Shown here: in pieces, positions 1 through 64,000 of the stretch | Layout of the letters: every line of letters starts with the position of its first letter | Position numbering within the stretch: position 1 is the stretch's first letter | DNA from: an uncultured bacterium | GTDB taxonomy: Bacteria > Bacteroidota > Bacteroidia > Chitinophagales > CAIODY01 | DNA: 64,000 nt | Assembly: GCA_903857255.1 (NCBI GenBank) | Contig: CAIODY010000043.1 | Coordinates: 18,334-82,333, forward strand | Reading direction: 5' to 3' | Notes under the pieces: model-generated | What the model was told of the DNA's origin: nothing | The model's database searches: none | What the model saw: only the letters and a program-made list of their open reading frames with translations | Made by a program: the position numbers and the translations under genes

Positions 1-116
1 CAAATTCTTTTTTTGAAAATACAAAAGCCACGAATGAACGAATAGAAAATTAGAAACCCTGACGTTGGATTTGCGGTAGGGATAGCAGCGGAAATCCTTT
101 TTTGACCTCACCCCAA

Positions 117-135
117 CCCTCTCCTTTGGAGAGGG
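117..135. repeat. GC-rich perfect hairpin (ccctctcc-ttt-ggagaggg), REP-like element upstream of trmD
   Basis: An 8-bp perfect stem with a 3-nt loop is read directly. It is strongly GC-rich in an AT-rich intergenic region. It also explains the spurious GEGWGEV-type ORF at 50..307. Confidence 0.5.
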
Positions 136-224
136 AGAAATACAAATGCAGTGAGTGCTTTTGAGAAATGGAAAGGGCAAAAAAGATTGTAGCGAATAGC
201 CCGAATGCCGCCCAAATAAAAATT

Positions 225-899
225 ATGCAGATAGATATTATTACCGTAGTGCCAGATTTATTGCAATCGCCGTTTTCACATTCAATAATGAAACGTGCTG
301 CTGACAAAGGTTTGCTGCAAGTGAATGTGATTAATTTAAGAAATTATGGTTTAGGAAAATCGAAGCAAGTTGATGATAAAGCTTTTGGTGGCGAAGCTGG
401 TATGGTGATGATGATTGAGCCAATTGCTAATTGTATCAACGATTTGAAGGCAAAAAAAAATTATGATGAAGTAATTTATATGACACCTGATGGAAAAACT
501 TTCAACCAAAAAATGGCAAATCAATTATCGTTGAAAGAAAATTTAATTATTCTTTGCGGACATTATAAAGGCATTGATGAAAGGCTTCGTGAGCATTTTA
601 TCACAATGGAAATTTCGGTTGGTGATTATGTGTTGAGTGGTGGTGAATTGGCTGCTGCGGTGGTGGTTGATGCTGTTGGCAGATTAATTCCAGGTGTGTT
701 GAATGATGAAAGTTCGGCGTTGTTCGATTCGTTTCAAGATGATTTATTGTCGCATCCAATTTATACCAGACCTGCTGAATACAATGGTTGGAAAGTACCA
801 CCAGTGCTGCTTTCGGGCGACCCAAAACTTGTAAAGCAATGGAAAGAAGAACAATCTTTAAAACGAACGGAAGAAAGAAGACCTGATTTGTTGAAATAA
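225..899 (+). CDS. trmD: tRNA (guanine37-N1)-methyltransferase TrmD
   Basis: The translation [13 protein letters not shown]...[13 protein letters not shown]...LSGDP is typical full-length TrmD. ATG at 225 is chosen over the ORF-track start at 168 because the conserved N-terminus begins at MQIDI. Confidence 0.9.
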
Positions 900-904
900 T
901 TTTT

Positions 905-3900
905 CTACCGAATTAATATCACATCGCCTTTCATCATTTTTTCTTCGCCCAAATAATTTTTCACTTTTAAGTACCAAACATAAGTATCGATTGGTTGATG
1001 AATGTTGTTGAAAGTTCCGTCCCATGCAGTGTTGAAGTCGGTTGCTTGAAATAATTGTTGCCCCCAACGATTATAAATTCGGAATAAAATTTCGCTATAA
1101 CAGTCAGGCAATTCAACAATTGGTTTATAGGTGTCATCAATTCCATCGGCATTTGGCGTAAAAGCATTTGGCATTTTAATAGCTGCTAAATCGCCGCAAA
1201 TATTGAACAAATCTATGGTTACACAGGCTGTATCGGTGCAACCATACTTATCTGTACCAATAACACAATAAGTTTGTTGGCTTGTTCCGTTCCATAATGT
1301 TTGTTGGCAAGTATCACAACTGAGTGATAGTGCTGGTTGCCAAAAATATTTTTGAGTACCGTAGGCAAATAAATTTACTGCATTGCCGATGTGTACAATT
1401 GTATCATGCGATACGAATACTTTTGCATCGGTGGAGGTTAAGCTGAAAGCGGTATTTAAAATGCATCCGTTACTGTCAGTAATAATTAAATTATAATTGC
1501 CCGAAGGAATATTTTTATTGCTATCAATAAATATATTATTGCTCCAAACATAATGATATTGAGGTGTTCCGCCTTTTCCTATTGCTACGATTTCACCATC
1601 ACTTTTATTGCAATGTGCTGGCGTTAGGCTTGTATCTAAGGTAAGTAACAAGGGTTGTGAAATGATAACAGTATCAAAAACAACACAACCTGTTTGGTCA
1701 GTAATTTTAACAAAATTTATACCTGCACATAGTTGCGAATTAATCGAGTCGTTTTGTAATGCGTTATTATTCCAAATAAAATTGTATGGTGGATTTATTC
1801 CACTTGGAGTGCTTGCTGCTACTGCATCACAAGATTTATTGCATTTGGCTTCACTTAATATTTGAGTGTTGGTATTTAATGAAGAAACTAATTGAATGGT
1901 ATCGATAACAGAATCATTTGAACAGCCCTGATTGGTTATTAAAACTTTGTAAATGCCAGGGCACAAAGCAGATAAGCTTTTGGTGGTATCGCCAGTATTC
2001 CAATGATAGTTGTAAATATTGTTTCCACCAGATATTTGCAAAATGATTGCGCCAGTGCAATTTCCAACACAAGTGGTTGCTGTAATAACAGAATCTAATT
2101 GTATTGATTTTACTGTGGGAATAATTACATGGATTGAATCTGTATGTTGACAATTATCTTTTACAATACACCAAACGGCTCCAGCACATTGATTTTTGAT
2201 GGTATTAATGGTATCGCCCGTTTGCCATAAATATTTATAAGGTGGTAAGCCGCCAACCGTTGATATAGAAGCACTTCCGTTGCATGTTAAAGGACAAGTA
2301 GCTAATGTTGAATCAACAAAATCTTGCAATAAAATAACTCTGCGAATATTGAAGGCAACTGAATCAATAATATTGCAACCGTCAGTTATTTTGTAATAAT
2401 TAATTCCTGGACATAATGTGGTATCTAAAGCAGTTGTGTCACCATTACTCCAATTATAAATGTAAGGCGGCTTTCCTCCTGAAACGTTTACTTGTGCCAA
2501 ATCATGACAACTATTATCGCATGTGGTTGATAGAAGTTGAAGGCTGGTAGCCAATTGTGTAATAGCAGGCATGGTAAAACTGATGTTGAACTGTTGACCA
2601 CAAACATCAACCAAACTGCAATAGTAAAAATTATTGGCGCACAAATTATTCACCGTAGGTGTAATGGCAGAATTAGACCAATAATATCCTAATGGCAAAA
2701 AGCCGCCGACTGGATTAATTGCTGCTGTACCATTACAACTATTAGCACAGATAGGGTTGCCGATTGAATATGTGGCTGACAAGGGATTTGCTACAGTATG
2801 AGGAATTTGCAACCAAGCTGTATCACTTTGGCAGGCATCATTAATAACACAATAATAAGATGAATCGGAACATAAATTGTAGTTTGTTTGAGCGGTTGTG
2901 CCATTGCCCCAAGTATAACCATAAGGTGGTAAACCACTGTAAACAATGGCTTTGGCAGCTGCTCCACAATTGAAACCACACTGAAGACTACTTATAATGA
3001 AACTGTCTTTAAAGATGGGTATAGCTGGTAAGAATATAGTTTTTGTGATGGTATCATTACAATTATCAACGGCTCGGCAAGTGTAATAAACCGAATCACA
3101 AATGCCTGTAATTGAAGGATTAGTTGAACCATTGCTCCAAAAGAATTTGTAAGGACTAACACCACCATTTGCCATTGCAAGAATAGAACCGTTGCAGCTT
3201 TTATTGCAAATAGGTGAAGTTTGAAATGTTAGAGAAAAACTGTTATTAAGGGGAACAATTATTGAACGAATGATTGAATCGCCACAAGCATCATATGCGG
3301 TGCATTGATAGGTTGATAATGCACAAAGATTCCTAATACTGTTAGAGGTAGAACCAGTATTCCATTTATATTGATAAGGCGGCACACCACCATAGGCTAT
3401 TGATGTTGCACTACCATTGCAACCATTTTTACAACTTGGTGTAACATTTAGCGATAAACCCATTGCGCCTGCAACTGCAACTGTTTTCGATGCACTGGCT
3501 GTTTGATTACATTGGTCAAATACCGTACAGCTATATGTTGTGGTAGCACATGCATTGGTTATATAAGAAGTCGTATCACCATTACTCCATAAATAGGTAA
3601 ATGGTGGAATGCCCGATGGTAAAGCTGATACAGTTCCGTTGCAAAAAGTTGGACAAGTGGGGGAGCTGGTGAGTGTTAGCGTTGGTGGACCTGGCGAAGA
3701 AATTAAAAAATATTTTCTCAAAGTATCACCACAAGTATCTTTAATCATACACCAATAGGATGAACCAGCACATAAACCACTTATGTAATTGGTTGTTTGT
3801 CCGGTACTCCAAAGATATCTGTAAGGCGGCATTCCCGAGTATACTGTTACACCAGCTGTTGCATTACAAGTGCCTGGACACGAAGTTGAAGAATAAACAT

Positions 3901-6900
3901 TTATTGATAGTGGTGTGGGGTGTGCTTGAATAGTTACCGATACAGAATCTCTATGGCCACATGCATCATAACCAATTGCATAGTAAGTTTGCCCGTTGCA
4001 TAAATTAGTATCTGATAATCCAGTTGCACCATTACTCCAATTATATGTATAAGGTGGTATACCTGCATATTGGGGATTCGAATTAGGATACGCCTGAGCT
4101 TTTATGTTACAATTATTTTTGCATGAATTAGGATAGGTAATGTCGAATTTGAATTGAACGGTATCTACAATAATGCTTGCTCTTGCGGTATCACCGCAGA
4201 TGTCAGAAACCTCAATTAATATGCTGTCGCCGACACAAACATTCTTGAGCAATGAAATGTTTGCGTTGGAAGTTGTATCAAAAATAGTATGTTGTGTAAC
4301 ATCTTGCCATTGATAGGTAAATGGTGGATGTATCCCCGTATCTACCTTACATTGTATTATATTACCACAACCGCAAGTATACTTAATTTGAGTTAGTGCT
4401 AGTGCAATGGTTGAAGGCGATACATGAGCAATGGAAACGTGGATGGTATCGCTTACACACGAATCAGAAATGATACAAGTATAATTGCCTGGTAATAAGC
4501 TATCAGTTGTCGCAGTTGTATCACCATTGCTCCATAATATTTTTGTTGGGCTGCCAAAATAAATAGGTGTAACGGCGGCATCATTTACTGGTAAGCAAGC
4601 ATTGTTTTGATGCACAATAACATTATACGTTTCAACTAAAGGGTTAGGCATTTGCACTTGCAAAGAGGTAGTATAACAAACAGAATCAGTTGCTATAACA
4701 GTATAGCTATGTGCAGCGCATAAAAAAGAATCTGAAGTGCCAATCACACCGTTGCCCCAAATACAATGTGGTGACTGTTGTCCGCCAGTTAATACAACTT
4801 GGGCTAATCCGTTGCAAGTTAAAGGACAAGGTAATAAACTATTTGGGTAAAGTGCATTTAAATAAATACCTAGTGGTGGAAATATTCCAACAGTGAAAAT
4901 TGATGTATCACTGCCACAACCTGGGGCATTCACAATTACAGTATCATTGCCTGCACACAAAGTTGAAACGGGATTGCTAAAATAAATGATTGTATCGGGT
5001 GTGTACCAAGTGGTAGTAAAATTAGTTAATCCTGGTATTTGTACGAATGCCGTTCCATTGCATAAATGCGAACAAATTCGTGGTGAAAATTGTGGATAGG
5101 CTTGTATCCCATGTTGTAAGTTGAAGTGGACAGTATCAGCAACACACGAAAAGGCAGTATCAGTAATAATTACAGAATAATTACCTGTACACAAATTATT
5201 AACCATTGCTGATGTTGCACCATTGCTCCAGTTATATTGAAATGAACTCAACGGACAACTACTGTTTACCACAGCTTGTGCATTGCCAGTGCAACCTGCC
5301 TGACATTTTGAATAAGTAACATTGGCATTAAAATGAACGGGCTGAAATTTATTTAATACAACATCTTGATTTACCGATGAATTGTAGGAAGCCACTTGAA
5401 TGTATCCATTTGGCGAATTGCTCTGATAGTGATAACCCAATCCATTATCGGTATTCATTGCCGATAAAATATTGCTTTGTTTATCCATAACCATTGCCAT
5501 GCCTGTTTCATCCACACTTCCACCATAATAAGTCAGCCATTTTAATTCGCCGTATTTTGAAAATCGAGCGATTGCTGCATCTGTTTGTCCACTTAGATTA
5601 TTGTCAAAATAGCCATTGCAACCTTCTTGTTTTACTATTAAATCAGATGAATAAGTGGTGAAAGAAAAAATCACATTATCGCAATTATCTGTAATTAAAG
5701 CATCGTTGATGTAATCATCAAAATAAGTATTGTAATGAATTAAGGATTCAATTGCATCGTTTTTGCTGCCTCCTAAAAGCGTTGCCCAAAGCCTATTTCC
5801 ATTGTTTGAAAATTTCAATAAAAAAACATCCGCATCGATACTCGATGTTGAATTGTTTAAAACAGAATCTTTAAATGCCAAAGCATTTGTAGCATAAGTT
5901 GAAAAATTATTGGAAGAGGTATTCCCAGCTACATACAAATTTCCGTTGTTGTCAAGTACAGTTGCTATAGCTTCATCATCATTATTGCCGCCATAAAATG
6001 TACCCCATTGCAAAATATTATTGCTCGAAAATTTTGCAACAAATGCTTCCATCATATCAGTATGATTGTGGAAATAGCTTCCATTATTATGTAATGGAAA
6101 TTGTGTTGAATCGGTGCTTGCGCCTGCAATAAAAATATTATTGGCATTATCAATTGAAATTGAATTGCCTTCTTCTAATCCATTGCCACCAAAATAACTC
6201 GACCAAACTAAGCCCCCATTATTAGTAAATTCAGCAACAAAGGCATCTTGCGTTCCATTCAATCCGCTTTGGAAAAAACTACTACCTAAATTTTGTGTTG
6301 GAAAATTATTTGAAAAAGTTTTTCCAATCAAATACACATTACCATTGCTGTTAATGGCAATATCATGTCCAACATCATTTTGGTTACCACCAAAAAAAGT
6401 TGAAAAAATTCTGGTACCTACTGAATTAAATTTTATAAGAAAAACATCAGTATTATTAAATGCTATTGATTGATTTAATACACTTTGCGAATAGGTGCTT
6501 GTTTGCAATTGCGTTGGGAAATTTTTCGATTTTGTGTAACCAGTAATAAACACATTTCCATTTCTGTCGGTTTTAATTCCGTCGGCAATATCGTCATTGC
6601 TCCCGCCATAAAAGGTTGACCATTGCAAATGTAAATTGGCAGAAAATTGGCTGACAAAAATATCTGCATTGCCTTGAATTAGGCTTGAGAAGTACGTTCC
6701 AGCATTAACCAAAGGGAAAAAAAAAGAAGCGGTGTAACCTGTTAAATAAAAATTGTTTACTGAATCTATTGTAACTGATTTTGCACAATCATTATTGACT
6801 CCGCCAAACATCGAAGTCCAAACTATTAATGGGTCAATGACCAAAGGAAGAGATGGATTTCTTCCTTCGATTTTGTAAGAGACAACATCATTTTCACGAT

Positions 6901-7567
6901 TAAATGATGTTGTTAAAAAATTATTCTGTTGCAAGGCAATTAAATTTTTCTCACTCAATTCACCAAATCTTGTAACGGTTTTTAAAATGCTGCAAGCCTT
7001 GCTAAGCATAGGGTTTGCGCCAATCCATTGCAGTTTAATTTGTTTTTCATCTGCATTGGCAGCAACATCAAAACTATATTTAAAAGAAGAATCAGTTAGT
7101 TCTAAAATTAAATCAACACCATTGTAAATGTCACGAATTCGTAGTTTGCTATATTCCAGCAAATCAAAAATTCCTTTTGGATAATTCTGATTATAAAAAC
7201 TAAGTTTAGATTTATTTTTTGACTCTATCCAATCAATATTTTCACGATTGAATTTTGCTCCCAAAAAATTCTCATCCACTTTCAGTAAAGAATCAATCCC
7301 GTTTTTGGTTTTGTGAAATACATACGAAAAACCTTTATCAGTAACAAAAATTTGAAAATTGTTTTTTCGGCAGTACATTAATACAGATAAAACTGGCTGA
7401 CCATTTTCATCATTTAACTGCCCACGGTTTTCAATAAATCCTGTGTTAGCAAAAAAGGTGGACTGATGTTTTAATGCTGTAAAATCATTCTGCACAGGCT
7501 GATTAGCCCACCCAATTGTGCAATAAGATAGGCTGAAAAAAGCGACACAAAATATTTTTATGAACAA
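905..7567 (-). CDS. Giant T9SS cargo or adhesin: SBBP beta-propeller repeats, at least 15 SprB-type repeats, and a type-B (gliding-motility-associated, CHU_C) C-terminal sorting domain
   Basis: The N-terminal signal-like peptide is FIKIFCVAFFSLSYC. SBBP-like repeats (GGxxxDxxxxIxxDxxGNxYxxGxTxSxxFP) run from about aa 260 to 720. A repeated module CNGxA...GGxPPYxYxWSNGxT...LCxGxY runs from about aa 750 to 2080. The C-terminus is PNAFTPNADGIDDTYKP...YNRWGQQLF...WDG. The only in-frame start is TTG at 7567. Confidence 0.85.
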   Translation of the reverse strand: MFIKIFCVAFFSLSYCTIGWANQPVQNDFTALKHQSTFFANTGFIENRGQLNDENGQPVLSVLMYCRKNNFQIFVTDKGFSYVFHKTKNGIDSLLKVDENFLGAKFNRENIDWIESKNKSKLSFYNQNYPKGIFDLLEYSKLRIRDIYNGVDLILELTDSSFKYSFDVAANADEKQIKLQWIGANPMLSKACSILKTVTRFGELSEKNLIALQQNNFLTTSFNRENDVVSYKIEGRNPSLPLVIDPLIVWTSMFGGVNNDCAKSVTIDSVNNFYLTGYTASFFFPLVNAGTYFSSLIQGNADIFVSQFSANLHLQWSTFYGGSNDDIADGIKTDRNGNVFITGYTKSKNFPTQLQTSTYSQSVLNQSIAFNNTDVFLIKFNSVGTRIFSTFFGGNQNDVGHDIAINSNGNVYLIGKTFSNNFPTQNLGSSFFQSGLNGTQDAFVAEFTNNGGLVWSSYFGGNGLEEGNSISIDNANNIFIAGASTDSTQFPLHNNGSYFHNHTDMMEAFVAKFSSNNILQWGTFYGGNNDDEAIATVLDNNGNLYVAGNTSSNNFSTYATNALAFKDSVLNNSTSSIDADVFLLKFSNNGNRLWATLLGGSKNDAIESLIHYNTYFDDYINDALITDNCDNVIFSFTTYSSDLIVKQEGCNGYFDNNLSGQTDAAIARFSKYGELKWLTYYGGSVDETGMAMVMDKQSNILSAMNTDNGLGYHYQSNSPNGYIQVASYNSSVNQDVVLNKFQPVHFNANVTYSKCQAGCTGNAQAVVNSSCPLSSFQYNWSNGATSAMVNNLCTGNYSVIITDTAFSCVADTVHFNLQHGIQAYPQFSPRICSHLCNGTAFVQIPGLTNFTTTWYTPDTIIYFSNPVSTLCAGNDTVIVNAPGCGSDTSIFTVGIFPPLGIYLNALYPNSLLPCPLTCNGLAQVVLTGGQQSPHCIWGNGVIGTSDSFLCAAHSYTVIATDSVCYTTSLQVQMPNPLVETYNVIVHQNNACLPVNDAAVTPIYFGSPTKILWSNGDTTATTDSLLPGNYTCIISDSCVSDTIHVSIAHVSPSTIALALTQIKYTCGCGNIIQCKVDTGIHPPFTYQWQDVTQHTIFDTTSNANISLLKNVCVGDSILIEVSDICGDTARASIIVDTVQFKFDITYPNSCKNNCNIKAQAYPNSNPQYAGIPPYTYNWSNGATGLSDTNLCNGQTYYAIGYDACGHRDSVSVTIQAHPTPLSINVYSSTSCPGTCNATAGVTVYSGMPPYRYLWSTGQTTNYISGLCAGSSYWCMIKDTCGDTLRKYFLISSPGPPTLTLTSSPTCPTFCNGTVSALPSGIPPFTYLWSNGDTTSYITNACATTTYSCTVFDQCNQTASASKTVAVAGAMGLSLNVTPSCKNGCNGSATSIAYGGVPPYQYKWNTGSTSNSIRNLCALSTYQCTAYDACGDSIIRSIIVPLNNSFSLTFQTSPICNKSCNGSILAMANGGVSPYKFFWSNGSTNPSITGICDSVYYTCRAVDNCNDTITKTIFLPAIPIFKDSFIISSLQCGFNCGAAAKAIVYSGLPPYGYTWGNGTTAQTNYNLCSDSSYYCVINDACQSDTAWLQIPHTVANPLSATYSIGNPICANSCNGTAAINPVGGFLPLGYYWSNSAITPTVNNLCANNFYYCSLVDVCGQQFNISFTMPAITQLATSLQLLSTTCDNSCHDLAQVNVSGGKPPYIYNWSNGDTTALDTTLCPGINYYKITDGCNIIDSVAFNIRRVILLQDFVDSTLATCPLTCNGSASISTVGGLPPYKYLWQTGDTINTIKNQCAGAVWCIVKDNCQHTDSIHVIIPTVKSIQLDSVITATTCVGNCTGAIILQISGGNNIYNYHWNTGDTTKSLSALCPGIYKVLITNQGCSNDSVIDTIQLVSSLNTNTQILSEAKCNKSCDAVAASTPSGINPPYNFIWNNNALQNDSINSQLCAGINFVKITDQTGCVVFDTVIISQPLLLTLDTSLTPAHCNKSDGEIVAIGKGGTPQYHYVWSNNIFIDSNKNIPSGNYNLIITDSNGCILNTAFSLTSTDAKVFVSHDTIVHIGNAVNLFAYGTQKYFWQPALSLSCDTCQQTLWNGTSQQTYCVIGTDKYGCTDTACVTIDLFNICGDLAAIKMPNAFTPNADGIDDTYKPIVELPDCYSEILFRIYNRWGQQLFQATDFNTAWDGTFNNIHQPIDTYVWYLKVKNYLGEEKMMKGDVILIR

Positions 7568-7666
7568 TTTCAGATGTAAATAAATTTTTTAGATTGCTCA
7601 AATTTAATAAAAATAAATTTTAGAAATAAAATTTCTTTTAAAACCATTTTTTTGATTTTGCTGAAT

Positions 7667-7674
7667 TACCTTTG
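7667..7674 (+). promoter_or_regulatory. Bacteroidota-type -7 box (TACCTTTG, matches TAnnTTTG) for the SRP RNA
   Basis: The motif sits 6 nt upstream of the predicted 5' end of the SRP RNA helix. TTTG motifs lie further upstream at 7651-7660. Confidence 0.6.
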
Positions 7675-7679
7675 CCCTC

Positions 7680-7772
7680 GGCAAGTCCTATACGACCAGC
7701 TCCTGCTCACTCCCCCAGGGTCGGAAGGCAGCAAGGGTAGGCGGTTGAGCGGTGCGATATAGGTAACTTGCC
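7680..7772 (+). ncRNA. ffs: Signal recognition particle RNA (small bacterial 4.5S type)
   Basis: The 5' ggcaagtcctata pairs with the 3' tataggtaacttgcc. The apical domain-IV-like core is cagggtcGGAAggcagcaagggtag, with a GGAA tetraloop and AGCA motif. A T-run follows at 7774-7779. Confidence 0.75.
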
Positions 7773-7911
7773 ATTTTTTATTTAAAATTGTTTCTTTATG
7801 GCAGCAATAATTTATTAACATTGTTGCACAACTAATTTTCACGAAACAGTTTTCTCTCCTTTTCTTTGCGATTCAAATTTCAATTCATCAACTAATTAAA
7901 TTTTCAATAAA

Positions 7912-8577
7912 ATGAAATTTTTCATTGACACTGCAAACCTTGACCAGATAAGAGAAGCACACGACTTAGGCATCTTAGATGGCGTTACCACCAATCCATC
8001 TCTAATGGCGAAAGAAGACATCAGTGGCGAAGAAGCGGTGAATGCACATTATGTAAAAATCTGCAAGATGGTTCATGGACCAGTGAGTGCCGAAGTGATT
8101 GCAACCGATTTTGAAGGTATTATTAAAGAAGGAAAAGCATTGGCAAAATTGAATGAACATATTGTTGTAAAAGTACCAATGATTAAAGAAGGTATCAAGG
8201 CAATAAAATATTTTTCGAGCCAAGGTATCAAAACAAATTGCACTTTAGTATTCAGTGCTGGGCAGGCGATATTGGCTGCAAAAGCAGGCGCAACTTATCT
8301 TTCACCGTTTATCGGCAGAGTGGATGATAGCAATTGGGATGGGGTGCAATTGATTCAGGAAATCAATCAAATCTATTCTATCTATCAATTTGAAACGCAA
8401 ATTTTAGCAGCATCAGTTCGCAGTTCGTTGCACATTGTGAAATGTGCTCAATCAGGCGCACATGTAGTAACAGCACCACTTTCAGCCATTATGGGTTTGT
8501 TAAAACATCCGTTAACTGATTTAGGATTAGCACAATTTTTAGCCGACCATGCAAAAGCAGCAGCAGCAAAAAAATAA
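7912..8577 (+). CDS. fsa: Fructose-6-phosphate aldolase / short transaldolase (type 3B)
   Basis: The 221-aa protein has MKFFIDTANLDQIREA...GVTTNPSL...KVP...SPFIGRVDD, typical of the Fsa/TalC family. Confidence 0.9.
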   Translation: MKFFIDTANLDQIREAHDLGILDGVTTNPSLMAKEDISGEEAVNAHYVKICKMVHGPVSAEVIATDFEGIIKEGKALAKLNEHIVVKVPMIKEGIKAIKYFSSQGIKTNCTLVFSAGQAILAAKAGATYLSPFIGRVDDSNWDGVQLIQEINQIYSIYQFETQILAASVRSSLHIVKCAQSGAHVVTAPLSAIMGLLKHPLTDLGLAQFLADHAKAAAAKK

Positions 8578-8581
8578 TTTT

Positions 8582-8608
8582 TTTAACGATGAATGTTGAA
8601 CGATAAAC
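8582..8608. repeat. Left arm of the inverted repeat bracketing the four-helix-bundle gene
   Basis: tttaacgatgaatgttgaacgataaac matches the reverse complement of 8990..9016 at 24 of 27 positions. It starts 5 nt after the fsa stop. Confidence 0.8.
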
Positions 8609-8618
8609 TATAAACGAA

Positions 8619-8978
8619 ATGGATGTACTGAAAGAAAAATCGTTTTTATTCGCTGTTAGAATTGTAAAGTTTAACCAGTTTTTAAAGGATAACAAGAAAG
8701 AATTTGTTTTGAGTAAACAAATTTTAAGAAGTGGAACTGCAATAGGTGCATTAGTTCGTGAATCAAAAAATGCAGAAAGTAAAATGGATTTTGTTCACAA
8801 ACTTTCGATTGCACAAAAAGAATGTGATGAAACAATTTATTGGCTTGAATTGCTTGCTGCTACTGATTTTTTATCACAAAAGGAATTTAGTTCATTAAAA
8901 AATGATGCAGAAGAATTATTGAAAATAATTCGTTCGTCAATCTTAACTGTAAAATCAAAACTCAAAAAAGAAAAGTAA
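8619..8978 (+). CDS. Four-helix-bundle protein (23S rRNA intervening-sequence protein family)
   Basis: The 119-aa protein has FxFAVRIVKF...LSKQILRSGTAIGALVRES...ECDETIYWLELL, the characteristic pattern of this family. Confidence 0.85.
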   Translation: MDVLKEKSFLFAVRIVKFNQFLKDNKKEFVLSKQILRSGTAIGALVRESKNAESKMDFVHKLSIAQKECDETIYWLELLAATDFLSQKEFSSLKNDAEELLKIIRSSILTVKSKLKKEK

Positions 8979-8989
8979 AATTATTCATC

Positions 8990-9016
8990 GTTTATCATTC
9001 ATAATTCATCGTTAAA
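8990..9016. repeat. Right arm of the inverted repeat bracketing the four-helix-bundle gene
   Basis: gtttatcattcataattcatcgttaaa is the reverse complement partner of 8582..8608. It ends exactly at the nucleotide before the prs ATG. Confidence 0.8.
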
Positions 9017-9961
9017 ATGCTTACCCCTCCATCACAAGTAAAAATATTCGCAGCTACAAACTCTAACTATATCAGCAATGATATAGTTAGAGAATTGGAT
9101 TTGCCACTTTCAAAAATCAATATTCAGAAATTTTCTGACGGCGAAATTCAACCCGAAATTCAAGAATCAGTTCGTGGCGATTATGTTTTTGTGGTAGCAA
9201 GTACCAACATGCCAGCAGAAAATTTGATGGAATTATTATTGGTGATTGATGCCGCCAAACGTGCATCAGCCAAGTATATCACAGCGGTAATTCCTTATTT
9301 TGGTTTTGCACGACAAGACAGAAAAGACCGACCAAGAGTTTCGTTAGGTGCAAAATTAATTGCCAATTTGATTGTGGCATCGGGTGCAAACCGAGTGATG
9401 ACCATGGATTTGCATGCACCGCAAATTCAAGGTTTCTTCGATATTCCGATGGACCATTTAGATTCATCGTATGTTTTCATTCCTTATTTAAAAGCATTAG
9501 GAATTGATGAAAGCATTTGTTTTGCTTCGCCTGATGTTGGTAGCACCAATCGTGCAAGAGGCTATGCTAAACACTTCAACGGCGAAATGGTGATTTGCGA
9601 TAAACAACGCAAACGTGCCAATGAAATTGCAGCCATGACTGTGATTGGTGATGTTACGGGCAAAGATGTCATTTTGGTTGATGACATTATTGATACTGCC
9701 GGAACATTAACCAGTGCAGCAAAATTGTTGATGGAAAAAGGTGCAAAAAGTGTTCGTGCAGTGTGTACACATCCTGTGTTATCGGGCAGTGCAATTGAAC
9801 GAGTTGAAAATTCTGTGCTGACTGAATTGGTTGTTTGCGATACGATTCCTTACACTCGAAAAAGCGATAAAATCAAGCGTTTGGAAGTTGCGCCATTGTT
9901 TGCAACTGCCATCAGAAATGCTGTTGAAAATAAATCTATCAACAGTTTATTTATCAGATAA
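9017..9961 (+). CDS. prs: Ribose-phosphate pyrophosphokinase
   Basis: The 314-aa protein has FSDGE...YFGFARQDRK...VLVDDIIDTAGT..., the PRPP synthetase signature. Confidence 0.92.
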   Translation: MLTPPSQVKIFAATNSNYISNDIVRELDLPLSKINIQKFSDGEIQPEIQESVRGDYVFVVASTNMPAENLMELLLVIDAAKRASAKYITAVIPYFGFARQDRKDRPRVSLGAKLIANLIVASGANRVMTMDLHAPQIQGFFDIPMDHLDSSYVFIPYLKALGIDESICFASPDVGSTNRARGYAKHFNGEMVICDKQRKRANEIAAMTVIGDVTGKDVILVDDIIDTAGTLTSAAKLLMEKGAKSVRAVCTHPVLSGSAIERVENSVLTELVVCDTIPYTRKSDKIKRLEVAPLFATAIRNAVENKSINSLFIR

Positions 9962-10109
9962 ATTTTGGAATAAAATTTTGAAAAAGCATCGGAGAAAATT
10001 CTTCGGTGCTTTTTTCGTTTAAAAAATATTGGCAGCAATTATTCAACTTCATCTTTTCAAATTGTCCATTTAGCATATTGTTCTATTATCTTTATCGGCA
10101 GCAAAATTT

Positions 10110-12056
10110 ATGGCGCAACTTTCCATTGTTATTGTCAATTATAATGTCAAATACTTTTTAGAAGAGTGTTTGAATTCCGTTCGCCGTGCCATAAAAAATA
10201 TGGATGCCGAAATATTTGTGGTAGATAATAATTCGGTAGATGGCTCGGTAGAGTGGATTCAGCAACGCTTTCACGAAGTGAAATTAATTGCCAATGCCGA
10301 AAATGTAGGATTTTCAAAAGCCAACAATCAAGCTATTCGATTGGCAAAAGGCGAATACATTTTGTTGTTGAATCCTGACACAGTTGTTCAAGAAGATACT
10401 TTTGAAAAGTGTTTATACTTTATGCAAGCACATGAAAACGCTGGCGCATTGGGTGTGAAAATGGTAGATGGCAAAGGAAAATATTTGCCTGAATCGAAAC
10501 GTGGATTTCCAAATGCACGAACTGCTTTCTTTAAAATGTTTGGTTTGAGTGCATTGTTTCCTACGTCAAAATTTTTCAATCAATATTATGTTGGGCATTT
10601 AAAAAATTCGGAAACCAATGAAGTTCCAATTTTGGCAGGCGCATTTATGTTTATGCGAAAATCCGCACTGGATAAGGCTGGTATGCTTGATGAAGATTTT
10701 TTTATGTACGGCGAAGACATTGATTTAAGTTGGCGAATAATTAAAGCTGGCTATAAAAATTATTATTTCCCCGAAACACAAATTATTCATTACAAAGGCG
10801 AAAGCACAAAAAAAGCGACCTTCAATTATGTAAAGCATTTTTACAACGCCATGATAATTTTTGCAAAAAAACATTTTGCAAAAAAAGCCGCCGCTTGGAT
10901 TTTTTTAATGCAGTTTGCCATTTATGTAAAAGGTTTTTTTACTTACATCAAAAATATTGCTAGCAATTTTTTGTTACCAATGCTTGATGCAGCAACGATT
11001 TACGGAGGTTTGTATTTCATCAAATCATTTTGGGAAACCAATATAAAAACGGCTGATAACTTTCGTTATCCGTCAGAATTTCACTTAATTGTTTTGCCAC
11101 TTTATATTTTAGTTTGGTTGTTGAGTTTGTTTTTTGCTGGCGGTTATGATAAGCCTATCAAAACTATTCGAGTGTTTCGTGGAATATTAATTGGTTCATT
11201 AATCATTGCATCGGTGTATGCGTTTTTGCCTGAAACAGCAAGGTTTTCACGGGCAATTATTTTGCTCGGAAGTGTGTGGGCTTTAGCAGCAGTTTTGTTG
11301 ATTCGACAAATTATGCGTTGGATTTTTCCGCATGAAAATATTTCGGATGAAAGAAAAATTTTGCTGGTAGGAAGTTTTGATGAATCAGAACGTGTGCATG
11401 AAATGGTTACACAATTAGGAGTGCAACATGAATGGTTAGGCACTGTTCATCCAACTTTTGAAAAAGCTGAAAACCCTTATCTGGCAAGAATTACACAACT
11501 CAATGAAGTGGTTGAGATTTTCAAAGTGAATGAATTGATTTTTTGTGCGAAAGATATTTCGGCGCAAGCCATCATTCATTGGATGACCACCATTGGCGAA
11601 AAAGTAAATTACAAAATTGTAGGTGAAGAAGGCATGAGCATAGTTGGTAGCAATAGCAAAAATACAGCTGGCGATTTGTATGCCATGGACTTCAGTTTCA
11701 GCATCACCAGTGCATTTGGAAGAAGAAACAAATTGCTGCTCGATTATTTTTTGTGTAGTATTTTTTTGTGTACGTTTCCAATTTGGTTTTTAATTTCTCC
11801 TCAACGAAAAAAAATATGGAATGGTATCATACAAGTTTTGTTTCGTAAAAAAACATGGATGGGTTATCAAAAAAAATCAACAAAAAATTATTTGACTGAT
11901 TTGCCCGATTTATTGTCGTCAGTTTTTTTTATTGCGGATGCTTACCCTGAAATTAGCGATGAGCCTACATTAGAGCACCTTCGTTTTTTATACGCAAAAA
12001 ATTATACCGTGTTAGAAGATATGAATTTGATTTGGAAATGTTTGTGGCGTAAATAA
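10110..12056 (+). CDS. Family 2 glycosyltransferase fused to a multi-pass membrane region and a WbaP-N-terminal-like segment
   Basis: The N-terminus is LSIVIVNYNVKYFLEECL...VVDNNSVDGS...FMYGEDIDLSW (GT2). About six hydrophobic helices lie in the middle. The C-terminal part ILLVGSFDE...RRNKLLLDYFLCSIFL resembles the non-catalytic front of polyprenyl-phosphate sugar transferases. Confidence 0.7.
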   Translation: MAQLSIVIVNYNVKYFLEECLNSVRRAIKNMDAEIFVVDNNSVDGSVEWIQQRFHEVKLIANAENVGFSKANNQAIRLAKGEYILLLNPDTVVQEDTFEKCLYFMQAHENAGALGVKMVDGKGKYLPESKRGFPNARTAFFKMFGLSALFPTSKFFNQYYVGHLKNSETNEVPILAGAFMFMRKSALDKAGMLDEDFFMYGEDIDLSWRIIKAGYKNYYFPETQIIHYKGESTKKATFNYVKHFYNAMIIFAKKHFAKKAAAWIFLMQFAIYVKGFFTYIKNIASNFLLPMLDAATIYGGLYFIKSFWETNIKTADNFRYPSEFHLIVLPLYILVWLLSLFFAGGYDKPIKTIRVFRGILIGSLIIASVYAFLPETARFSRAIILLGSVWALAAVLLIRQIMRWIFPHENISDERKILLVGSFDESERVHEMVTQLGVQHEWLGTVHPTFEKAENPYLARITQLNEVVEIFKVNELIFCAKDISAQAIIHWMTTIGEKVNYKIVGEEGMSIVGSNSKNTAGDLYAMDFSFSITSAFGRRNKLLLDYFLCSIFLCTFPIWFLISPQRKKIWNGIIQVLFRKKTWMGYQKKSTKNYLTDLPDLLSSVFFIADAYPEISDEPTLEHLRFLYAKNYTVLEDMNLIWKCLWRK

Positions 12057-12068
12057 TTTTTTGCAAAA

Positions 12069-12088
12069 AAAAATCTGTGCAGATTTTT
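12069..12088 (+). terminator. Rho-independent terminator after the GT2 gene
   Basis: aaaaatct-gtgc-agattttt forms an 8-bp stem with a 4-nt loop, A/T runs on both sides, 13 nt after the stop. Confidence 0.5.
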
Positions 12089-12163
12089 AATTTTTTCCTC
12101 AAAAAAAAGTTCCTCTCACAAAAAAATCGAAAAATATTTTTCAAAAAATGTGGATTACAAAAT

Positions 12164-12190
12164 GTGAATGGTGAATAGTGAATGATGAAT
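12164..12190. repeat. Orphan run of four 7-nt words (gtgaatg gtgaata gtgaatg atgaatt)
   Basis: The tandem heptamer periodicity is read directly. The word style matches the arms that bracket the small cassette genes, but I found no inverted partner nearby. Confidence 0.6.
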
Positions 12191-12399
12191 TGAAAAATTT
12201 ATTTTCTTGAAACATTGATGAACAGTGGGTTTGAAGGCGATAAAAAATTTCTTCAAAAAAAAATCAATCAGCTTTTTTTAAAAAATAAATTGTGGACAAC
12301 ATGATGAAATATTTTTTGCATTGCACCAAAATATGTATCTATATTTGAACTGTGATTGACAACCATCACATCACACTTTAACCAAAACCAAAACCGATT

Positions 12400-12430
12400 A
12401 AGCCTTTTCATTTTTGAGAAGGCTTTTTTA
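12400..12430. terminator. Bidirectional hairpin terminator (aagccttttc-attttt-gagaaggctt plus T-run)
   Basis: The roughly 10-bp stem has one mismatch. TTTTTTATTT follows on the plus strand and a U-rich tract on the minus strand. It lies 7 nt downstream of the minus-strand PorU-like gene stop. Confidence 0.65.
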
Positions 12431-12436
12431 TTTGGT

Positions 12437-15400
12437 TTATTTCATCAAATACATTTTTCCAAATCCACTTTTAAAGTATTGGTCAGCCGAAGTATTATAG
12501 TGGTCAATCTTGCTACCATTAAGGTTTGTAACCACTCGATATAAATAAAGTCCGTTAGCTAATCGCTTGCCATATTCATCTGTTCCGTCCCAAGCGTATT
12601 GTGTGATATTTTTTCCGATGTGCATGCCTTCGCCTAATTCGGTAACATTTATTTCTTTCACTACTTTGCCTGTGATGGTGAAAATTTGAATTTTGAAATA
12701 CGATGGAATATCACTTCCTGTGAGTGTAAATACAAAATGTGTTTGCGATGTAAATGGATTTGGGTAGTTAAGCACATTGCTAATCATCGGCTTGTTGATG
12801 ATAGTAAAACCAATGTTGTAATCAATAATGCCTGATGCATTATTGCTGCGGTCTTGCCCTTGTACACGAAGATTGTAAACACCATCACGTGATAGCACAG
12901 GGTCTATTTCAATGGTGGCTGAATTGTTAGTTGCAGCATTGGTTGCTGGTGTAAATTTTATCGGAACTGTTAATGGTGAAAGTGTTGAATAACCACTTAA
13001 TCCAGGATATTGCATGGATAGTTTGAAAAGATTTAACGAATCTAAAGTGAGATATTTATTTTCATCCTTCAATCGAATGATGATGTGTGGCTTCGCACTA
13101 ACAATGTCGCCATTCATAATGTGCATGCCATCAAAAGTTACATCCAGCAAGGGATTGATGTTATCAGAAAAAGTAACCACTTGCATTTTTGCTGTGTTGT
13201 TGAAGTGATACAATTCATTTTTGTGTTTGTGTGGGTCGGTTGAAATTGTTGTAAATGCATTCGCATCAATCAGCAATGAATTTTTCCCGGGATATAAATT
13301 GGATGGTAAAGAAATATTGAGATTTGCTGTGTCCCAAGCATTGATGGGATGAATTTTAGCATAAAAAACATCTTTCAAGTTGTTACTTTTTACCATCGAA
13401 TACTTCACATAAAATGTATCCATTTTTATTGGGCTCACATTTCGTAATGCATATTTCAATGTAATTTTTTCGCCTTGATAAATGGTATCAGCATGAAATG
13501 CGAAAAACGAATTTTTATCTAAAGCAATTTCGGGTAATGGCTGATAGTTGATTCGCCAATAATTTAATTGTGCTGGCGTTCGAACCAATGTATCTTTTGT
13601 TGTCATCCGCATTTTTAAATATGGATATTGTGTTGCACTCACAAAACCAATATTGTAATCGAACATTTGATTCGCATGATTTTCATACAGTACTGTTTCA
13701 TTTCCAGTAGTATCAACGCCAATTAATTGAATGGAAGTTGAATCGGCGGAATTAATTTCTTGTGGATTGTAACTCCAATGTATGCTTGTCCAAGAAGCTA
13801 CCGGACCTATTTGTGTTGATGTTAATGAACCTAAATACCAATTGCCACTAAAATAAAATGTGGTGTCAATCAAGCCACCATTTGTATTTGAATGCACTTC
13901 GTGCGTTTGATAACCGTGTGCTCCTTTTTTTCCGAACAATACATAAGTGCGGCTGCCAGTCATGGTATCAGCTATTGTGGTATGAAATAAATTATGCAAA
14001 GTGTTGTGCAATGAAGTGCCTAAAGTTTGTGGCGACCATTGGTTGATGCTATACAACAAAGCATAAGTTCCGTTTGGAATAAAATTGTTTAAAAAATTAT
14101 CAAGGTAAGTTCGTTGTATGGAATCAGTTGCTGCTTGCGACATGGCTGGAATATTATAAGGCCATGTGGTTGATGTTAAACGACCTTTTGTGAAATATTG
14201 AAAGGTGGGCAACTGCACACCACCACAAGTATAATCACCAGCTTGCGGATTGATGCCATAGCCATTTTGAACAGGTTGACCAAAAATTGAATCGAATAAA
14301 ACAATATTAAATCCGCCAAACGGACCAGCAACATTTGAGCTATTATAAGATGCGTAAGGAATGCATGAACCACCATTATTTAATTTCTGATAATCTAAAA
14401 ATGGTGCAACTTGATAGCTTGAACCATCACCAAAATCAGTAACCTTCACACTTCGAATATTATTGGCGAATTTGAATTTTCTTGAAACAGAATCAATTTG
14501 CAGTGTTAAAAACACATCTTTCTTAAACTCAAAATAATGCGATTGGTCCCAGCCTGGAGAACTATTATAAATGTAAGTGAATGATGAATTGTGCCAGGTG
14601 AGTTGATGATTGCCATACAAAGTATCAACTGCTGTGCGCCAATAATACACACGATTATTAACCCAATGCGTTGAAGGTTTCCAACTGATAACGCCACCAA
14701 TTTGATTGATAGTGGTGGATTGAAATTGTGAACTGTTAAATTTTTCGGTGGTATCGAATTGAATAAAATATTTTCGATTAGCTGCCAAAGGGTCAACTGT
14801 GCTGGCTTTCAAGGTGAACTTAGTAGTATCGGTTGCGGCAACAATACTAAATTGTGCAGGATAAACTGGTAATATATCTAATGATGAAATGTTGAAATCA
14901 ATCGTAGTTTGATTGTTGTTTTCACAAATTTCACTCACTTCATTGTTGGCATCTACAATGATTTGAATGCGGTTTGTACCCAATGCTTTATCAGGATTTA
15001 GATTGACGATGACATCAAAATTTTGTTTATAAGCAGGTGCTTTTATTCGCATCGTTGTAATTAACGTTGGTGTTGTGCCTACTGTTAAATCAGCTTTTGG
15101 AAAATATCGCAACACCATAATATTGATGGAATCTTTTTTGTTCAGCCCTAAATTTTCAACCGAAAACAAAACATGAAAAGTATTGCCCGATTCAAAATTG
15201 ATGGTAGATGGATTCAGCGAAACCATTGATTGTTCAATATCATAATCAGGTTTTGAATGTGGGTTTAATTTTATGGCAGGGTCACCATCTAATAACATTT
15301 GTTCGCCAGTTGCCACCATATCAATAGATGCATAAGTTGCATTGCGAAGCATGGTATCAACACCTATACGAATGCATTCGCCCAAGGTGTTACCATAATG

Positions 15401-17695
15401 TGTTTGCCCAATATTTTGATACAGATGATTGGTGTAATAATTCAAACCTGTGCTAATTCCTAAATCAGAAGTAGAGATGTAAGCAATGGCACCAATATTT
15501 TGTGGGTCGCCAGCATCAGGCACTACAAAGCGTTCACTCAATCCTCTTTGATTGTTGTTTAATGCAGGGTCATCAAATAAATTTCCTGAAAAACATCCGT
15601 TGGAAATAAACAATGGATACTTCCCAAAATTTTGATAAGAGGAAGGATTATCCACTGCAAATTCTAAAGTTGAAAAAGAAGAATGCCCAAAAAAGTTGAT
15701 GATAGAAACGCCAGCATTAATCAATGAATCTAAACTGTAAGAAGCGGATAATTGAATGGGTGCGGCACTTGTTTTTTTAAAACTGGTTACATGACCACCA
15801 AATAAAGTGTCTTCAATAATCGCTTTCATAGGCGTTAAAGGGTCGCCATAGCCTGTATTCAAATAACCATCAAACAAATCTTGTTGATATTGGTCAGCAC
15901 CACCAGTTAAATGAATGATTTGCTTTTGCCAATCTTTTCCTGCTAAGGTTGCATCAGATGAAGAACAGTTTTCGGTATGACCCAATTCATATTCTTTCAC
16001 TTTATCTAAATAAGTTTTTACATCAGCAGCAGTGAATGCAGATAATCTGCCAATAGCAATATGCGGATACCAATCATTATTATAAGCCGTTAATAAATTG
16101 TCCGAACCTGGTGTACCAAATGTTGGTACTGTGTTCAAAGCTGCTCGGGTAGCGTTGTTTCGGGTGTTGTTATATTCTTGTCCTTTCCCAATGAGGAAAA
16201 AATGATAAGGTTTTGGTTTGGAAAAAAAATTATCAATGTAGTGTGCAAAATTTCGAATGGATAGTGGATGACCGCTTACACCATAAGCAAATTCATCCGC
16301 CAGTAAATTAATATCAGCAATCAAAGTATCGTAGTTGCCGCCGATAATACTTTTGCGATAAGCAGCATAATCATTCACATAATCATGACCTGTTCCATCA
16401 TTGCGAAAAATAGAATTAGTAACAATGATAAAATTGCCTTGATAAGATGACGAACCAAAATTTTTAAATTTTCGTGGTTGCATATTGCTCACCACTTGCA
16501 CATTATTATCATTGGTTAAAAAAACATTGGTAGTAGCCGATGATGATTGCGGCAAAAGAAAATTAAACGTTGTTTGTGCGCCACCATTATTTACATCAAC
16601 CAATCGTGCATTTTGGTCGAAGTCGTATAAAATAGCATCGCTGTTTTGTGCATTAAAATTTGTAACTGCTAAATGTTTGTTGGTATAATTGGTTGCGCTA
16701 TTATTGATTTGAAAATATTCCTGATTCTGATTATCAAAATCACACAGCTTCGGATAGATTAATTTTATCGTACTCACACACTGATAACCGCCGCCTGAAT
16801 TGATAATAAAATTAACAGGCGTTTGCCCATTTAGCATGGCATTCATTGGGATATTAGTTGCTGAAAATTTATTGACAGCTACATCGAAATAATTAACTAC
16901 ACTATTTGAAGTGGGTAAAAAACCATAAGAAGAAGAACTGTATGCGCCGCCGAAAGTATATTGATTATTGATGTTCACACCAATATTATTATTGCCAGAG
17001 TAAGGCGATGAAGTAATAATTTCGGCTGAAAAGCCTGGTGTGCCTGCTGCCGTATAAGGATAAGGTGTATACATAGTTTGAGCAATACTACTGTTGAAAA
17101 GCAAACCAAACCAACCTTCGCCAGCATCAAATGAGGATGGATTAACCACATGTCCGCCACCTAAATTATAATTTACACCACCTGTATAACCGCTATAATT
17201 TTCAAACAATGAAGTATGCATAAAATAAGGTTCGGCAGGCTGCGATGTAATGCTGTTGGCAGTTGCAATCATCCGTTGGTGTGTAGTGCCTGATTGAACT
17301 GCTAAAAAATAAATGGCTGTATCGGTATAAAAACTTCGGTAAGGATTGAATTGCTCGTATTGCGGATTGCGAAATAATGCTGCATCAACTGTTCCATCAT
17401 TTTTTTGCCCGTAAAACTCAATAAAATCGGTGGATGAAAGTGCATTAGCTGAAGTAACAAACAGCGGAACTTCAACATCATTATTAAACAACACAAAATC
17501 TTTTCCTTGCGAACTTGCCAAACCATAACTTTGCAAAGTGCTGTAAGGAATACGATACAAGCCATTGCTAACCACTTTTATTTTGTAAAAAGTTTTGGTG
17601 TAGTCAAAAATCCACTCATTGCCAAATAAAGTCTGGCTGTAGCTTTTCAGCCCAACCACACTTAAAATAATTAAAACGAGTAAATGTTTTTTCAA
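12437..17695 (-). CDS. C25-family (gingipain-like) cysteine peptidase, PorU-like T9SS sortase candidate, 1752 aa
   Basis: It has a signal peptide (KKHLLVLIILSVVGLKSYSQ) and a PorU/C25-style N-terminus (NEWIFDYTKTFYKIKVVSNGLYRIPY). The catalytic-dyad-like motifs are INFFGH (His671) and FISNGCFSGN (Cys701). The C-terminus is a FlgD-Ig/CTD-like module (NYPNPFTSQTHFVFTL...GLYLYRVV). The only usable start is TTG at 17695. Confidence 0.75.
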   Translation of the reverse strand: MKKHLLVLIILSVVGLKSYSQTLFGNEWIFDYTKTFYKIKVVSNGLYRIPYSTLQSYGLASSQGKDFVLFNNDVEVPLFVTSANALSSTDFIEFYGQKNDGTVDAALFRNPQYEQFNPYRSFYTDTAIYFLAVQSGTTHQRMIATANSITSQPAEPYFMHTSLFENYSGYTGGVNYNLGGGHVVNPSSFDAGEGWFGLLFNSSIAQTMYTPYPYTAAGTPGFSAEIITSSPYSGNNNIGVNINNQYTFGGAYSSSSYGFLPTSNSVVNYFDVAVNKFSATNIPMNAMLNGQTPVNFIINSGGGYQCVSTIKLIYPKLCDFDNQNQEYFQINNSATNYTNKHLAVTNFNAQNSDAILYDFDQNARLVDVNNGGAQTTFNFLLPQSSSATTNVFLTNDNNVQVVSNMQPRKFKNFGSSSYQGNFIIVTNSIFRNDGTGHDYVNDYAAYRKSIIGGNYDTLIADINLLADEFAYGVSGHPLSIRNFAHYIDNFFSKPKPYHFFLIGKGQEYNNTRNNATRAALNTVPTFGTPGSDNLLTAYNNDWYPHIAIGRLSAFTAADVKTYLDKVKEYELGHTENCSSSDATLAGKDWQKQIIHLTGGADQYQQDLFDGYLNTGYGDPLTPMKAIIEDTLFGGHVTSFKKTSAAPIQLSASYSLDSLINAGVSIINFFGHSSFSTLEFAVDNPSSYQNFGKYPLFISNGCFSGNLFDDPALNNNQRGLSERFVVPDAGDPQNIGAIAYISTSDLGISTGLNYYTNHLYQNIGQTHYGNTLGECIRIGVDTMLRNATYASIDMVATGEQMLLDGDPAIKLNPHSKPDYDIEQSMVSLNPSTINFESGNTFHVLFSVENLGLNKKDSINIMVLRYFPKADLTVGTTPTLITTMRIKAPAYKQNFDVIVNLNPDKALGTNRIQIIVDANNEVSEICENNNQTTIDFNISSLDILPVYPAQFSIVAATDTTKFTLKASTVDPLAANRKYFIQFDTTEKFNSSQFQSTTINQIGGVISWKPSTHWVNNRVYYWRTAVDTLYGNHQLTWHNSSFTYIYNSSPGWDQSHYFEFKKDVFLTLQIDSVSRKFKFANNIRSVKVTDFGDGSSYQVAPFLDYQKLNNGGSCIPYASYNSSNVAGPFGGFNIVLFDSIFGQPVQNGYGINPQAGDYTCGGVQLPTFQYFTKGRLTSTTWPYNIPAMSQAATDSIQRTYLDNFLNNFIPNGTYALLYSINQWSPQTLGTSLHNTLHNLFHTTIADTMTGSRTYVLFGKKGAHGYQTHEVHSNTNGGLIDTTFYFSGNWYLGSLTSTQIGPVASWTSIHWSYNPQEINSADSTSIQLIGVDTTGNETVLYENHANQMFDYNIGFVSATQYPYLKMRMTTKDTLVRTPAQLNYWRINYQPLPEIALDKNSFFAFHADTIYQGEKITLKYALRNVSPIKMDTFYVKYSMVKSNNLKDVFYAKIHPINAWDTANLNISLPSNLYPGKNSLLIDANAFTTISTDPHKHKNELYHFNNTAKMQVVTFSDNINPLLDVTFDGMHIMNGDIVSAKPHIIIRLKDENKYLTLDSLNLFKLSMQYPGLSGYSTLSPLTVPIKFTPATNAATNNSATIEIDPVLSRDGVYNLRVQGQDRSNNASGIIDYNIGFTIINKPMISNVLNYPNPFTSQTHFVFTLTGSDIPSYFKIQIFTITGKVVKEINVTELGEGMHIGKNITQYAWDGTDEYGKRLANGLYLYRVVTNLNGSKIDHYNTSADQYFKSGFGKMYLMK

Positions 17696-17725
17696 GCGAT
17701 AAAATTTATTTCAACAATTTAAAAA

Positions 17726-18871
17726 TTAATAACGGTGACGGTGACCTCTGCCATATTTATTTCGGCTATTGGTTTGTTTTTTACCAATATCTAATTTCAA
17801 TGAAAACACATGCGAATACAACACATTGCCTGCACTGCCCGGGCTGGTTAATGCGTAATCAATATAAAAACTGTTTAGTCTTAAACCCACACCAAAGTTG
17901 GGTTGCATGGTGGTGATTTTTTTTCCTACATCATCGGTTTGATGTTGAATATTACACAAACCCAATCGCAAAAAAACAATGTTTCTATAACCGCCTTCTA
18001 CACCAATTTTTGGGTCAACACTAAATGGTTTTGAACTGATTAAAACATTGCGCTGCCCATCAGTAGTAATATCAAAACCTGCTTCGGGTAAAATGGTAAA
18101 ATCTTCGCCCAGTTCAAAATTGTAGGCTGCGCCTAAGCGAATAGTAGGTGCGGTAATTTCACTTGACCGAGTTGGAATCACATTACCTGTTTGAGCCAAC
18201 ACAGCTTGGTCAGCATCGGTAAAATGAAATCCCCAGGTATTAAAAGTTGTAGTAGCATCTTGCAACACACCACCCAAGCGCCAAGCGCCTAATTTGGCTT
18301 GCACACCTACATCTAATCCAAAACCCCACGAGCTGGCAAATGAACCAACAATACGATGAATGATTTTTGCACTACCACCAATACGAACTACTTTGTCGCC
18401 ACGGTCTTCATTGATTATCTCACGAGCATAAGAAGTGAAAAAGCCATAATCAGCCGCTGAAAAACTGGAAACATTATCGTAGTTAATATTGCCATTGGCA
18501 TCCAGTAAATGAAGTGTGTTAGGAATATCATCCACCCCAAACCTGATTAAGCCAAGCCCCAACATACTTTTCTTATCGGCGTTTTTATCCAACGGAATCA
18601 CTACACCACCAAAATCGTATTTAGCAATACCACCAAAATATTCACTGTGCATAGCTGCCACTTGTGGGTTATTATCCACTTCACACATACCTGCCGGATT
18701 CCAGTAAATTGAATTTACATCGCCTGATGTAGCTACTTGTGCGCCACCCATGCCCAACGAACGTGCGCCAACACCTATCGAAAGAAAGGCATTGCTATAT
18801 TTAGCAATTTGCGCTTGCGATGAAAAACTAAAAGCAAGCAACAACCCAAAACAGACAAAACTTTTTTTCAT
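17726..18871 (-). CDS. PorV/PorQ-family outer-membrane beta-barrel protein (PorV-like)
   Basis: After the signal peptide comes SNAFLSIGVGARSLGMGGAQVATSGDVNSIYWNPAGM, typical of the PorV/PorQ family. The rest has a beta-barrel-like alternating pattern ending in an aromatic residue. ATG at 18871 is preferred over the ORF-track start at 18913. Confidence 0.75.
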   Translation of the reverse strand: MKKSFVCFGLLLAFSFSSQAQIAKYSNAFLSIGVGARSLGMGGAQVATSGDVNSIYWNPAGMCEVDNNPQVAAMHSEYFGGIAKYDFGGVVIPLDKNADKKSMLGLGLIRFGVDDIPNTLHLLDANGNINYDNVSSFSAADYGFFTSYAREIINEDRGDKVVRIGGSAKIIHRIVGSFASSWGFGLDVGVQAKLGAWRLGGVLQDATTTFNTWGFHFTDADQAVLAQTGNVIPTRSSEITAPTIRLGAAYNFELGEDFTILPEAGFDITTDGQRNVLISSKPFSVDPKIGVEGGYRNIVFLRLGLCNIQHQTDDVGKKITTMQPNFGVGLRLNSFYIDYALTSPGSAGNVLYSHVFSLKLDIGKKQTNSRNKYGRGHRHRY

Positions 18872-19045
18872 TCTAAATGAAATTATGTAGTAAAATAAAT
18901 AAATAAGGGGCAAACTCTCCTACGTTGATACCCGTAAACTGCGATAAGTTTTCAACTATTTTAAACGCTATTGTTGGCGGATTAGTACATGATAAGATTC
19001 AAAAATCAGTTGAATAAAAAAGTTTGATTTTTTTATTCTTACAAA

Positions 19046-19765
19046 CTATTTAACCAGAGCAGGAACAGGGGCTGAAAGATTTGTGGTATCAACTGATTTT
19101 GTAATTCTCTTAATAAATTTGTAAGAAACACCTATCAATAAATTTGCTGAATTGGTTCTGATAGTCCAGCTATCATAAGGTTGAACACCATTAATATTGC
19201 TAAATCCTAAGTTATCTCTTAGTTCAATCGAACAAGCATATTTTTGTTTAAACGGTATTGCAATGCCAAAGCCTGCTGTTAATCCTGAATCGAAACGCTT
19301 ATCAAGATTGGTAACATTTACAGTTGTTGAAGGATTGCCGGCAAGTTTATAAATATCATTTTGCTGAATCAGATAACCAAAATAAGAACCAGCATCAAAA
19401 AAGTATTTTAGATTCTTTCCAAAAGTAGCTTTTAGTAAAACAGGAAAAATCCAATAATCAAAATTTGAACGAGATGGCACATTGGCAATAATATTTCCAT
19501 TCAAATCTGTAACATTTTTTTCAGCCGCAGCTCCTTTTCTTTCCAATCCAAAACCTGCATGAATGGATAGTATTTCGGGAAAGCAATACTCCAAAAAAGC
19601 ACCTGTAGAAAAACCAATGGTTGCTTTGTTGTATTGTTTTAAAGTTTCATTGCCTCTTAAACTAATTCTGCTTGGGCTTGCTTCTAAGCCAACATTAAAC
19701 CTATAATTCTGCCCGAAACTATTTTCGGAAAATATAATTAGCAGCAAAAAAACAATCAATCTCAT
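19046..19765 (-). CDS. Small outer-membrane beta-barrel protein (OMP_b-brl_2 / PorT-like family)
   Basis: The 239-aa protein has a signal peptide and alternating hydrophobic beta-strand pattern. Size and pattern fit PorT-like 8-10-strand barrels. The family assignment is tentative. Confidence 0.55.
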   Translation of the reverse strand: MRLIVFLLLIIFSENSFGQNYRFNVGLEASPSRISLRGNETLKQYNKATIGFSTGAFLEYCFPEILSIHAGFGLERKGAAAEKNVTDLNGNIIANVPSRSNFDYWIFPVLLKATFGKNLKYFFDAGSYFGYLIQQNDIYKLAGNPSTTVNVTNLDKRFDSGLTAGFGIAIPFKQKYACSIELRDNLGFSNINGVQPYDSWTIRTNSANLLIGVSYKFIKRITKSVDTTNLSAPVPALVK

Positions 19766-19784
19766 GTTTAATTTTTAAATGGTG

Positions 19785-20330
19785 TCAATAAGTTATATCG
19801 GCTAAAAGCTTTACAGTGTCATATCCACTTGTTGATGCTGCCTCAACACTTTGCCACCATGAATTAGTTGCATTTAAACCATTAAATACGATACGTATTT
19901 GCCCTTCATCAATTTGCGAAACTTGTACCTGACCGTCAATTGCATTTCCATGTGATGAAGCCTGAAATGCACTGCCAGTCAAATCTTGCGAATAAGAAAA
20001 ATTTACATATACTTTACCTGCCGATAAAGATGATAAGGATGAAACTATTTGATAATTGCCAGTTGGCAATATTCTATACTTGCCAGGAAAAGTAATAAAT
20101 AAATCTTCGCTACTACCACCATCATGATATTGATTGGCTAACACTTTTTTATACGCATGAAGAACCCAAGTGTTATTTTGCGTATTGGCAATTATTGTAT
20201 CAGGCACAATTTGGTAAGAGCCGCCTTCAGTAAAGTAATTTGTTGATGCTCTATCTACTTTGCTTTTTTTGCAAGCAGCCAATAATAAAACACTAATTAA
20301 AGTAGCCGTTATTAATCCGAAATTTTTCAT
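19785..20330 (-). CDS. Hypothetical lipoprotein
   Basis: MKNFGLITATLISVLLLAAC is a lipobox-type signal. No other recognisable motifs were seen. ATG at 20330 is preferred over TTG at 20351. Confidence 0.6.
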   Translation of the reverse strand: MKNFGLITATLISVLLLAACKKSKVDRASTNYFTEGGSYQIVPDTIIANTQNNTWVLHAYKKVLANQYHDGGSSEDLFITFPGKYRILPTGNYQIVSSLSSLSAGKVYVNFSYSQDLTGSAFQASSHGNAIDGQVQVSQIDEGQIRIVFNGLNATNSWWQSVEAASTSGYDTVKLLADITY

Positions 20331-20525
20331 GGTTAAAGATTGAATATTCAATATTGTGCTTCACTAATCATCCACAAATTTAAGTTTTTTTTGTAACGAT
20401 ACTCCTCAAATAAATTCCAATTTCAAAAAAATAAATAAATTTTCACTGCAACGTTTTTCCTGGTTTTATCATCTTATAATAAAAACAATATCACCTACGT
20501 TAGTTTTATCGCAAGCAGGCATGTT

Positions 20526-20795
20526 ATGAGCAGCGCACCTGAAAATATTGAAATAAATTTTACGCCCCGTGAGCAACAGTTAGTTGTTTTATTGTGGGAA
20601 GGTTATTCTTACAAAATGATTGCCGAGCAATTGCATATTGCCATAGGTACTGTAAAAACCCAAATTAATTTATTGCACGTTAAAACCCAAACCAACAACA
20701 CTGGTGGAGTATTGCGCTTTGCATTTTTGCATGGTTTTAACTTTGATATTATTCAGCAACAGGTTTTTTATCATGGGCAATTGGTTGTGTGTTGA
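20526..20795 (+). CDS. Stand-alone LuxR/GerE-type helix-turn-helix protein (89 aa, no receiver or ligand domain)
   Basis: FTPREQQLVVLLWEGYSYKMIAEQLHIAIGTVKTQINLLHVK matches the LuxR C-terminal HTH pattern (LTxRExxVLxLxxxGxSxKxIAxxLxISxxTVKxH). Confidence 0.75.
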   Translation: MSSAPENIEINFTPREQQLVVLLWEGYSYKMIAEQLHIAIGTVKTQINLLHVKTQTNNTGGVLRFAFLHGFNFDIIQQQVFYHGQLVVC

Positions 20796-21005
20796 AGCCA
20801 CCATCACACATTTTATTCTTCCTTTTTTGGGGCTTGCAACAAAAAGAAAAAAGTTGAGCATAGTTTTAAAAGTTCAATACACCATCAGCTAGCTTCTCTT
20901 CTACGTGGTTTTCATTATACCTTTTTGTGTATTGTAAAAAACTTTTATTGCCTACAATTTTACAGCAACAATTCATCCAGCAATTGCAAAAGTTCTTTTA
21001 CAATT

Positions 21006-21237
21006 AGTTTCTTTTTTTTTGATGTTCCGAATAAATCAGTCGGAATTCCGAATGAAAAAGTTGAAGCTCCGAATGAAATGTTCGGAGCTCCAAACAAAAT
21101 GTTTGGAACAATAAATAAACCATTCGGAGTTCAGCAAGAAAAATTTTAAGTCCCGAATAAAATGTTCGGAATCCCAAACGAAAAGGTTTAAGCTCCAAAC
21201 AAACTATTCGGAACATCAACCAACAAAAAAAGAAACT
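21006..21237. repeat. Array of nine tandem 21-nt units (21025..21213), each a partial or perfect palindrome around TCCGAA...TTCGGA, bracketed by terminal inverted repeats
   Basis: The best units are ctccgaa-tgaaatg-ttcggag (21067-21087) and tccaaaca-aaa-tgtttgga (21089-21107). The terminal inverted repeats are agtttcttttttttt+gatgttccgaat (21006-21032) against attcggaacatc (21206-21217) and aaaaaaagaaact (21225-21237). A 42-nt super-period is visible. Confidence 0.85.
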
Positions 21238-21338
21238 AAAAAAATAAAGTACAAGGCAGCGAAAAGCTTAATACTAGCCCATTTTGCTTGCTCTATCAAC
21301 AGTAAGAATATTTTTTTAACAATAAAAAACAAATAGTC

Positions 21339-22016
21339 ATGAAAAACAAAGATGTATTTCCGTCAGACGAACCAGGTTTTGATTCGTTTCAGGACAACTT
21401 GGTAAAACAAGCCACCGCCAACAAAGTGGCTTGGGTAATTGATGCTGCACAATTAGGTTTATTAACGCCCTTGCAAGCGAAGTGGGCGCTTAATTGGGCA
21501 ATTTGTAAAGTGAAAACCAATGCTACCACTGCGCAGCGGAAGGCAAAAAATCAAGCCAAAGCGGCTTATAAAAAGCAGTTGCGAATTTTTATTAAAGGGC
21601 AAATTCAGGGCAATGTAAACATGACTGATGACGAACGGATATTATGTGGGGTTACACCACATAAAACTACTCGTACACCAGCAGTAAAACCTGATACTAC
21701 ACCCACCGTAACGGTAGAAACTACTAATGGTGAAGTAGCTCATATTTTTTGCAAACAACAACAGGGCAATGATGGTAGCAGCCTTAGAGCCAAACCCGAT
21801 GGGATAAAAAAAGTGAAAGTGGTGTATATAGTCAGTGCCACTGCACCTGCCAGCCCTGCGGCTTGCATCAATACGGTGTATAGTGGCAAAACAAAAATCA
21901 CTTTGCAATTTGATGTGGCTGATGCAGGTAAAAAATTCTATGGCTTTGCTTGCTGGGTAAATAGCAAAGATGAACAAGGACCGTGGAGTGTTTTGTTTAG
22001 CGGTAGTGTTTCGTAA
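21339..22016 (+). CDS. Hypothetical protein (helical N-terminal half, beta-rich C-terminal half)
   Basis: A 225-aa ORF with no signal peptide and no motif I recognise. It lies directly downstream of the palindromic array. Confidence 0.55.
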   Translation: MKNKDVFPSDEPGFDSFQDNLVKQATANKVAWVIDAAQLGLLTPLQAKWALNWAICKVKTNATTAQRKAKNQAKAAYKKQLRIFIKGQIQGNVNMTDDERILCGVTPHKTTRTPAVKPDTTPTVTVETTNGEVAHIFCKQQQGNDGSSLRAKPDGIKKVKVVYIVSATAPASPAACINTVYSGKTKITLQFDVADAGKKFYGFACWVNSKDEQGPWSVLFSGSVS

Positions 22017-22043
22017 TCAATCGTTAGTGGATAGTCTTTTTTG

Positions 22044-22077
22044 AAAAGCCATTGCAAGCAATTGTGGTGGCTTTTTT
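22044..22077. terminator. Hairpin terminator between convergent genes
   Basis: aaaagcca...tggctttt forms an 8-bp stem followed by TT, 28 nt after the 21339..22016 stop. It is also usable from the minus strand after the methyltransferase gene. Confidence 0.55.
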
Positions 22078-22103
22078 GTGTTCTGACAAATTTAAAGACC
22101 TGA

Positions 22104-23702
22104 TTATTTTACTTTAATCCTGCTATGATATAATTTCTCACGAATTGAAAAGATATTTTCAATAGTTGGCAAGTCAATCTTTCTATCAATTGTTTTCAAA
22201 ATCTTAGCATCATTCATGCGACATACATCTGCAATGGATGATTTGTTTTCAAAAATATTTGTATAAGTTTTGAACTGAGCATTATTTATAGTTGTGTAAG
22301 GAATTGGTAGGATTTTAAATTCATTTGGGGTTAATTCTAATACACCACCACCATAAAAACGACCTTCTAATTCGGCAAAGGATAAGGTCAAAGAATTGTA
22401 GAAAGAATAAATCAAACTTTCAATATCCAAACCCTTATTCATTTTAATAGCATAAGCACTATCTGTAACCAATACTTTTGCAGAGTTTTTAATGAGCTTT
22501 GGATATTCATTACAACGTTTAAAAAAGAAAGCTTCAGATGGAGTGCCAACATTAGGAACTTGATACCAATTATCCCTTATTGATGTTTTATAGCGTTCGT
22601 GAATTTTTTTCTCTTCTCCTATCTTGAAGTAATTAGCTAATTCAGCTTTTTGTTTTTTGCTTAAGTCAACATTGAAATCTAAGAGATAGGTTGGCTTTTT
22701 TGTTCTAATTAATTTATTAAAATCATGCCCATTGATTTCAACACTTCCATTTACAAAGAATCCCTTTTGAATGATTTTTTTTGAATAGTCTTCTAATCTA
22801 AACTCTTCCATTGTTTCCTTATCAACTATAAAATAATCATTCGCACCTGTAACAATTCCTGCTTTTGAATAACAGTAATCATCCACTGTTTTTAATTGAT
22901 TCTTTAAGTTTTCAAGCAGTTGTCTTTCATCGCTTGTTAAATGACTATGCGTCCACTTTCCTTGCTTAATACTTATATTTTGGGTCAGCTTAAAATTTCG
23001 TTTTATAAGGTCATTGGTATCAACAATGTTGCAATTATAAACGCCTTTCTTTTTTGATTTTCTTTCTCCAATTAACAACAGAGTATCTTGCCCCTTGCAA
23101 TCTTCAAAAAGCAATTCATTAAAAGTAAAAATTTCAATACGCTCAAATTCAGCTAACAATAATGCTTGCAACTCTGCTGCAAATTTTACTTGTAATAATT
23201 CGGCAGGTAATACCATTGCCAAAATACCATCAGCATTTGTGAATTTAATACATCGCACTAAAAAGGCTGTCCAGATGTTTTTTATTTTATTTTTAGATAG
23301 TGATGGAAATACCTGATGAACCTCTTCGCATAATTTTATTTGCTTTTCAGTCAAAAACTTTTTTCTAAAATAAGGGGGGTTGCCAACTACTAAATCAAAT
23401 TCCGTGTCATTGTTTTTTTGAAATTCTAAAAAGTCAGCATTAATAGCATTTAGCGATTTAACAGAAGTAATTGCTCTCACTTTTTCCAATTCTGCTTTTT
23501 CCCTTTCCACAGCAACTGCTAAGTGGATTTTGTTTGATAAAGTATTATGATTGTAAATTGATTCAATAAAACTACCAGCACCAGCACTTGGCTCTAATAC
23601 ACTAACAGAAGTATTATCCTTCATTTTGTCAGAAAGATAATCCACCAAAAAATCGGCAATGATTTTTGGAGTATAAAATGAGCCGATATTTTTTTTATTC
23701 AT
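22104..23702 (-). CDS. Gamma-class N6-adenine DNA methyltransferase (M.TaqI/Eco57I-like, with TaqI_C-like target-recognition half)
   Basis: Motifs are FYTP (aa 11-14 of the ORF-track translation), LEPSAGAGSF (38-47), GNPPY (109-113) and GIVTGANDYF in the C-terminal half. ATG at 23702 overlaps the HNH stop by 8 nt (ATGAATAA). Confidence 0.85.
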   Translation of the reverse strand: MNKKNIGSFYTPKIIADFLVDYLSDKMKDNTSVSVLEPSAGAGSFIESIYNHNTLSNKIHLAVAVEREKAELEKVRAITSVKSLNAINADFLEFQKNNDTEFDLVVGNPPYFRKKFLTEKQIKLCEEVHQVFPSLSKNKIKNIWTAFLVRCIKFTNADGILAMVLPAELLQVKFAAELQALLLAEFERIEIFTFNELLFEDCKGQDTLLLIGERKSKKKGVYNCNIVDTNDLIKRNFKLTQNISIKQGKWTHSHLTSDERQLLENLKNQLKTVDDYCYSKAGIVTGANDYFIVDKETMEEFRLEDYSKKIIQKGFFVNGSVEINGHDFNKLIRTKKPTYLLDFNVDLSKKQKAELANYFKIGEEKKIHERYKTSIRDNWYQVPNVGTPSEAFFFKRCNEYPKLIKNSAKVLVTDSAYAIKMNKGLDIESLIYSFYNSLTLSFAELEGRFYGGGVLELTPNEFKILPIPYTTINNAQFKTYTNIFENKSSIADVCRMNDAKILKTIDRKIDLPTIENIFSIREKLYHSRIKVK

Positions 23703-24300
23703 TGCCAATTGCTTTAATTACCCTAATCATTTCTCTAGAATTAAAAAGTAATTTGGTTATTTTAACATGCAGTTCTTTTGGAATGAAGTCAACTTTTTCA
23801 TTAAATAATTTTTCAATTTCATTTAAAAGCTCTTCTACTCTTTCACTTCTCCAAAATATTCCGTGCCTTTTCAAATTGAGTTTCATCGCCCTCACCATAT
23901 ATGCCCCAATTTCTGAATTAGGAATTATGTTACCATTTATGTCTCTTTTCAAATGTTTTACGTAATCTTCATTTCTTGGATTAACAAAGCCTTCATTGTT
24001 TTTAATAGTAATTTTTTCGTTTTCCGAAGGCCACTTTGCACGTTTAGAATTATTGCAAAAGAAACATGAGTAAACAAGATTTGAGTACTCTGTTTTAGAA
24101 ATTAAGTTAAGATGTTTTTGAGGTACAAAATGGTCTATTTGATAAAATCGCCACCCACCTGTCCAGTAGTCTGAATCATTACAATAGCCACACCTGTTCC
24201 TGAAATCAGCTTTTAATTCTTGTTTATATTCAGTGTGTTTGTTTACTTTTTTAGGGTTTAGTATAAGCTTAACAGGATGTTCCTTACGAAATTCAATCAT
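23695..24300 (-). CDS. HNH endonuclease (zinc-ribbon CxxC...DH...N...CxxCN type)
   Basis: Motifs are CGYC (37-40), IDH (55-57), N74 and CFFCNNSK (79-86). The 201-aa protein has a helical C-terminal half. Confidence 0.85.
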   Translation of the reverse strand: MIEFRKEHPVKLILNPKKVNKHTEYKQELKADFRNRCGYCNDSDYWTGGWRFYQIDHFVPQKHLNLISKTEYSNLVYSCFFCNNSKRAKWPSENEKITIKNNEGFVNPRNEDYVKHLKRDINGNIIPNSEIGAYMVRAMKLNLKRHGIFWRSERVEELLNEIEKLFNEKVDFIPKELHVKITKLLFNSREMIRVIKAIGNE

Positions 24301-24982
24301 TTTTCAATTTTTTTAATTCGTTAAGAATGCCCTCAGTTTCTGAAACTAGCTTTGTTAAATTATCTATATCGGCAGGGCTTTTCCAATCTTTAGGAAGTTT
24401 TGATTTTTTCGAAATAGAGCTTTCTAATTTTGTGTCTAAATCAACAAGTCTTGCTAAATCCTTATCATTTAATTTTTCTCCCTTACTTTGTCTATCTGTT
24501 AATTCAAAAAAAGCATCTTCATTACTTTTTAGGTTTTCTTTATACCTATCAATTAGTTGAGAGATATTATTTATAGTTTTTATTGCTTGGTTAACTTCAT
24601 CTTTATTATCTGAATTAAAATTGATAATTGCCTTACTTATTATTTTAAATGGGTCAGCCTTCATCAATTTATAATCATCGGCATTATTAGTGATAATAAA
24701 AGTTGGAAATTCTTCAAAATGTTCTAGCAAATGCATTTGAAAGACATCTCCTTGTTGTGAAAATGATGAATTGTTTTCCATTAATTTATAATCGAATGCT
24801 ACACAATCAATTTCATTCGATATAATAAACTGAAAAAGTTCACCTTCATCTGAAATGCTAGTTAATCCGAACACTTCAAAGGTCTTATCTGTTAATCCTT
24901 GTTGTTTAATATTGTCTAAAAAAGTTTCAAACCCTTCAATTTGGTCAGAATTTTCATCGACAACCAATATTTTGTAGTTCAT
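24293..24982 (-). CDS. Receiver (CheY-like) domain protein with a C-terminal coiled-coil and no recognisable output domain
   Basis: The receiver pattern is KILVVDE (acidic pair D13/E14), CVAFDYKL (acceptor-like D68), FIITN (T102) and K117/K121. The last roughly 100 aa are K/E/L/D-rich and heptad-like. Start is ATG at 24982, with an alternative GTG at 24994. Confidence 0.7.
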   Translation of the reverse strand: MNYKILVVDENSDQIEGFETFLDNIKQQGLTDKTFEVFGLTSISDEGELFQFIISNEIDCVAFDYKLMENNSSFSQQGDVFQMHLLEHFEEFPTFIITNNADDYKLMKADPFKIISKAIINFNSDNKDEVNQAIKTINNISQLIDRYKENLKSNEDAFFELTDRQSKGEKLNDKDLARLVDLDTKLESSISKKSKLPKDWKSPADIDNLTKLVSETEGILNELKKLKND

Positions 24983-24986
24983 AATA

Positions 24987-27290
24987 TTATTCACAATGTT
25001 TTAAGTAAATTTTAATTTGAAATCCAATCTCAGGAGTTAAGAGTTTGGCACTTCCTTTATTGTAGTCTACAGAAGATTTTAACAACCACATTCCTAATCC
25101 GTTTCCAACTTCTTTACCTGTATTATCTCTTTTTGTGGTAACAAATGCTTTAAATATTTCCTCCTTCTTTTTTATATCTTTACTAATACCTGGTCCTGAA
25201 TCACGATAATCAAACTCAACATCGCCATCAACTTTTTTTAAATGAATTTTGATGATTCTATTGCCTTTAAAACCATTCCTTTGAAATGCTTCAATAGAAT
25301 TAGTAAGAAGATTGTCGAAAATCGTATCAAGGTCTAACTCTATAATTTTGAGGGCGTAATCTTTTGCTTTTTCTGTCTCATAAGTAATATTTAATCCAAC
25401 ACCTCTATCGCTCAACTTCTTTTTCCAATTATTGTTAAACTCATTAAAATAGTCTCTTAAGTTGATTTTTTTAGACCTCCGCCTATCCTTTTTGGTAAGC
25501 ATTATAGAAAAATCAATCCACTGTTTTATTTTATCATCTAATTCTTTTAGTTGGGATATAAGATGATAAGGGTTGTTTATGTTTTTAAGATTTTTGACTT
25601 TACTTTCAGGCAACAATGGAAGTAAGTTATTCCTTAAATTAGTAGCCCTACTATTTAGCTTATTTTTTATAGAATGAAACTCATGAGAAAAGCTTGCTAT
25701 CAAAATTCCAGCACTTGCCATTGCTCTTGAAAGCACCAACTCATCCTCTCTTTGCTCAATTTTTATTTTTTGAGATTTTACAGCACTTTTAAGTGTTTTA
25801 TTTTTTCTTTTAGTGGTTTCAGTATTTTCATCCTCATTGTCTTCTTCAACAATGTTTAATGCTTCTTCTTCAGCGGCATCGTCTTTTTCAGCATCTTTAT
25901 TGTACAATTGAAGATTATTGAAAATGGTACTACGGTCTTTCTCCAATTTTGATATTATACCCTCAAGCAAATTTTTGAATAACTCAAAAGTTTTGTTTTC
26001 TATTAAACCTTCTCGACCTGATTTATCAACTAAAAACAATTCAGATGTTCTCGAAAAGGATATTGTACCAGCTACCTGATTTGGCTTAATCATAAAATCA
26101 AGCCTTGATGCACCAGCTGGGTTTTTACCTTGACGTTCGCCCAATAGCAACCAGTCATAAGAGGCTGTTTCAGTTTCGCCATATGGTCTAACTCTAAAAT
26201 TATCACGATACAGCTTTATTCCACTGAATTTTTTTGCCCACTTTCTTCTTATTGCAGTATCAAATGATTTATTCTTGAAGATACTGTCATTAGAGCCGAG
26301 TTTAAAATAATATAATGTAAACGTAAAATCCCCAATTGTATCACTTAAATTATCCTTTTCTAATTCACGAAACCCACCAATCAATTCATAAAAATTGGTG
26401 TTAATTGTAAAGCGTTCTTTTTTGAAAGTTGTTTTGTCGTAGGGAAATTCTCTCATTTCTTCCCTTTGAAAAAAAGCATCATCTATTTGATTAAAATCAA
26501 ATTCATTCCTGTGAAATACGATTTTTAAATCCCGAGTACCATTTTTTTTATACGTCGCTACAATTTTGTAATCATAGTCATTGTATGAATCATTTTGAAT
26601 TTTACCATATTTTCCTGTTACTCTTTCATTGAAAAAGAATATATCGAATTTATTTTGTCCATCAGGAGGAGTTAAAACTTGTAAACTATGTGCTATAAAG
26701 TCGCATAATTCATCATCCCATTCATCTCTTGTAAATTCAATTTTTAAAAGAGTACCGCTTTTATTGCTTCTATTGCCAATCAGTTTTAGTATACTTTGGT
26801 TATTTGTCTCTTTCTTCAATTGCTCAAAGACATTCAACTTGCCAATTTCATCTAGTTTTGCAAAAACTTGATTTATCGAAGTTGATTTTTTTTCAAAGTC
26901 ATTCCAATTGGCAAACCATTTACATCCTATTCCGTTTGAATCTTTAGTTGTATACATAGTACACTTTTGCCCAAGTCTATCCAATGCAAATCTTCCAATC
27001 CCTTTAGCACCAGCTTTTACCCTACCTCTTTTACTTTTGAAATCTGTTTCCTTGTTATCAGTTCCAATATTCATCCAATTATCTTTTATGTCCTTTGAAG
27101 ACATACCAACACCATTATCGTAAATGATAATTGTGCGTTTGATTGGATTAACAATAACTAACGAGAAGTCAGCATCAGCATCATAGCAATTTTTTACAAG
27201 TTCGATTATTGCACCATCGCTATGAGCGACATTTTCACGACCAATAAGCCTTGCTGCCCTTGCCGAAACTGTAAATGGAATTTGTGCCAT
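24987..27290 (-). CDS. Dual-GHKL protein: N-terminal MORC/HSP90-like ATPase module fused to a C-terminal histidine kinase (H-box plus HATPase)
   Basis: The N-terminal motifs are ELVKNCYDADA (30-40), DNGVGM (58-63) and GAKGIG (94-99). The H-box-like motif is ASFSHEFHSIKN (532-543). The C-terminal motifs are DNLLTNSIEA (659-668), DSGPGI (697-702) and GNGLGM (729-734). There is no signal peptide and no transmembrane segment. Confidence 0.8.
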   Translation of the reverse strand: MAQIPFTVSARAARLIGRENVAHSDGAIIELVKNCYDADADFSLVIVNPIKRTIIIYDNGVGMSSKDIKDNWMNIGTDNKETDFKSKRGRVKAGAKGIGRFALDRLGQKCTMYTTKDSNGIGCKWFANWNDFEKKSTSINQVFAKLDEIGKLNVFEQLKKETNNQSILKLIGNRSNKSGTLLKIEFTRDEWDDELCDFIAHSLQVLTPPDGQNKFDIFFFNERVTGKYGKIQNDSYNDYDYKIVATYKKNGTRDLKIVFHRNEFDFNQIDDAFFQREEMREFPYDKTTFKKERFTINTNFYELIGGFRELEKDNLSDTIGDFTFTLYYFKLGSNDSIFKNKSFDTAIRRKWAKKFSGIKLYRDNFRVRPYGETETASYDWLLLGERQGKNPAGASRLDFMIKPNQVAGTISFSRTSELFLVDKSGREGLIENKTFELFKNLLEGIISKLEKDRSTIFNNLQLYNKDAEKDDAAEEEALNIVEEDNEDENTETTKRKNKTLKSAVKSQKIKIEQREDELVLSRAMASAGILIASFSHEFHSIKNKLNSRATNLRNNLLPLLPESKVKNLKNINNPYHLISQLKELDDKIKQWIDFSIMLTKKDRRRSKKINLRDYFNEFNNNWKKKLSDRGVGLNITYETEKAKDYALKIIELDLDTIFDNLLTNSIEAFQRNGFKGNRIIKIHLKKVDGDVEFDYRDSGPGISKDIKKKEEIFKAFVTTKRDNTGKEVGNGLGMWLLKSSVDYNKGSAKLLTPEIGFQIKIYLKHCE

Positions 27291-27306
27291 ATAATTTTAT
27301 TCGTTA

Positions 27307-27335
27307 CAAATTTATGATTTTATTTGGCAAATGTA
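27307..27335 (-). promoter_or_regulatory. Candidate promoter of the four-gene operon (two TAnnTTTG -7-like boxes)
   Basis: On the minus strand, TAAATTTG is at 27314..27307, 16 nt upstream of the ATG. TACATTTG is at 27335..27328. Confidence 0.45.
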
Positions 27336-27537
27336 TTTTCAAAAAAATGGAATAAGGAACACATAGAATTGTTGATTGTTTTCCGTCAACCATGATGTTC
27401 TGCCGAGTTGCAAAATCGGCACAGATAATAGACGATTTGAAGCCGTAGAAGCGAACCTGCACTAGTTGTCGCCAAGCTAAAGCATATTTTGATGTGGTAT
27501 CAATCACAAAACCTTTTTATTCCACCAAGCAAAGTAT

Positions 27538-27545
27538 TACATTTG
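27538..27545 (+). promoter_or_regulatory. Candidate -7 box (TACATTTG) for nuoH
   Basis: It matches TAnnTTTG and ends 20 nt upstream of the nuoH ATG at 27566. Confidence 0.45.
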
Positions 27546-27565
27546 CGTTCTCATTTCAAGAAATC

Positions 27566-28579
27566 ATGCTTGTAGAAAAACTAATCATTATCAGTTGCGT
27601 CATAGGTGCATCATTGGGTATAGCCATGTATTCTACTTTGTTAGAACGCAAATTAGCAGCTTGGTTACAAGACCGCATTGGTCCTAATCGTGCTGGTCCG
27701 GGCGGCATGTTGCAACCCTTAGCTGATGGGGTGAAATTATTTTTCAAAGAAGAATTTATACCAGCCAATGCGAATAAATTTTTGTTCATTATGGGTCCAT
27801 CCATAGCAATGTTGTTAGCTTGTATGGGTGGTGCAGTGATTCCGTGGGGTAATACTTTAGAAATAGCAGGCAGAACAGTTTCGTTGCAAATTGCCAATGT
27901 GAATATTGGGGTGTTGTATATGTTTGGTGTGGTTTCGTTAGGTGCTTATGGCATCATGATTGGCGGTTGGAGCAGCAATAATAAATATTCATTAATGGGT
28001 GCTATCCGTGCCGCTTCGCAAATCATTAGCTACGAACTTGCCATGGGCTTGAGTTTGATTGCATTAATCATGCTGAACGGCTCAATGAGTTTGAATGATA
28101 TTGTGGCACACCAAATCAACGGACATTGGAATGTAATTTATCAGCCACTTGGTTTTTTGATTTTCTTAGTGTGTGCATTTGCTGAAACCAATCGTGCACC
28201 ATTCGATTTGCCTGAATGCGAAACTGAATTGATTGGGGGTTATCATACCGAATATGGTAGCATGAAATTGGGTTTTTATCTGTTTGCTGAATACGTAAAC
28301 ATGTTTATTTCATCAGCCTTGATGAGTACATTATTTTTTGGTGGTTATGATATTCCGTTTGTTAGCCTTTTTGGTTTATCACACAATTTAGAAACCATTT
28401 TAGGCACGGTATTTTTGTTTGCAAAAATTGGTGGATTTATTTTCTTATTCATGTGGGTGCGTTGGACATTGCCACGTTTCCGTTATGACCAATTGATGAA
28501 TTTAGGTTGGAAAATGTTGATTCCTTTAGCATTGCTCAATTTGATTATTACCGCAGTTGTTGGCTTGCTTATCAAGTAA
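27566..28579 (+). CDS. nuoH: NADH-quinone oxidoreductase subunit H
   Basis: LERKLAAWLQDRIGPNRAGPGGMLQPLADGVKLFFKE... and ...ETNRAPFDLPECETELIGGYHTEYG are NuoH/ND1 signatures. ATG at 27566 is chosen over the ORF-track start at 27494. Confidence 0.92.
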   Translation: MLVEKLIIISCVIGASLGIAMYSTLLERKLAAWLQDRIGPNRAGPGGMLQPLADGVKLFFKEEFIPANANKFLFIMGPSIAMLLACMGGAVIPWGNTLEIAGRTVSLQIANVNIGVLYMFGVVSLGAYGIMIGGWSSNNKYSLMGAIRAASQIISYELAMGLSLIALIMLNGSMSLNDIVAHQINGHWNVIYQPLGFLIFLVCAFAETNRAPFDLPECETELIGGYHTEYGSMKLGFYLFAEYVNMFISSALMSTLFFGGYDIPFVSLFGLSHNLETILGTVFLFAKIGGFIFLFMWVRWTLPRFRYDQLMNLGWKMLIPLALLNLIITAVVGLLIK

Positions 28580-28581
28580 AA

Positions 28582-29193
28582 TCAATTTTTGTTTAGTGTT
28601 TGATAGCCATACATTCGCTCAAAATTTTTCATGATTAAATCTTCATTGGGGTATTTTGTAGCATCCCATTGTTCATTCAAATTCAAACCATTCACCACCG
28701 CCGAAGCTTGATACATAGCAGCTTTTACAGGGTTTTTTATTTCTTTCAAAGTGGAATAAACACTGTTGCCTGTTTCACGATTAATCAACAAAATCAATAG
28801 TTTGCCTTGCGTATCATACAAGTTTTTTAAAGGCTCTTCAAATTTTGTTCGTAACTCTTCTTCTTTTTGTTTCAAATAATTTTTGCGTTCTCTTTTGGAA
28901 AGTGTTGGCAATTTTGCATTCACTTCATTCACCAATCTGCCAGCTTCTTTCACATACGGAAACACTACTTTGATGTTATATTTCAGTTGATTGAATCTAT
29001 ATCGTTCTAAATCGTTGCCGAATTTTTTTTGTGCCACACACCATACGGTTGGCAAATGAAAATCATACACCGTATCACCATTTTCAACTGTAAACGGAAT
29101 TGAATCTAACACGTTATTGTTGTTGGTTTGGGCTTTCACATTTATACTTAACATCGCCAAAACCAATACCATCCATAATCCTACGCTTTTCAT
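28582..29193 (-). CDS. Secreted hypothetical protein (possibly DUF4294-like)
   Basis: It has a signal peptide (MKSVGLWMVLVLAMLSINVKAQ). The segment YRFNQLKYNIKVVFPYVKEAG resembles the DUF4294 family as I remember it, so the assignment is tentative. Confidence 0.6.
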   Translation of the reverse strand: MKSVGLWMVLVLAMLSINVKAQTNNNNVLDSIPFTVENGDTVYDFHLPTVWCVAQKKFGNDLERYRFNQLKYNIKVVFPYVKEAGRLVNEVNAKLPTLSKRERKNYLKQKEEELRTKFEEPLKNLYDTQGKLLILLINRETGNSVYSTLKEIKNPVKAAMYQASAVVNGLNLNEQWDATKYPNEDLIMKNFERMYGYQTLNKN

Positions 29194-29196
29194 ACT

Positions 29197-30474
29197 TTAT
29201 ACTGCTGTAATTAAAAAATAATTTTTCTTACCTTTTTGAAACAACAAATATTTTCCGTTTATCAGATTATCAGCATTAATATTCTGCTGAGTGCCTTCCA
29301 CTTTTTCTTTGTTCAAGGCAACACCACCTGCTTCTAACATTTTTTTTGCTTCGCCTTTTGAAGGAAAAATTGTTGTTGTTTCAGCCAATAGCGAAACAAC
29401 ATTGATGCCATTTTGTAAATCTGATTTTGAAATTTCAAATTGCGGAACACCAACAAAAATTTCTTTCCACTCGGTATCATTCAGATTTTTCAAATGGTCA
29501 ATATTAGCATTGCCAAATAATATTTCGCTGGTTTTAATAGCAATATTTACATCATCAGCCGAATGCACAATAGCTGTAACCTCTTTTGCCAATTGCGTTT
29601 GCAGCAATCGCAAGTGTGGTGCTTTTGCATGTTCACTTACAATTTCATCAATAGTATTTTTATCTAAAAATGAAAACAGTTTGATGAATTTTGCTGCATC
29701 TTCATCGCTTGCATTTATCCAGAATTGAAAAAACTGATAAGGTGTTGTCAGTTGTCTATCTAACCAGATTGCACCATTTTCGCTTTTGCCAAATTTTGTT
29801 CCATCCGATTTTGTAATCAGCGGCGCAGTTACTAAATGTGCTTCACCACCTTCCATTCGTCTGATTAATTCTAAGCCTGTAGTCATATTTCCCCATTGGT
29901 CACTGCCAGCCATTTGCACTCGGCAACCTTTATTTTTCCACAACCAATGATAATCGTAACCTTGAATTAATTGGTAAGAAAATTCGGTAAATGAAATGCC
30001 ATTGTCCATTCGATTTTGCACCGAATCCTTTGCCATCATGTAATTCACAGTGATGTGCTTACCTACATCGCGTAAAAAAGTAAACACATCCATATCCTTA
30101 AACCAGTCATAATTATTCACCATTTCGGCTTTATTATTGCCCGATTCAAAATCTAAATATTTAGCTAATTGCTTTTTAATAGCAGCTACATTTTCATTCA
30201 GTTTATCAACTGATAATAAAGTTCGTTCGGCTGATTTACCACTTGGGTCGCCAATTAAACCAGTTGCGCCGCCCACCAAAGCAATCGGTTTATGACCGCA
30301 GCGTTGAAAGCGCATCAACAACATGATTGGAACAAAATTTCCAATGGTTAATGAAGTAGCGGTTGGGTCAAAACCGCAATAGCCCGTAGTTTTATTGTTG
30401 TTTAAAAAATCTTCAATGCCTGGCGTTGATTGGTGTAATTGCCCACGCCATTGTAATTCTTCGATAAAATTCAT
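29197..30474 (-). CDS. tyrS: Tyrosine--tRNA ligase
   Basis: Motifs are GFDPTATSLTIGN (HIGH-region variant) and KFGKSENG (KMSKS-type), with a C-terminal S4-like domain. The protein is 425 aa. Confidence 0.9.
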   Translation of the reverse strand: MNFIEELQWRGQLHQSTPGIEDFLNNNKTTGYCGFDPTATSLTIGNFVPIMLLMRFQRCGHKPIALVGGATGLIGDPSGKSAERTLLSVDKLNENVAAIKKQLAKYLDFESGNNKAEMVNNYDWFKDMDVFTFLRDVGKHITVNYMMAKDSVQNRMDNGISFTEFSYQLIQGYDYHWLWKNKGCRVQMAGSDQWGNMTTGLELIRRMEGGEAHLVTAPLITKSDGTKFGKSENGAIWLDRQLTTPYQFFQFWINASDEDAAKFIKLFSFLDKNTIDEIVSEHAKAPHLRLLQTQLAKEVTAIVHSADDVNIAIKTSEILFGNANIDHLKNLNDTEWKEIFVGVPQFEISKSDLQNGINVVSLLAETTTIFPSKGEAKKMLEAGGVALNKEKVEGTQQNINADNLINGKYLLFQKGKKNYFLITAV

Positions 30475-30534
30475 TCCGATATTTTTTACAAATGTAAGAT
30501 TGAAAAAGCTTTGTTGTTATTTGATAACAGGCAT

Positions 30535-30567
30535 AAAAAAAGGCTTCTATTTTTTGAAGCCTTTTTT
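30535..30567 (-). terminator. Rho-independent terminator after the OmpA-family gene
   Basis: aaaggcttc-(8 nt)-gaagccttt has A/T runs on both sides and lies 13 nt downstream of the stop at 30580. Confidence 0.75.
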
Positions 30568-30579
30568 ATTATTTACTTT

Positions 30580-33396
30580 TTATTCCTCGTCATCCTTTTT
30601 CTTGTCAGCTGCTGCTGGTTTATTTTTCTTCGCTTCTTTGTCTGCTTTTTTCTTTGCTTCCGCTGCTTCCTTTTCTGCTTTCTTAGCTGCTTCTTTGGCT
30701 TGTTTTTCAGCCTTAGCTGCATCTTCTTTTGCCTTTTTCTCTGCTTCTTTTTTAGCCTTTTCTAAATTTTTATCGCTGCCGTTTGCTGATGATTTCTTCA
30801 CCTTTTCAGTATCTTCTTTTGCCTTTTTCTCTGCTTTTATTTTTTCTTCCTTCGCTTTTTTCTCTGCTTCTTTTTGTTGCTTAGCACTCATTTTAGAAGT
30901 TGCCGAAGCAGGCGTTGGTTCAGCATCTTCGTTATCATCATTCTTCACGTTAGTATTCACTGAATTGTTATTCTGAATAGTTGATGATGATTTAGGCGCA
31001 GATTGTTGCGGTGCAACATTTTCAGGAGCATTAAAGTTGGGTTGCGGTGCTTTTTTTCTGTTGGCATTAATCTCACGAATTTGCACTTCGGGTTGTTCAT
31101 CTTCTACATCAACAGGTTTTTCTTGCACCTTTTCGTAATTGTTTGAATTGAACAATGTGCCAGCACTGTGTTTTTCGGTTTTAGCTGCTTGCGTTGCATC
31201 AACTACATTTCCATTAGAAGTTAATTCCTGACGACCTAAGCCCATTGATTCTTGCTCCAATTTTTCATGCGTTGATGAAGTAGAATCAATCACTGAAGGC
31301 ATGCCTTGGTTGTAAACAATATTCACACCTTTCACCTGTCCTAAGATTTTAAACTCTGTTCTACGATTTCTTTGACGACATACTGGGCAATCGCTTCCAT
31401 CCGGATTTTCGTTTGGCACTTCTGGATTTCTTTCACCATAACCTTTTGCTTCCAATCGCGATGCTTCAATGCCATGCACAATTAAATAATCAACCACACT
31501 TTGTGCACGAGCTTGTGAAAGTCTGTCATTATATTCATCCGAACCTTTGCTATCTGTATGTGAACCAATTTCTACACGAATATTGGGTTGGTCATTCATA
31601 AATTTAGTTAAAGCCATCAAAGCCGAATCAGATTCAGGGCGCAATGTTGCTTTATCAAAATCATAGAAAATACCTTCTAATCTTACTGTTTCAACTGTGA
31701 TTGGACGTAAGAAAATATCTACTCTTAAAGTATCACTTTCCGTTAATCCTTCAAAACTGGCGGCTGCATAACCATCGTAGTAGCCATTTTTAGAAGCTTT
31801 TAATTTATATACTGCATCTTTTTCAGTATCGAAAAAATATTTTTTCTGTTTGAATGAGCAGGTGTCCATCTTTAATGTTTTAGGGCTGTTGGCATTGTTT
31901 TGCAAATACACAATTACATCAGTTAATGGCGTAGCTTTTTCTTTATCATTCACATCAAACACATAGCCTTTCAAAGCGAAATGTGGAATGATGTTGATTT
32001 TAAATTCAAAAATATCATCGCAACAAGTTGGGCTTTTGATGGATGCACCATCAGATGATTTGAAATAAAAATCTTCAGGGCGATTTGAAACAAAAAATCC
32101 ACCACGATGATTAGGCGTTAAAGTATAATAACGGTCATCAACACATGAATTGATTGGATAGCCAACGTTTTCAGCATCCATAAATTTCTTTCCATCGGCA
32201 GCAGCTTTGTAAATATCAAATCCACCTAAACCAATTCTGCCATTAGAAGAAAAATACAAAACGTTTTCTACGTTATCATAAAATGGTGTGCAATCATCAG
32301 CTTTCGTATTAATTTGTTTACCCAGATTTTCTGCTTCTGCACATTCGCCGTCTGATGAAATTTTTGAGCGCCAAATATCCAATCCACCTACGCCACCATC
32401 TCTGTCTGAAACAAAATACAAGAAAGTGCCACCGCCTGTTCTGCCCACTGTTGGTTGGGTATTGGTGCTTTTTGGTGCATTAACTTTTGAGTTTAATTTG
32501 ATTGGTTTTTGCCATTCGCCATTTTCTTTTTTGCTCATGTAAATGTCGCATTGAATATGCAAATCAACTGGACTGATTTCATGACAACGAGTAAAGAAAA
32601 AAGTTTTTCCATTGGGGCTAAATGAACCATTACCAGTGTGGTCAACATCACTGTTGATATTATCATTGCCAAATTGTGTTCCCTTTGTCCAATGATTTCC
32701 CTTTCGTGTTGAACGATAAATTCTGCTCACATAATTGGTTCTATTATTTTCACCAATAATCACCACAGTATCCGATTTTACTGATGTGTAAACCATGGCA
32801 TCATTACCATCAGCAGCCGGACCAAAATCAGAATAAGGATTATTAACTGCACTGCCCAAATGTTTAATTTCTAAATTTGGAATTGGATGCGCCATTTGGT
32901 CTAATGCCATTTCGCAACCATCTAATTCAATACGAGCTTGGCGTTTCAATTCTTTTGAATTGGAGCCACGATAGTTATCTAGGAAATCAGATAATAAAGG
33001 TTTTGCTTGCTCTTGCTTGCAGTTGTAACGCATCATCATCGCTTGATAAAACTGTGCAGCGCCATTGCCGCTTTTATCCATGTCATAAGCTTTTTTATAC
33101 CATTCTTCTGCACGTTTGTAATCTCTTGAATAACGATATGATTCAGCCAATTTGAAAGTAACATCCGCATCGCTGTTGTCATCTACTAAATAATCTTTGT
33201 AATATTCAATAGCGTTATAAAAACTACCCGAGTTGAATAAATCATCACCAATTTTTTTCTTGTCTTTATGACTGATTTGCTTTAATTCATGATTGTATTT
33301 ATCATCAATATTCGCATCCAACTGGGCTTTCAACGTATTGTGAAAAGCACTTGCCATCACAATCATCAATAAAATAAATCCTGTTTTTAATTTCAT
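30580..33396 (-). CDS. OmpA-family protein with TPR-like N-terminus, TolB-like beta-propeller repeats, OmpA peptidoglycan-binding domain and a long K/A/E-rich tail
   Basis: It has a signal peptide. The OmpA_C core is FDKATLRPESD...SHTDSKGSDEYNDRLSQARAQSVVDYL...NRRTEFKI. After it come about 250 aa of low-complexity sequence ending in AEKKAKE-type repeats. Confidence 0.85.
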   Translation of the reverse strand: MKLKTGFILLMIVMASAFHNTLKAQLDANIDDKYNHELKQISHKDKKKIGDDLFNSGSFYNAIEYYKDYLVDDNSDADVTFKLAESYRYSRDYKRAEEWYKKAYDMDKSGNGAAQFYQAMMMRYNCKQEQAKPLLSDFLDNYRGSNSKELKRQARIELDGCEMALDQMAHPIPNLEIKHLGSAVNNPYSDFGPAADGNDAMVYTSVKSDTVVIIGENNRTNYVSRIYRSTRKGNHWTKGTQFGNDNINSDVDHTGNGSFSPNGKTFFFTRCHEISPVDLHIQCDIYMSKKENGEWQKPIKLNSKVNAPKSTNTQPTVGRTGGGTFLYFVSDRDGGVGGLDIWRSKISSDGECAEAENLGKQINTKADDCTPFYDNVENVLYFSSNGRIGLGGFDIYKAAADGKKFMDAENVGYPINSCVDDRYYTLTPNHRGGFFVSNRPEDFYFKSSDGASIKSPTCCDDIFEFKINIIPHFALKGYVFDVNDKEKATPLTDVIVYLQNNANSPKTLKMDTCSFKQKKYFFDTEKDAVYKLKASKNGYYDGYAAASFEGLTESDTLRVDIFLRPITVETVRLEGIFYDFDKATLRPESDSALMALTKFMNDQPNIRVEIGSHTDSKGSDEYNDRLSQARAQSVVDYLIVHGIEASRLEAKGYGERNPEVPNENPDGSDCPVCRQRNRRTEFKILGQVKGVNIVYNQGMPSVIDSTSSTHEKLEQESMGLGRQELTSNGNVVDATQAAKTEKHSAGTLFNSNNYEKVQEKPVDVEDEQPEVQIREINANRKKAPQPNFNAPENVAPQQSAPKSSSTIQNNNSVNTNVKNDDNEDAEPTPASATSKMSAKQQKEAEKKAKEEKIKAEKKAKEDTEKVKKSSANGSDKNLEKAKKEAEKKAKEDAAKAEKQAKEAAKKAEKEAAEAKKKADKEAKKNKPAAADKKKDDEE

Positions 33397-33449
33397 ATGG
33401 TTTCTCTGAAAACTCGAAAACTGTTTAAAAAATATTTTTTATTCAACAA

Positions 33450-34517
33450 TTAAAATCTTGGGCAAACAAACATTTTGTTGATGTGATAAGGAATCAAACG
33501 ACAAGGAGATTTGTACATAATTGCTAATTCAAATCCACCTTTTCCATGCGATGCCGAACTTAATGACGATGAATTCACGTCATAAGTAATTCCAACTCGA
33601 TAGCCTTTATATTCGCCACCCATCAACACTTGCACGGCATCGTTCCAACGATAATAAGGACCAGCAAACAATGTGAAAGGTTCGTTAGCTTTTGGGTCAA
33701 CTGTATAATCGAAATCAGCACCGAAATTTAATTCTTGTGCTTTGGCTTGGCGGAAATACAAAGCATTAGGTTGAATAGTCCATTTCTCATTGATGATAAA
33801 TCGAGCACCTGCATTCGCCATAGTTCGCATTGGCAATGGTACAGAATAACCACTGTAAAAACTTTCATTGGGTTGCAACATGTGGAATGCGGAAGCACCT
33901 ACCCAAAAATTAATTTCATCTGTTGGTGCAGCAGAAAATTGAATCCCAGTATTCAAATCAAAAACAGAATAGGAAGTATTTGATAAGGTTGCTGGTTCTC
34001 CATTAGGCAATGTGTTGTTAATGATACCAATACCTTGCTGATACTGTGCTTCAAAAGTTAAATTATTTACATTTAGGTTTCTGTTTCTAATACTCGGCTG
34101 AACACCGATGGATAACTTATATTTTTTAGGATGGTCATCGCCCAAAGCTAAGTGCAAAGCAACTGATGGGTTAATTTCGATAGTAGATAAATTGCCATCA
34201 CCAGCTCGGTCATCATACAAACTCAAACCCAAACCCAACGACGAATTTCTTTTATTGTTGAAATAAATAGGCACATCAAAATAGCCAGCAAAAGTTACAT
34301 AAGGCGTAGTTACACTTGCCCACTGATTGCGGTAATTGATACCAGCACGCCAATTACAAGCCAAGCCCGTTTGAGCAGGATTCAACAACAGCGGATTGTG
34401 ATAGAATTGTGTAAAATGAACATCTTGCGCCGAAGCTTGTTGAAAATGTCCTAAGTAAAAAAACGAAATCAATGCGATTCCGATTTTAAAAAGTTGAGAG
34501 TAGGATTTCGATTTCAT
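33450..34517 (-). CDS. PorP/SprF-family type IX secretion system membrane protein
   Basis: DVHFTQFYHNPLLLNPAQTG directly after the signal peptide is the family hallmark. The rest has a beta-barrel pattern. ATG at 34517 is preferred over TTG at 34526. Confidence 0.85.
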   Translation of the reverse strand: MKSKSYSQLFKIGIALISFFYLGHFQQASAQDVHFTQFYHNPLLLNPAQTGLACNWRAGINYRNQWASVTTPYVTFAGYFDVPIYFNNKRNSSLGLGLSLYDDRAGDGNLSTIEINPSVALHLALGDDHPKKYKLSIGVQPSIRNRNLNVNNLTFEAQYQQGIGIINNTLPNGEPATLSNTSYSVFDLNTGIQFSAAPTDEINFWVGASAFHMLQPNESFYSGYSVPLPMRTMANAGARFIINEKWTIQPNALYFRQAKAQELNFGADFDYTVDPKANEPFTLFAGPYYRWNDAVQVLMGGEYKGYRVGITYDVNSSSLSSASHGKGGFELAIMYKSPCRLIPYHINKMFVCPRF

Positions 34518-34693
34518 GAAAAACAAGTTTAAAATGTTGACATAGTTTTTAAAATGAAGTGCAAGATAAATAATGTTCTACATATTATTTTCAAGATTTT
34601 GCAAAATAAAATTCGCAACATTTGGTTAGGAAGTTTATCATTAAAACCTATTAATAGCAATTATATTTAAACCCAATTCAAAAATAGCAACGT

Positions 34694-36187
34694 ATGAATA
34701 ATTCTAATTACGAAAAATATGTGGCGATGATGCAAAAAGTGGCTGATGTTCGCAACGCCATCGCTGTTTTAAGTTGGGACCAAGAAACTTATCAACCTGC
34801 TATGGGAGCGGATTTCAGAGGGCAGCAAATTTCTACCTTGAGTGGCTTAGCGCACGATTTATTTTTGAATCCTGAATTAGAAAAAGTATTGATTGATTTG
34901 CAAACTGATGATTCATTAACCGATTCGCAGAAAAAAAATGCACAATTATCTTTTGATGATTTGAAACGAGAAAAAAAATATTCTACTGCTTTTGTGGAAG
35001 AAAATTCAAAAGCAATTTCCGAAGCGTATCATGCTTGGGTAGAAGCTCGAAGCAAAAATGATTTCAAAATTTTTGAACCCAAACTGAAAAAATTGGTGGA
35101 ATTGAAACGAAAAGAAACTGAATTATTGGGCTACGAAAATCATCCTTATGATGCTTTGTTGAATTTATACGAACCGCTGCAAACTGTTGCCAATACTGAT
35201 GTTTTGTTTGATGATTTGAAAAAAGAATTAGTGCCTTTCATTAAAACAATTGCAGAAAAAAAGCAACCCAAAAACGATTTTATGTTTGGCAATTTTCCCA
35301 AACAAAATCAATGGCAATTGGGTATCGAATTGTTGAAACAAATGAATTTTGATTTCAAGGCTGGCAGGCAAGATGAATCGGTACATCCCTTCACCACTGC
35401 GTTTGCGCCCACTGATGTGCGGCTAACCACACACATTGAAGAACGAAATTTTTACACCATGATTTGGAGTTGCTTGCACGAAGGCGGACATGGGTTGTAC
35501 GAACAAGGCTTGTCAACCAGCTACTATGGCTTGCCTGGAGGCGAAGCAGTTTCGTTGGGCATTCACGAATCGCAAAGCCGATTGTGGGAAAATATGGTGG
35601 GTAGAAGTTTAAATTATTGGAAAGGCAATTGGAAAACGGTGCAACAATTTTTTCCTGGAAAGTTTGAAAACCTTACTGTTACTGATTTCTACAAAGCTAT
35701 CAACATGGTTGAGCCATCGTTAATTCGCATCGAAGCAGATGAATTGACTTACCATTTTCATGTCATCATTCGATATGAAATTGAAAAACTGTTGTTGGAT
35801 GGAAGCCTTGAAGTGGCTGATATTCCTGCGGTTTGGAACAAAAAATATCTTGATTACTTGGGCGTAAAAGTGCCCAATGATGCGATGGGTTGCTTGCAAG
35901 ATATTCATTGGAGTCATGGCAGTTTTGGGTATTTTCCAACCTACACCATCGGCAGTTTGTATGCCGCACAATTTTTTCATTTTGCAAAAAAAGAAATTGT
36001 TGGTTTAGATGCGATGATTGAAAATGGAGAGCTGAAGCCACTTTTAGAATGGTTGCGAAAAAAAATCCATCAACACGGTAGATTAAAATCGGCAAAAGAA
36101 ATTTCAGAAAATATTTGTGACGAACCACTCAACGTAAAATATTTCGTGGATTATGCGAAAGAAAAATTTGGCAATTTATATCCGTAA
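34694..36187 (+). CDS. M32 carboxypeptidase (Taq-type metallocarboxypeptidase)
   Basis: Motifs are HEGGHGLYEQG (HExxH), HESQSRLWEN and DIHWSHGSFGYFPTY, all M32 hallmarks. Confidence 0.88.
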   Translation: MNNSNYEKYVAMMQKVADVRNAIAVLSWDQETYQPAMGADFRGQQISTLSGLAHDLFLNPELEKVLIDLQTDDSLTDSQKKNAQLSFDDLKREKKYSTAFVEENSKAISEAYHAWVEARSKNDFKIFEPKLKKLVELKRKETELLGYENHPYDALLNLYEPLQTVANTDVLFDDLKKELVPFIKTIAEKKQPKNDFMFGNFPKQNQWQLGIELLKQMNFDFKAGRQDESVHPFTTAFAPTDVRLTTHIEERNFYTMIWSCLHEGGHGLYEQGLSTSYYGLPGGEAVSLGIHESQSRLWENMVGRSLNYWKGNWKTVQQFFPGKFENLTVTDFYKAINMVEPSLIRIEADELTYHFHVIIRYEIEKLLLDGSLEVADIPAVWNKKYLDYLGVKVPNDAMGCLQDIHWSHGSFGYFPTYTIGSLYAAQFFHFAKKEIVGLDAMIENGELKPLLEWLRKKIHQHGRLKSAKEISENICDEPLNVKYFVDYAKEKFGNLYP

Positions 36188-36194
36188 GAAAAAC

Positions 36195-36231
36195 AAAAAA
36201 ACGCCAACCAAATTTCTTCAGTCAGCGTTTT
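36195..36231. terminator. Hairpin (aaaacgc...gcgtttt) with a long loop, possible bidirectional terminator
   Basis: A 7-bp stem with a 20-nt loop. The T7 run is on the minus-strand side, and TTTTG follows on the plus side. Confidence 0.4.
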
Positions 36232-36425
36232 GTATGAAAAGAAAAACCCTAAGACTTTACAAATTGATAATAGTAACAAGCATCAAAGCGTACATCGCCC
36301 AAAATATCAGAAATAGTTTTTTCATCGTAAATAAAAAATGAGGTTAAGAAAATAATTACGAAAGTGTGATTACAAAAAAATCGAAAAGTTTAATGACTTG
36401 TTTTATTTTCCGGAAAAGAAAAGAA

Positions 36426-37100
36426 TCAAATCCGCTCATTAAATTCTTTCAAATAAAATGGCTCAGAATAGGCTACATCACTGAATTCGTGATGTTTTAA
36501 TTTTTTCAAAGCAATGCTGAATAAATATTTTGCTTCACAAATTTCTTCAGTTAAAAAATTTACTTTTTCGTGGCTTAAAACAGTTTTTGTTTTCACAACA
36601 CCTGGTCCACCAAAAATTATTTTTTTGTTTTCAGCAATTAATTCCTGCCAACTATTTTCTGTTACAATCATAGCTTTGGGTTCTTCCACGATTTCCAATT
36701 CATTGTTGTAAGCGGCGGTGTAAACTTCCATGCGCCGTGCATCGAGCAATGGCACATAAACTGCATTTTCATTTTCGCAAATTTGTATCATTCCATTCGC
36801 CATCATTTCTAAAGTTGAAATGGTAATCAACGGAATTTTCAAAGCAGTGCATAATGCTTTTGCAAAACTTAAACCAACCCGTAAACCAGTGTACGAGCCA
36901 GGTCCGATGCCAACTACTACCACATTTATTTGCGCCAATTGCAAATTGGTGGCTTGCAAACAGGCTTGCACAAATGATGGTAAAATTGCTGCATGATTAA
37001 ATCCATCATTTTGAAATTTTTGAAATAAAATTGCATCATCATTGCCAATAGCAACGCTGCAATTTTGTGTAGAAGTATCCATCAGCAATAAATGATTCAT
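36426..37100 (-). CDS. tsaB: tRNA threonylcarbamoyladenosine biosynthesis protein TsaB
   Basis: LLMDTSTQNCSVAIG...GIGPGSYTGLRVGLSFAKAL is typical TsaB. ATG at 37100 is preferred. Confidence 0.85.
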   Translation of the reverse strand: MNHLLLMDTSTQNCSVAIGNDDAILFQKFQNDGFNHAAILPSFVQACLQATNLQLAQINVVVVGIGPGSYTGLRVGLSFAKALCTALKIPLITISTLEMMANGMIQICENENAVYVPLLDARRMEVYTAAYNNELEIVEEPKAMIVTENSWQELIAENKKIIFGGPGVVKTKTVLSHEKVNFLTEEICEAKYLFSIALKKLKHHEFSDVAYSEPFYLKEFNERI

Positions 37101-37130
37101 GCGTTGCAAAGGTAAGTTTTTGATTTGCAT

Positions 37131-37173
37131 AAAATAAAAAATCGCCTTGCAACCGAAGCCGCAAAGCGATTTT
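37131..37173 (-). terminator. Rho-independent terminator after recA
   Basis: On the minus strand: aaaatcgctttgc-ggcttcggtt-gcaaggcgattttttatttt. It lies 21 nt after the recA stop. Confidence 0.75.
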
Positions 37174-37193
37174 AAAAAGCTCTAATGTAGCAA

Positions 37194-38210
37194 CTAATTT
37201 TTAGCAACTACAGCTAATTTTTCTTTTATTTTTCTTTCAATTTCAATTGCCATTTCTGGATTATCAATCAACAATTGTTTTACTGAATCTCTGCCCTGCC
37301 CTAATTTTGCGCCTTCGTAGCTAAACCAACTTCCGCTTTTTTGAACCACATTGGTTTCAACGCCCAAATCAACTAATTCGCCCACTTTGCTCACACCTTG
37401 ACCATACACAATATCAAATTCGCAAATGCGGAATGGCGGTGCAACTTTATTTTTCACCACTTTCACTTTGGCTCTGTTGCCCACTATTTCATCACCATCT
37501 TTTATTTGCCCGATGCGGCGAATATCTAATCGGATAGAAGCATAAAACTTCAAAGCGTTGCCACCAGTAGTAGTTTCGGGGCTGCCGAACATTACACCAA
37601 TTTTTTCACGAAGCTGATTAATGAAAATACAAGTGCAACCAGTTTTGCTGATTGTTGCAGTTAATTTTCGCATTGCTTGGCTCATCAATCGAGCCTGCAA
37701 ACCCATTTTGCTATCGCCCATTTCGCCTTCTAATTCTGCTTTTGGCACTAATGCCGCAACAGAATCAACCACCACAATATCAACAGCACCACTGCGAATC
37801 AAACTATCTGCAATTTCCAAAGCTTGTTCCCCATCATCTGGTTGGCTGATTAATAAATTATCTACATCACAACCTAAGCGTTGTGCATACGATTTATCAA
37901 ACGCATGTTCAGCATCAATGATAGCAGCAATGCCGCCTTGTTTCTGACATTCAGCAATAGCATGAATTGCCAAAGTAGTTTTACCACTACTTTCTGGTCC
38001 GTAAATTTCGATGATTCTGCCTTTCGGATAACCACCAACACCTAAAGCAATATCCAAACCCAATGAGCCTGACGGAATAATTTCCATCGCATCAATTTGC
38101 GTATCGCCCAATTTCATGATGGTGCCTTTTCCGTACTTTTTGTCCAACGTGTCAAGCGTTAATTTCAACGCTTTTAATTTTTCTGCATTTTCTGTTTTTT
38201 CTGAAGCCAT
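37194..38210 (-). CDS. recA: Recombinase RecA
   Basis: [11 protein letters not shown] (Walker A) and IIDAEHAFD... The 338-aa protein is full-length. Confidence 0.97.
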
Positions 38211-38306
38211 GATTATATCTATTTTTAAATTATTTTTAGAAATGTGTTTTACAACGATTGCAAACGTAAAGCAAATTTAGTGGAATTTTTTTGAATTTTT
38301 TTTGGT

Positions 38307-39059
38307 TCAAAATGTAAATCCTGCTCTTGCATGGATAGTAGCTTTTGGGACTGTAGTTATTTCATAGTAACTTCTGGCTGGATAGATATTGCGATAATAG
38401 TCAGTTTCTTCTTGGGGCAATATCAAAATCCCAACGGTAAGATTGAATGAAGAAATAATGCCCGTGTTTTCAAATTTGATTCCAATAGATGGTTCAAATA
38501 TTGGTCCGCCTAAAGAAGCTTCGATACCTTTTTTATCAGGAATAATTAAACCACAATTAAGGCGAAAAAAAGGAGTTACTTTATCTTTTGCAAAACACGT
38601 TGCCCAATCTATAAAAACAGGATAACCTAAACCATCCCCATAATTAGAAACTCCAAAACCAATCCCAAGGCTGCTTCGCTGACTTAATTGAATTCCGCTG
38701 ATATTAGAAACACCAAAATAAGCTTGAACATTTCCTTCATCAATTGCTGCTATTCCAAATTCCGTGGTATTAAAATACTTTACTCTAAACGGTTTATTAT
38801 TTATAGATTTTATTTTTGCAATATAATCGGAATCTAAAGATTCTTCGCTACTTTTTACTTTTTCGATTTCATCCAAATTTATCAATACTATATTTTGCTC
38901 GGCAGTTTTTACTTTGATGAATTTACTGGGAACAAATTCTACAATTGTGCCTTTGATAATTTTTCCAATAATTAAATGCACCTCAACTTTTGCACTATCT
39001 AATTGCTGTGCTTGCGCATGCAATGCGAACAAAATAAAAAATGAAATGAAATATTTCAT
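38307..39059 (-). CDS. Hypothetical secreted or outer-membrane protein
   Basis: It has a signal peptide (MKYFISFFILFALHAQAQ). The C-terminal half is beta-strand-like and ends in ...RAGFTF. Confidence 0.55.
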   Translation of the reverse strand: MKYFISFFILFALHAQAQQLDSAKVEVHLIIGKIIKGTIVEFVPSKFIKVKTAEQNIVLINLDEIEKVKSSEESLDSDYIAKIKSINNKPFRVKYFNTTEFGIAAIDEGNVQAYFGVSNISGIQLSQRSSLGIGFGVSNYGDGLGYPVFIDWATCFAKDKVTPFFRLNCGLIIPDKKGIEASLGGPIFEPSIGIKFENTGIISSFNLTVGILILPQEETDYYRNIYPARSYYEITTVPKATIHARAGFTF

Positions 39060-39112
39060 AAGCACAATTTAAACTCAAACTTACAAAAAAATGAAATTGA
39101 TTTTATGAAAAT

Positions 39113-39149
39113 AAAAATCCCTTCAACAGACTGGCCATTGAAGGGATTT
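39113..39149 (-). terminator. Rho-independent terminator after rpsT
   Basis: A 12-bp perfect stem (aaatcccttcaa/ttgaagggattt) with an 11-nt loop. The minus strand continues with TTTTATTTT. Confidence 0.8.
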
Positions 39150-39171
39150 CATTCATATTAATTCAGCTAAA

Positions 39172-39501
39172 TTATTTCTTTTTTGCTGCTTTTTTCGGTG
39201 CTGCTTTTTTTGCCGCCTTTTTTGCTGGTTTAACAGCAGCCACGGCATTTTTCAAAGCATTTACTTTTTTAGTCAATTTCGATTTTAAATTAGCTGCTTT
39301 ATTTTTGTGAATAACATTGCTTTTTGCCAATTTATCAATCATAGCAATTGTTTTTGGTAAATTTTCTGAAGCCTCTTTAAAGTCAGCAGTAGCAGCCACT
39401 TTGCGGATGGCATTACGAGTGGTTTTACCTTTTAAACGATTTCTTTCTCTGCGAACTTTTACTTTTCTAACATCTTTTTCAGTTGCTTTATGATTAGCCA
39501 T
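39172..39501 (-). CDS. rpsT: 30S ribosomal protein S20 with an extended K/A-rich tail
   Basis: MANHKATEKDVRKVKVRRERN...AMIDKLAKSNVIHKNKAANLKSKL is typical S20. An extra C-terminal tail is KPAKKAAKKAAPKKAAKKK. Confidence 0.9.
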   Translation of the reverse strand: MANHKATEKDVRKVKVRRERNRLKGKTTRNAIRKVAATADFKEASENLPKTIAMIDKLAKSNVIHKNKAANLKSKLTKKVNALKNAVAAVKPAKKAAKKAAPKKAAKKK

Positions 39502-39596
39502 TTTGAATTGAAATTAATTAATTTTTTGTTGAAATTTGAAATGCGAAGGTAATAATTTTTTCCAATTCCATAGCTTCTTTTTATATTTTTAGCCCG

Positions 39597-40721
39597 ATGC
39601 AATTCAACGAAATAGTAGGTCAATATTCGCTTAAACAAAATTTTATCCAAAGCATTCGGCTTCAAAAAATGCCGCATGCCTTGCTGTTAGTAGGTTCGGA
39701 AGGTGTTGGCGCATTGCCCATCACTTTGGCAATCATTCAATATTTGTTGTGTGAAAATCGGTCGGAGTTTGATTCCTGTGGCATTTGTGGTCCATGTAAA
39801 AAAGTGAAAAAGCTTATTCATCCTGATATTCATTTTAGCAAACCTGTCATTAAACATCCTAAATTAACATACAAAGCTGGCGAAACTGCCATCAGCTTAG
39901 ATTGGATGAATGAATGGCGACAAGCTATTTTAGAAAATCCCTACTTAAATTATAATGATTGGATGCAAGTACAAGCTGGTGAAACCAATGCACAAGGCAA
40001 CATCACAGCTAAAGAATGCGGCGAAATATTAAAATTTTTATCGCTCAAAAGTTTTGAAAGCGGTTATAAATTTGTGATTATTTGGATGGCTGAATATTTA
40101 GGCAACGAAGGAAATCGGTTGCTAAAACAAATTGAAGAACCCGAAGACAACACTTTTTTCTTTTTGATTGCTGAAAATTATGAGCAAGTTTTAGGCACTA
40201 TTCAATCGCGTTCGCAATTGATAAAATTACCACCATTGAGCAATGAAGAAATCACTAACGCATTGGTTGAGCAAAAACAAACACTGCTCGAAACTGCACA
40301 ATCCATCAGCGTTTTGGCTGATGGGAATTTCAATTCAGCATTAAAATTATTGAAAGAAAAAGATGATTCGCTCGAAAAAACATTTTTAGATTGGATGCAA
40401 ATCATCATCAGGAAACAAAAAAAAGAATGGGTAACTTATGCTGACCAATTAGCAAAATTGGGCAGAGAGAATCAAAAGCAAATGATAAAATATGGTTTGA
40501 TTTTATTGCGCCAAGCCACGTTATTTCAAAACACCAATGACTTTGAAATTCATAACGAACGTGAAAAAGCTTATTGCAGCTATCTTTCACAAAAATTAAC
40601 AGTAGATAAATTGCAACAGTTTTCGCAATTGATGGACGAAATGTATTTTCAAGTTGAGCGAAATGCCAACCCAAAAATTTTGTTTTTGCACAACAGTTTT
40701 GAAATCGCCGAGTTGTTTTAA
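39597..40721 (+). CDS. holB: DNA polymerase III subunit delta prime
   Basis: HALLLVGSEGVGALP...CGICGPCKKV (zinc module) and SRSQ (sensor motif) place it in the clamp-loader AAA+ family. Confidence 0.8.
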   Translation: MQFNEIVGQYSLKQNFIQSIRLQKMPHALLLVGSEGVGALPITLAIIQYLLCENRSEFDSCGICGPCKKVKKLIHPDIHFSKPVIKHPKLTYKAGETAISLDWMNEWRQAILENPYLNYNDWMQVQAGETNAQGNITAKECGEILKFLSLKSFESGYKFVIIWMAEYLGNEGNRLLKQIEEPEDNTFFFLIAENYEQVLGTIQSRSQLIKLPPLSNEEITNALVEQKQTLLETAQSISVLADGNFNSALKLLKEKDDSLEKTFLDWMQIIIRKQKKEWVTYADQLAKLGRENQKQMIKYGLILLRQATLFQNTNDFEIHNEREKAYCSYLSQKLTVDKLQQFSQLMDEMYFQVERNANPKILFLHNSFEIAELF

Positions 40722-40726
40722 TCCGA

Positions 40727-42250
40727 ATGAAAAAAACATTATTTTCTTACTTTTTATCGAAGCAAAATGCAATCTTCATTTTTTGCTTTTTCATTCTTGT
40801 TCCAAAAAATAAAGCCGATGATTTGAAAATTGATTTTGATGAAAATTGTAAAAATGCTTACAATAAAATCATTGCTTTAGAATTAAAAAACGCTGCGACT
40901 TTTATCGCTTTAGAAAAAACAGAACACCCCAACAACCTTGCCACAGCCTATTTGGAATATGCAAGTGATTTCATGCTTTTTTTTGTAGAGGAAAAAAATG
41001 TCGATTTTAAATTACTCGACAAACAATTTGAAACACGATTAAAACAAATTGAAAAGGTGAACGACAATTCTCCGTACAAAAAATATTTGTTGGCACAAAT
41101 GAATTTAGAAATGTGCATTGCCAACGGAAAAATGGGTAATTATTTCACCGCATTTTTTGAGGTGCGAAGAGCCAACAATTTACTAAAAGAAAATCAAAAA
41201 AAATTTCCATCATTCATTCCAAACAAAAAAGGCTTAGGCTTGATTCATTGTTTGATTGGCACTATTCCAGATAATTATAAATGGGGCGCAAATTTGTTTG
41301 GCTTTGAAGGAAATTTGGAACAAGGCATGAATGAGCTTTGGGAAGTAAAAAACGCTACTGATAAAACTGATTTTTATTGCAAAGCTGAAATCAATTTCAT
41401 TTACGTATATGGCTTGCTATATATGCAAAATGACAAAAAAAATTCGTGGCTGATTGCAAAAAAATTGTGGGATGAAAACCCTGAAAATAAGCTCTATTGC
41501 TTCTTGGCAGCCAATGTTGCACAAAACACTGCAAAAAATGAAGAAGCCATTTCAATTTTAAATCAACAACCAAAGGATGAAGCACATTTGAATTTTGATT
41601 ACTTAAATTACATGATGGGTTTGGCAATGTTGCGGAAATTAGACCCATCAGCAACCACTTATTTTTTGAAATTTTTAAAAGCAAATGACCGCCGAAATTT
41701 TGTGAAAGATGGTTATCAAAAATTAGCTTGGAGTTATTTGCTAAACAATGATTTAACGAACTATACAATTGCTTTACAATGTTGTAAAACTATTGGTAAT
41801 ACTGTGGTTGACGCCGATAAGCAAGCATTAAGAGAAGTAAATAATAATGAGCAACCTGTTTTGCTTTTACTAAAAGCCCGATTACTTTGCGATGGTGGTT
41901 ATTACAAAGAAGCGATTGATTTATTAGCAGGTCATAAGATGGATGAATTTAAAAATAAAAAAGACCAAGTTGAATTTGTATATCGTGTTGGAAGAATTTA
42001 TCACGATTGGGGTTTTAACGAAAAAGCAATTCCTTATTATTTTACAGCTATTGAATATGGGAAAGATTTACCACAGCATTTTGCCTGCAATGCTGCATTG
42101 AACATGGGTTTGATTTATGAGCAAAAAGGTGATAAACCAAATGCAGAAAAATATTTCAAAATGTGTATTGCTTCCAAAAACACTGATTTCAAGCAAGGTT
42201 TGGAGCAAAAAGCAAAAACTGGATTGGAACGATTGAAGAAAATGAAATAA
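40727..42250 (+). CDS. TPR-like repeat protein, hypothetical
   Basis: A 507-aa protein with an N-terminal hydrophobic segment and helical repeat character (for example AIPYYFTAIEYGKD...AALNMGLIYEQKGDKPNAEKYFK). Confidence 0.6.
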   Translation: MKKTLFSYFLSKQNAIFIFCFFILVPKNKADDLKIDFDENCKNAYNKIIALELKNAATFIALEKTEHPNNLATAYLEYASDFMLFFVEEKNVDFKLLDKQFETRLKQIEKVNDNSPYKKYLLAQMNLEMCIANGKMGNYFTAFFEVRRANNLLKENQKKFPSFIPNKKGLGLIHCLIGTIPDNYKWGANLFGFEGNLEQGMNELWEVKNATDKTDFYCKAEINFIYVYGLLYMQNDKKNSWLIAKKLWDENPENKLYCFLAANVAQNTAKNEEAISILNQQPKDEAHLNFDYLNYMMGLAMLRKLDPSATTYFLKFLKANDRRNFVKDGYQKLAWSYLLNNDLTNYTIALQCCKTIGNTVVDADKQALREVNNNEQPVLLLLKARLLCDGGYYKEAIDLLAGHKMDEFKNKKDQVEFVYRVGRIYHDWGFNEKAIPYYFTAIEYGKDLPQHFACNAALNMGLIYEQKGDKPNAEKYFKMCIASKNTDFKQGLEQKAKTGLERLKKMK

Positions 42251-42256
42251 ATTTTT

Positions 42257-42700
42257 CTACAATTTTTTTTCAAACAAACAATAATCAGTTAGCTGAAATC
42301 CGCATCGCTCGTAGGTTTTGTGAGCATTTTCATTTTCTCTTTCCATATACAAGCGAATGCCTACAGCATTTTTTTCTTTGGCTTGTTGTTCTACAAATTG
42401 CAATAAGCTTTTAAAAACTCCCTGTTTTCTAAATTCTTTTTTCACAAAAACACTTTGTAACCACCACATAATTCCGTTGCGCCAATCGCTCCATTCATAA
42501 GTAATCATCAGGCTTCCAACAATTTCATTTTCAATTTCAGCCACCACATAAAAACCAAATTGTGACTGTGCCATCAAATTCTTTACACCATCTAAAATTA
42601 ATTTGTCGGGCAAAATTTTATTTTCAGTTTCTAAAGCCATTGCTTGATTGAAAACAGCAATGGTAGGCGCATCTGAAAGATTTGAAAAACGAATTGTCAT
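42257..42700 (-). CDS. GNAT family N-acetyltransferase
   Basis: The 147-aa protein has VFVKKEFRKQGVFKSLL (Q/RxxGxG/A-type acetyl-CoA motif) and a GNAT-like C-terminus. Confidence 0.8.
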   Translation of the reverse strand: MTIRFSNLSDAPTIAVFNQAMALETENKILPDKLILDGVKNLMAQSQFGFYVVAEIENEIVGSLMITYEWSDWRNGIMWWLQSVFVKKEFRKQGVFKSLLQFVEQQAKEKNAVGIRLYMERENENAHKTYERCGFQLTDYCLFEKKL

Positions 42701-42709
42701 GGTAAAAAT

Positions 42710-44077
42710 TTAAAACAACAACTGATAAACCTGTTCCAATTTTGAACAAGTAATCACTTCAATATTATATCTCGAAGTGTCTAATCCTTTTTTGTTGTAA
42801 GCCGAAATAATTATTTTTTCAAAGCCCAATTTATCAGCTTCGGCAATGCGTTGGTCAATTTTATTTACAGCTCGTATTTCGCCACTCAAGCCTACTTCGC
42901 CCACAAAGCAAATATTGGCAGCCAATGGTTTGTCTTCGTAGCTACTCAATAAGGCACTGCAAATTGCTAAGTCTAAAGCTGGGTCGTCAATTTTTAATCC
43001 GCCTGCCAAATTCACAAACACATCTTTGGTGCCGAATGTAAAACCACCGCGTTTTTCTAACACTGCCAATAGCATATTCAATCTGCGTAAATCAAAACCA
43101 GTTGCGGTGCGTTGTGGTGTGCTAAAATGTGTTTGTGTAACTAACGCTTGTGTTTCAATCAGCATCGGTCGCAAACCTTCCATGGTAGCGGCAATAGCGA
43201 TTCCGCTTAATTGTTCTTCTCGTTGTGTAATTAAAATTTCACTTGGATTACTGACTTGTCGCAAACCGTTGGGTTGCATTTCATAAATGCCCAATTCGCT
43301 GGTTGAACCAAAGCGATTTTTTAAAGTTCGTAAAATTCTGTACGTATAATGTTGGTCGCCTTCAAACTGCAAAACTGTATCTACCACGTGTTCCAGCACT
43401 TTTGGACCGGCAATGCTGCCATCTTTGGTGATGTGTCCAATCAAAAAAACTGGCACATTGGTTTCTTTGGCATAACGCTGCCATTCGCCTGTGCACTCCC
43501 GAATTTGTGAAACACTTCCAGGTGTTGATTCAATCAAATTGCTATGCAAAGTTTGGATAGAATCAATAATAATTACATCAGGCTGAATTTGTTCGAGTGC
43601 TTTAAATATATGCTGGGTGCAAGTTTCGGTGAGCAAATACATTTCTTGTTGCGATGAAATTCTATCAGCTCTCATTTTTATTTGCTGCTCACTTTCTTCA
43701 CCGCTGATGTACAAAACCTTCTTGGGATGCAGTTGCAGAGCCAATTGCAAAAACAAAGTTGATTTGCCAATGCCCGGTTCGCCAGCCACTAAAACCAATG
43801 AACCTGGCACAATTCCACCGCCCAACACTCTGTTTAATTCAGCGTCGGGCGTAATTAATTTGAATTCTAAACTCGGCATAATTTCATTCAAAGCCACAGG
43901 TTTGGCTATGGTGGCTGATTTCCGAACATCACTTTTCCATTCGTAAGGTTTTTGCTCTTTGCTGATTAATTCTTCTACAATTGTATTCCATTCGCCACAC
44001 GAAGTGCAACGCCCAACCCATTTGGAATAATTGGTGCCGCAACTTTGACAACTATAAACTGTTTTTGTTTTACTCAT
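42710..44077 (-). CDS. radA: DNA repair protein RadA/Sms
   Basis: It has the zinc ribbon CQSCGTNYSKWVGRCTSCGEWNT, Walker A GEPGIGKST, a KNRFG motif and a Lon-like C-terminus. Confidence 0.95.
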   Translation of the reverse strand: MSKTKTVYSCQSCGTNYSKWVGRCTSCGEWNTIVEELISKEQKPYEWKSDVRKSATIAKPVALNEIMPSLEFKLITPDAELNRVLGGGIVPGSLVLVAGEPGIGKSTLFLQLALQLHPKKVLYISGEESEQQIKMRADRISSQQEMYLLTETCTQHIFKALEQIQPDVIIIDSIQTLHSNLIESTPGSVSQIRECTGEWQRYAKETNVPVFLIGHITKDGSIAGPKVLEHVVDTVLQFEGDQHYTYRILRTLKNRFGSTSELGIYEMQPNGLRQVSNPSEILITQREEQLSGIAIAATMEGLRPMLIETQALVTQTHFSTPQRTATGFDLRRLNMLLAVLEKRGGFTFGTKDVFVNLAGGLKIDDPALDLAICSALLSSYEDKPLAANICFVGEVGLSGEIRAVNKIDQRIAEADKLGFEKIIISAYNKKGLDTSRYNIEVITCSKLEQVYQLLF

Positions 44078-44555
44078 TTTTCAATTTAGCATGTTCTTTA
44101 TATGACATCGTATAACCCAAATAAATTGCAAAGCCATACAACACAATACTTGACGGGCGAAGCCTATCCAGCATAGCTTCTGCAATAAAACCTATTTCAT
44201 CTTGTCGTGTATCGCCTGGAATTAATTCCTTTGCTTCGCTGTTGTAATTTGTAACTAACACGTACAAAAAATTAGCAAAAAAACAACCGAAAAAAGCAAA
44301 ACTTGCACCCATTGCACCAAACCTTAAACCGTGCCCATCACCTTTCAATTTATGAATTACTTTGCCTACTAAATAACCAATTCCTGGCAATAAATATCCA
44401 GCTCGGTAAGCCACCATTATCACTAACACTAGCCAAACACAAGCTCCGAAAACCGCTGCCATTGCACCTCCTATCATAGCTAATAGAAAATTTCCGCTAT
44501 CGCTTTCCTTTCTTTTCCTCTTTAAAACAGCATTTGACTTTTCTTGTGATGACAT
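44070..44555 (-). CDS. Hypothetical membrane protein
   Basis: The 161-aa protein has about four hydrophobic helices. Its stop overlaps the radA start by 8 nt. Confidence 0.6.
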   Translation of the reverse strand: MSSQEKSNAVLKRKRKESDSGNFLLAMIGGAMAAVFGACVWLVLVIMVAYRAGYLLPGIGYLVGKVIHKLKGDGHGLRFGAMGASFAFFGCFFANFLYVLVTNYNSEAKELIPGDTRQDEIGFIAEAMLDRLRPSSIVLYGFAIYLGYTMSYKEHAKLKNE

Positions 44556-44597
44556 AAAGCAGAATTAGGTTTTATCGAATGTAGAAAAGAAATGCAT

Positions 44598-45350
44598 CTA
44601 ATTTTCTTTTTGCAACTTAAATAATTTACCATACTTCATAAATGTAGCATGAGCACTTTTTTTTGCAATTACAAAACCAAAATAACCATCTAAAAATCCT
44701 AATTGAAGAAAGTACATTTTCAAAAATTTTATCGTTGGCGAAAAAATAATTTTAAAAACGGAACTTCGTTTTCCATTAGCAAAAGCCGCTTTGGAAGCGA
44801 TGTTGGTGAAATATTCAATTTGCTTATCGTGGTCAGCTAAAGTGTAATAGCTATAATGCAAAATATTTCCTTTCAATTTTTTAATAGCAGAATTTGGCTC
44901 TAAAAAAAATTCATCGTGTGGGTTTTCGCCGCCCCAGTTTCCTTTGTTTTTATTCCACAATCTTAATTTTGTATCAGGATACCAACCACTGTGATGAATC
45001 CATTTACCGCAATAATTGGTGAGCCGATTCATTTTATAACCGTCAGACGAGCCACTGGATTTGATTTCAAGAATTGATTTTTTCAAATTTTCATCCAATG
45101 CTTCATCGGCATCGAGCGATAAAACAAAATCGTTGGTGGCTAAATTTTTCGCAAAATTCTTTTGCTGAATGTGTCCTTCAAATTTGTTTTGAATAATTTT
45201 TGCGCCGTAAGATGCGGCAATAGTCAATGTTTCATCAGTTGAAAAACTATCTACCACAATAATTTCATCAGCGATATTTTTTACCGATTCTAAACATCGA
45301 GCAATGTTTTTTTCTTCATTAAACGTGATGACAACGACACTTAGTTTCAT
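44598..45350 (-). CDS. Family 2 glycosyltransferase (LPS-core type)
   Basis: KLSVVVITFNEEKNIARCLESV...IVVDSFSTDET...SLDADE are GT2 motifs. Confidence 0.85.
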   Translation of the reverse strand: MKLSVVVITFNEEKNIARCLESVKNIADEIIVVDSFSTDETLTIAASYGAKIIQNKFEGHIQQKNFAKNLATNDFVLSLDADEALDENLKKSILEIKSSGSSDGYKMNRLTNYCGKWIHHSGWYPDTKLRLWNKNKGNWGGENPHDEFFLEPNSAIKKLKGNILHYSYYTLADHDKQIEYFTNIASKAAFANGKRSSVFKIIFSPTIKFLKMYFLQLGFLDGYFGFVIAKKSAHATFMKYGKLFKLQKEN

Positions 45351-46585
45351 AATTCACTCAACGATTTGAATTGATAATGCAACAACAAAATAACGAACAA
45401 AAATAATGCTGTTCCGATTTGCATTTCTAAAGTTGCTTCGGTAAAAAACGAACTTAGCAAAATAATATAGATGCACGCCAACAACCATTTCCGATAATTA
45501 TTGCTCACAAAAAAGAAAGAAAAAATTGGTGTAAAAAACAAAATCAATCCAATAATCCCGATGCCAACAGCAATAAATAAAAATTCGTTGTGTGGCTCAA
45601 AGCGTTGATTATCGTCTATTTCAGGATGTTGAATAGCGTATTCTTGTTTCACTTCATCTTCTACATCGCCCATGCCCACGCCTACTAAAACATTTTTTTG
45701 TAGCACATCCCAGCTTATTTTTTGACTCATCAATCTACCAGCATCACTTCGTCCGCTAACATTTTTTCCAGTGAAATATTCATTCAAATCATAGCGCATA
45801 TAACCCAACTTCATTTGGATAGTAGGCGAAACAATAAATGCTAAAACACAAATTGAAATAGTGGCTAAAGCAGCTATCACAGCATGTTTCCATTGCTTTT
45901 TTATAACTGCGAAATAGAAAATAAAATAGGCTGCACTCAAATAAAAACCAACTAATCCGCTGCGTACACTTAAAATATGTAAGTAAAAAACGAGCAACAA
46001 ACTTCCAATGAACCAAATATATTTTTCTGATTTTCTGAAAATAAAAAATTCTTCACGATATAAGTAAACGCCAATCCAGATGCAGGTTGCAACGGCTAAG
46101 CTAAAACGAATATGGTCTTTGGGTGTCCAAATTACTTTTGCATAATTGTACGCATTCAATGATGCTTCATAATGCGTAAAAAAATGAAAAGTGGAATAAA
46201 TGCAGGTTGCAAAAATCGTGAGCCACAATGAAAATAAAATGTAGTGAAATAGTTTTTTCGGCAGCGGAAATAAATTGCAAAAAGCAAATGGTAAAATCAA
46301 AAAAGGTAATTTCACTCTTAGTCGTTCGCCCCAATAACCAATGTTAGTTGAGTTAAAATAACTTAATGCAATTAAAAAAAACAAAGCCGTGAAAGCCACA
46401 GCCAATCTATCTTTCTTGAATTTTTGCCAATACAATTTAAAGTTAGGATTTAAAACTGCATTAGCAATTAATGCAATCATCGCAATTGTGAGCAAAAATT
46501 TGCTAAACAATAAACTCAACATTGCCAACACACAACTCGAAGCGGTAATTTGATTTCTCAAATTTGAATTTGATTGCAATTTCAA
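45347..46585 (-). CDS. O-antigen ligase (Wzy_C) family membrane protein
   Basis: It has at least 10 hydrophobic helices. PHNEFLFIAVGIGIIG matches the HNxxL...GxxG ligase-loop motif. Its stop overlaps the GT2 start (ATGA). The start is uncertain: TTG at 46585 or ATG at 46522. Confidence 0.7.
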   Translation of the reverse strand: MKLQSNSNLRNQITASSCVLAMLSLLFSKFLLTIAMIALIANAVLNPNFKLYWQKFKKDRLAVAFTALFFLIALSYFNSTNIGYWGERLRVKLPFLILPFAFCNLFPLPKKLFHYILFSLWLTIFATCIYSTFHFFTHYEASLNAYNYAKVIWTPKDHIRFSLAVATCIWIGVYLYREEFFIFRKSEKYIWFIGSLLLVFYLHILSVRSGLVGFYLSAAYFIFYFAVIKKQWKHAVIAALATISICVLAFIVSPTIQMKLGYMRYDLNEYFTGKNVSGRSDAGRLMSQKISWDVLQKNVLVGVGMGDVEDEVKQEYAIQHPEIDDNQRFEPHNEFLFIAVGIGIIGLILFFTPIFSFFFVSNNYRKWLLACIYIILLSSFFTEATLEMQIGTALFLFVILLLHYQFKSLSEL

Positions 46586-46633
46586 AATTTTAATCTGCTA
46601 TTTTCGTAAAAATTATTTTTCGATTTCAAGATA

Positions 46634-47512
46634 GTGAACAATCTTTTTCAAACATACAAAACATTAGCTCGAAACATTTCAATTGTTGAAAATGAGTTGC
46701 CTAATTACGAAACATTGCTCGAGCATCTTTCACCTTCTAACACGCCTGTGGTGGGCATTACAGGCGCACCAGGTGCAGGCAAAAGTACCATTACCAACGC
46801 TTTGATTCGTTCGTATTTGCAAAACGGAAAACGCATAGGAATTATTGCGGTTGACCCTTCATCGCCTTTTAATTTTGGTTCATTGCTGGGCGATAGAGTA
46901 AGAATGAGTGAGCATTTTAATTCTCCCAATGTTTTTATCCGAAGCATTGCCAGTCGTGGTTCGTTGGGTGGTTTGAGTGAAAAAATTTTGGAAGTGTGTG
47001 ATGTGTTGAAGACTGGAAATTTTGATTTAATTATTATTGAAACAGTTGGTGTAGGGCAAAGTGAAGTAGAAATTGCAGGCTTGGCAGATATTACAATTGT
47101 AGCACTGACGCCATCTTCAGGCGATGAAGTGCAAAATATGAAAGCAGGCTTGATGGAAATTGCTGATATTTTTGTGGTGAATAAAAGTGATTTGCCGAAT
47201 GCCGAAGGGTTTATAACAAACTTAGAAAGGCTGATTCATGAACGCTTTCAACGCCATTGGCAAATACCTGTGGTGAAAACAATTGCCACCGAAAATGTAG
47301 GTATGGATGAATTGAAAAACCAAATCGAAAAATATTTTTCAGAAAATCACAGCACCGAAAAAAAACTACAACTATTAACTGATAAGGCTTGGCGATTGAT
47401 TCAGCAAAGAAGAATGAAAAATTTAGACAGAGTTGATTTGAAAAATAAAATTGCCAAAGCTACTACCGATAGTCATTTCAACTTGTATCAACTGATTAAG
47501 GAGTTTGCTTAA
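46634..47512 (+). CDS. meaB: Methylmalonyl-CoA mutase-associated GTPase MeaB (ArgK-type)
   Basis: Motifs are GITGAPGAGKST (P-loop), IIETVGVGQSE and VVNKSD. The start is GTG at 46634. Confidence 0.85.
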   Translation: MNNLFQTYKTLARNISIVENELPNYETLLEHLSPSNTPVVGITGAPGAGKSTITNALIRSYLQNGKRIGIIAVDPSSPFNFGSLLGDRVRMSEHFNSPNVFIRSIASRGSLGGLSEKILEVCDVLKTGNFDLIIIETVGVGQSEVEIAGLADITIVALTPSSGDEVQNMKAGLMEIADIFVVNKSDLPNAEGFITNLERLIHERFQRHWQIPVVKTIATENVGMDELKNQIEKYFSENHSTEKKLQLLTDKAWRLIQQRRMKNLDRVDLKNKIAKATTDSHFNLYQLIKEFA

Positions 47513-47532
47513 AGCAAAATTCATCGCAATTT

Positions 47533-48309
47533 TCATCTCGGATTATTATTGTTCCGATTGTTGTTATTGAATCTGCGATTGTTATTAGGATTGTTGTTAT
47601 TGTTGCTACGGCGATTGTTATTAGGCTGATTGCCACCATTAGAATTCCCACCGCTATTGCTCCGATTCCCACTGCTATTGTTATTTCTATTATTGTTGCG
47701 GCGATTATTATTACTGAAATTTTTACGAGTATTATTGGTGCCAATGCCTTTTGAAAAATCATTTCGCAACTGCATGTTTTGAATTCGTTGCTCATCATCT
47801 AATGATAAAACACCTTCGCTCATCATTCGCAAATCATCTTTAATCGTATCATCATTCACATCTTCATTATTCCAATTTCGATAAGTCATTTTCATCACCG
47901 TGGCAATACTTTCGGCAAATAATTCTTTTTTCTTTTCGTCAGCTTCTGCCAAAGCTTTATCAATCAACACTTCTACATTATGACCATAATGGCGAAATTT
48001 TACTTTATGACGTGGATATTTTAATTGTTTTGGTTTTGCAACAATTGTTTCGGCAGTCGGAATTGGATAAGGCGAATCAACATCTAATTTGAATTCGCTC
48101 ATCATAAATAAATGGTCCCATAATTTGTGTCGAAAATCTTCTACATTTTTCAAATGCGGAAACAACATGCCCATTAATTCAATGGCTGCTTTGGCAAGCT
48201 GATTGCGCTTTTCACGGTCCTCAACCAACATAATTTGGTTCACCACTTTTTGAAAATGTCTGCCGTATTCTTTAATAATGAGTTTGCCTCGTTCGGTATT
48301 GTATTGCAT
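47533..48309 (-). CDS. DUF4290-like protein with a long N/R-rich low-complexity tail
   Basis: The N-terminus MQYNTERGKLIIKEYGRHFQKVV fits the DUF4290 family as I remember it. The last roughly 65 aa are almost only N, R, S and G. Confidence 0.7.
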   Translation of the reverse strand: MQYNTERGKLIIKEYGRHFQKVVNQIMLVEDREKRNQLAKAAIELMGMLFPHLKNVEDFRHKLWDHLFMMSEFKLDVDSPYPIPTAETIVAKPKQLKYPRHKVKFRHYGHNVEVLIDKALAEADEKKKELFAESIATVMKMTYRNWNNEDVNDDTIKDDLRMMSEGVLSLDDEQRIQNMQLRNDFSKGIGTNNTRKNFSNNNRRNNNRNNNSSGNRSNSGGNSNGGNQPNNNRRSNNNNNPNNNRRFNNNNRNNNNPR

Positions 48310-48421
48310 GAAATATGGTCTGCTAAAGAGCTACATCAAAACGGAAAGAATTTGTTGTTTTGTGAGCTTATTAAGTAAGTTTAAAAATCAAAAGTAATTA
48401 ATAATTCTATTTGCACCAAAA

Positions 48422-49879
48422 TTAAAATTGAAAATAAATAAATGGCTGAATGTCGCTACCCTTTACTTGTATCACCAACCAAATCATCGCAAAAATTAAA
48501 AATGCTTGAGCAGCTAAATTCAATTTTGAAATTGTTTCGATTGATTTTTCTTCTACTTGTTTCGGGAAAGCATGTGTAATAAATCCAATCATTATCAAAA
48601 CAAACACCGCAGGATAAGCCACCGTCCATTGTTTCAATAAATTAAAACTAATGCCATTGGAAATTTGTGAAACAATTTGCCACGAAGTTTTAAAATCGGG
48701 GCTGCGAAAAAATATCCAACAAAAACATACGAAATGAAACGTAAAAATTATTCCAAAAATTTTCATCAACCAGTTTTTGGGTAAATGCAAAAAATCAGTT
48801 CTCAATTTATCTAATGCCAACGCCAAGCCGTGCATGGCTCCCCAAAAAATAAAATTCCATGATGCGCCATGCCACAAGCCGCCAAGCAGCATGGTTGCTG
48901 ATAAATTAACGTACTGACGAAATTTTCCTTTTCTATTTCCACCTAACGGGATGTATAAATAATCTTTCAACCAACTGCTTAATGAAATATGCCAGCGTCG
49001 CCAAAACTCAGTAATGCTACTGCTTTGATAAGGCAAATCGAAATTGATTCCTAAGCGATAACCGAGTAATAATGCAACACCAATTGCCATATCGCTGTAA
49101 CCACTGAAATCGCAATAAATTTGAACAGCATAACCATACACACCCATCAAATTTTCAGTGCCCGAATACAAAGTTGGGTTATCAAAAATTCTATCTACAA
49201 AATTGACGGAGATAAAATCGCTGATGACAGCTTTCTTGAAAAGCCCAGTAATGATAAGGAATACAGCCTGTGCAACGTCTTCTTTTGAAAGTTTTATATC
49301 AATACCAATTTGTGGTAAAAAGTTTTTTGCTCTCACAATCGGACCAGCCACCAAATGCGGAAAGAAGGTGATGTAAAATGCAAAATCAAGCATATCATCA
49401 GTTGGTGTAAGTTGATTGCGATATACATCAATCGTATAACTCAACACTTGAAAAGTGTAGAATGAAATACCGACCGGCAAAATAATATTGAAGTAATTTA
49501 TTTTAGTGTGTAGCGAATCGTTGAGTATGCTCGCAAAAAAATTAGTGTATTTGAAATAAGCCAGCAGACCGAGGTTGATGACTAAACTAAAAATCAGCAA
49601 TGCTGTTTTTCGTTTCTGATTTTTGGCTTCATAAATCCATTTGGCTAAATTAAAATCGACTATTGTTGAAAGAATTAACAACAAAAAAAACAAACCGCCT
49701 GATTTGTAATAAAAGAAAATGGAAAACAAAGTGAGGTATAACACCCTGCTTTTTTTTAGTTGATACACAAATTGATAAAAGAAAAGTAGCAACAAAAAAT
49801 AAAACACAAACAGTGCTGTGTTGAATAACAGCGGCTCTTTTGGATGGTAGGTTAAATAATTTTTAAGGAGTTCGAACAT
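48422..49879 (-). CDS. MBOAT-family membrane O-acyltransferase (AlgI/DltB/PatA-like)
   Basis: FWRRWHISLSSWLKDYLYIPLGGNR and LWHG (catalytic His region) in a multi-pass membrane protein. ATG at 49879 is preferred over TTG at 49888. Confidence 0.88.
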   Translation of the reverse strand: MFELLKNYLTYHPKEPLLFNTALFVFYFLLLLFFYQFVYQLKKSRVLYLTLFSIFFYYKSGGLFFLLLILSTIVDFNLAKWIYEAKNQKRKTALLIFSLVINLGLLAYFKYTNFFASILNDSLHTKINYFNIILPVGISFYTFQVLSYTIDVYRNQLTPTDDMLDFAFYITFFPHLVAGPIVRAKNFLPQIGIDIKLSKEDVAQAVFLIITGLFKKAVISDFISVNFVDRIFDNPTLYSGTENLMGVYGYAVQIYCDFSGYSDMAIGVALLLGYRLGINFDLPYQSSSITEFWRRWHISLSSWLKDYLYIPLGGNRKGKFRQYVNLSATMLLGGLWHGASWNFIFWGAMHGLALALDKLRTDFLHLPKNWLMKIFGIIFTFHFVCFCWIFFRSPDFKTSWQIVSQISNGISFNLLKQWTVAYPAVFVLIMIGFITHAFPKQVEEKSIETISKLNLAAQAFLIFAMIWLVIQVKGSDIQPFIYFQF

Positions 49880-49884
49880 ATTGC

Positions 49885-51174
49885 TCAATGAGTTTTTCGA
49901 TTGTTGTAGCTGTTCATTAATGCACGATATAAAAGTTTGCCTTGCACTTCATATCCTTTCGATAAAAAATGAACCAAATCATAATTGCCTAATCCTAATT
50001 TGCGCCATTTCATTGCACTGCCTAAGCCGCCCATGACGTTGTAAAAATCCCAAAAAGCATAATTATTTTTTAAACAAATTTGCTTTTCAATGCCGCTTAC
50101 AATGGCTGTGTGATTGTTTTTATATCGGCGCATTAAATAGGTGTCAGGCGGTGAAGTTACCAGTACTGCTGCATTTGGACACACATCATTTATTTTTGTG
50201 AAAAAATTGTTGGCTTCACCTTCTAATGACGAAGCATCTAATTTTTGTGAAATCGCTTCATTTGTTCCTAATGAAACAATTACCAAATCAGGTTGCAATG
50301 CAGGCAATTGTTCAAAGAAATAATCTGCTTGATTGTAGTGCATAAATTGTGCGCCATTTACACCAATCATATTGTACTCAACACCTTTGGCTTTGGTGTT
50401 TTGCAAATAAATTCCAAACAAATTAAACGCCTCGGAAGTGGTGTCATTTTTTTCAATACTCAATCTGAAATTATCAATTGGTTTATCCGTTGAATAAGTG
50501 AGCGAATAAGGGTCGGCAGCATATTCCAAGCGAAATGGCGACACAAATAAATTGGTAACAGGCTCTTTTATTTGTGGTTCGATGGTGTAAGCAAATTTTT
50601 TATCGCAGAAGATAGTAATGCGGTCGAAAAAATTATCTCCATAATTTTGCGACAAACAAAAATCAATATTTGCATTGCTGTTGGTTTGTAAAGTAATGCC
50701 CGAAACACCTATCGGTATTGGAATATCAGGGAAACAACATCTTTTTGTTTTCCAATTGCAAACACAACTATTCACATCTTTAATATCAAATGGTCCATTG
50801 GTTTTTGCAGTGCGATAGGGAAAATATAAACCTCTGCCACCATTGCCAAATTGTTGCTGAAATTGTTTTCGCATCACACCCGTAAAATTATCTGCCTGAA
50901 TATGCGAATCCCCAATGTGAACAATCACCACTTTATTTCTTTTACCACGTTTCAGTTCATCTAATTTTTGAAAGAAAGATTGTAATGCTTTTTCATTGGT
51001 AATAAAATTCAAATCATTATTTACAAATGAAAAATGGTCATCTGAAATTGATACTGTCGAATCCATAGAAACTATTGAATCTATTGCCATTTGAGCTTTT
51101 ACTAAATTTGTTGTGAAACAAAAAACAGCAAAGCAGAAAAATATTTTCGGTAAGATTTTATTCATCAATTTCAT
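49885..51174 (-). CDS. SGNH/GDSL-like hydrolase or acyltransferase (secreted)
   Basis: It has a signal peptide, block I VVIVHIGDSHIQ (GDS) and block V-like DLVHFLSKG (DxxH). Confidence 0.7.
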   Translation of the reverse strand: MKLMNKILPKIFFCFAVFCFTTNLVKAQMAIDSIVSMDSTVSISDDHFSFVNNDLNFITNEKALQSFFQKLDELKRGKRNKVVIVHIGDSHIQADNFTGVMRKQFQQQFGNGGRGLYFPYRTAKTNGPFDIKDVNSCVCNWKTKRCCFPDIPIPIGVSGITLQTNSNANIDFCLSQNYGDNFFDRITIFCDKKFAYTIEPQIKEPVTNLFVSPFRLEYAADPYSLTYSTDKPIDNFRLSIEKNDTTSEAFNLFGIYLQNTKAKGVEYNMIGVNGAQFMHYNQADYFFEQLPALQPDLVIVSLGTNEAISQKLDASSLEGEANNFFTKINDVCPNAAVLVTSPPDTYLMRRYKNNHTAIVSGIEKQICLKNNYAFWDFYNVMGGLGSAMKWRKLGLGNYDLVHFLSKGYEVQGKLLYRALMNSYNNRKTH

Positions 51175-51181
51175 TTTCAAT

Positions 51182-52606
51182 TTACAAATTCAGTTCTCTT
51201 TTTTTTACTTCAAACAAAATTGCATCAAACAATTTTTGCCCCAACACTTCACCGCCTTTTGCATTAATGTGTGTGTAATCTTTATTCGCTAATCGAGGTT
51301 TTTCATTCACCCAATTTGCCATGCTTCCTTCGCCGCCCATGGCATCAAACATATTCCAAAATGCAATTTGCTGGGTTTGCGAAATATTTTTTTGAATGTC
51401 AATAAAAATCGGCACTTGTTCCATCGTTGCATATTCACCATTTTTATTCACAGCTCTATCGCCCAGCGAAAGCAGCAACACAGCGCTTTCGGAGTAATTG
51501 TCAGTAATTTTATCAATCGCTTTTGGAAACGATTTTTGAAACCAATCGTATTTATTTGTTTTAGGCGACACTACATTTAATCCGTATTCTAAAATAATCA
51601 AATCGTAGTTGTGTAAGTTTTTCCAATCGTTCAATAACGAATAGGGTTGCATTGCTCCTATCGCAATTCCGCTTGAACCACGAACACCGAAATTATCAAC
51701 AAATACACCGTTTTCACTTTCAAAGTTGACACCATAAGCATAAAAACCTGAATCGGCATTGAAACTAATTTTGATGTGCTGAAAATATTTGCCAATGCCT
51801 AAATCGATTTTTTGCAACGAAGATGATACAGGAATTTCGATGTGTTTGGTGGTTACGTCATCAATCAGCAAATCAATTGAGGTAACTTTATTTGGATTAA
51901 ATAAAAACAATTCAGCTTGATGAAAAATAGCTAAATGCTTTTTGTTTACTGCTGAAAAGCTTACCCAGCTTCCGTTTTGAGGGATGAATGCTTCGCCACC
52001 AATGCCTAATGGCAATTTGTGTTGTTCGTTTTTCAAAACAGAAACAGTTTTCCAATCACCCGAATTTTGAGTGAAAATAGTTTGTCTAAAATTGCCCACA
52101 ACCGAAGTGATGGGAACAAAACCAACACCATCGCCGCCAAATTCATTTTGCAAATTGTTGCGTAAATCTTGTACAAACAAATCACCTTCTACCATCGAAT
52201 CACCAAACCAAGCAATGTGAATTTTGCTCTTTTTCTTTTTTAGTGCATTGAGTTTATCAATGAATTGCAACAATAAATTTTTATTGCTCGGATAAAAATT
52301 CTCAAAAGCGACACCTTTATAATGCAATGAATCAGCGGCACTAATTGTATTTTTTGATTCAACAATCTGTTCTTTCTTCTTTTTATGTAACGAATTTTTT
52401 GTGAAATCGCTTAAAAAATCAACCGGTTTAAAATCAATGCCAAACAGCGAAAACCCAGTAGGCAAAAGGCTTGCAGTGATACAAAAAATAAATACGAATA
52501 GCACCAACCAAAATGGTCGGTAGATTTTTGCTTTATTATTTGCTGATGACAACATTGAAAATGATAAAAAACTGTTAGCGGAAAGATGGTAGAATTGGTG
52601 CAACAT
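51182..52606 (-). CDS. SGNH/GDSL-like hydrolase or acyltransferase (membrane-anchored)
   Basis: It has one N-terminal transmembrane segment, block I IHIAWFGDSMVEG (GDS) and block V-like DYTHINAKG (DxxH). It is a paralogue-like partner of the previous gene. Confidence 0.7.
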   Translation of the reverse strand: MLHQFYHLSANSFLSFSMLSSANNKAKIYRPFWLVLFVFIFCITASLLPTGFSLFGIDFKPVDFLSDFTKNSLHKKKKEQIVESKNTISAADSLHYKGVAFENFYPSNKNLLLQFIDKLNALKKKKSKIHIAWFGDSMVEGDLFVQDLRNNLQNEFGGDGVGFVPITSVVGNFRQTIFTQNSGDWKTVSVLKNEQHKLPLGIGGEAFIPQNGSWVSFSAVNKKHLAIFHQAELFLFNPNKVTSIDLLIDDVTTKHIEIPVSSSLQKIDLGIGKYFQHIKISFNADSGFYAYGVNFESENGVFVDNFGVRGSSGIAIGAMQPYSLLNDWKNLHNYDLIILEYGLNVVSPKTNKYDWFQKSFPKAIDKITDNYSESAVLLLSLGDRAVNKNGEYATMEQVPIFIDIQKNISQTQQIAFWNMFDAMGGEGSMANWVNEKPRLANKDYTHINAKGGEVLGQKLFDAILFEVKKRELNL

Positions 52607-52717
52607 TAATGCCCGTTTTTCAATTCAAGCATTGAAAATTGAGATGGAACTCACAACCAAATTGTGAGTGTAGCTAATTCTTAACAATCGGCACAAAAAA
52701 ATAAAAGGAAATGAAAA

Positions 52718-53740
52718 CTATTTTTCCAACAACAAAGTGCTGCCACTGCTCAATTCAGCATTGGACGAAATGTTGTTATTGTTTTTGATTAAAGCGATAG
52801 TATTTTTCGGAAACTGTTTTGAAATAGTTTCAATTTTATCACCAGCTTTAATGATGTAAACAAAAAATTCTTTTTGATAAAATTCTTTTTCAGCAACAAT
52901 TGCAGAGTTGGTAGAAGAAGTATTTGCAACTGCAATAGTATTATTCTCATCGGCTGAAACTGGCTTCTGTTCTGTTTTTACAGCAGTTGAATAATCATTA
53001 TTGATACTTGCTGTAAGTGTATTATCAGTTTTCGGTGTACCATGATTTTGTAAATAAACACTCAATTCATTTTGCGCTGTGTAACTATTCATCGCATCAA
53101 CAATACCCAATAAATGCGGAACATATTTTCTGGTTTCTCGAGGTAAATATTTATACACTTCCCAAAAATCAGTGGAGCCATTTGCTTTTTCAATGGCTCT
53201 ATCCAACATGCCTTCGCCGCAGTTATAAGCTGCTGCAACCAATTGCCAATCGTTGTATTGTGTAAATAATTTTTTGAAATATTGCGCCGCCGCATAAGTT
53301 GCTTTTTCAGGATTAGTGCGTTCATCAACTTGGCGATTGATGGCTAAACCATATTTCATACCTGTAAAACGCATGAATTGCCACATGCCTCGTGCGCCTG
53401 CACGCGAATAAACTCGTGTGTTGAAGCCCGATTCGATGAATGCTAAATATTTCAATTCAGTGGGTACACCAACTTGAGAAAAAATATTTTCAATCATCGG
53501 AAACCAATCTTTGCCACGTTCTAACATGTTTTTGATTTTTGAAAAATCATTGCTTTGGTATAATTCACTCACTTGTTGCACATCATCATTGTATGAAATG
53601 TCAATTGGTGAGGCATCGGATATTACTGCATAATTATTGTCAATCATCACAATTGAATCTTTCTTCAAGCCCAATGCGTAAGCACTTGCGCCGATTAATA
53701 AAATTGAAATTGTAAGCAATAATTGTTTCAAGAAATTCAT
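52718..53740 (-). CDS. MltD-like lytic transglycosylase with C-terminal LysM
   Basis: The SLT core is LAFIESGFNTRVYSRAGARGMWQFM...AAYNCGEG. The C-terminal YIIKAGDKIETISKQF is LysM-like. Confidence 0.85.
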   Translation of the reverse strand: MNFLKQLLLTISILLIGASAYALGLKKDSIVMIDNNYAVISDASPIDISYNDDVQQVSELYQSNDFSKIKNMLERGKDWFPMIENIFSQVGVPTELKYLAFIESGFNTRVYSRAGARGMWQFMRFTGMKYGLAINRQVDERTNPEKATYAAAQYFKKLFTQYNDWQLVAAAYNCGEGMLDRAIEKANGSTDFWEVYKYLPRETRKYVPHLLGIVDAMNSYTAQNELSVYLQNHGTPKTDNTLTASINNDYSTAVKTEQKPVSADENNTIAVANTSSTNSAIVAEKEFYQKEFFVYIIKAGDKIETISKQFPKNTIALIKNNNNISSNAELSSGSTLLLEK

Positions 53741-53753
53741 TTTTTTGTTTTGT

Positions 53754-55184
53754 TTAATTAGATGAAAAATTATTCATGCACCAGTTTGAAAAACTAAATA
53801 GTTGTTCTTCACTGAATTTTTTACTCATAATTTGAAACCCGAAAGGCATGCCATTGCTGTGTTTGCCTAATGGTAAAGAAATACCTGGAATGCCTGCAAT
53901 ATTAGCCAACACGGTATAAATATCATTCAAATACATTGCGATAGGGTCTTTCTTATCGCCGAAACCGAATGCAGTAGTTGGTGTTGTTGGACAAACTATG
54001 AAATCATAATTTTCAAACAACGTATTCATTTCATTGGTAACCACTCTGCGAACTTTTTGCGCTTTGGTGTAGTAAGCATCATAAAATCCTTCGCTTAAAA
54101 CGAATGTACCCAACATGATTCTGCGCTTCACTTCTTTGCCAAATCCTTCGCTACGTGTTTTCTTATAAACGCTCTCTAAATCAGTTGCATTAGGGCTTCT
54201 GAAGCCATATCGAACACCATCGAATCGTGCTAAATTGCTTGATGCTTCGGCAGTTGTTAGCACATAATAAGTCGGCACTAAATAATCTAACTTATCAAAT
54301 GCTGCTGATTCAACCGTTGCGCCTTGGGCTTTTAATTGTTCTAAAATTTCAAGCGTTCTGTTTTTTATTTCTGTATCCAATCCTGCTGATTCAATGGTAG
54401 ATGGCAAATAAGCAATCTTCAATTTTGAAACATCGCAATTGGAAATATTTTCTAAATAATTTTCTACTTGTTTTTGCGAACAAGTGCTATCGTTTTTATC
54501 AGCACCGCTCATGATTTGTAGAATCAAACCTACATCAGCAACGGATTTGGTGAATACACCAATCTGGTCGAATGACGAAGCGTAAGCAATTAAACCATAT
54601 CTTGAAATCCTGCCGTAAGTTGGCTTCACTCCTACAATTCCGCAAAATGATGCTGGCTGACGAATAGAACCTCCAGTATCAGTTGCTAATGTCGCCAAAC
54701 ACAAATCAGCTTGAACAGCAACCGCAGAGCCACCTGATGAACCACCCGGCACTTTTGTATTATCTAAATCATTCAGCACATTGCCATAAAAAGAATTTTC
54801 ATTGCTGCTACCCATGGCAAATTCATCGCAATTCAATCTACCGATAATAATGGCATCTTCATCCAATAATCTTTGCACCGATGTAGCTGTGTAAAGCGAT
54901 TCAAAGCCCTCTAATATTTTTGAGGCTGATGTAACTTTATGATTTCGGTAGCACAATACATCTTTTATCCCAATCACTGCACCAGCTAATTTGCCAGCTG
55001 TATTGATTTTTATTTTTGCATCAACAATTTTCGCAGCTTGCAAAGCCTCATCAGCCCACACTTCTACAAAAGCATTGAGATGCTTTTTGTTATCAATGTT
55101 TGCCAAATAATTTTTCACCAACGCTTCGCAGGAGGTGTTGGCTAATTTTAAATCGGCTTGTATGGCTGCTAATGAATGATACAT
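53754..55184 (-). CDS. gatA: Asp-tRNA(Asn)/Glu-tRNA(Gln) amidotransferase subunit A
   Basis: The amidase signature is GGSSGGSAVAV...TDTGGSIRQPA. ATG at 55184 is chosen because the ORF-track extension to 55220 runs into the cassette inverted repeat. Confidence 0.9.
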   Translation of the reverse strand: MYHSLAAIQADLKLANTSCEALVKNYLANIDNKKHLNAFVEVWADEALQAAKIVDAKIKINTAGKLAGAVIGIKDVLCYRNHKVTSASKILEGFESLYTATSVQRLLDEDAIIIGRLNCDEFAMGSSNENSFYGNVLNDLDNTKVPGGSSGGSAVAVQADLCLATLATDTGGSIRQPASFCGIVGVKPTYGRISRYGLIAYASSFDQIGVFTKSVADVGLILQIMSGADKNDSTCSQKQVENYLENISNCDVSKLKIAYLPSTIESAGLDTEIKNRTLEILEQLKAQGATVESAAFDKLDYLVPTYYVLTTAEASSNLARFDGVRYGFRSPNATDLESVYKKTRSEGFGKEVKRRIMLGTFVLSEGFYDAYYTKAQKVRRVVTNEMNTLFENYDFIVCPTTPTTAFGFGDKKDPIAMYLNDIYTVLANIAGIPGISLPLGKHSNGMPFGFQIMSKKFSEEQLFSFSNWCMNNFSSN

Positions 55185-55193
55185 TTCTATTTT

Positions 55194-55224
55194 TTCACCA
55201 CATAGTAACATAGAAATCATAGAA
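55194..55224. repeat. Arm of the inverted repeat bracketing the GxxExxY gene
   Basis: ttcaccacatagtaacatagaaatcatagaa matches the reverse complement of 55671..55702 at about 26 of 31 positions. The first 12 positions (ttcaccacatag) are perfect. Confidence 0.75.
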
Positions 55225-55262
55225 AAAAATTTCTCTTGTTCTTATGTTTTCTTGTTGTTTGA

Positions 55263-55667
55263 TTATGATAATTCGTTGAAATATTGATTGACAAATGTTT
55301 TTTGACCGTTTTTAAAAATATTTGCACAATTAAAATTGATTAAAATTCCTTTTGGGGCTTTTAGCAATTTCATGTACGTTAATAATTGTGCTTCGTGAAT
55401 AGGTAACATAGTTTCTACAGATTTAATTTCTACTACCAAACAATTTTCAATAAATAAATCACAACGCAAATCTGTTTCGGTTACCAAACCTTTGTATTCA
55501 ATTGGAACAATCCTCTCTGATTCAAAATTTATTTCTCTCAATTTTAATTCTTGACATAAACACTTATGATAAATGTTTTCAAGTAACCCAGCACCTAAAA
55601 TTTTATTCTCTTCTATTGCTGCACCAATAACATTGTAAGTCAGTTCATCTAAATATTTTCGTGTCAT
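55263..55667 (-). CDS. GxxExxY protein (PD-(D/E)xK-like small protein family)
   Basis: The 134-aa protein has NVIGAAIEENKILGAGLLENIYHKCL (GxxExxY) and ...CDLFIENCLVVEIKS (D...ExK-like). Confidence 0.85.
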   Translation of the reverse strand: MTRKYLDELTYNVIGAAIEENKILGAGLLENIYHKCLCQELKLREINFESERIVPIEYKGLVTETDLRCDLFIENCLVVEIKSVETMLPIHEAQLLTYMKLLKAPKGILINFNCANIFKNGQKTFVNQYFNELS

Positions 55668-55670
55668 GAC

Positions 55671-55702
55671 TTGCTATGTGTTCTATATTTCTATGTGGTG
55701 AA
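55671..55702. repeat. Arm of the inverted repeat bracketing the GxxExxY gene
   Basis: ttgctatgtgttctatatttctatgtggtgaa is the partner of 55194..55224. It starts 4 nt outside the gene start codon. Confidence 0.75.
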
Positions 55703-55782
55703 GATTTTATTTTTAAAATACAAAACTTGGAAAGTTGTTTTAAAACCGTCCAAGTCTGCTTAAAAAATCTTTATAGAATTAA

Positions 55783-55995
55783 TTATTTGCTGTCTTTTGG
55801 TTTTTCGTTTAAACCTTCTTCAATCTCACGTTTTACGCCATCTTTAGCGTCGTTGAACTCTCTCATTCCTCTGCCTAATCCTCTCATTAATTCAGGAATT
55901 TTTTTACCGCCAAATAATAATAAAACCACTATGGCAATTAAAATGATTTCGTTTGTACCCAAAACTCCGAGTATGATACCCAATGATGTTGTCAT
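55783..55995 (-). CDS. tatA: Twin-arginine translocase subunit TatA/E
   Basis: [38 protein letters not shown] is the canonical TatA helix-hinge-amphipathic pattern. Confidence 0.88.
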
Positions 55996-56082
55996 TTTGA
56001 AAAATTTAGTGAGCAAAGATAATAAAATAGAGCGAAAGGGTTGTTAATAAAGCTATAAAAAAGAATAGCCGTTTAAGACCAT

Positions 56083-57483
56083 TTACCCCAACAACAATTT
56101 CTTTGTTTCTTCCAAAATATCCAGCACCATTTCTTTAGTAGGTGCTTCGGCGTAAATACGCAACAGTGGCTCGGTGCCACTTGGGCGAATCATTACCCAA
56201 CATTCATTTGGCAAGTGATATTTATAACCATCAATATCTTCTGTTCGTTCGATTTTATATTTTCCAAATGCAGTGTATTTGCCTGCTTTGCAATTGGCAA
56301 TGATTTGTTGTTTTAAATTTTCATCCAGATGCAAATCGTTTCGTTCAAACACAAACTTGCCTACTACGGCATAAATATCTTCAACTAATTGTGATAAAGT
56401 TTTGCCTGTTTTGGTCATTAAATCCAATAACAACAAACCATCCCAGATGCCATCACGTTCAGGGATATGACCTTTCACGGCAATGCCACCACTTTCTTCA
56501 CCACCAACCAACACATCTTCCGTCATCATTTTTTCGGCAATGTATTTAAAACCAATTTTGGTTACTTCACATTCGATACCATAGATGCGGCACATCTTTT
56601 TTATTTTATCAGATGCACTGAAAGCCACTACCACTTTGCCCGTCATGTGTTTGAATTGCGAAGCATAATAAATCAATAACAACAAAATATGGTGAGCATC
56701 TAAGAAATTGCCATTCTCGTCATACATCGCAATTCTATCGGCATCGCCATCGGTTACTAATCCAGCAGCTACTTTTCCTTTATTTTCTTTTATAAATTTT
56801 TGAAACTCTAAAGTATTTCTTTCCAACGGTTCAGGTGCTTGCCCCATAAAACCTGGGTTGGGTGTGCAATGCATCAACAATGAATTAGGCAACAAACGAG
56901 GCAACATACGCTGACCTGCGCCATACATACCGTCATAAGCCAACACATTTTTCTGCATGATAGCAGCTAAATCGAAAGTTTTCTTTACATGGTTTTCGTA
57001 TAGTAATTCCATATCCACATATTCAATCAATCCTTTCTTTTCATAGTCTTCGATGCTTGTTGATGGAATGGTGGCTGTTGTAGGAATCATAGTTTCCACT
57101 TTTGCAATTTCGCTTGGTGCTGCTGGTCCGCCAAAATAATCTTTCAATTTATAACCATTATAAGATGGCGGATTATGACTTGCTGTAATCACCACACCAG
57201 CCGTAGCTTTCATTTCAACAGTGGTTAATGAAACCATTGGCGTAGTAACAAAGCCTTTATGCGTAATCACTTTCACACCCATTTCGCAGAAAACTTTAGT
57301 AGCTGTTTCCACAAACAATGTTCCGCCAAAGCGGCAATCATGTCCAATAACAACGCTGGGTGTTTTTGTCCGTTCTAATAACCATTTAGCTGTAGCCACT
57401 GTTACACGAGCTACATTATCTGTTGTGAATTCTTGTGCGATGATGGCTCTCCAACCGTCGGTGCCGAATTTTATTGTTGTCAT
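56083..57483 (-). CDS. Phosphoglucomutase/phosphomannomutase family protein (alpha-D-phosphohexomutase)
   Basis: Motifs are FGTDGWRAII, the active-site loop TASHNPPSYNGYK, the Mg loop TDGDADR and GEESGG. Confidence 0.88.
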   Translation of the reverse strand: MTTIKFGTDGWRAIIAQEFTTDNVARVTVATAKWLLERTKTPSVVIGHDCRFGGTLFVETATKVFCEMGVKVITHKGFVTTPMVSLTTVEMKATAGVVITASHNPPSYNGYKLKDYFGGPAAPSEIAKVETMIPTTATIPSTSIEDYEKKGLIEYVDMELLYENHVKKTFDLAAIMQKNVLAYDGMYGAGQRMLPRLLPNSLLMHCTPNPGFMGQAPEPLERNTLEFQKFIKENKGKVAAGLVTDGDADRIAMYDENGNFLDAHHILLLLIYYASQFKHMTGKVVVAFSASDKIKKMCRIYGIECEVTKIGFKYIAEKMMTEDVLVGGEESGGIAVKGHIPERDGIWDGLLLLDLMTKTGKTLSQLVEDIYAVVGKFVFERNDLHLDENLKQQIIANCKAGKYTAFGKYKIERTEDIDGYKYHLPNECWVMIRPSGTEPLLRIYAEAPTKEMVLDILEETKKLLLG

Positions 57484-57562
57484 TTTGTTTGAAAAATTTG
57501 AGGTGCAAAAATAGTTTCCACTATTGACTTTAATTTCATTTTGAAATTAATTTTTCAAATAG

Positions 57563-57645
57563 AAAGTTTGGCGAACTTGCATCAATTAAAAGCCGACAAA
57601 CTTTTTTTGTTGGAAAAATTATTGACCAAAAGTTCGCCAAACTTT
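57563..57645. repeat. 16-bp perfect inverted repeat (aaagtttggcgaactt / aagttcgccaaacttt) separated by 51 nt, with an inner hairpin, in a divergent promoter region
   Basis: The arms are at 57563-57578 and 57630-57645. The inner hairpin is ccgacaa-acttttt-ttgttgg. The T-run TTTTTT covers 57643-57648, overlapping the last 3 nt of the right arm. Confidence 0.8.
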
Positions 57646-57687
57646 TTTCTTAGAATTTAATTTGCAGAATAATTTACAAAAGAAAAG

Positions 57688-58341
57688 ATGCCAAAGTTTG
57701 AAGATAGTTTTTTGATGCAAGGCAAAAGAAAAGCCTTAGTTGATGTATTGAAAGGAAAAGGAATCACGGATAAAAATGTGTTGGAAGCTATTGCCAAAGT
57801 GCCTCGGCATTATTTTTTTAGCACCACATTTCAATCGCATGCGTATGATGATAAAGCCTTCCCCATTGGCGAAGGGCAAACCATTTCGCAGCCATTTACG
57901 GTGGCTTATCAAACCCAATTGTTAGAGTTGAAACGTATGGATAAGGTATTGGAAATTGGAACAGGCAGTGGCTATCAGGCTATTGTGCTGGCTGAATGTG
58001 GCGCAAGAGTTTTTACGATTGAACGGCAAAAAAATTTGTACGATACCACCAAACCATTCATCGCCGATTTGGGCTACGAAAAGATAAAATGTTTTTATGG
58101 TGATGGTTATAAAGGCATTCCATCGTATGCGCCTTATGATAAAATTATCATCACCGCCGCTGCACCATTTATTCCTGAAGATTTAAAAACCCAATTAAAA
58201 ATTGGTGGTTATTTAATTGTGCCATTGGGCGAAGAAACCAGCACGATGATTCGCTTAACCAAACTCACCGAACACGATTTTAAAGAAGAACGCTTTGCCG
58301 AATTTCGCTTTGTGCCTATGCTGGAGGGAACGAAGAAATAG
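57688..58341 (+). CDS. pcm: Protein-L-isoaspartate O-methyltransferase
   Basis: GQTISQPFTVA...VLEIGTGSGYQA... The 217-aa protein is typical Pcm. Confidence 0.9.
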   Translation: MPKFEDSFLMQGKRKALVDVLKGKGITDKNVLEAIAKVPRHYFFSTTFQSHAYDDKAFPIGEGQTISQPFTVAYQTQLLELKRMDKVLEIGTGSGYQAIVLAECGARVFTIERQKNLYDTTKPFIADLGYEKIKCFYGDGYKGIPSYAPYDKIIITAAAPFIPEDLKTQLKIGGYLIVPLGEETSTMIRLTKLTEHDFKEERFAEFRFVPMLEGTKK

Positions 58342-58467
58342 TTGTGCTGCATGGGTAATTTCGTAGGGACGACATAAAATCATACCAACTAATCCTATCT
58401 CTTGCCTCCCATCCGCTTCACACAAGCTGTTTTAGGCTACACTTTGCTGCCAATCGAACCAAATAAA

Positions 58468-58509
58468 CTACTTTAATAACTACGTAAATTTAAGTTTTAA
58501 TAAAAGTAG
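58468..58509. repeat. Copy 1 of a 42-nt AT-rich near-palindrome
   Basis: ctactttaataactacgtaaatttaagttttaataaaagtag is self-complementary at about 16 of 21 half-site positions and is similar to copy 2. Confidence 0.7.
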
Positions 58510-58550
58510 TTGTTTTATTAGCCAAATAAATTTAATTACAAGACAAAATA

Positions 58551-58593
58551 CTTACTTTATTATTTACGTAAAATTACGTTTAAAATAAAGTAG
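58551..58593. repeat. Copy 2 of the AT-rich near-palindrome (core ACGTAAaaTTACGT)
   Basis: cttactttattatttacgtaaaattacgtttaaaataaagtag has outer arms tactttatt/aataaagta and a perfect inner palindrome acgtaa..ttacgt. It lies 83 nt from copy 1. Confidence 0.7.
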
Positions 58594-58723
58594 TAGTTTT
58601 TATTTTATTGTAAATTTAAAATGAAATAGCAGTGCTTATTTTTATAGCTAATTAAAATTAATGCACAATAAAAGTGTTTACAATTATTCTATCTTAAATT
58701 TACTGGGTTATAAAAGTAATCGT

Positions 58724-58731
58724 TATGTTTG
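58724..58731 (+). promoter_or_regulatory. Candidate -7 box (TATGTTTG) for the 58773 gene
   Basis: It matches TAnnTTTG and ends 41 nt upstream of the ATG. Confidence 0.4.
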
Positions 58732-58772
58732 TGTGGCGAATGAATTACCTCATCATAACATCCTAATCAATT

Positions 58773-59726
58773 ATGGCAAAAAGAGAATGGGCACCAGCTA
58801 TCAACACTTTTTTAAGTAGCAGCGAAAACAATTATTTTAAGGCTCATCGGATGAGTATCCATCTGGATAGCCTATTAGAAAATCAGCAATCAGACCCTGC
58901 CATTTTACCACTCTATAATTATTATCATCCCATTCATGTTAATTTTGAAAATGCTTATTCTATTTGGGATTCACAGTGGGGGCTACAAATTGGAAGCACT
59001 TTGGGTGTGAAAGAAGTATTGCAAAACATGACTAAGAACCTAAACACTTGGATACCTCAAATTCATGTGGCTGGCATAGCAAAGGGAACGCCCGAATACA
59101 TCAGTTTATTTGCAAAAGGAAGATATCCGTTTCAAAATGGTAGTGTTATGAATAGAATAATAGCGGTGGAAGTATTAGGGCTTGCACTTGGCAAATATCC
59201 AACATTATCAGCCGTGAAATCGCAAGTAGATAATTATGCACAACAATTAAAAGATGCTCGTGAAAATCAAAGCATAAAAAAAATAACTACCCGAAATAAT
59301 AGCTCCGATTTAGAAGACCAACGGATTGCCATGTGCAAAGCACAATATTATGTATTGGGTGGCTTGATGCAAAAATATGTTGATGAACCACAAAGCATAC
59401 AACGCTATTTTTTGGTGCAAGAAATCCGTAACAGTCAGCAAAAACATTTCACAGGCAGGGCAGCGGCTAATAACAATAAGCAAATTACCAAGCGCACTTT
59501 AAAACCCAATAAAAAAATCAGATTGAATAATGTGGGGCTAACGCCTTTGCAATTTTATTTTGCCGAAAGCGATTATGGTACACCCGTGGGCAATATTATC
59601 TTGGTACAAAGCGAAGCTGATGAACATTACACCTTTGCCGATTTCAACGCCCCCAATGGCAAGTATCTGTTTGTAAAAAACAATGAAAAATTAGTGGATG
59701 GGCATTTTGAGATAACGATTGGGTAG
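58773..59726 (+). CDS. Hypothetical protein (helical N-terminal two-thirds, beta-rich C-terminus)
   Basis: A 317-aa ORF with no signal peptide and no motif I recognise. Confidence 0.55.
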   Translation: MAKREWAPAINTFLSSSENNYFKAHRMSIHLDSLLENQQSDPAILPLYNYYHPIHVNFENAYSIWDSQWGLQIGSTLGVKEVLQNMTKNLNTWIPQIHVAGIAKGTPEYISLFAKGRYPFQNGSVMNRIIAVEVLGLALGKYPTLSAVKSQVDNYAQQLKDARENQSIKKITTRNNSSDLEDQRIAMCKAQYYVLGGLMQKYVDEPQSIQRYFLVQEIRNSQQKHFTGRAAANNNKQITKRTLKPNKKIRLNNVGLTPLQFYFAESDYGTPVGNIILVQSEADEHYTFADFNAPNGKYLFVKNNEKLVDGHFEITIG

Positions 59727-59756
59727 AATAATCAATATTGCATTATATTAGCGCTT

Positions 59757-60191
59757 ATGAAAAAAATAATTTGCTTTTTATTAATGCTGATGGTTATGAA
59801 ACTAAATGGGGTAGCCGCCCCCGATTCGTTATTCACCAAATCTGTTGCAGATACTATTCAAATAGAAAGAGGCGGCAGCTATTACTATAAAGGCGAAGCA
59901 CTTTCAATGGAAAGCTTAAGGACAATTTTGAAAAAAGATTCAATAGCAAATGGGCATCTTGATAATGCAACGGTATCTAAAGTTTTCTCAATAATATTCG
60001 GAGGCATCGGCGGATTTCTTGTTGGGTACGAAGCAGGGGCGAATCTGTCGTAGCAACGAGCATTAAATATCAACACTATGTTATTAGGGATTGGCATGTT
60101 ATTAATAGACCTACCGCTGAAGGTGGGCTATAACCATAGCATCCGACAAGCGGTTGAAGTGTACAATTACAATGTATTACATACACGATAG
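59757..60191 (+). pseudogene. Small two-helix membrane protein interrupted by an in-frame TAG at 60051-60053
   Basis: The upstream part (98 aa) ends ...FSIIFGGIGGFLVGYEAGANLS*. The same frame continues QRALNINTMLLGIGMLLIDLPLKVGYNHSIRQAVEVYNYNVLHTR* to 60191. That gives a second hydrophobic helix and a plausible C-terminus. Confidence 0.5.
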
Positions 60192-60241
60192 TTACCCCAG
60201 CTTCACCGAAGTTATCGTCAGCGAACCACCCAACGGCTATT

Positions 60242-61597
60242 TTATTTCACAAATGATTTCACTAAAAACTGATTGTTGCCAAACTGAATTTTCAGGTAGT
60301 ACAATCCTGTACTTAATGCAGCAATATCAACCGTTTTATGGTTGCTTTGCAAAATAGGCTGACCCAAAACATTGTAAACAGTAATTTGCTGCACCACATT
60401 TTCAGTACGCACAGTAATAAAATCATTCGCCGGATTTGGATATAAACTGGTGTTGCTTAAATTGTTGTTGAATTCTTGAACTCCTAAAGCATTTGGCGCA
60501 GCATTTTTTCCTTGAAAATAAAGTGATAAAGGGAAATTGCCTTGCCCACCGTTGAACACAGCCGTTGGTACAGTAATTTTAAAAGTATGATTGCCTTTTA
60601 AAACAGTATCTAAAAAAATGGGGCGAATGGGAATATCGGCACCAGGGCACCAATTGCTGAATGATTGCCATTGGGCATTAGTCATGGGCGAATTGCCATA
60701 AATGCCATTGCCTTCGGTATTGTAAACTCGGTAAGGTTCGCAACTTGGATAACCGGGTTTGTATTGCATCACCAATTTTCCATCAAAATAAACATAGTGT
60801 TCGCGGCGATTATATTCTTCACCACCACTATTAGAACCATGATTAGAAGTGATTAAATAAAGCGATGAATTATAGCTGGTAGTATCCACTGTGAATGAAA
60901 TAGTTTTCACAGTTTTACCAATCGTATCAGTTGCGCCAGTTTGATAATTATTAAAATCAAGTTTATCGCCCAGCGGAATAATAATGTTGTTTGTTTCACG
61001 AGCAGCACTTTGATTAGTAATGAAATCAAGTGTGCCATAAAAAACATCTGACCGCCCCGAACAGCCCGTGATTTGGGTATTGGCGGCATAAGGCACACCA
61101 AATATTTCCAGTTCGCACCAAATATCAAAACTGTCGGTAATCGATTTTTCTTTTAAAATAGAAGCCACATTGTTGATGTTAAAAAAATAAGGAACGGTAT
61201 CGGGCAGCACATTTTTATTCATAAACGGCGTAATAAATCTTGCCACTTCTAATCGTTTAACAGATGAAATAGAATAGGTAGTATCGCCTTTTGGCACAAA
61301 TGATAAATGCACATCGGCTATTCTATCATAATTATCGCAACTGGCTTTTACTACTACTTTTAATGAAAGTGAATCACCAATGCTATTTAATTGTGTAGGT
61401 GTAAGTTTGGTAGTAAATAATGAAGTAGATAAGCGTACAACGCCTGTTGGTGGTGGAGTTGGGATAACCGATAATTGTGCATAGCCATCATAAAATAAAA
61501 CAGTATCGAACACACGAATGGAATACGTTTGCGCTTGCGATTGTTGAGTGGACACCAAACTAACCAACAAGCCGACAAGCAGAATTACTTTTTTCAT
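60242..61597 (-). CDS. Secreted protein with a T9SS type-A C-terminal sorting domain; function unknown (possibly PNGase-F-related)
   Basis: It has a signal peptide (MKKVILLVGLLVSLVSTQQSQAQ). The C-terminus LYPNPANDFITVRT...VYNVLGQPIL...GLYYLKIQ...VKSFVK is the Por_Secre_tail pattern. ATG at 61597 is preferred over the ORF-track start at 61696. Confidence 0.8.
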   Translation of the reverse strand: MKKVILLVGLLVSLVSTQQSQAQTYSIRVFDTVLFYDGYAQLSVIPTPPPTGVVRLSTSLFTTKLTPTQLNSIGDSLSLKVVVKASCDNYDRIADVHLSFVPKGDTTYSISSVKRLEVARFITPFMNKNVLPDTVPYFFNINNVASILKEKSITDSFDIWCELEIFGVPYAANTQITGCSGRSDVFYGTLDFITNQSAARETNNIIIPLGDKLDFNNYQTGATDTIGKTVKTISFTVDTTSYNSSLYLITSNHGSNSGGEEYNRREHYVYFDGKLVMQYKPGYPSCEPYRVYNTEGNGIYGNSPMTNAQWQSFSNWCPGADIPIRPIFLDTVLKGNHTFKITVPTAVFNGGQGNFPLSLYFQGKNAAPNALGVQEFNNNLSNTSLYPNPANDFITVRTENVVQQITVYNVLGQPILQSNHKTVDIAALSTGLYYLKIQFGNNQFLVKSFVK

Positions 61598-61695
61598 ACC
61601 ATAAGATTTAGAAAAGAAATTATAAAAATGATAGGGTAAAATTAGGATGAATTTAACTCTCAAACAATCACTATTATAGCTGATGATTGAGAACA

Positions 61696-61792
61696 AATTT
61701 CTGTGCGCCTTTGCGAATATTTGTGTTCGGCTGTGTAAGAATTATTTCACAAAGTTACACAGAGCAAACACAGAGGGACACGAAGAAATTTT
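61696..61792. repeat. Empty inverted-repeat bracket built from CTGTG/CACAG words, with only a 16-nt spacer
   Basis: The left arm is aaatttctgtgcgcctttgcgaatatttgtgttcggctgtgtaa (61696-61739). The right arm is ttacacagagcaaacacagagggacacgaagaaattt (61756-61792). Both outer 8-mers (aaatttct, ctgtgtaa) are perfectly complementary, and the middle is imperfect. Confidence 0.65.
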
Positions 61793-61856
61793 TGAAGTAA
61801 GTCATCAACGATTAATACTGCGGATTTAGGCTTGCGGCGGCAGGGTGTATAAGTGA

Positions 61857-62426
61857 TTACCTTTTCACCACTCGTAAAAACCACCGTTTATTTAATGACA
61901 AGGCATCATTGTCTAACCCAAAATGACTTTTATCCGAAAACAGTATTTGTGGATTCCAAGGACATAAACAAGCACTACCCAAGGCACCATACAACATAAT
62001 TACAAAACCTTCCATAGAGCCTGTTTGACTATTTTGGTCATTCGTATTTACAATTGAACCCAAAATAAATGTGCCAACAGAAGCCAAAAAAGGAACAACA
62101 AGCACATAGCCGATGATTCGTTCCGTTCTTATTTTTCGTTGTGAAATTTTGAAGTAAATGTCTTCAATGTTCTTGTAAAAAATGACTTTGTCATCTACCA
62201 CAATAGATGAATCATCAATCCTTTCCACCTTTCCTGCAACATTTAGCGAAGAAAAAAAAGATTTTGTAACTGGCTTAACCAAACGAATTTTTACATCTTG
62301 ATTTTCTTTGAGTTCGTATGAACTAATCGTGCTGTCTTTTTTAAACCGATACACTTGTATTACTTTTTCGGCAAAGCAATAATTATTGAAAATTAAAAAA
62401 GATAGAAGTAACAAAAAGTATTTCAT
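61857..62426 (-). CDS. Hypothetical membrane protein
   Basis: It has a signal or anchor (MKYFLLLLSFLIFNNYCFA) and two hydrophobic helices in the C-terminal half. Confidence 0.55.
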   Translation of the reverse strand: MKYFLLLLSFLIFNNYCFAEKVIQVYRFKKDSTISSYELKENQDVKIRLVKPVTKSFFSSLNVAGKVERIDDSSIVVDDKVIFYKNIEDIYFKISQRKIRTERIIGYVLVVPFLASVGTFILGSIVNTNDQNSQTGSMEGFVIMLYGALGSACLCPWNPQILFSDKSHFGLDNDALSLNKRWFLRVVKR

Positions 62427-62493
62427 ACTGTAAAAATTTAAAAGACTAACAAATCTACATTTCAATTTTCAAATCTTCTCATTCCCTCATTTT

Positions 62494-63999
62494 CTAATTT
62501 GCTTCTATCATCAACTTCGCAAACTTCAACATGATTTTCTTTTGCCCGAGTTGTTCAAAATCGATGGTTGCAAAGCTGTTATCGCCGTTACCTTCCAAAA
62601 TTGTGAGTTTGCCTTTACCAAATTTTTCATGATAAACTGTTTGCCCCACTTGCAAAGCACTATTAGGTGATGCTTTAAAATCGGGCATGGGTACAATGTT
62701 CACCACAGGTTTGTTCAGCACCGAAGGTTTTGAAATAGAATTTCCCTCAAAAGGTTTTTCTGTTTTTCGTTGAAAATTATTTCGGTTAGTATTGTTGTTG
62801 CCAAATGCACTATCCAAAGTTTTAAATCCACTCACATTGCCAAAACCCTGTGGCATCGAAGGTTTGCGAAGCCCCACAAAGGTGCTGTAATCTTCGGGCA
62901 CTTCATCAATAAAGCGACTTGGTTCGCAATAAATCAATCTGCCAAAGCGATAACGATTCAAAGCATAAGTGAGAAACAAATTTGTTTTAGCTCGGGTAAC
63001 CGCCACATAAAATAATCGGCGTTCTTCTTCCAACGCATTTCTATCATCGGTGCTCATGTTCGATGGAAATAATTCTTCTTCCATCCCAACAACAAACACG
63101 GTGTGAAACTCCAAACCTTTTGCTGAATGGACTGTCATCAATTTCACTTTGTTATCATCGCCTTTGTCGTCATCGGCATTGGTTAATAAAGTAACGGTTT
63201 GTAAATAACTGCCCAAAGTTTTATCTACCACTTCACCTGTGTCTTCATTCACTTTGGTTTCATCGGTAAATTCTTTTATAGAGTTTAAAAGTGCTTGCAA
63301 ATTTTCATATCGGCTTACACCTTCCACCGTTTTATCTTCATACAACTCTTTCATGATGCCCGTTTGCTTGCCGATGTGTTGCGCAATGTCATACGCATTG
63401 TGTGTGGCTAACATGGCGTTGAAACTTTTCATCATCCACATAAAATCTTCTACAGGTTTGCCAGCTTTGATGCCATACAGCGGCGCATTTTCCAACACTT
63501 CCCACAAACCTTTGCCTGCATCATTCATGGCTACTGTGGCTCGTTCTAAAGTTGTTTTACCAATGCCACGGGTTGGATAATTTATCACTCGGCGTAAGGC
63601 TTCTTCATCATTAAAATTCACCGTCAATCGTAAATAACACAAGAAATCTTTTACCTCTTTGCGCTGATAGAAACTTATGCCACCATACACCCGGTAAGGA
63701 ATATCCATTCTTCTCAAAGCTTCTTCAAATGCACGGCTCTGGCTGTTGGTGCGATATAAAATCGCAAACTCTTTGTTGTGCAATTGATGACGCATGCGCA
63801 TTTCGAAAATATTATCAGCCACATATTTTCCTTCATCATTATCGGTAGCCACTTGTACCACTTTTATTTTTTCGCCTTCAGCATTAGTGGTAAAAGTTTC
63901 TTTTTTGATTTGCGCTTTATTCACCGCAATCACTTTGTTGGCGGCGTTTACAATGTTTTGTGTGCTGCGATAATTTTGCTCCAGTTTGAAAATATTTAA
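62494..63999 (-). CDS. UvrD/PcrA/Rep-family ATP-dependent DNA helicase, C-terminal part (5' end lies beyond the window)
   Basis: The helicase motifs are TVHSAKGLEFHTVFVVGMEE (V) and RRLFYVAVTRAKTNL (VI). The frame stays open to the window edge. Confidence 0.88.
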   Translation of the reverse strand, partial: LNIFKLEQNYRSTQNIVNAANKVIAVNKAQIKKETFTTNAEGEKIKVVQVATDNDEGKYVADNIFEMRMRHQLHNKEFAILYRTNSQSRAFEEALRRMDIPYRVYGGISFYQRKEVKDFLCYLRLTVNFNDEEALRRVINYPTRGIGKTTLERATVAMNDAGKGLWEVLENAPLYGIKAGKPVEDFMWMMKSFNAMLATHNAYDIAQHIGKQTGIMKELYEDKTVEGVSRYENLQALLNSIKEFTDETKVNEDTGEVVDKTLGSYLQTVTLLTNADDDKGDDNKVKLMTVHSAKGLEFHTVFVVGMEEELFPSNMSTDDRNALEEERRLFYVAVTRAKTNLFLTYALNRYRFGRLIYCEPSRFIDEVPEDYSTFVGLRKPSMPQGFGNVSGFKTLDSAFGNNNTNRNNFQRKTEKPFEGNSISKPSVLNKPVVNIVPMPDFKASPNSALQVGQTVYHEKFGKGKLTILEGNGDNSFATIDFEQLGQKKIMLKFAKLMIEAN

Positions 64000-64000
64000 G

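Follow-up and report, generated by a model that had tools for sequence, protein, structure and literature searches.

The four-gene operon at positions 22104-27290 of the window (the 64,000-nucleotide stretch of DNA from an uncultured Bacteroidota bacterium that was analysed here) is, judged from its sequence, a distant and rearranged relative of Ambrosia and not a wholly new kind of system. It is likely to act as a divergent Ambrosia-family system against phages or mobile elements, in which a phosphorelay licenses a nuclease post-translationally. Ambrosia (AbrR-AbrA-AbrB-AbrC-AbrD) is an anti-phage system of Pseudomonas aeruginosa described in a 2025 preprint (bioRxiv 10.1101/2025.09.30.679545); it was protective by experiment, and its parts are a methylase, an HATPase kinase, a receiver and an HNH nuclease. 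The initial annotation held that no described system combined these four parts, which is now outdated, since AbrB, AbrC and AbrD are homologous to proteins of the operon. Among existing tools, PADLOC 2023 assigned no named system to the locus, whereas the newer literature on Ambrosia does. The analysis shows the homology of three genes to AbrB, AbrC and AbrD, the conservation of catalytic and phospho-transfer residues, the folds, a nearly universal gene linkage with tight junctions, and mobility; that the operon defends this host, which way the signal runs, that the output is post-translational and what the nuclease cuts are inferred.

Organization of the operon

The four genes lie on the minus strand and are probably transcribed as a single operon, with the following features:

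24987-27290, minus strand: gene 1, kinase (ORF, 767 aa, AbrB-like)
24293-24982, minus strand: gene 2, receiver (ORF, 229 aa from the ATG, AbrC-like)
23695-24300, minus strand: gene 3, HNH nuclease (ORF, 201 aa, AbrD-like)
22104-23702, minus strand: gene 4, methylase (ORF, 532 aa from the ATG, predicted gamma-class N6-adenine DNA methyltransferase)
27291-27345, minus strand: putative promoter/leader upstream of the kinase gene, with TAAATTTG at 27314-27307, 16 nt before the ATG
22043-22076, no strand assigned: G+C-poor hairpin with a 15-bp stem, a terminator-like site found by scan, its sequence read

Renewed reading of the ORFs and, base by base, of the junctions agreed with the four ORFs, the 4-nt gap and the two 8-nt overlaps described earlier. 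The kinase gene ends with TAA at 24989-24987, 4 nt before the receiver ATG at 24982, and a GTG is present at 24994; the ATG start was backed by homologues and public gene calls. The receiver and HNH genes overlap in ATGATTGA (24300-24293), and the HNH and methylase genes in ATGAATAA (23702-23695). The motifs quoted for all four proteins were also present at the residues given for them.

The -7 consensus of Bacteroidota promoters is TAnnTTTG, which TAAATTTG fits. The promoter assignment is tentative; a scan for sigma-70-type promoters gave sites no more numerous than in shuffled sequence. The hairpin occupies the gap that separates the methylase stop (22104) from that of a convergent 225-aa ORF (22016) and is probably a shared terminator at the 3' end of the operon; we put this no higher than probable because no T run follows the hairpin on the operon's own strand.

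The kinase and the receiver

As modelled, the soluble product of gene 1 joins a MORC/Hsp90-like GHKL ATPase to a histidine kinase. Its Pfam matches were HATPase_c_3 (1e-17) and HATPase_c (4e-16), and its layout consisted of an N-terminal GHKL domain (about residues 1-210), a middle domain (about 215-430), two long helices (433-526), a DHp hairpin (535-600) with H536-E537, and a histidine-kinase catalytic domain (607-765). In Foldseek searches with the AF2 model (pLDDT 79.5), about 510 residues matched MORC2/3, Hsp90/TRAP1 and the Topo IV ATPase, and about 260 residues matched ZraS, HK853 and CpxA. Among 60 homologues, E30, N34, D37, D58, G60, G62, G94-G99, H536 and E537 were invariant or nearly so, as were N660, N664, D697, G699, G701 and G729-G733 in the C-terminal part. 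The H-box reads S-H-E-F. The proposed dual-GHKL kinase with an H-box thus held up on Pfam, conserved residues and fold. The PADLOC models gave no match for genes 1 and 2 beyond generic GHKL.

Gene 2 is predicted by its model to encode a stand-alone receiver with an all-helical C-terminal half and no DNA-binding fold. The Pfam search of the protein itself gave no match, so the receiver assignment rests on orthologues (Response_reg was found in 37 of 81 relatives), conserved residues and the predicted fold, which together support the earlier description of a receiver with a coiled-coil-like tail and no output domain. The residues conserved across phyla, in numbering from the ATG, were D9/E10, the phospho-acceptor D64, T98 and K117; the initial annotation numbered the receiver 4 higher, so the conserved lysine is its K121. 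The AF2 model (pLDDT 82.4) contained a (beta-alpha)5 core, with a receiver domain at about residues 1-120, no strands beyond residue 116, and helices at 127-166, 173-187 and 203-227; the last helices (residues 193-229) had low model confidence, so a small DNA-binding element is possible there. The best Foldseek matches were the receivers of PorX, EutV, PhyR, ComE, EvgA and Spo0A.

A kinase/receiver pair in R-M neighbourhoods had also been predicted before: Bellieny-Rabelo et al. (2021; PMC8011034) described, by computation only, an HEF_HK/Response_reg_2 pair (PF19191/PF19192). Like genes 1 and 2, that pair combines a soluble HATPase_c_3, DHp (H-E-F motif) and HATPase_c protein with a small stand-alone receiver-like protein, and it shares the R-M neighbourhood and the paraMORC affinity. 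However, the genes associated with the HEF_HK family are mostly those of C5-cytosine methylases, Vsr and HNH_2, and the family was not tied to a fixed cassette of PtuB-like HNH and N6 methylase (PMC8011034); the PF19191 and PF19192 models matched none of the window's proteins, the 60 kinase relatives or the 81 receiver relatives.

The nuclease and the methylase

From its sequence, gene 3 encodes a PtuB-type HNH nuclease. The HNH assignment was confirmed by Pfam HNH (9e-07) and by the residues C37, D56, H57, N74, C79 and N83, kept in 74 of 74 orthologues; the full motifs are C37-x2-C40, D56-H57, N74 and C79-x2-C82-N83, followed by a helical C-terminal tail. The protein matched PADLOC PtuB over nearly its full length (2.3e-17) and TIGR02646 weakly. 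In a profile search of the PDB the relatives of similar size and architecture were PtuB of Septu and of type I-A retrons, a weak similarity (E about 1e-3). The operon also shares with Septu (PtuA-PtuB) the pairing of a nuclease with an ATPase that presumably holds it back or switches it on; however, it lacks the ABC/SMC-type ATPase PtuA, has instead a GHKL/MORC-like ATPase fused to a histidine kinase, and adds a receiver protein and a methylase.

These PtuB affinities fit an abortive-infection system, in which the relay would release a nuclease that cuts host tRNA (such as tRNA-Tyr) and not DNA, translation would stop, and the methylase would serve in sensing or another role. Septu and Retron-Eco7, with their PtuB-family nucleases, are reported to cleave tRNA-Tyr (PMC13096335, PMC12673091), and a tRNA target would explain why methylation failed to protect phage in Ambrosia. 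We regard this reading as quite unlikely, given the weak similarity to solved PtuB and a conserved DNA methylase that is hard to account for if DNA is not involved; moreover, cells expressing Ambrosia survived infection without evident toxicity, unlike in typical abortive infection (10.1101/2025.09.30.679545).

The predicted product of gene 4 is an N6-adenine DNA methyltransferase of the gamma class, whose C-terminal target-recognition domain is of the Eco57I type. The class agreed with the earlier assignment, but the TaqI-like C-terminal half did not, the Pfam match being M_Eco57I_C (2.3e-35) and not TaqI_C, together with Eco57I and N6_Mtase. The protein contains FYTP, LEPSAGAGSF and NPPY; the prolines of NPPY were found in 72 of 72 orthologues and the tyrosine in 70.

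Relationship to Ambrosia

Both systems have the same four functional parts, encoded by genes that overlap or abut. The Ambrosia kinase (HATPase_c_3, H-box and HATPase_c, about 750 aa) is homologous to gene 1, and its receiver (about 210 aa, with a helical tail) and PtuB-like HNH (about 210 aa) to genes 2 and 3. By BLASTP, gene 1 and AbrB shared 35% identity over 215 aa and 28% over 471 aa, the H-box and catalytic domain included, and an independent profile matched P. aeruginosa AbrB in two segments over most of its length (E 1.9e-114). The independent profile of gene 2 matched AbrC over the full length (E 2.9e-21), and gene 3 matched AbrD by BLASTP (9e-18) and profile (4.2e-30), whereas gene 4 and AbrA had only the catalytic domain in common. 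Ambrosia defence depends on each of four elements, namely the N-terminal ATPase of the kinase, the aspartate of the receiver, the histidine of the HNH protein, and the methylase, and was abolished by mutation of AbrB N40, AbrC D60, AbrD H60 or AbrA T72 (10.1101/2025.09.30.679545); these residues correspond here to N34, D64, H57 and T11, respectively.

The relationship is distant, with only 23-30% identity between the proteins of the two systems. The methylase gene is last in the window's operon and first in Ambrosia, and encodes 532 aa with an M_Eco57I_C recognition domain, compared with 447 aa for AbrA. The window has no AbrR/XRE gene. The host is a member of Bacteroidota, whereas the authors of Ambrosia found it only in Gammaproteobacteria (10.1101/2025.09.30.679545).

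Those authors favoured transcriptional control, based on a wHTH in AbrC and on infection-induced expression: reporters put in place of abrA or abrD gave hardly any expression in uninfected cells but strong expression once phage infected (10.1101/2025.09.30.679545). Applied here, the kinase would sense infection and phosphorylate the receiver, the receiver would be a transcription factor switching on silent methylase and nuclease genes, and the nuclease may cut DNA bearing the system's own methyl mark; were this so, the nuclease would not be gated directly. In about 28% of related loci (among the best 80 of 498 matches), an XRE regulator is the immediate neighbour of the kinase gene. We nevertheless consider this model unlikely for the window, which has no XRE gene and where one intergenic region serves all four genes, so that sensor and receiver would have to be made from the promoter they induce. 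The wHTH reported for AbrC is absent from the model of the window's receiver, which is only helical past the core and whose helical region is homologous to the C-terminal half of AbrC; no DNA-binding Pfam family was found among the 81 receiver relatives, and AbrC itself matched no Pfam family.

Conservation and mobility of the cassette

The four-gene cassette is conserved, co-directional and tightly packed, and not a chance neighbourhood. Among the best 80 of 498 matches, kinase, receiver, HNH and methylase genes occurred in the same order and strand in 70 of the 74 informative loci, with junctions mostly of -14 to +12 nt, which bore out the single four-gene unit. The hosts included Bacteroidota, Campylobacterota, Bacillota, Nitrospinota, candidate-phylum bacteria and methanogenic archaea.

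A classical type II R-M system, in which the methylase guards a host motif, the HNH protein is the cognate endonuclease, and the kinase and receiver tune timing or expression, would agree with the linked N6 methylase in 71 of 74 loci (best 80 of 498 matches) and with the full-length match of gene 4 to PADLOC MTase_II PDLC03267, a type II methylase model (8e-137). The N-terminal GHKL of gene 1 resembles that of the BbrUII/HgiDII restriction enzymes, and paraMORC ATPases are known in R-M contexts (PMC8011034, citing Iyer, Abhiman and Aravind 2008). Prokaryotic paraMORC/GHKL restriction systems (BbrUII/HgiDII family; GHKL-Shedu VcSduA, PMC12137116) share the MORC/Hsp90-type GHKL and middle domain with gene 1, and an association with nuclease and methylase with the operon. 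However, the GHKL of gene 1 is fused to a complete histidine-kinase core and not to a nuclease, and it scored only 49.7 bits with the BbrUII model, whose cut-off is 550. No domain able to read the methylase target is present in the 201-aa HNH protein, which among proteins of similar architecture is closest to PtuB effectors and not to restriction enzymes. The methylase module was exchanged between lineages: its recognition domain, its position and even its strand vary, whereas the nuclease stayed orthologous. Two intact kinase-receiver-HNH trios had no linked DNA methylase; and phage grown on the Ambrosia methylase alone was still sensitive to the defence (10.1101/2025.09.30.679545). A type II system is therefore very unlikely. 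Given the trios without a methylase, the sensitivity of phage grown on the Ambrosia methylase, and a nuclease of the PtuB family, which is reported to cut tRNA-Tyr, methylation as self-protection, which the initial annotation proposed, is doubtful. The methylase is unlikely to be merely a shield from a restriction enzyme that recognizes a specific sequence.

The cassette moves horizontally, and the operon here was probably acquired in this way by its Bacteroidota host. Related cassettes were found on a Bacteroides plasmid, adjoining integrase and toxin-antitoxin genes; on a Bacillus conjugative plasmid; beside Tn7-like transposition genes in Flavobacterium; and near KwaB, HsdR and RhuM genes in Methanosarcina, while Ambrosia in Pseudomonas is flanked by integrases. 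The low G+C noted earlier was confirmed (0.306 versus 0.352 for the window), the operon ranking 4th lowest among 589 sliding positions of 5.2 kb, about 3.4 SD below the mean. An empty insertion site that would prove the insertion was looked for and none was found. Related loci recur beside defence, toxin-antitoxin and mobile-element genes; in the window, the neighbours are housekeeping genes (nuoH, tyrS) and there is no defence island. That setting, and the ability of addiction to maintain mobile cassettes, would suit a selfish addiction module, or an epigenetic signalling device through which the phosphorelay serves the host's own regulation by controlling methylation or repair-type nicking; such a non-immune role is highly improbable in view of the company kept by the related loci and of the homologous Ambrosia, which protects against phage and needs each domain (10.1101/2025.09.30.679545).

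Proposed mechanism

Gating of an immune effector by a two-component phosphorelay has parallels in Detocs (kinase, buffer receiver, receiver-effector) and type 1F Shedu (a receiver-fused nuclease beside a kinase; 10.1101/2023.08.10.552793). In contrast to these, the window's operon has one receiver protein, an effector that is unfused to it and is an HNH nuclease instead of a PNP or DUF4263 nuclease, and a methylase. The signalling-gated restriction or abortive module proposed earlier is upheld insofar as the closest relative is anti-phage and requires ATPase, receiver, HNH and methylase; its self-protecting methylation is the doubtful part.

We favour a post-translational output because strands are lacking beyond residue 116 in the model of the receiver, its 81 relatives include no DNA-binding Pfam family, the operon contains no regulator gene, and in almost every related locus (best 80 of 498 matches) the receiver gene overlaps or directly adjoins the HNH gene. 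Receiver-HNH or kinase-HNH fusions, which would prove physical partnership, were searched for and none was found. In the favoured phosphorelay, the product of gene 1, which has no membrane or small-ligand sensor domain, would be a soluble sensor with its N-terminal MORC/Hsp90-like ATPase clamp as the input. An infection-linked cue would cause the clamp to drive the C-terminal kinase domain to autophosphorylate H536, and the phosphoryl group would pass to D64 of the receiver. The phosphorylated receiver, having only a helical coiled-coil-like tail, would license the PtuB-like HNH nuclease by protein-protein contact and not by DNA binding, and the licensed nuclease would destroy either the invader's nucleic acid or an essential RNA of the host. 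The methylase would be an obligatory partner, which could mark self DNA for the sensor or serve otherwise.

Organization of the operon and its surroundings

The four open reading frames were located on the minus strand at exactly the positions reported in the initial annotation:

24987-27290, minus strand, gene 1, kinase (767 aa)
24293-24982, minus strand, gene 2, receiver (229 aa counted from the ATG)
23695-24300, minus strand, gene 3, HNH nuclease (201 aa)
22104-23702, minus strand, gene 4, N6-adenine methylase (532 aa counted from the ATG)

Base-by-base reading of the junctions placed the TAA stop codon of gene 1 at 24989-24987, followed after 4 nt by the ATG of gene 2 at 24982, with a GTG at 24994. 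The gene 2/gene 3 junction (24300-24293) read ATGATTGA, and the gene 3/gene 4 junction (23702-23695) read ATGAATAA. The low G+C content noted earlier from short samples was borne out over the whole operon (0.306 vs 0.352 for the window); of 589 sliding 5.2-kb positions only three were lower, and the value departed from the mean by about -3.4 SD. The gap between the kinase gene and the divergent nuoH was roughly 200-275 nt and contained a TAAATTTG element 16 nt ahead of the kinase ATG, and sites found by a sigma-70 promoter scan were no more common than in shuffled sequence. Downstream of the operon, a hairpin at 22043-22076 was common to the methylase gene and to a convergent 225-aa ORF (21339-22016, plus strand), which had no Pfam match and accompanied the cassette in every contig from the source organism.

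Several further features were observed in the flanks. Between a LuxR/sigma70_r4 HTH gene (20526-20795) and the 225-aa ORF, about 11 tandem 21-nt units with alternating CCGAAT and ATTCGG half-sites occupied 21004-21239, with the palindrome GGAATTCC at 21042-21049 and a perfect 15-nt inverted repeat at the two edges (21004-21018 and 21225-21239); this might serve as an array of binding sites for a regulator, or it might be a small repeat element. The operon ends carried a 17-nt AT-rich inverted repeat, 88% complementary (22037-22053 and 27330-27346), which is probably due to chance. Neither a tRNA gene nor convincing flanking direct repeats were found at the island boundaries. Rfam matches to Flavo-1 RNA and a Bacteroidales-type small SRP RNA, at 71-210 and 7672-7777, as well as the flanking T9SS-type genes, were all consistent with a Bacteroidota host.

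Domain architecture of the four proteins

Gene 1 matched HATPase_c_3 of Pfam at residues 25-139 and HATPase_c at 651-764, and NCBIfam histidine-kinase models aligned from about residue 473 through the C-terminus. Both Bergerat motif sets and F534-x-H536-E537 were invariant among 60 homologues, as were N660/N664, D697-G701 and G729-G733, and the H-box sequence was S-H-E-F. In the AlphaFold model (pLDDT 79.5), a GHKL domain was followed by a middle domain of the alpha/beta type, a pair of long helices, a DHp hairpin and the catalytic domain. In Foldseek searches, about 510 N-terminal residues matched MORC2/MORC3, Hsp90/TRAP1 and the Topo IV ATPase, and about 260 C-terminal residues matched ZraS, HK853 and CpxA. 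From these domain matches, motifs, model and structural matches, gene 1 encodes a soluble fusion protein in which a MORC-like ATPase is joined to an entire histidine-kinase core. A more distant relative of the kinase, with 28% identity confined to the N-terminal 58%, was seen in plasmid matches (H11-H24) and was common on conjugative plasmids of about 50-60 kb from Campylobacter jejuni/coli (22 records).

Gene 2 alone gave nothing meaningful in Pfam, NCBIfam, PADLOC or PDB sequence searches, and because these direct searches were uninformative the receiver call was drawn from orthologues, alignment and fold. Response_reg was matched by the Methanosarcina and Flavobacterium orthologues, and by 37 of the 81 gene 2 relatives overall. 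The acidic pair D9/E10, D64, T98 and K117 were conserved in an alignment across phyla. The model (pLDDT 82.4) showed a (beta-alpha)5 domain followed by helices only (127-166, 173-187 and 203-227), and its best structural matches were the response-regulator receivers of PorX, EutV, PhyR, ComE, EvgA and Spo0A. The family comprised about 570 clusters at 50% identity (567 at E<=1e-10) and was compact, nearly all members among the matches listed being 200-230 aa long and matching over their full length. Every motif quoted in the initial annotation was found in the four proteins, those of the receiver included; its receiver residue numbers, counted from the GTG, were 4 too high, since gene 2 starts at the ATG in orthologues and in public gene calls.

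Almost the whole of the gene 3 protein matched PADLOC models of PtuB (2.3e-17), and its profile matched the solved PtuB of Septu and of type I-A retrons with scores similar to those of some larger HNH-domain proteins. Residues D56, H57, N74 and N83 were invariant in 74 orthologues. In the same family (23695-24300 in the window, with orthologues in the related loci L002-L083), the first cysteines C37 and C79 were invariant as well, and the second cysteines C40 and C82 covaried: 34 orthologues had the Cys/Cys pair, and 38 had Thr/Val instead. About half of the HNH family has lost two zinc ligands together. By Pfam, gene 4 encodes an N6-adenine methylase of the gamma class whose recognition domain is M_Eco57I_C, and a match to a type II methylase model spanned the full length of the protein (8e-137).

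Taken over the four proteins, every residue required for the two GHKL domains to bind ATP was conserved, as were those for phosphotransfer from His to Asp, for catalysis by the HNH nuclease and for methyl transfer. The generic two-component residues of kinase and receiver were conserved and the folds agreed, and phosphotransfer between them is predicted.

Relationship to Ambrosia

Ambrosia, a five-gene anti-phage system of Pseudomonas, consists of AbrR (XRE regulator), AbrA (N6 methylase), AbrB (HATPase kinase), AbrC (receiver) and AbrD (HNH nuclease); it protects against phage, and point mutations in each domain abolish the protection (10.1101/2025.09.30.679545). Its sequences were taken from Table S1 of the preprint and from a complete P. 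aeruginosa locus (L085), and the independent profiles used in the comparison contained no Pseudomonas sequence in their build. Gene 1 aligned with AbrB in BLASTP in two collinear segments (35% over 215 aa and 28% over 471 aa; 1e-32 and 2e-24), which included the H-box and the catalytic domain, and the independent profile gave 1.9e-114. N34 aligned with N40 of AbrB, a protein that likewise has an N-terminal HATPase_c_3 GHKL domain, an H-box and a C-terminal HATPase_c. Gene 2 matched AbrC at 1e-4 in BLASTP, with D64 aligned to the essential D60, and at 2.9e-21 over the full length with the profile. Gene 3 matched AbrD at 9e-18 in BLASTP, with H57 aligned to H60, and at 4.2e-30 with the profile, and the two nucleases share PtuB/TIGR02646 annotations. 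The methylases are of the same class and were homologous in their catalytic domain only, over about 200 residues in the profile comparison (1.1e-18) and in motifs I and IV in BLASTP; gene 4 and AbrA differ in size, in Pfam content and in the recognition half, where no similarity was found. The window methylase gene also lies at the other end of the operon from AbrA, and AbrR, which is XRE/HipB-like, stands at the head of the Ambrosia cluster whereas the window has no such regulator.

From the BLASTP and independent-profile matches, the window thus has the AbrB-C-D core; its methylase is another one, placed elsewhere, and the regulator is missing. The family to which the locus belongs has been named and tested before, so the locus is not of an undescribed kind; within the family it is a variant with rearranged genes and without a regulator. 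The initial annotation was sound in its observations, and its interpretation was supported in part; its proposal of an undescribed kind of system did not stand, as Ambrosia had already been named and tested and three window proteins are homologous to AbrB, AbrC and AbrD. The lineage of the window widens the Ambrosia family considerably, since its authors found the system only in Gammaproteobacteria (10.1101/2025.09.30.679545).

Conservation, variation and mobility of the cassette

Linkage was examined in the best 80 of 498 genomic matches to the kinase (33-52% identity) and in two loci obtained by exact look-up, whose ORFs were searched with profiles of the four window proteins; removal of duplicates and truncated contigs left 74 informative loci. 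The neighbourhood proved to be conserved, with kinase, receiver, HNH and methylase genes in the same order on one strand in 70 of the 74. The HNH gene was present in all 74, the receiver in 73 and an adjacent N6 methylase in 71. Gene junctions were mostly -14 to +12 nt, and no fusion between any of the four parts was found. The four genes were thereby shown to behave as one unit. The hosts included Bacteroidota, Campylobacterota, SUP05, Methylobacter, Paenibacillus, Nitrospinota, Desulfobacterales, Verrucomicrobia, Acidobacteria, Sericytochromatia, Paceibacteria, Leptospira, Methanosarcina and Methanolobus.

Variants were also observed. Two loci (L040:10001-13852 and L079:10001-13574) carried an intact kinase-receiver-HNH trio with no linked DNA methylase, the next genes being those for a caspase-like 1215-aa protein and argininosuccinate synthase; a third (L077:9953-14690) had no receiver gene, and a fourth, counted among the 71, had an AbrA-like 467-aa N6 methylase on the opposite strand (L059:13549-14952). 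In about 24 of 82 loci (~28%), a 64-85-aa Cro/XRE-type HTH gene (Pfam HTH_26/HTH_3) abutted the kinase gene upstream on the same strand, among them L006, L007, L015, L023, L028, L030, L037, L039, L049, L057, L061, L062, L066, L068, L070, L073, L075, L076, L078, L080, L081 and L083, and this gene is likely the counterpart of AbrR. No XRE-like ORF was found within 1.5 kb upstream of the kinase gene in the window.

The cassette was carried by a Bacteroides finegoldii plasmid, beside integrase and toxin-antitoxin genes, and by a Bacillus conjugative plasmid; it adjoined Tn7-like genes in Flavobacterium, and in Methanosarcina it had genes for KwaB, HsdR and RhuM nearby. Phosphorelay, nuclease and methylase thus make up a cassette that is both conserved and mobile. 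A phage-borne module was ruled out, since the phage search gave just two weak partial matches. In two Flavobacteriia loci (L003:15185-17905 and L080:10776-13499), a 906-aa NACHT/P-loop and TPR protein, STAND NTPase-like, was encoded directly 3' of the methylase gene and may be a neighbouring defence gene. An empty insertion site was sought with the flanking genes, using contigs that encode identical copies of the nuoH and 225-aa ORF products; every contig either had the cassette or broke inside it, and the site was never seen free of the cassette. Several independent metagenome assemblies, in the loci L087-L096 and further contigs from the source organism, broke in the kinase or methylase gene, which may reflect strain heterogeneity or low coverage there.

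Comparison with other systems

A predicted soluble kinase-like protein with HATPase_c_3, HEF_HK and HATPase_c, and a Response_reg_2 partner, were described by Bellieny-Rabelo et al. 2021 (PMC8011034); the pair is linked in 91.6% of cases and enriched in R-M neighbourhoods, where its neighbours are mainly C5 methylases, Vsr and HNH_2. The window cassette resembles this pair in the succession of HATPase_c_3, DHp (His-Glu) and HATPase_c, in solubility, in the adjacent receiver-like gene and in the R-M context. The window proteins had no match to HEF_HK (PF19191) or Response_reg_2 (PF19192) even at E<=10, and at E<=0.01 none of the 60 kinases matched the former and none of the 81 receivers the latter. 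The cassette is a sister lineage outside these Pfam models.

Other named systems were rejected. The operon has no PtuA-type ABC ATPase as in Septu, the PADLOC PtuA matches falling on the HNH protein only; compared with Detocs, there is one receiver gene only, whose product ends in a helical tail and is not fused to an effector, and there is no buffer receiver. Among the models of MADS (mad1-mad8), only mad2 gave a match, a weak one to the methylase (1.6e-12), and the BbrUII/HgiDII model (NF050001) scored 49.7 bits against a cut-off of 550, at residues 28-120 only. PADLOC gave a generic GHKL match only on genes 1 and 2. A predicted HATPase+REC system appears in a figure legend of the DefensePredictor paper (PMC13092281).

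Proposed mechanism

The cassette is very probably a defence system. As other input domains are absent, the MORC-like module of gene 1 would be the sensor, driving phosphorylation of H536 and then of D64, and the receiver would act on the nuclease via protein contact. Such an output is probably to be preferred over the transcriptional model proposed for Ambrosia, because the receiver tail is all-helical in a confident model, because Pfam detected no DNA-binding family among the 81 gene 2 relatives and gave no match of any kind for AbrC, and because a regulator is missing from most loci, the window included, which have just one upstream region. The transcriptional model is kept as a rival, since the last receiver helices were modelled with low confidence and the expression data of Ambrosia, which is induced by infection (10.1101/2025.09.30.679545), are real.

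The role of the methylase was also considered. The initial annotation took methylation as self-protection. In its simple form, that of a classical type II R-M system, this is unlikely on five grounds: a recognition domain is absent from the small nuclease, lineages have exchanged the methylase module, trios without a methylase exist (L040 and L079), phage propagated on the Ambrosia methylase alone were still sensitive (10.1101/2025.09.30.679545), and PtuB nucleases are reported to cleave tRNA-Tyr (PMC13096335, PMC12673091). By analogy with these reported PtuB activities, the nuclease target may not be DNA at all.

A more specific form of the protein-contact reading, which we consider rather doubtful as a whole, is a transcription-free phosphorelay in which the kinase uses its MORC-like clamp to sense the DNA state (e.g. 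DNA without the m6A mark of the partner methylase), the receiver is phosphorylated and its coiled-coil tail directly activates the PtuB-type nuclease, the regulator-less four-gene form being the ancestral or minimal Ambrosia. If true, this would be a two-component pathway with a chromatin-type ATPase as input and an enzyme complex as output, and the ancestral or minimal form of Ambrosia would be one spread over bacteria and archaea.

So far, reports of Ambrosia have come from Gammaproteobacteria only, and it has been explained as restriction under transcriptional control. The kinase-receiver-HNH core is much more widespread, occurring in Bacteroidota, on Bacillota plasmids, and in Campylobacterota, candidate-phylum bacteria and methanogens, usually without a regulator gene and with an interchangeable methylase; PADLOC 2023 and the Pfam HEF_HK and Response_reg_2 models all miss the lineage of the window. 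This breadth, the usual absence of the regulator and the interchangeable methylase limit the possible mechanisms in ways that can be tested: the input would be a MORC-like ATPase, a relative of chromatin regulators of eukaryotes, the output is probably protein-protein and not transcriptional, and a simple antidote is probably not what the methylase provides. The value of the locus lies in the breadth it gives to the family and in the mechanistic constraints set by its minimal form.
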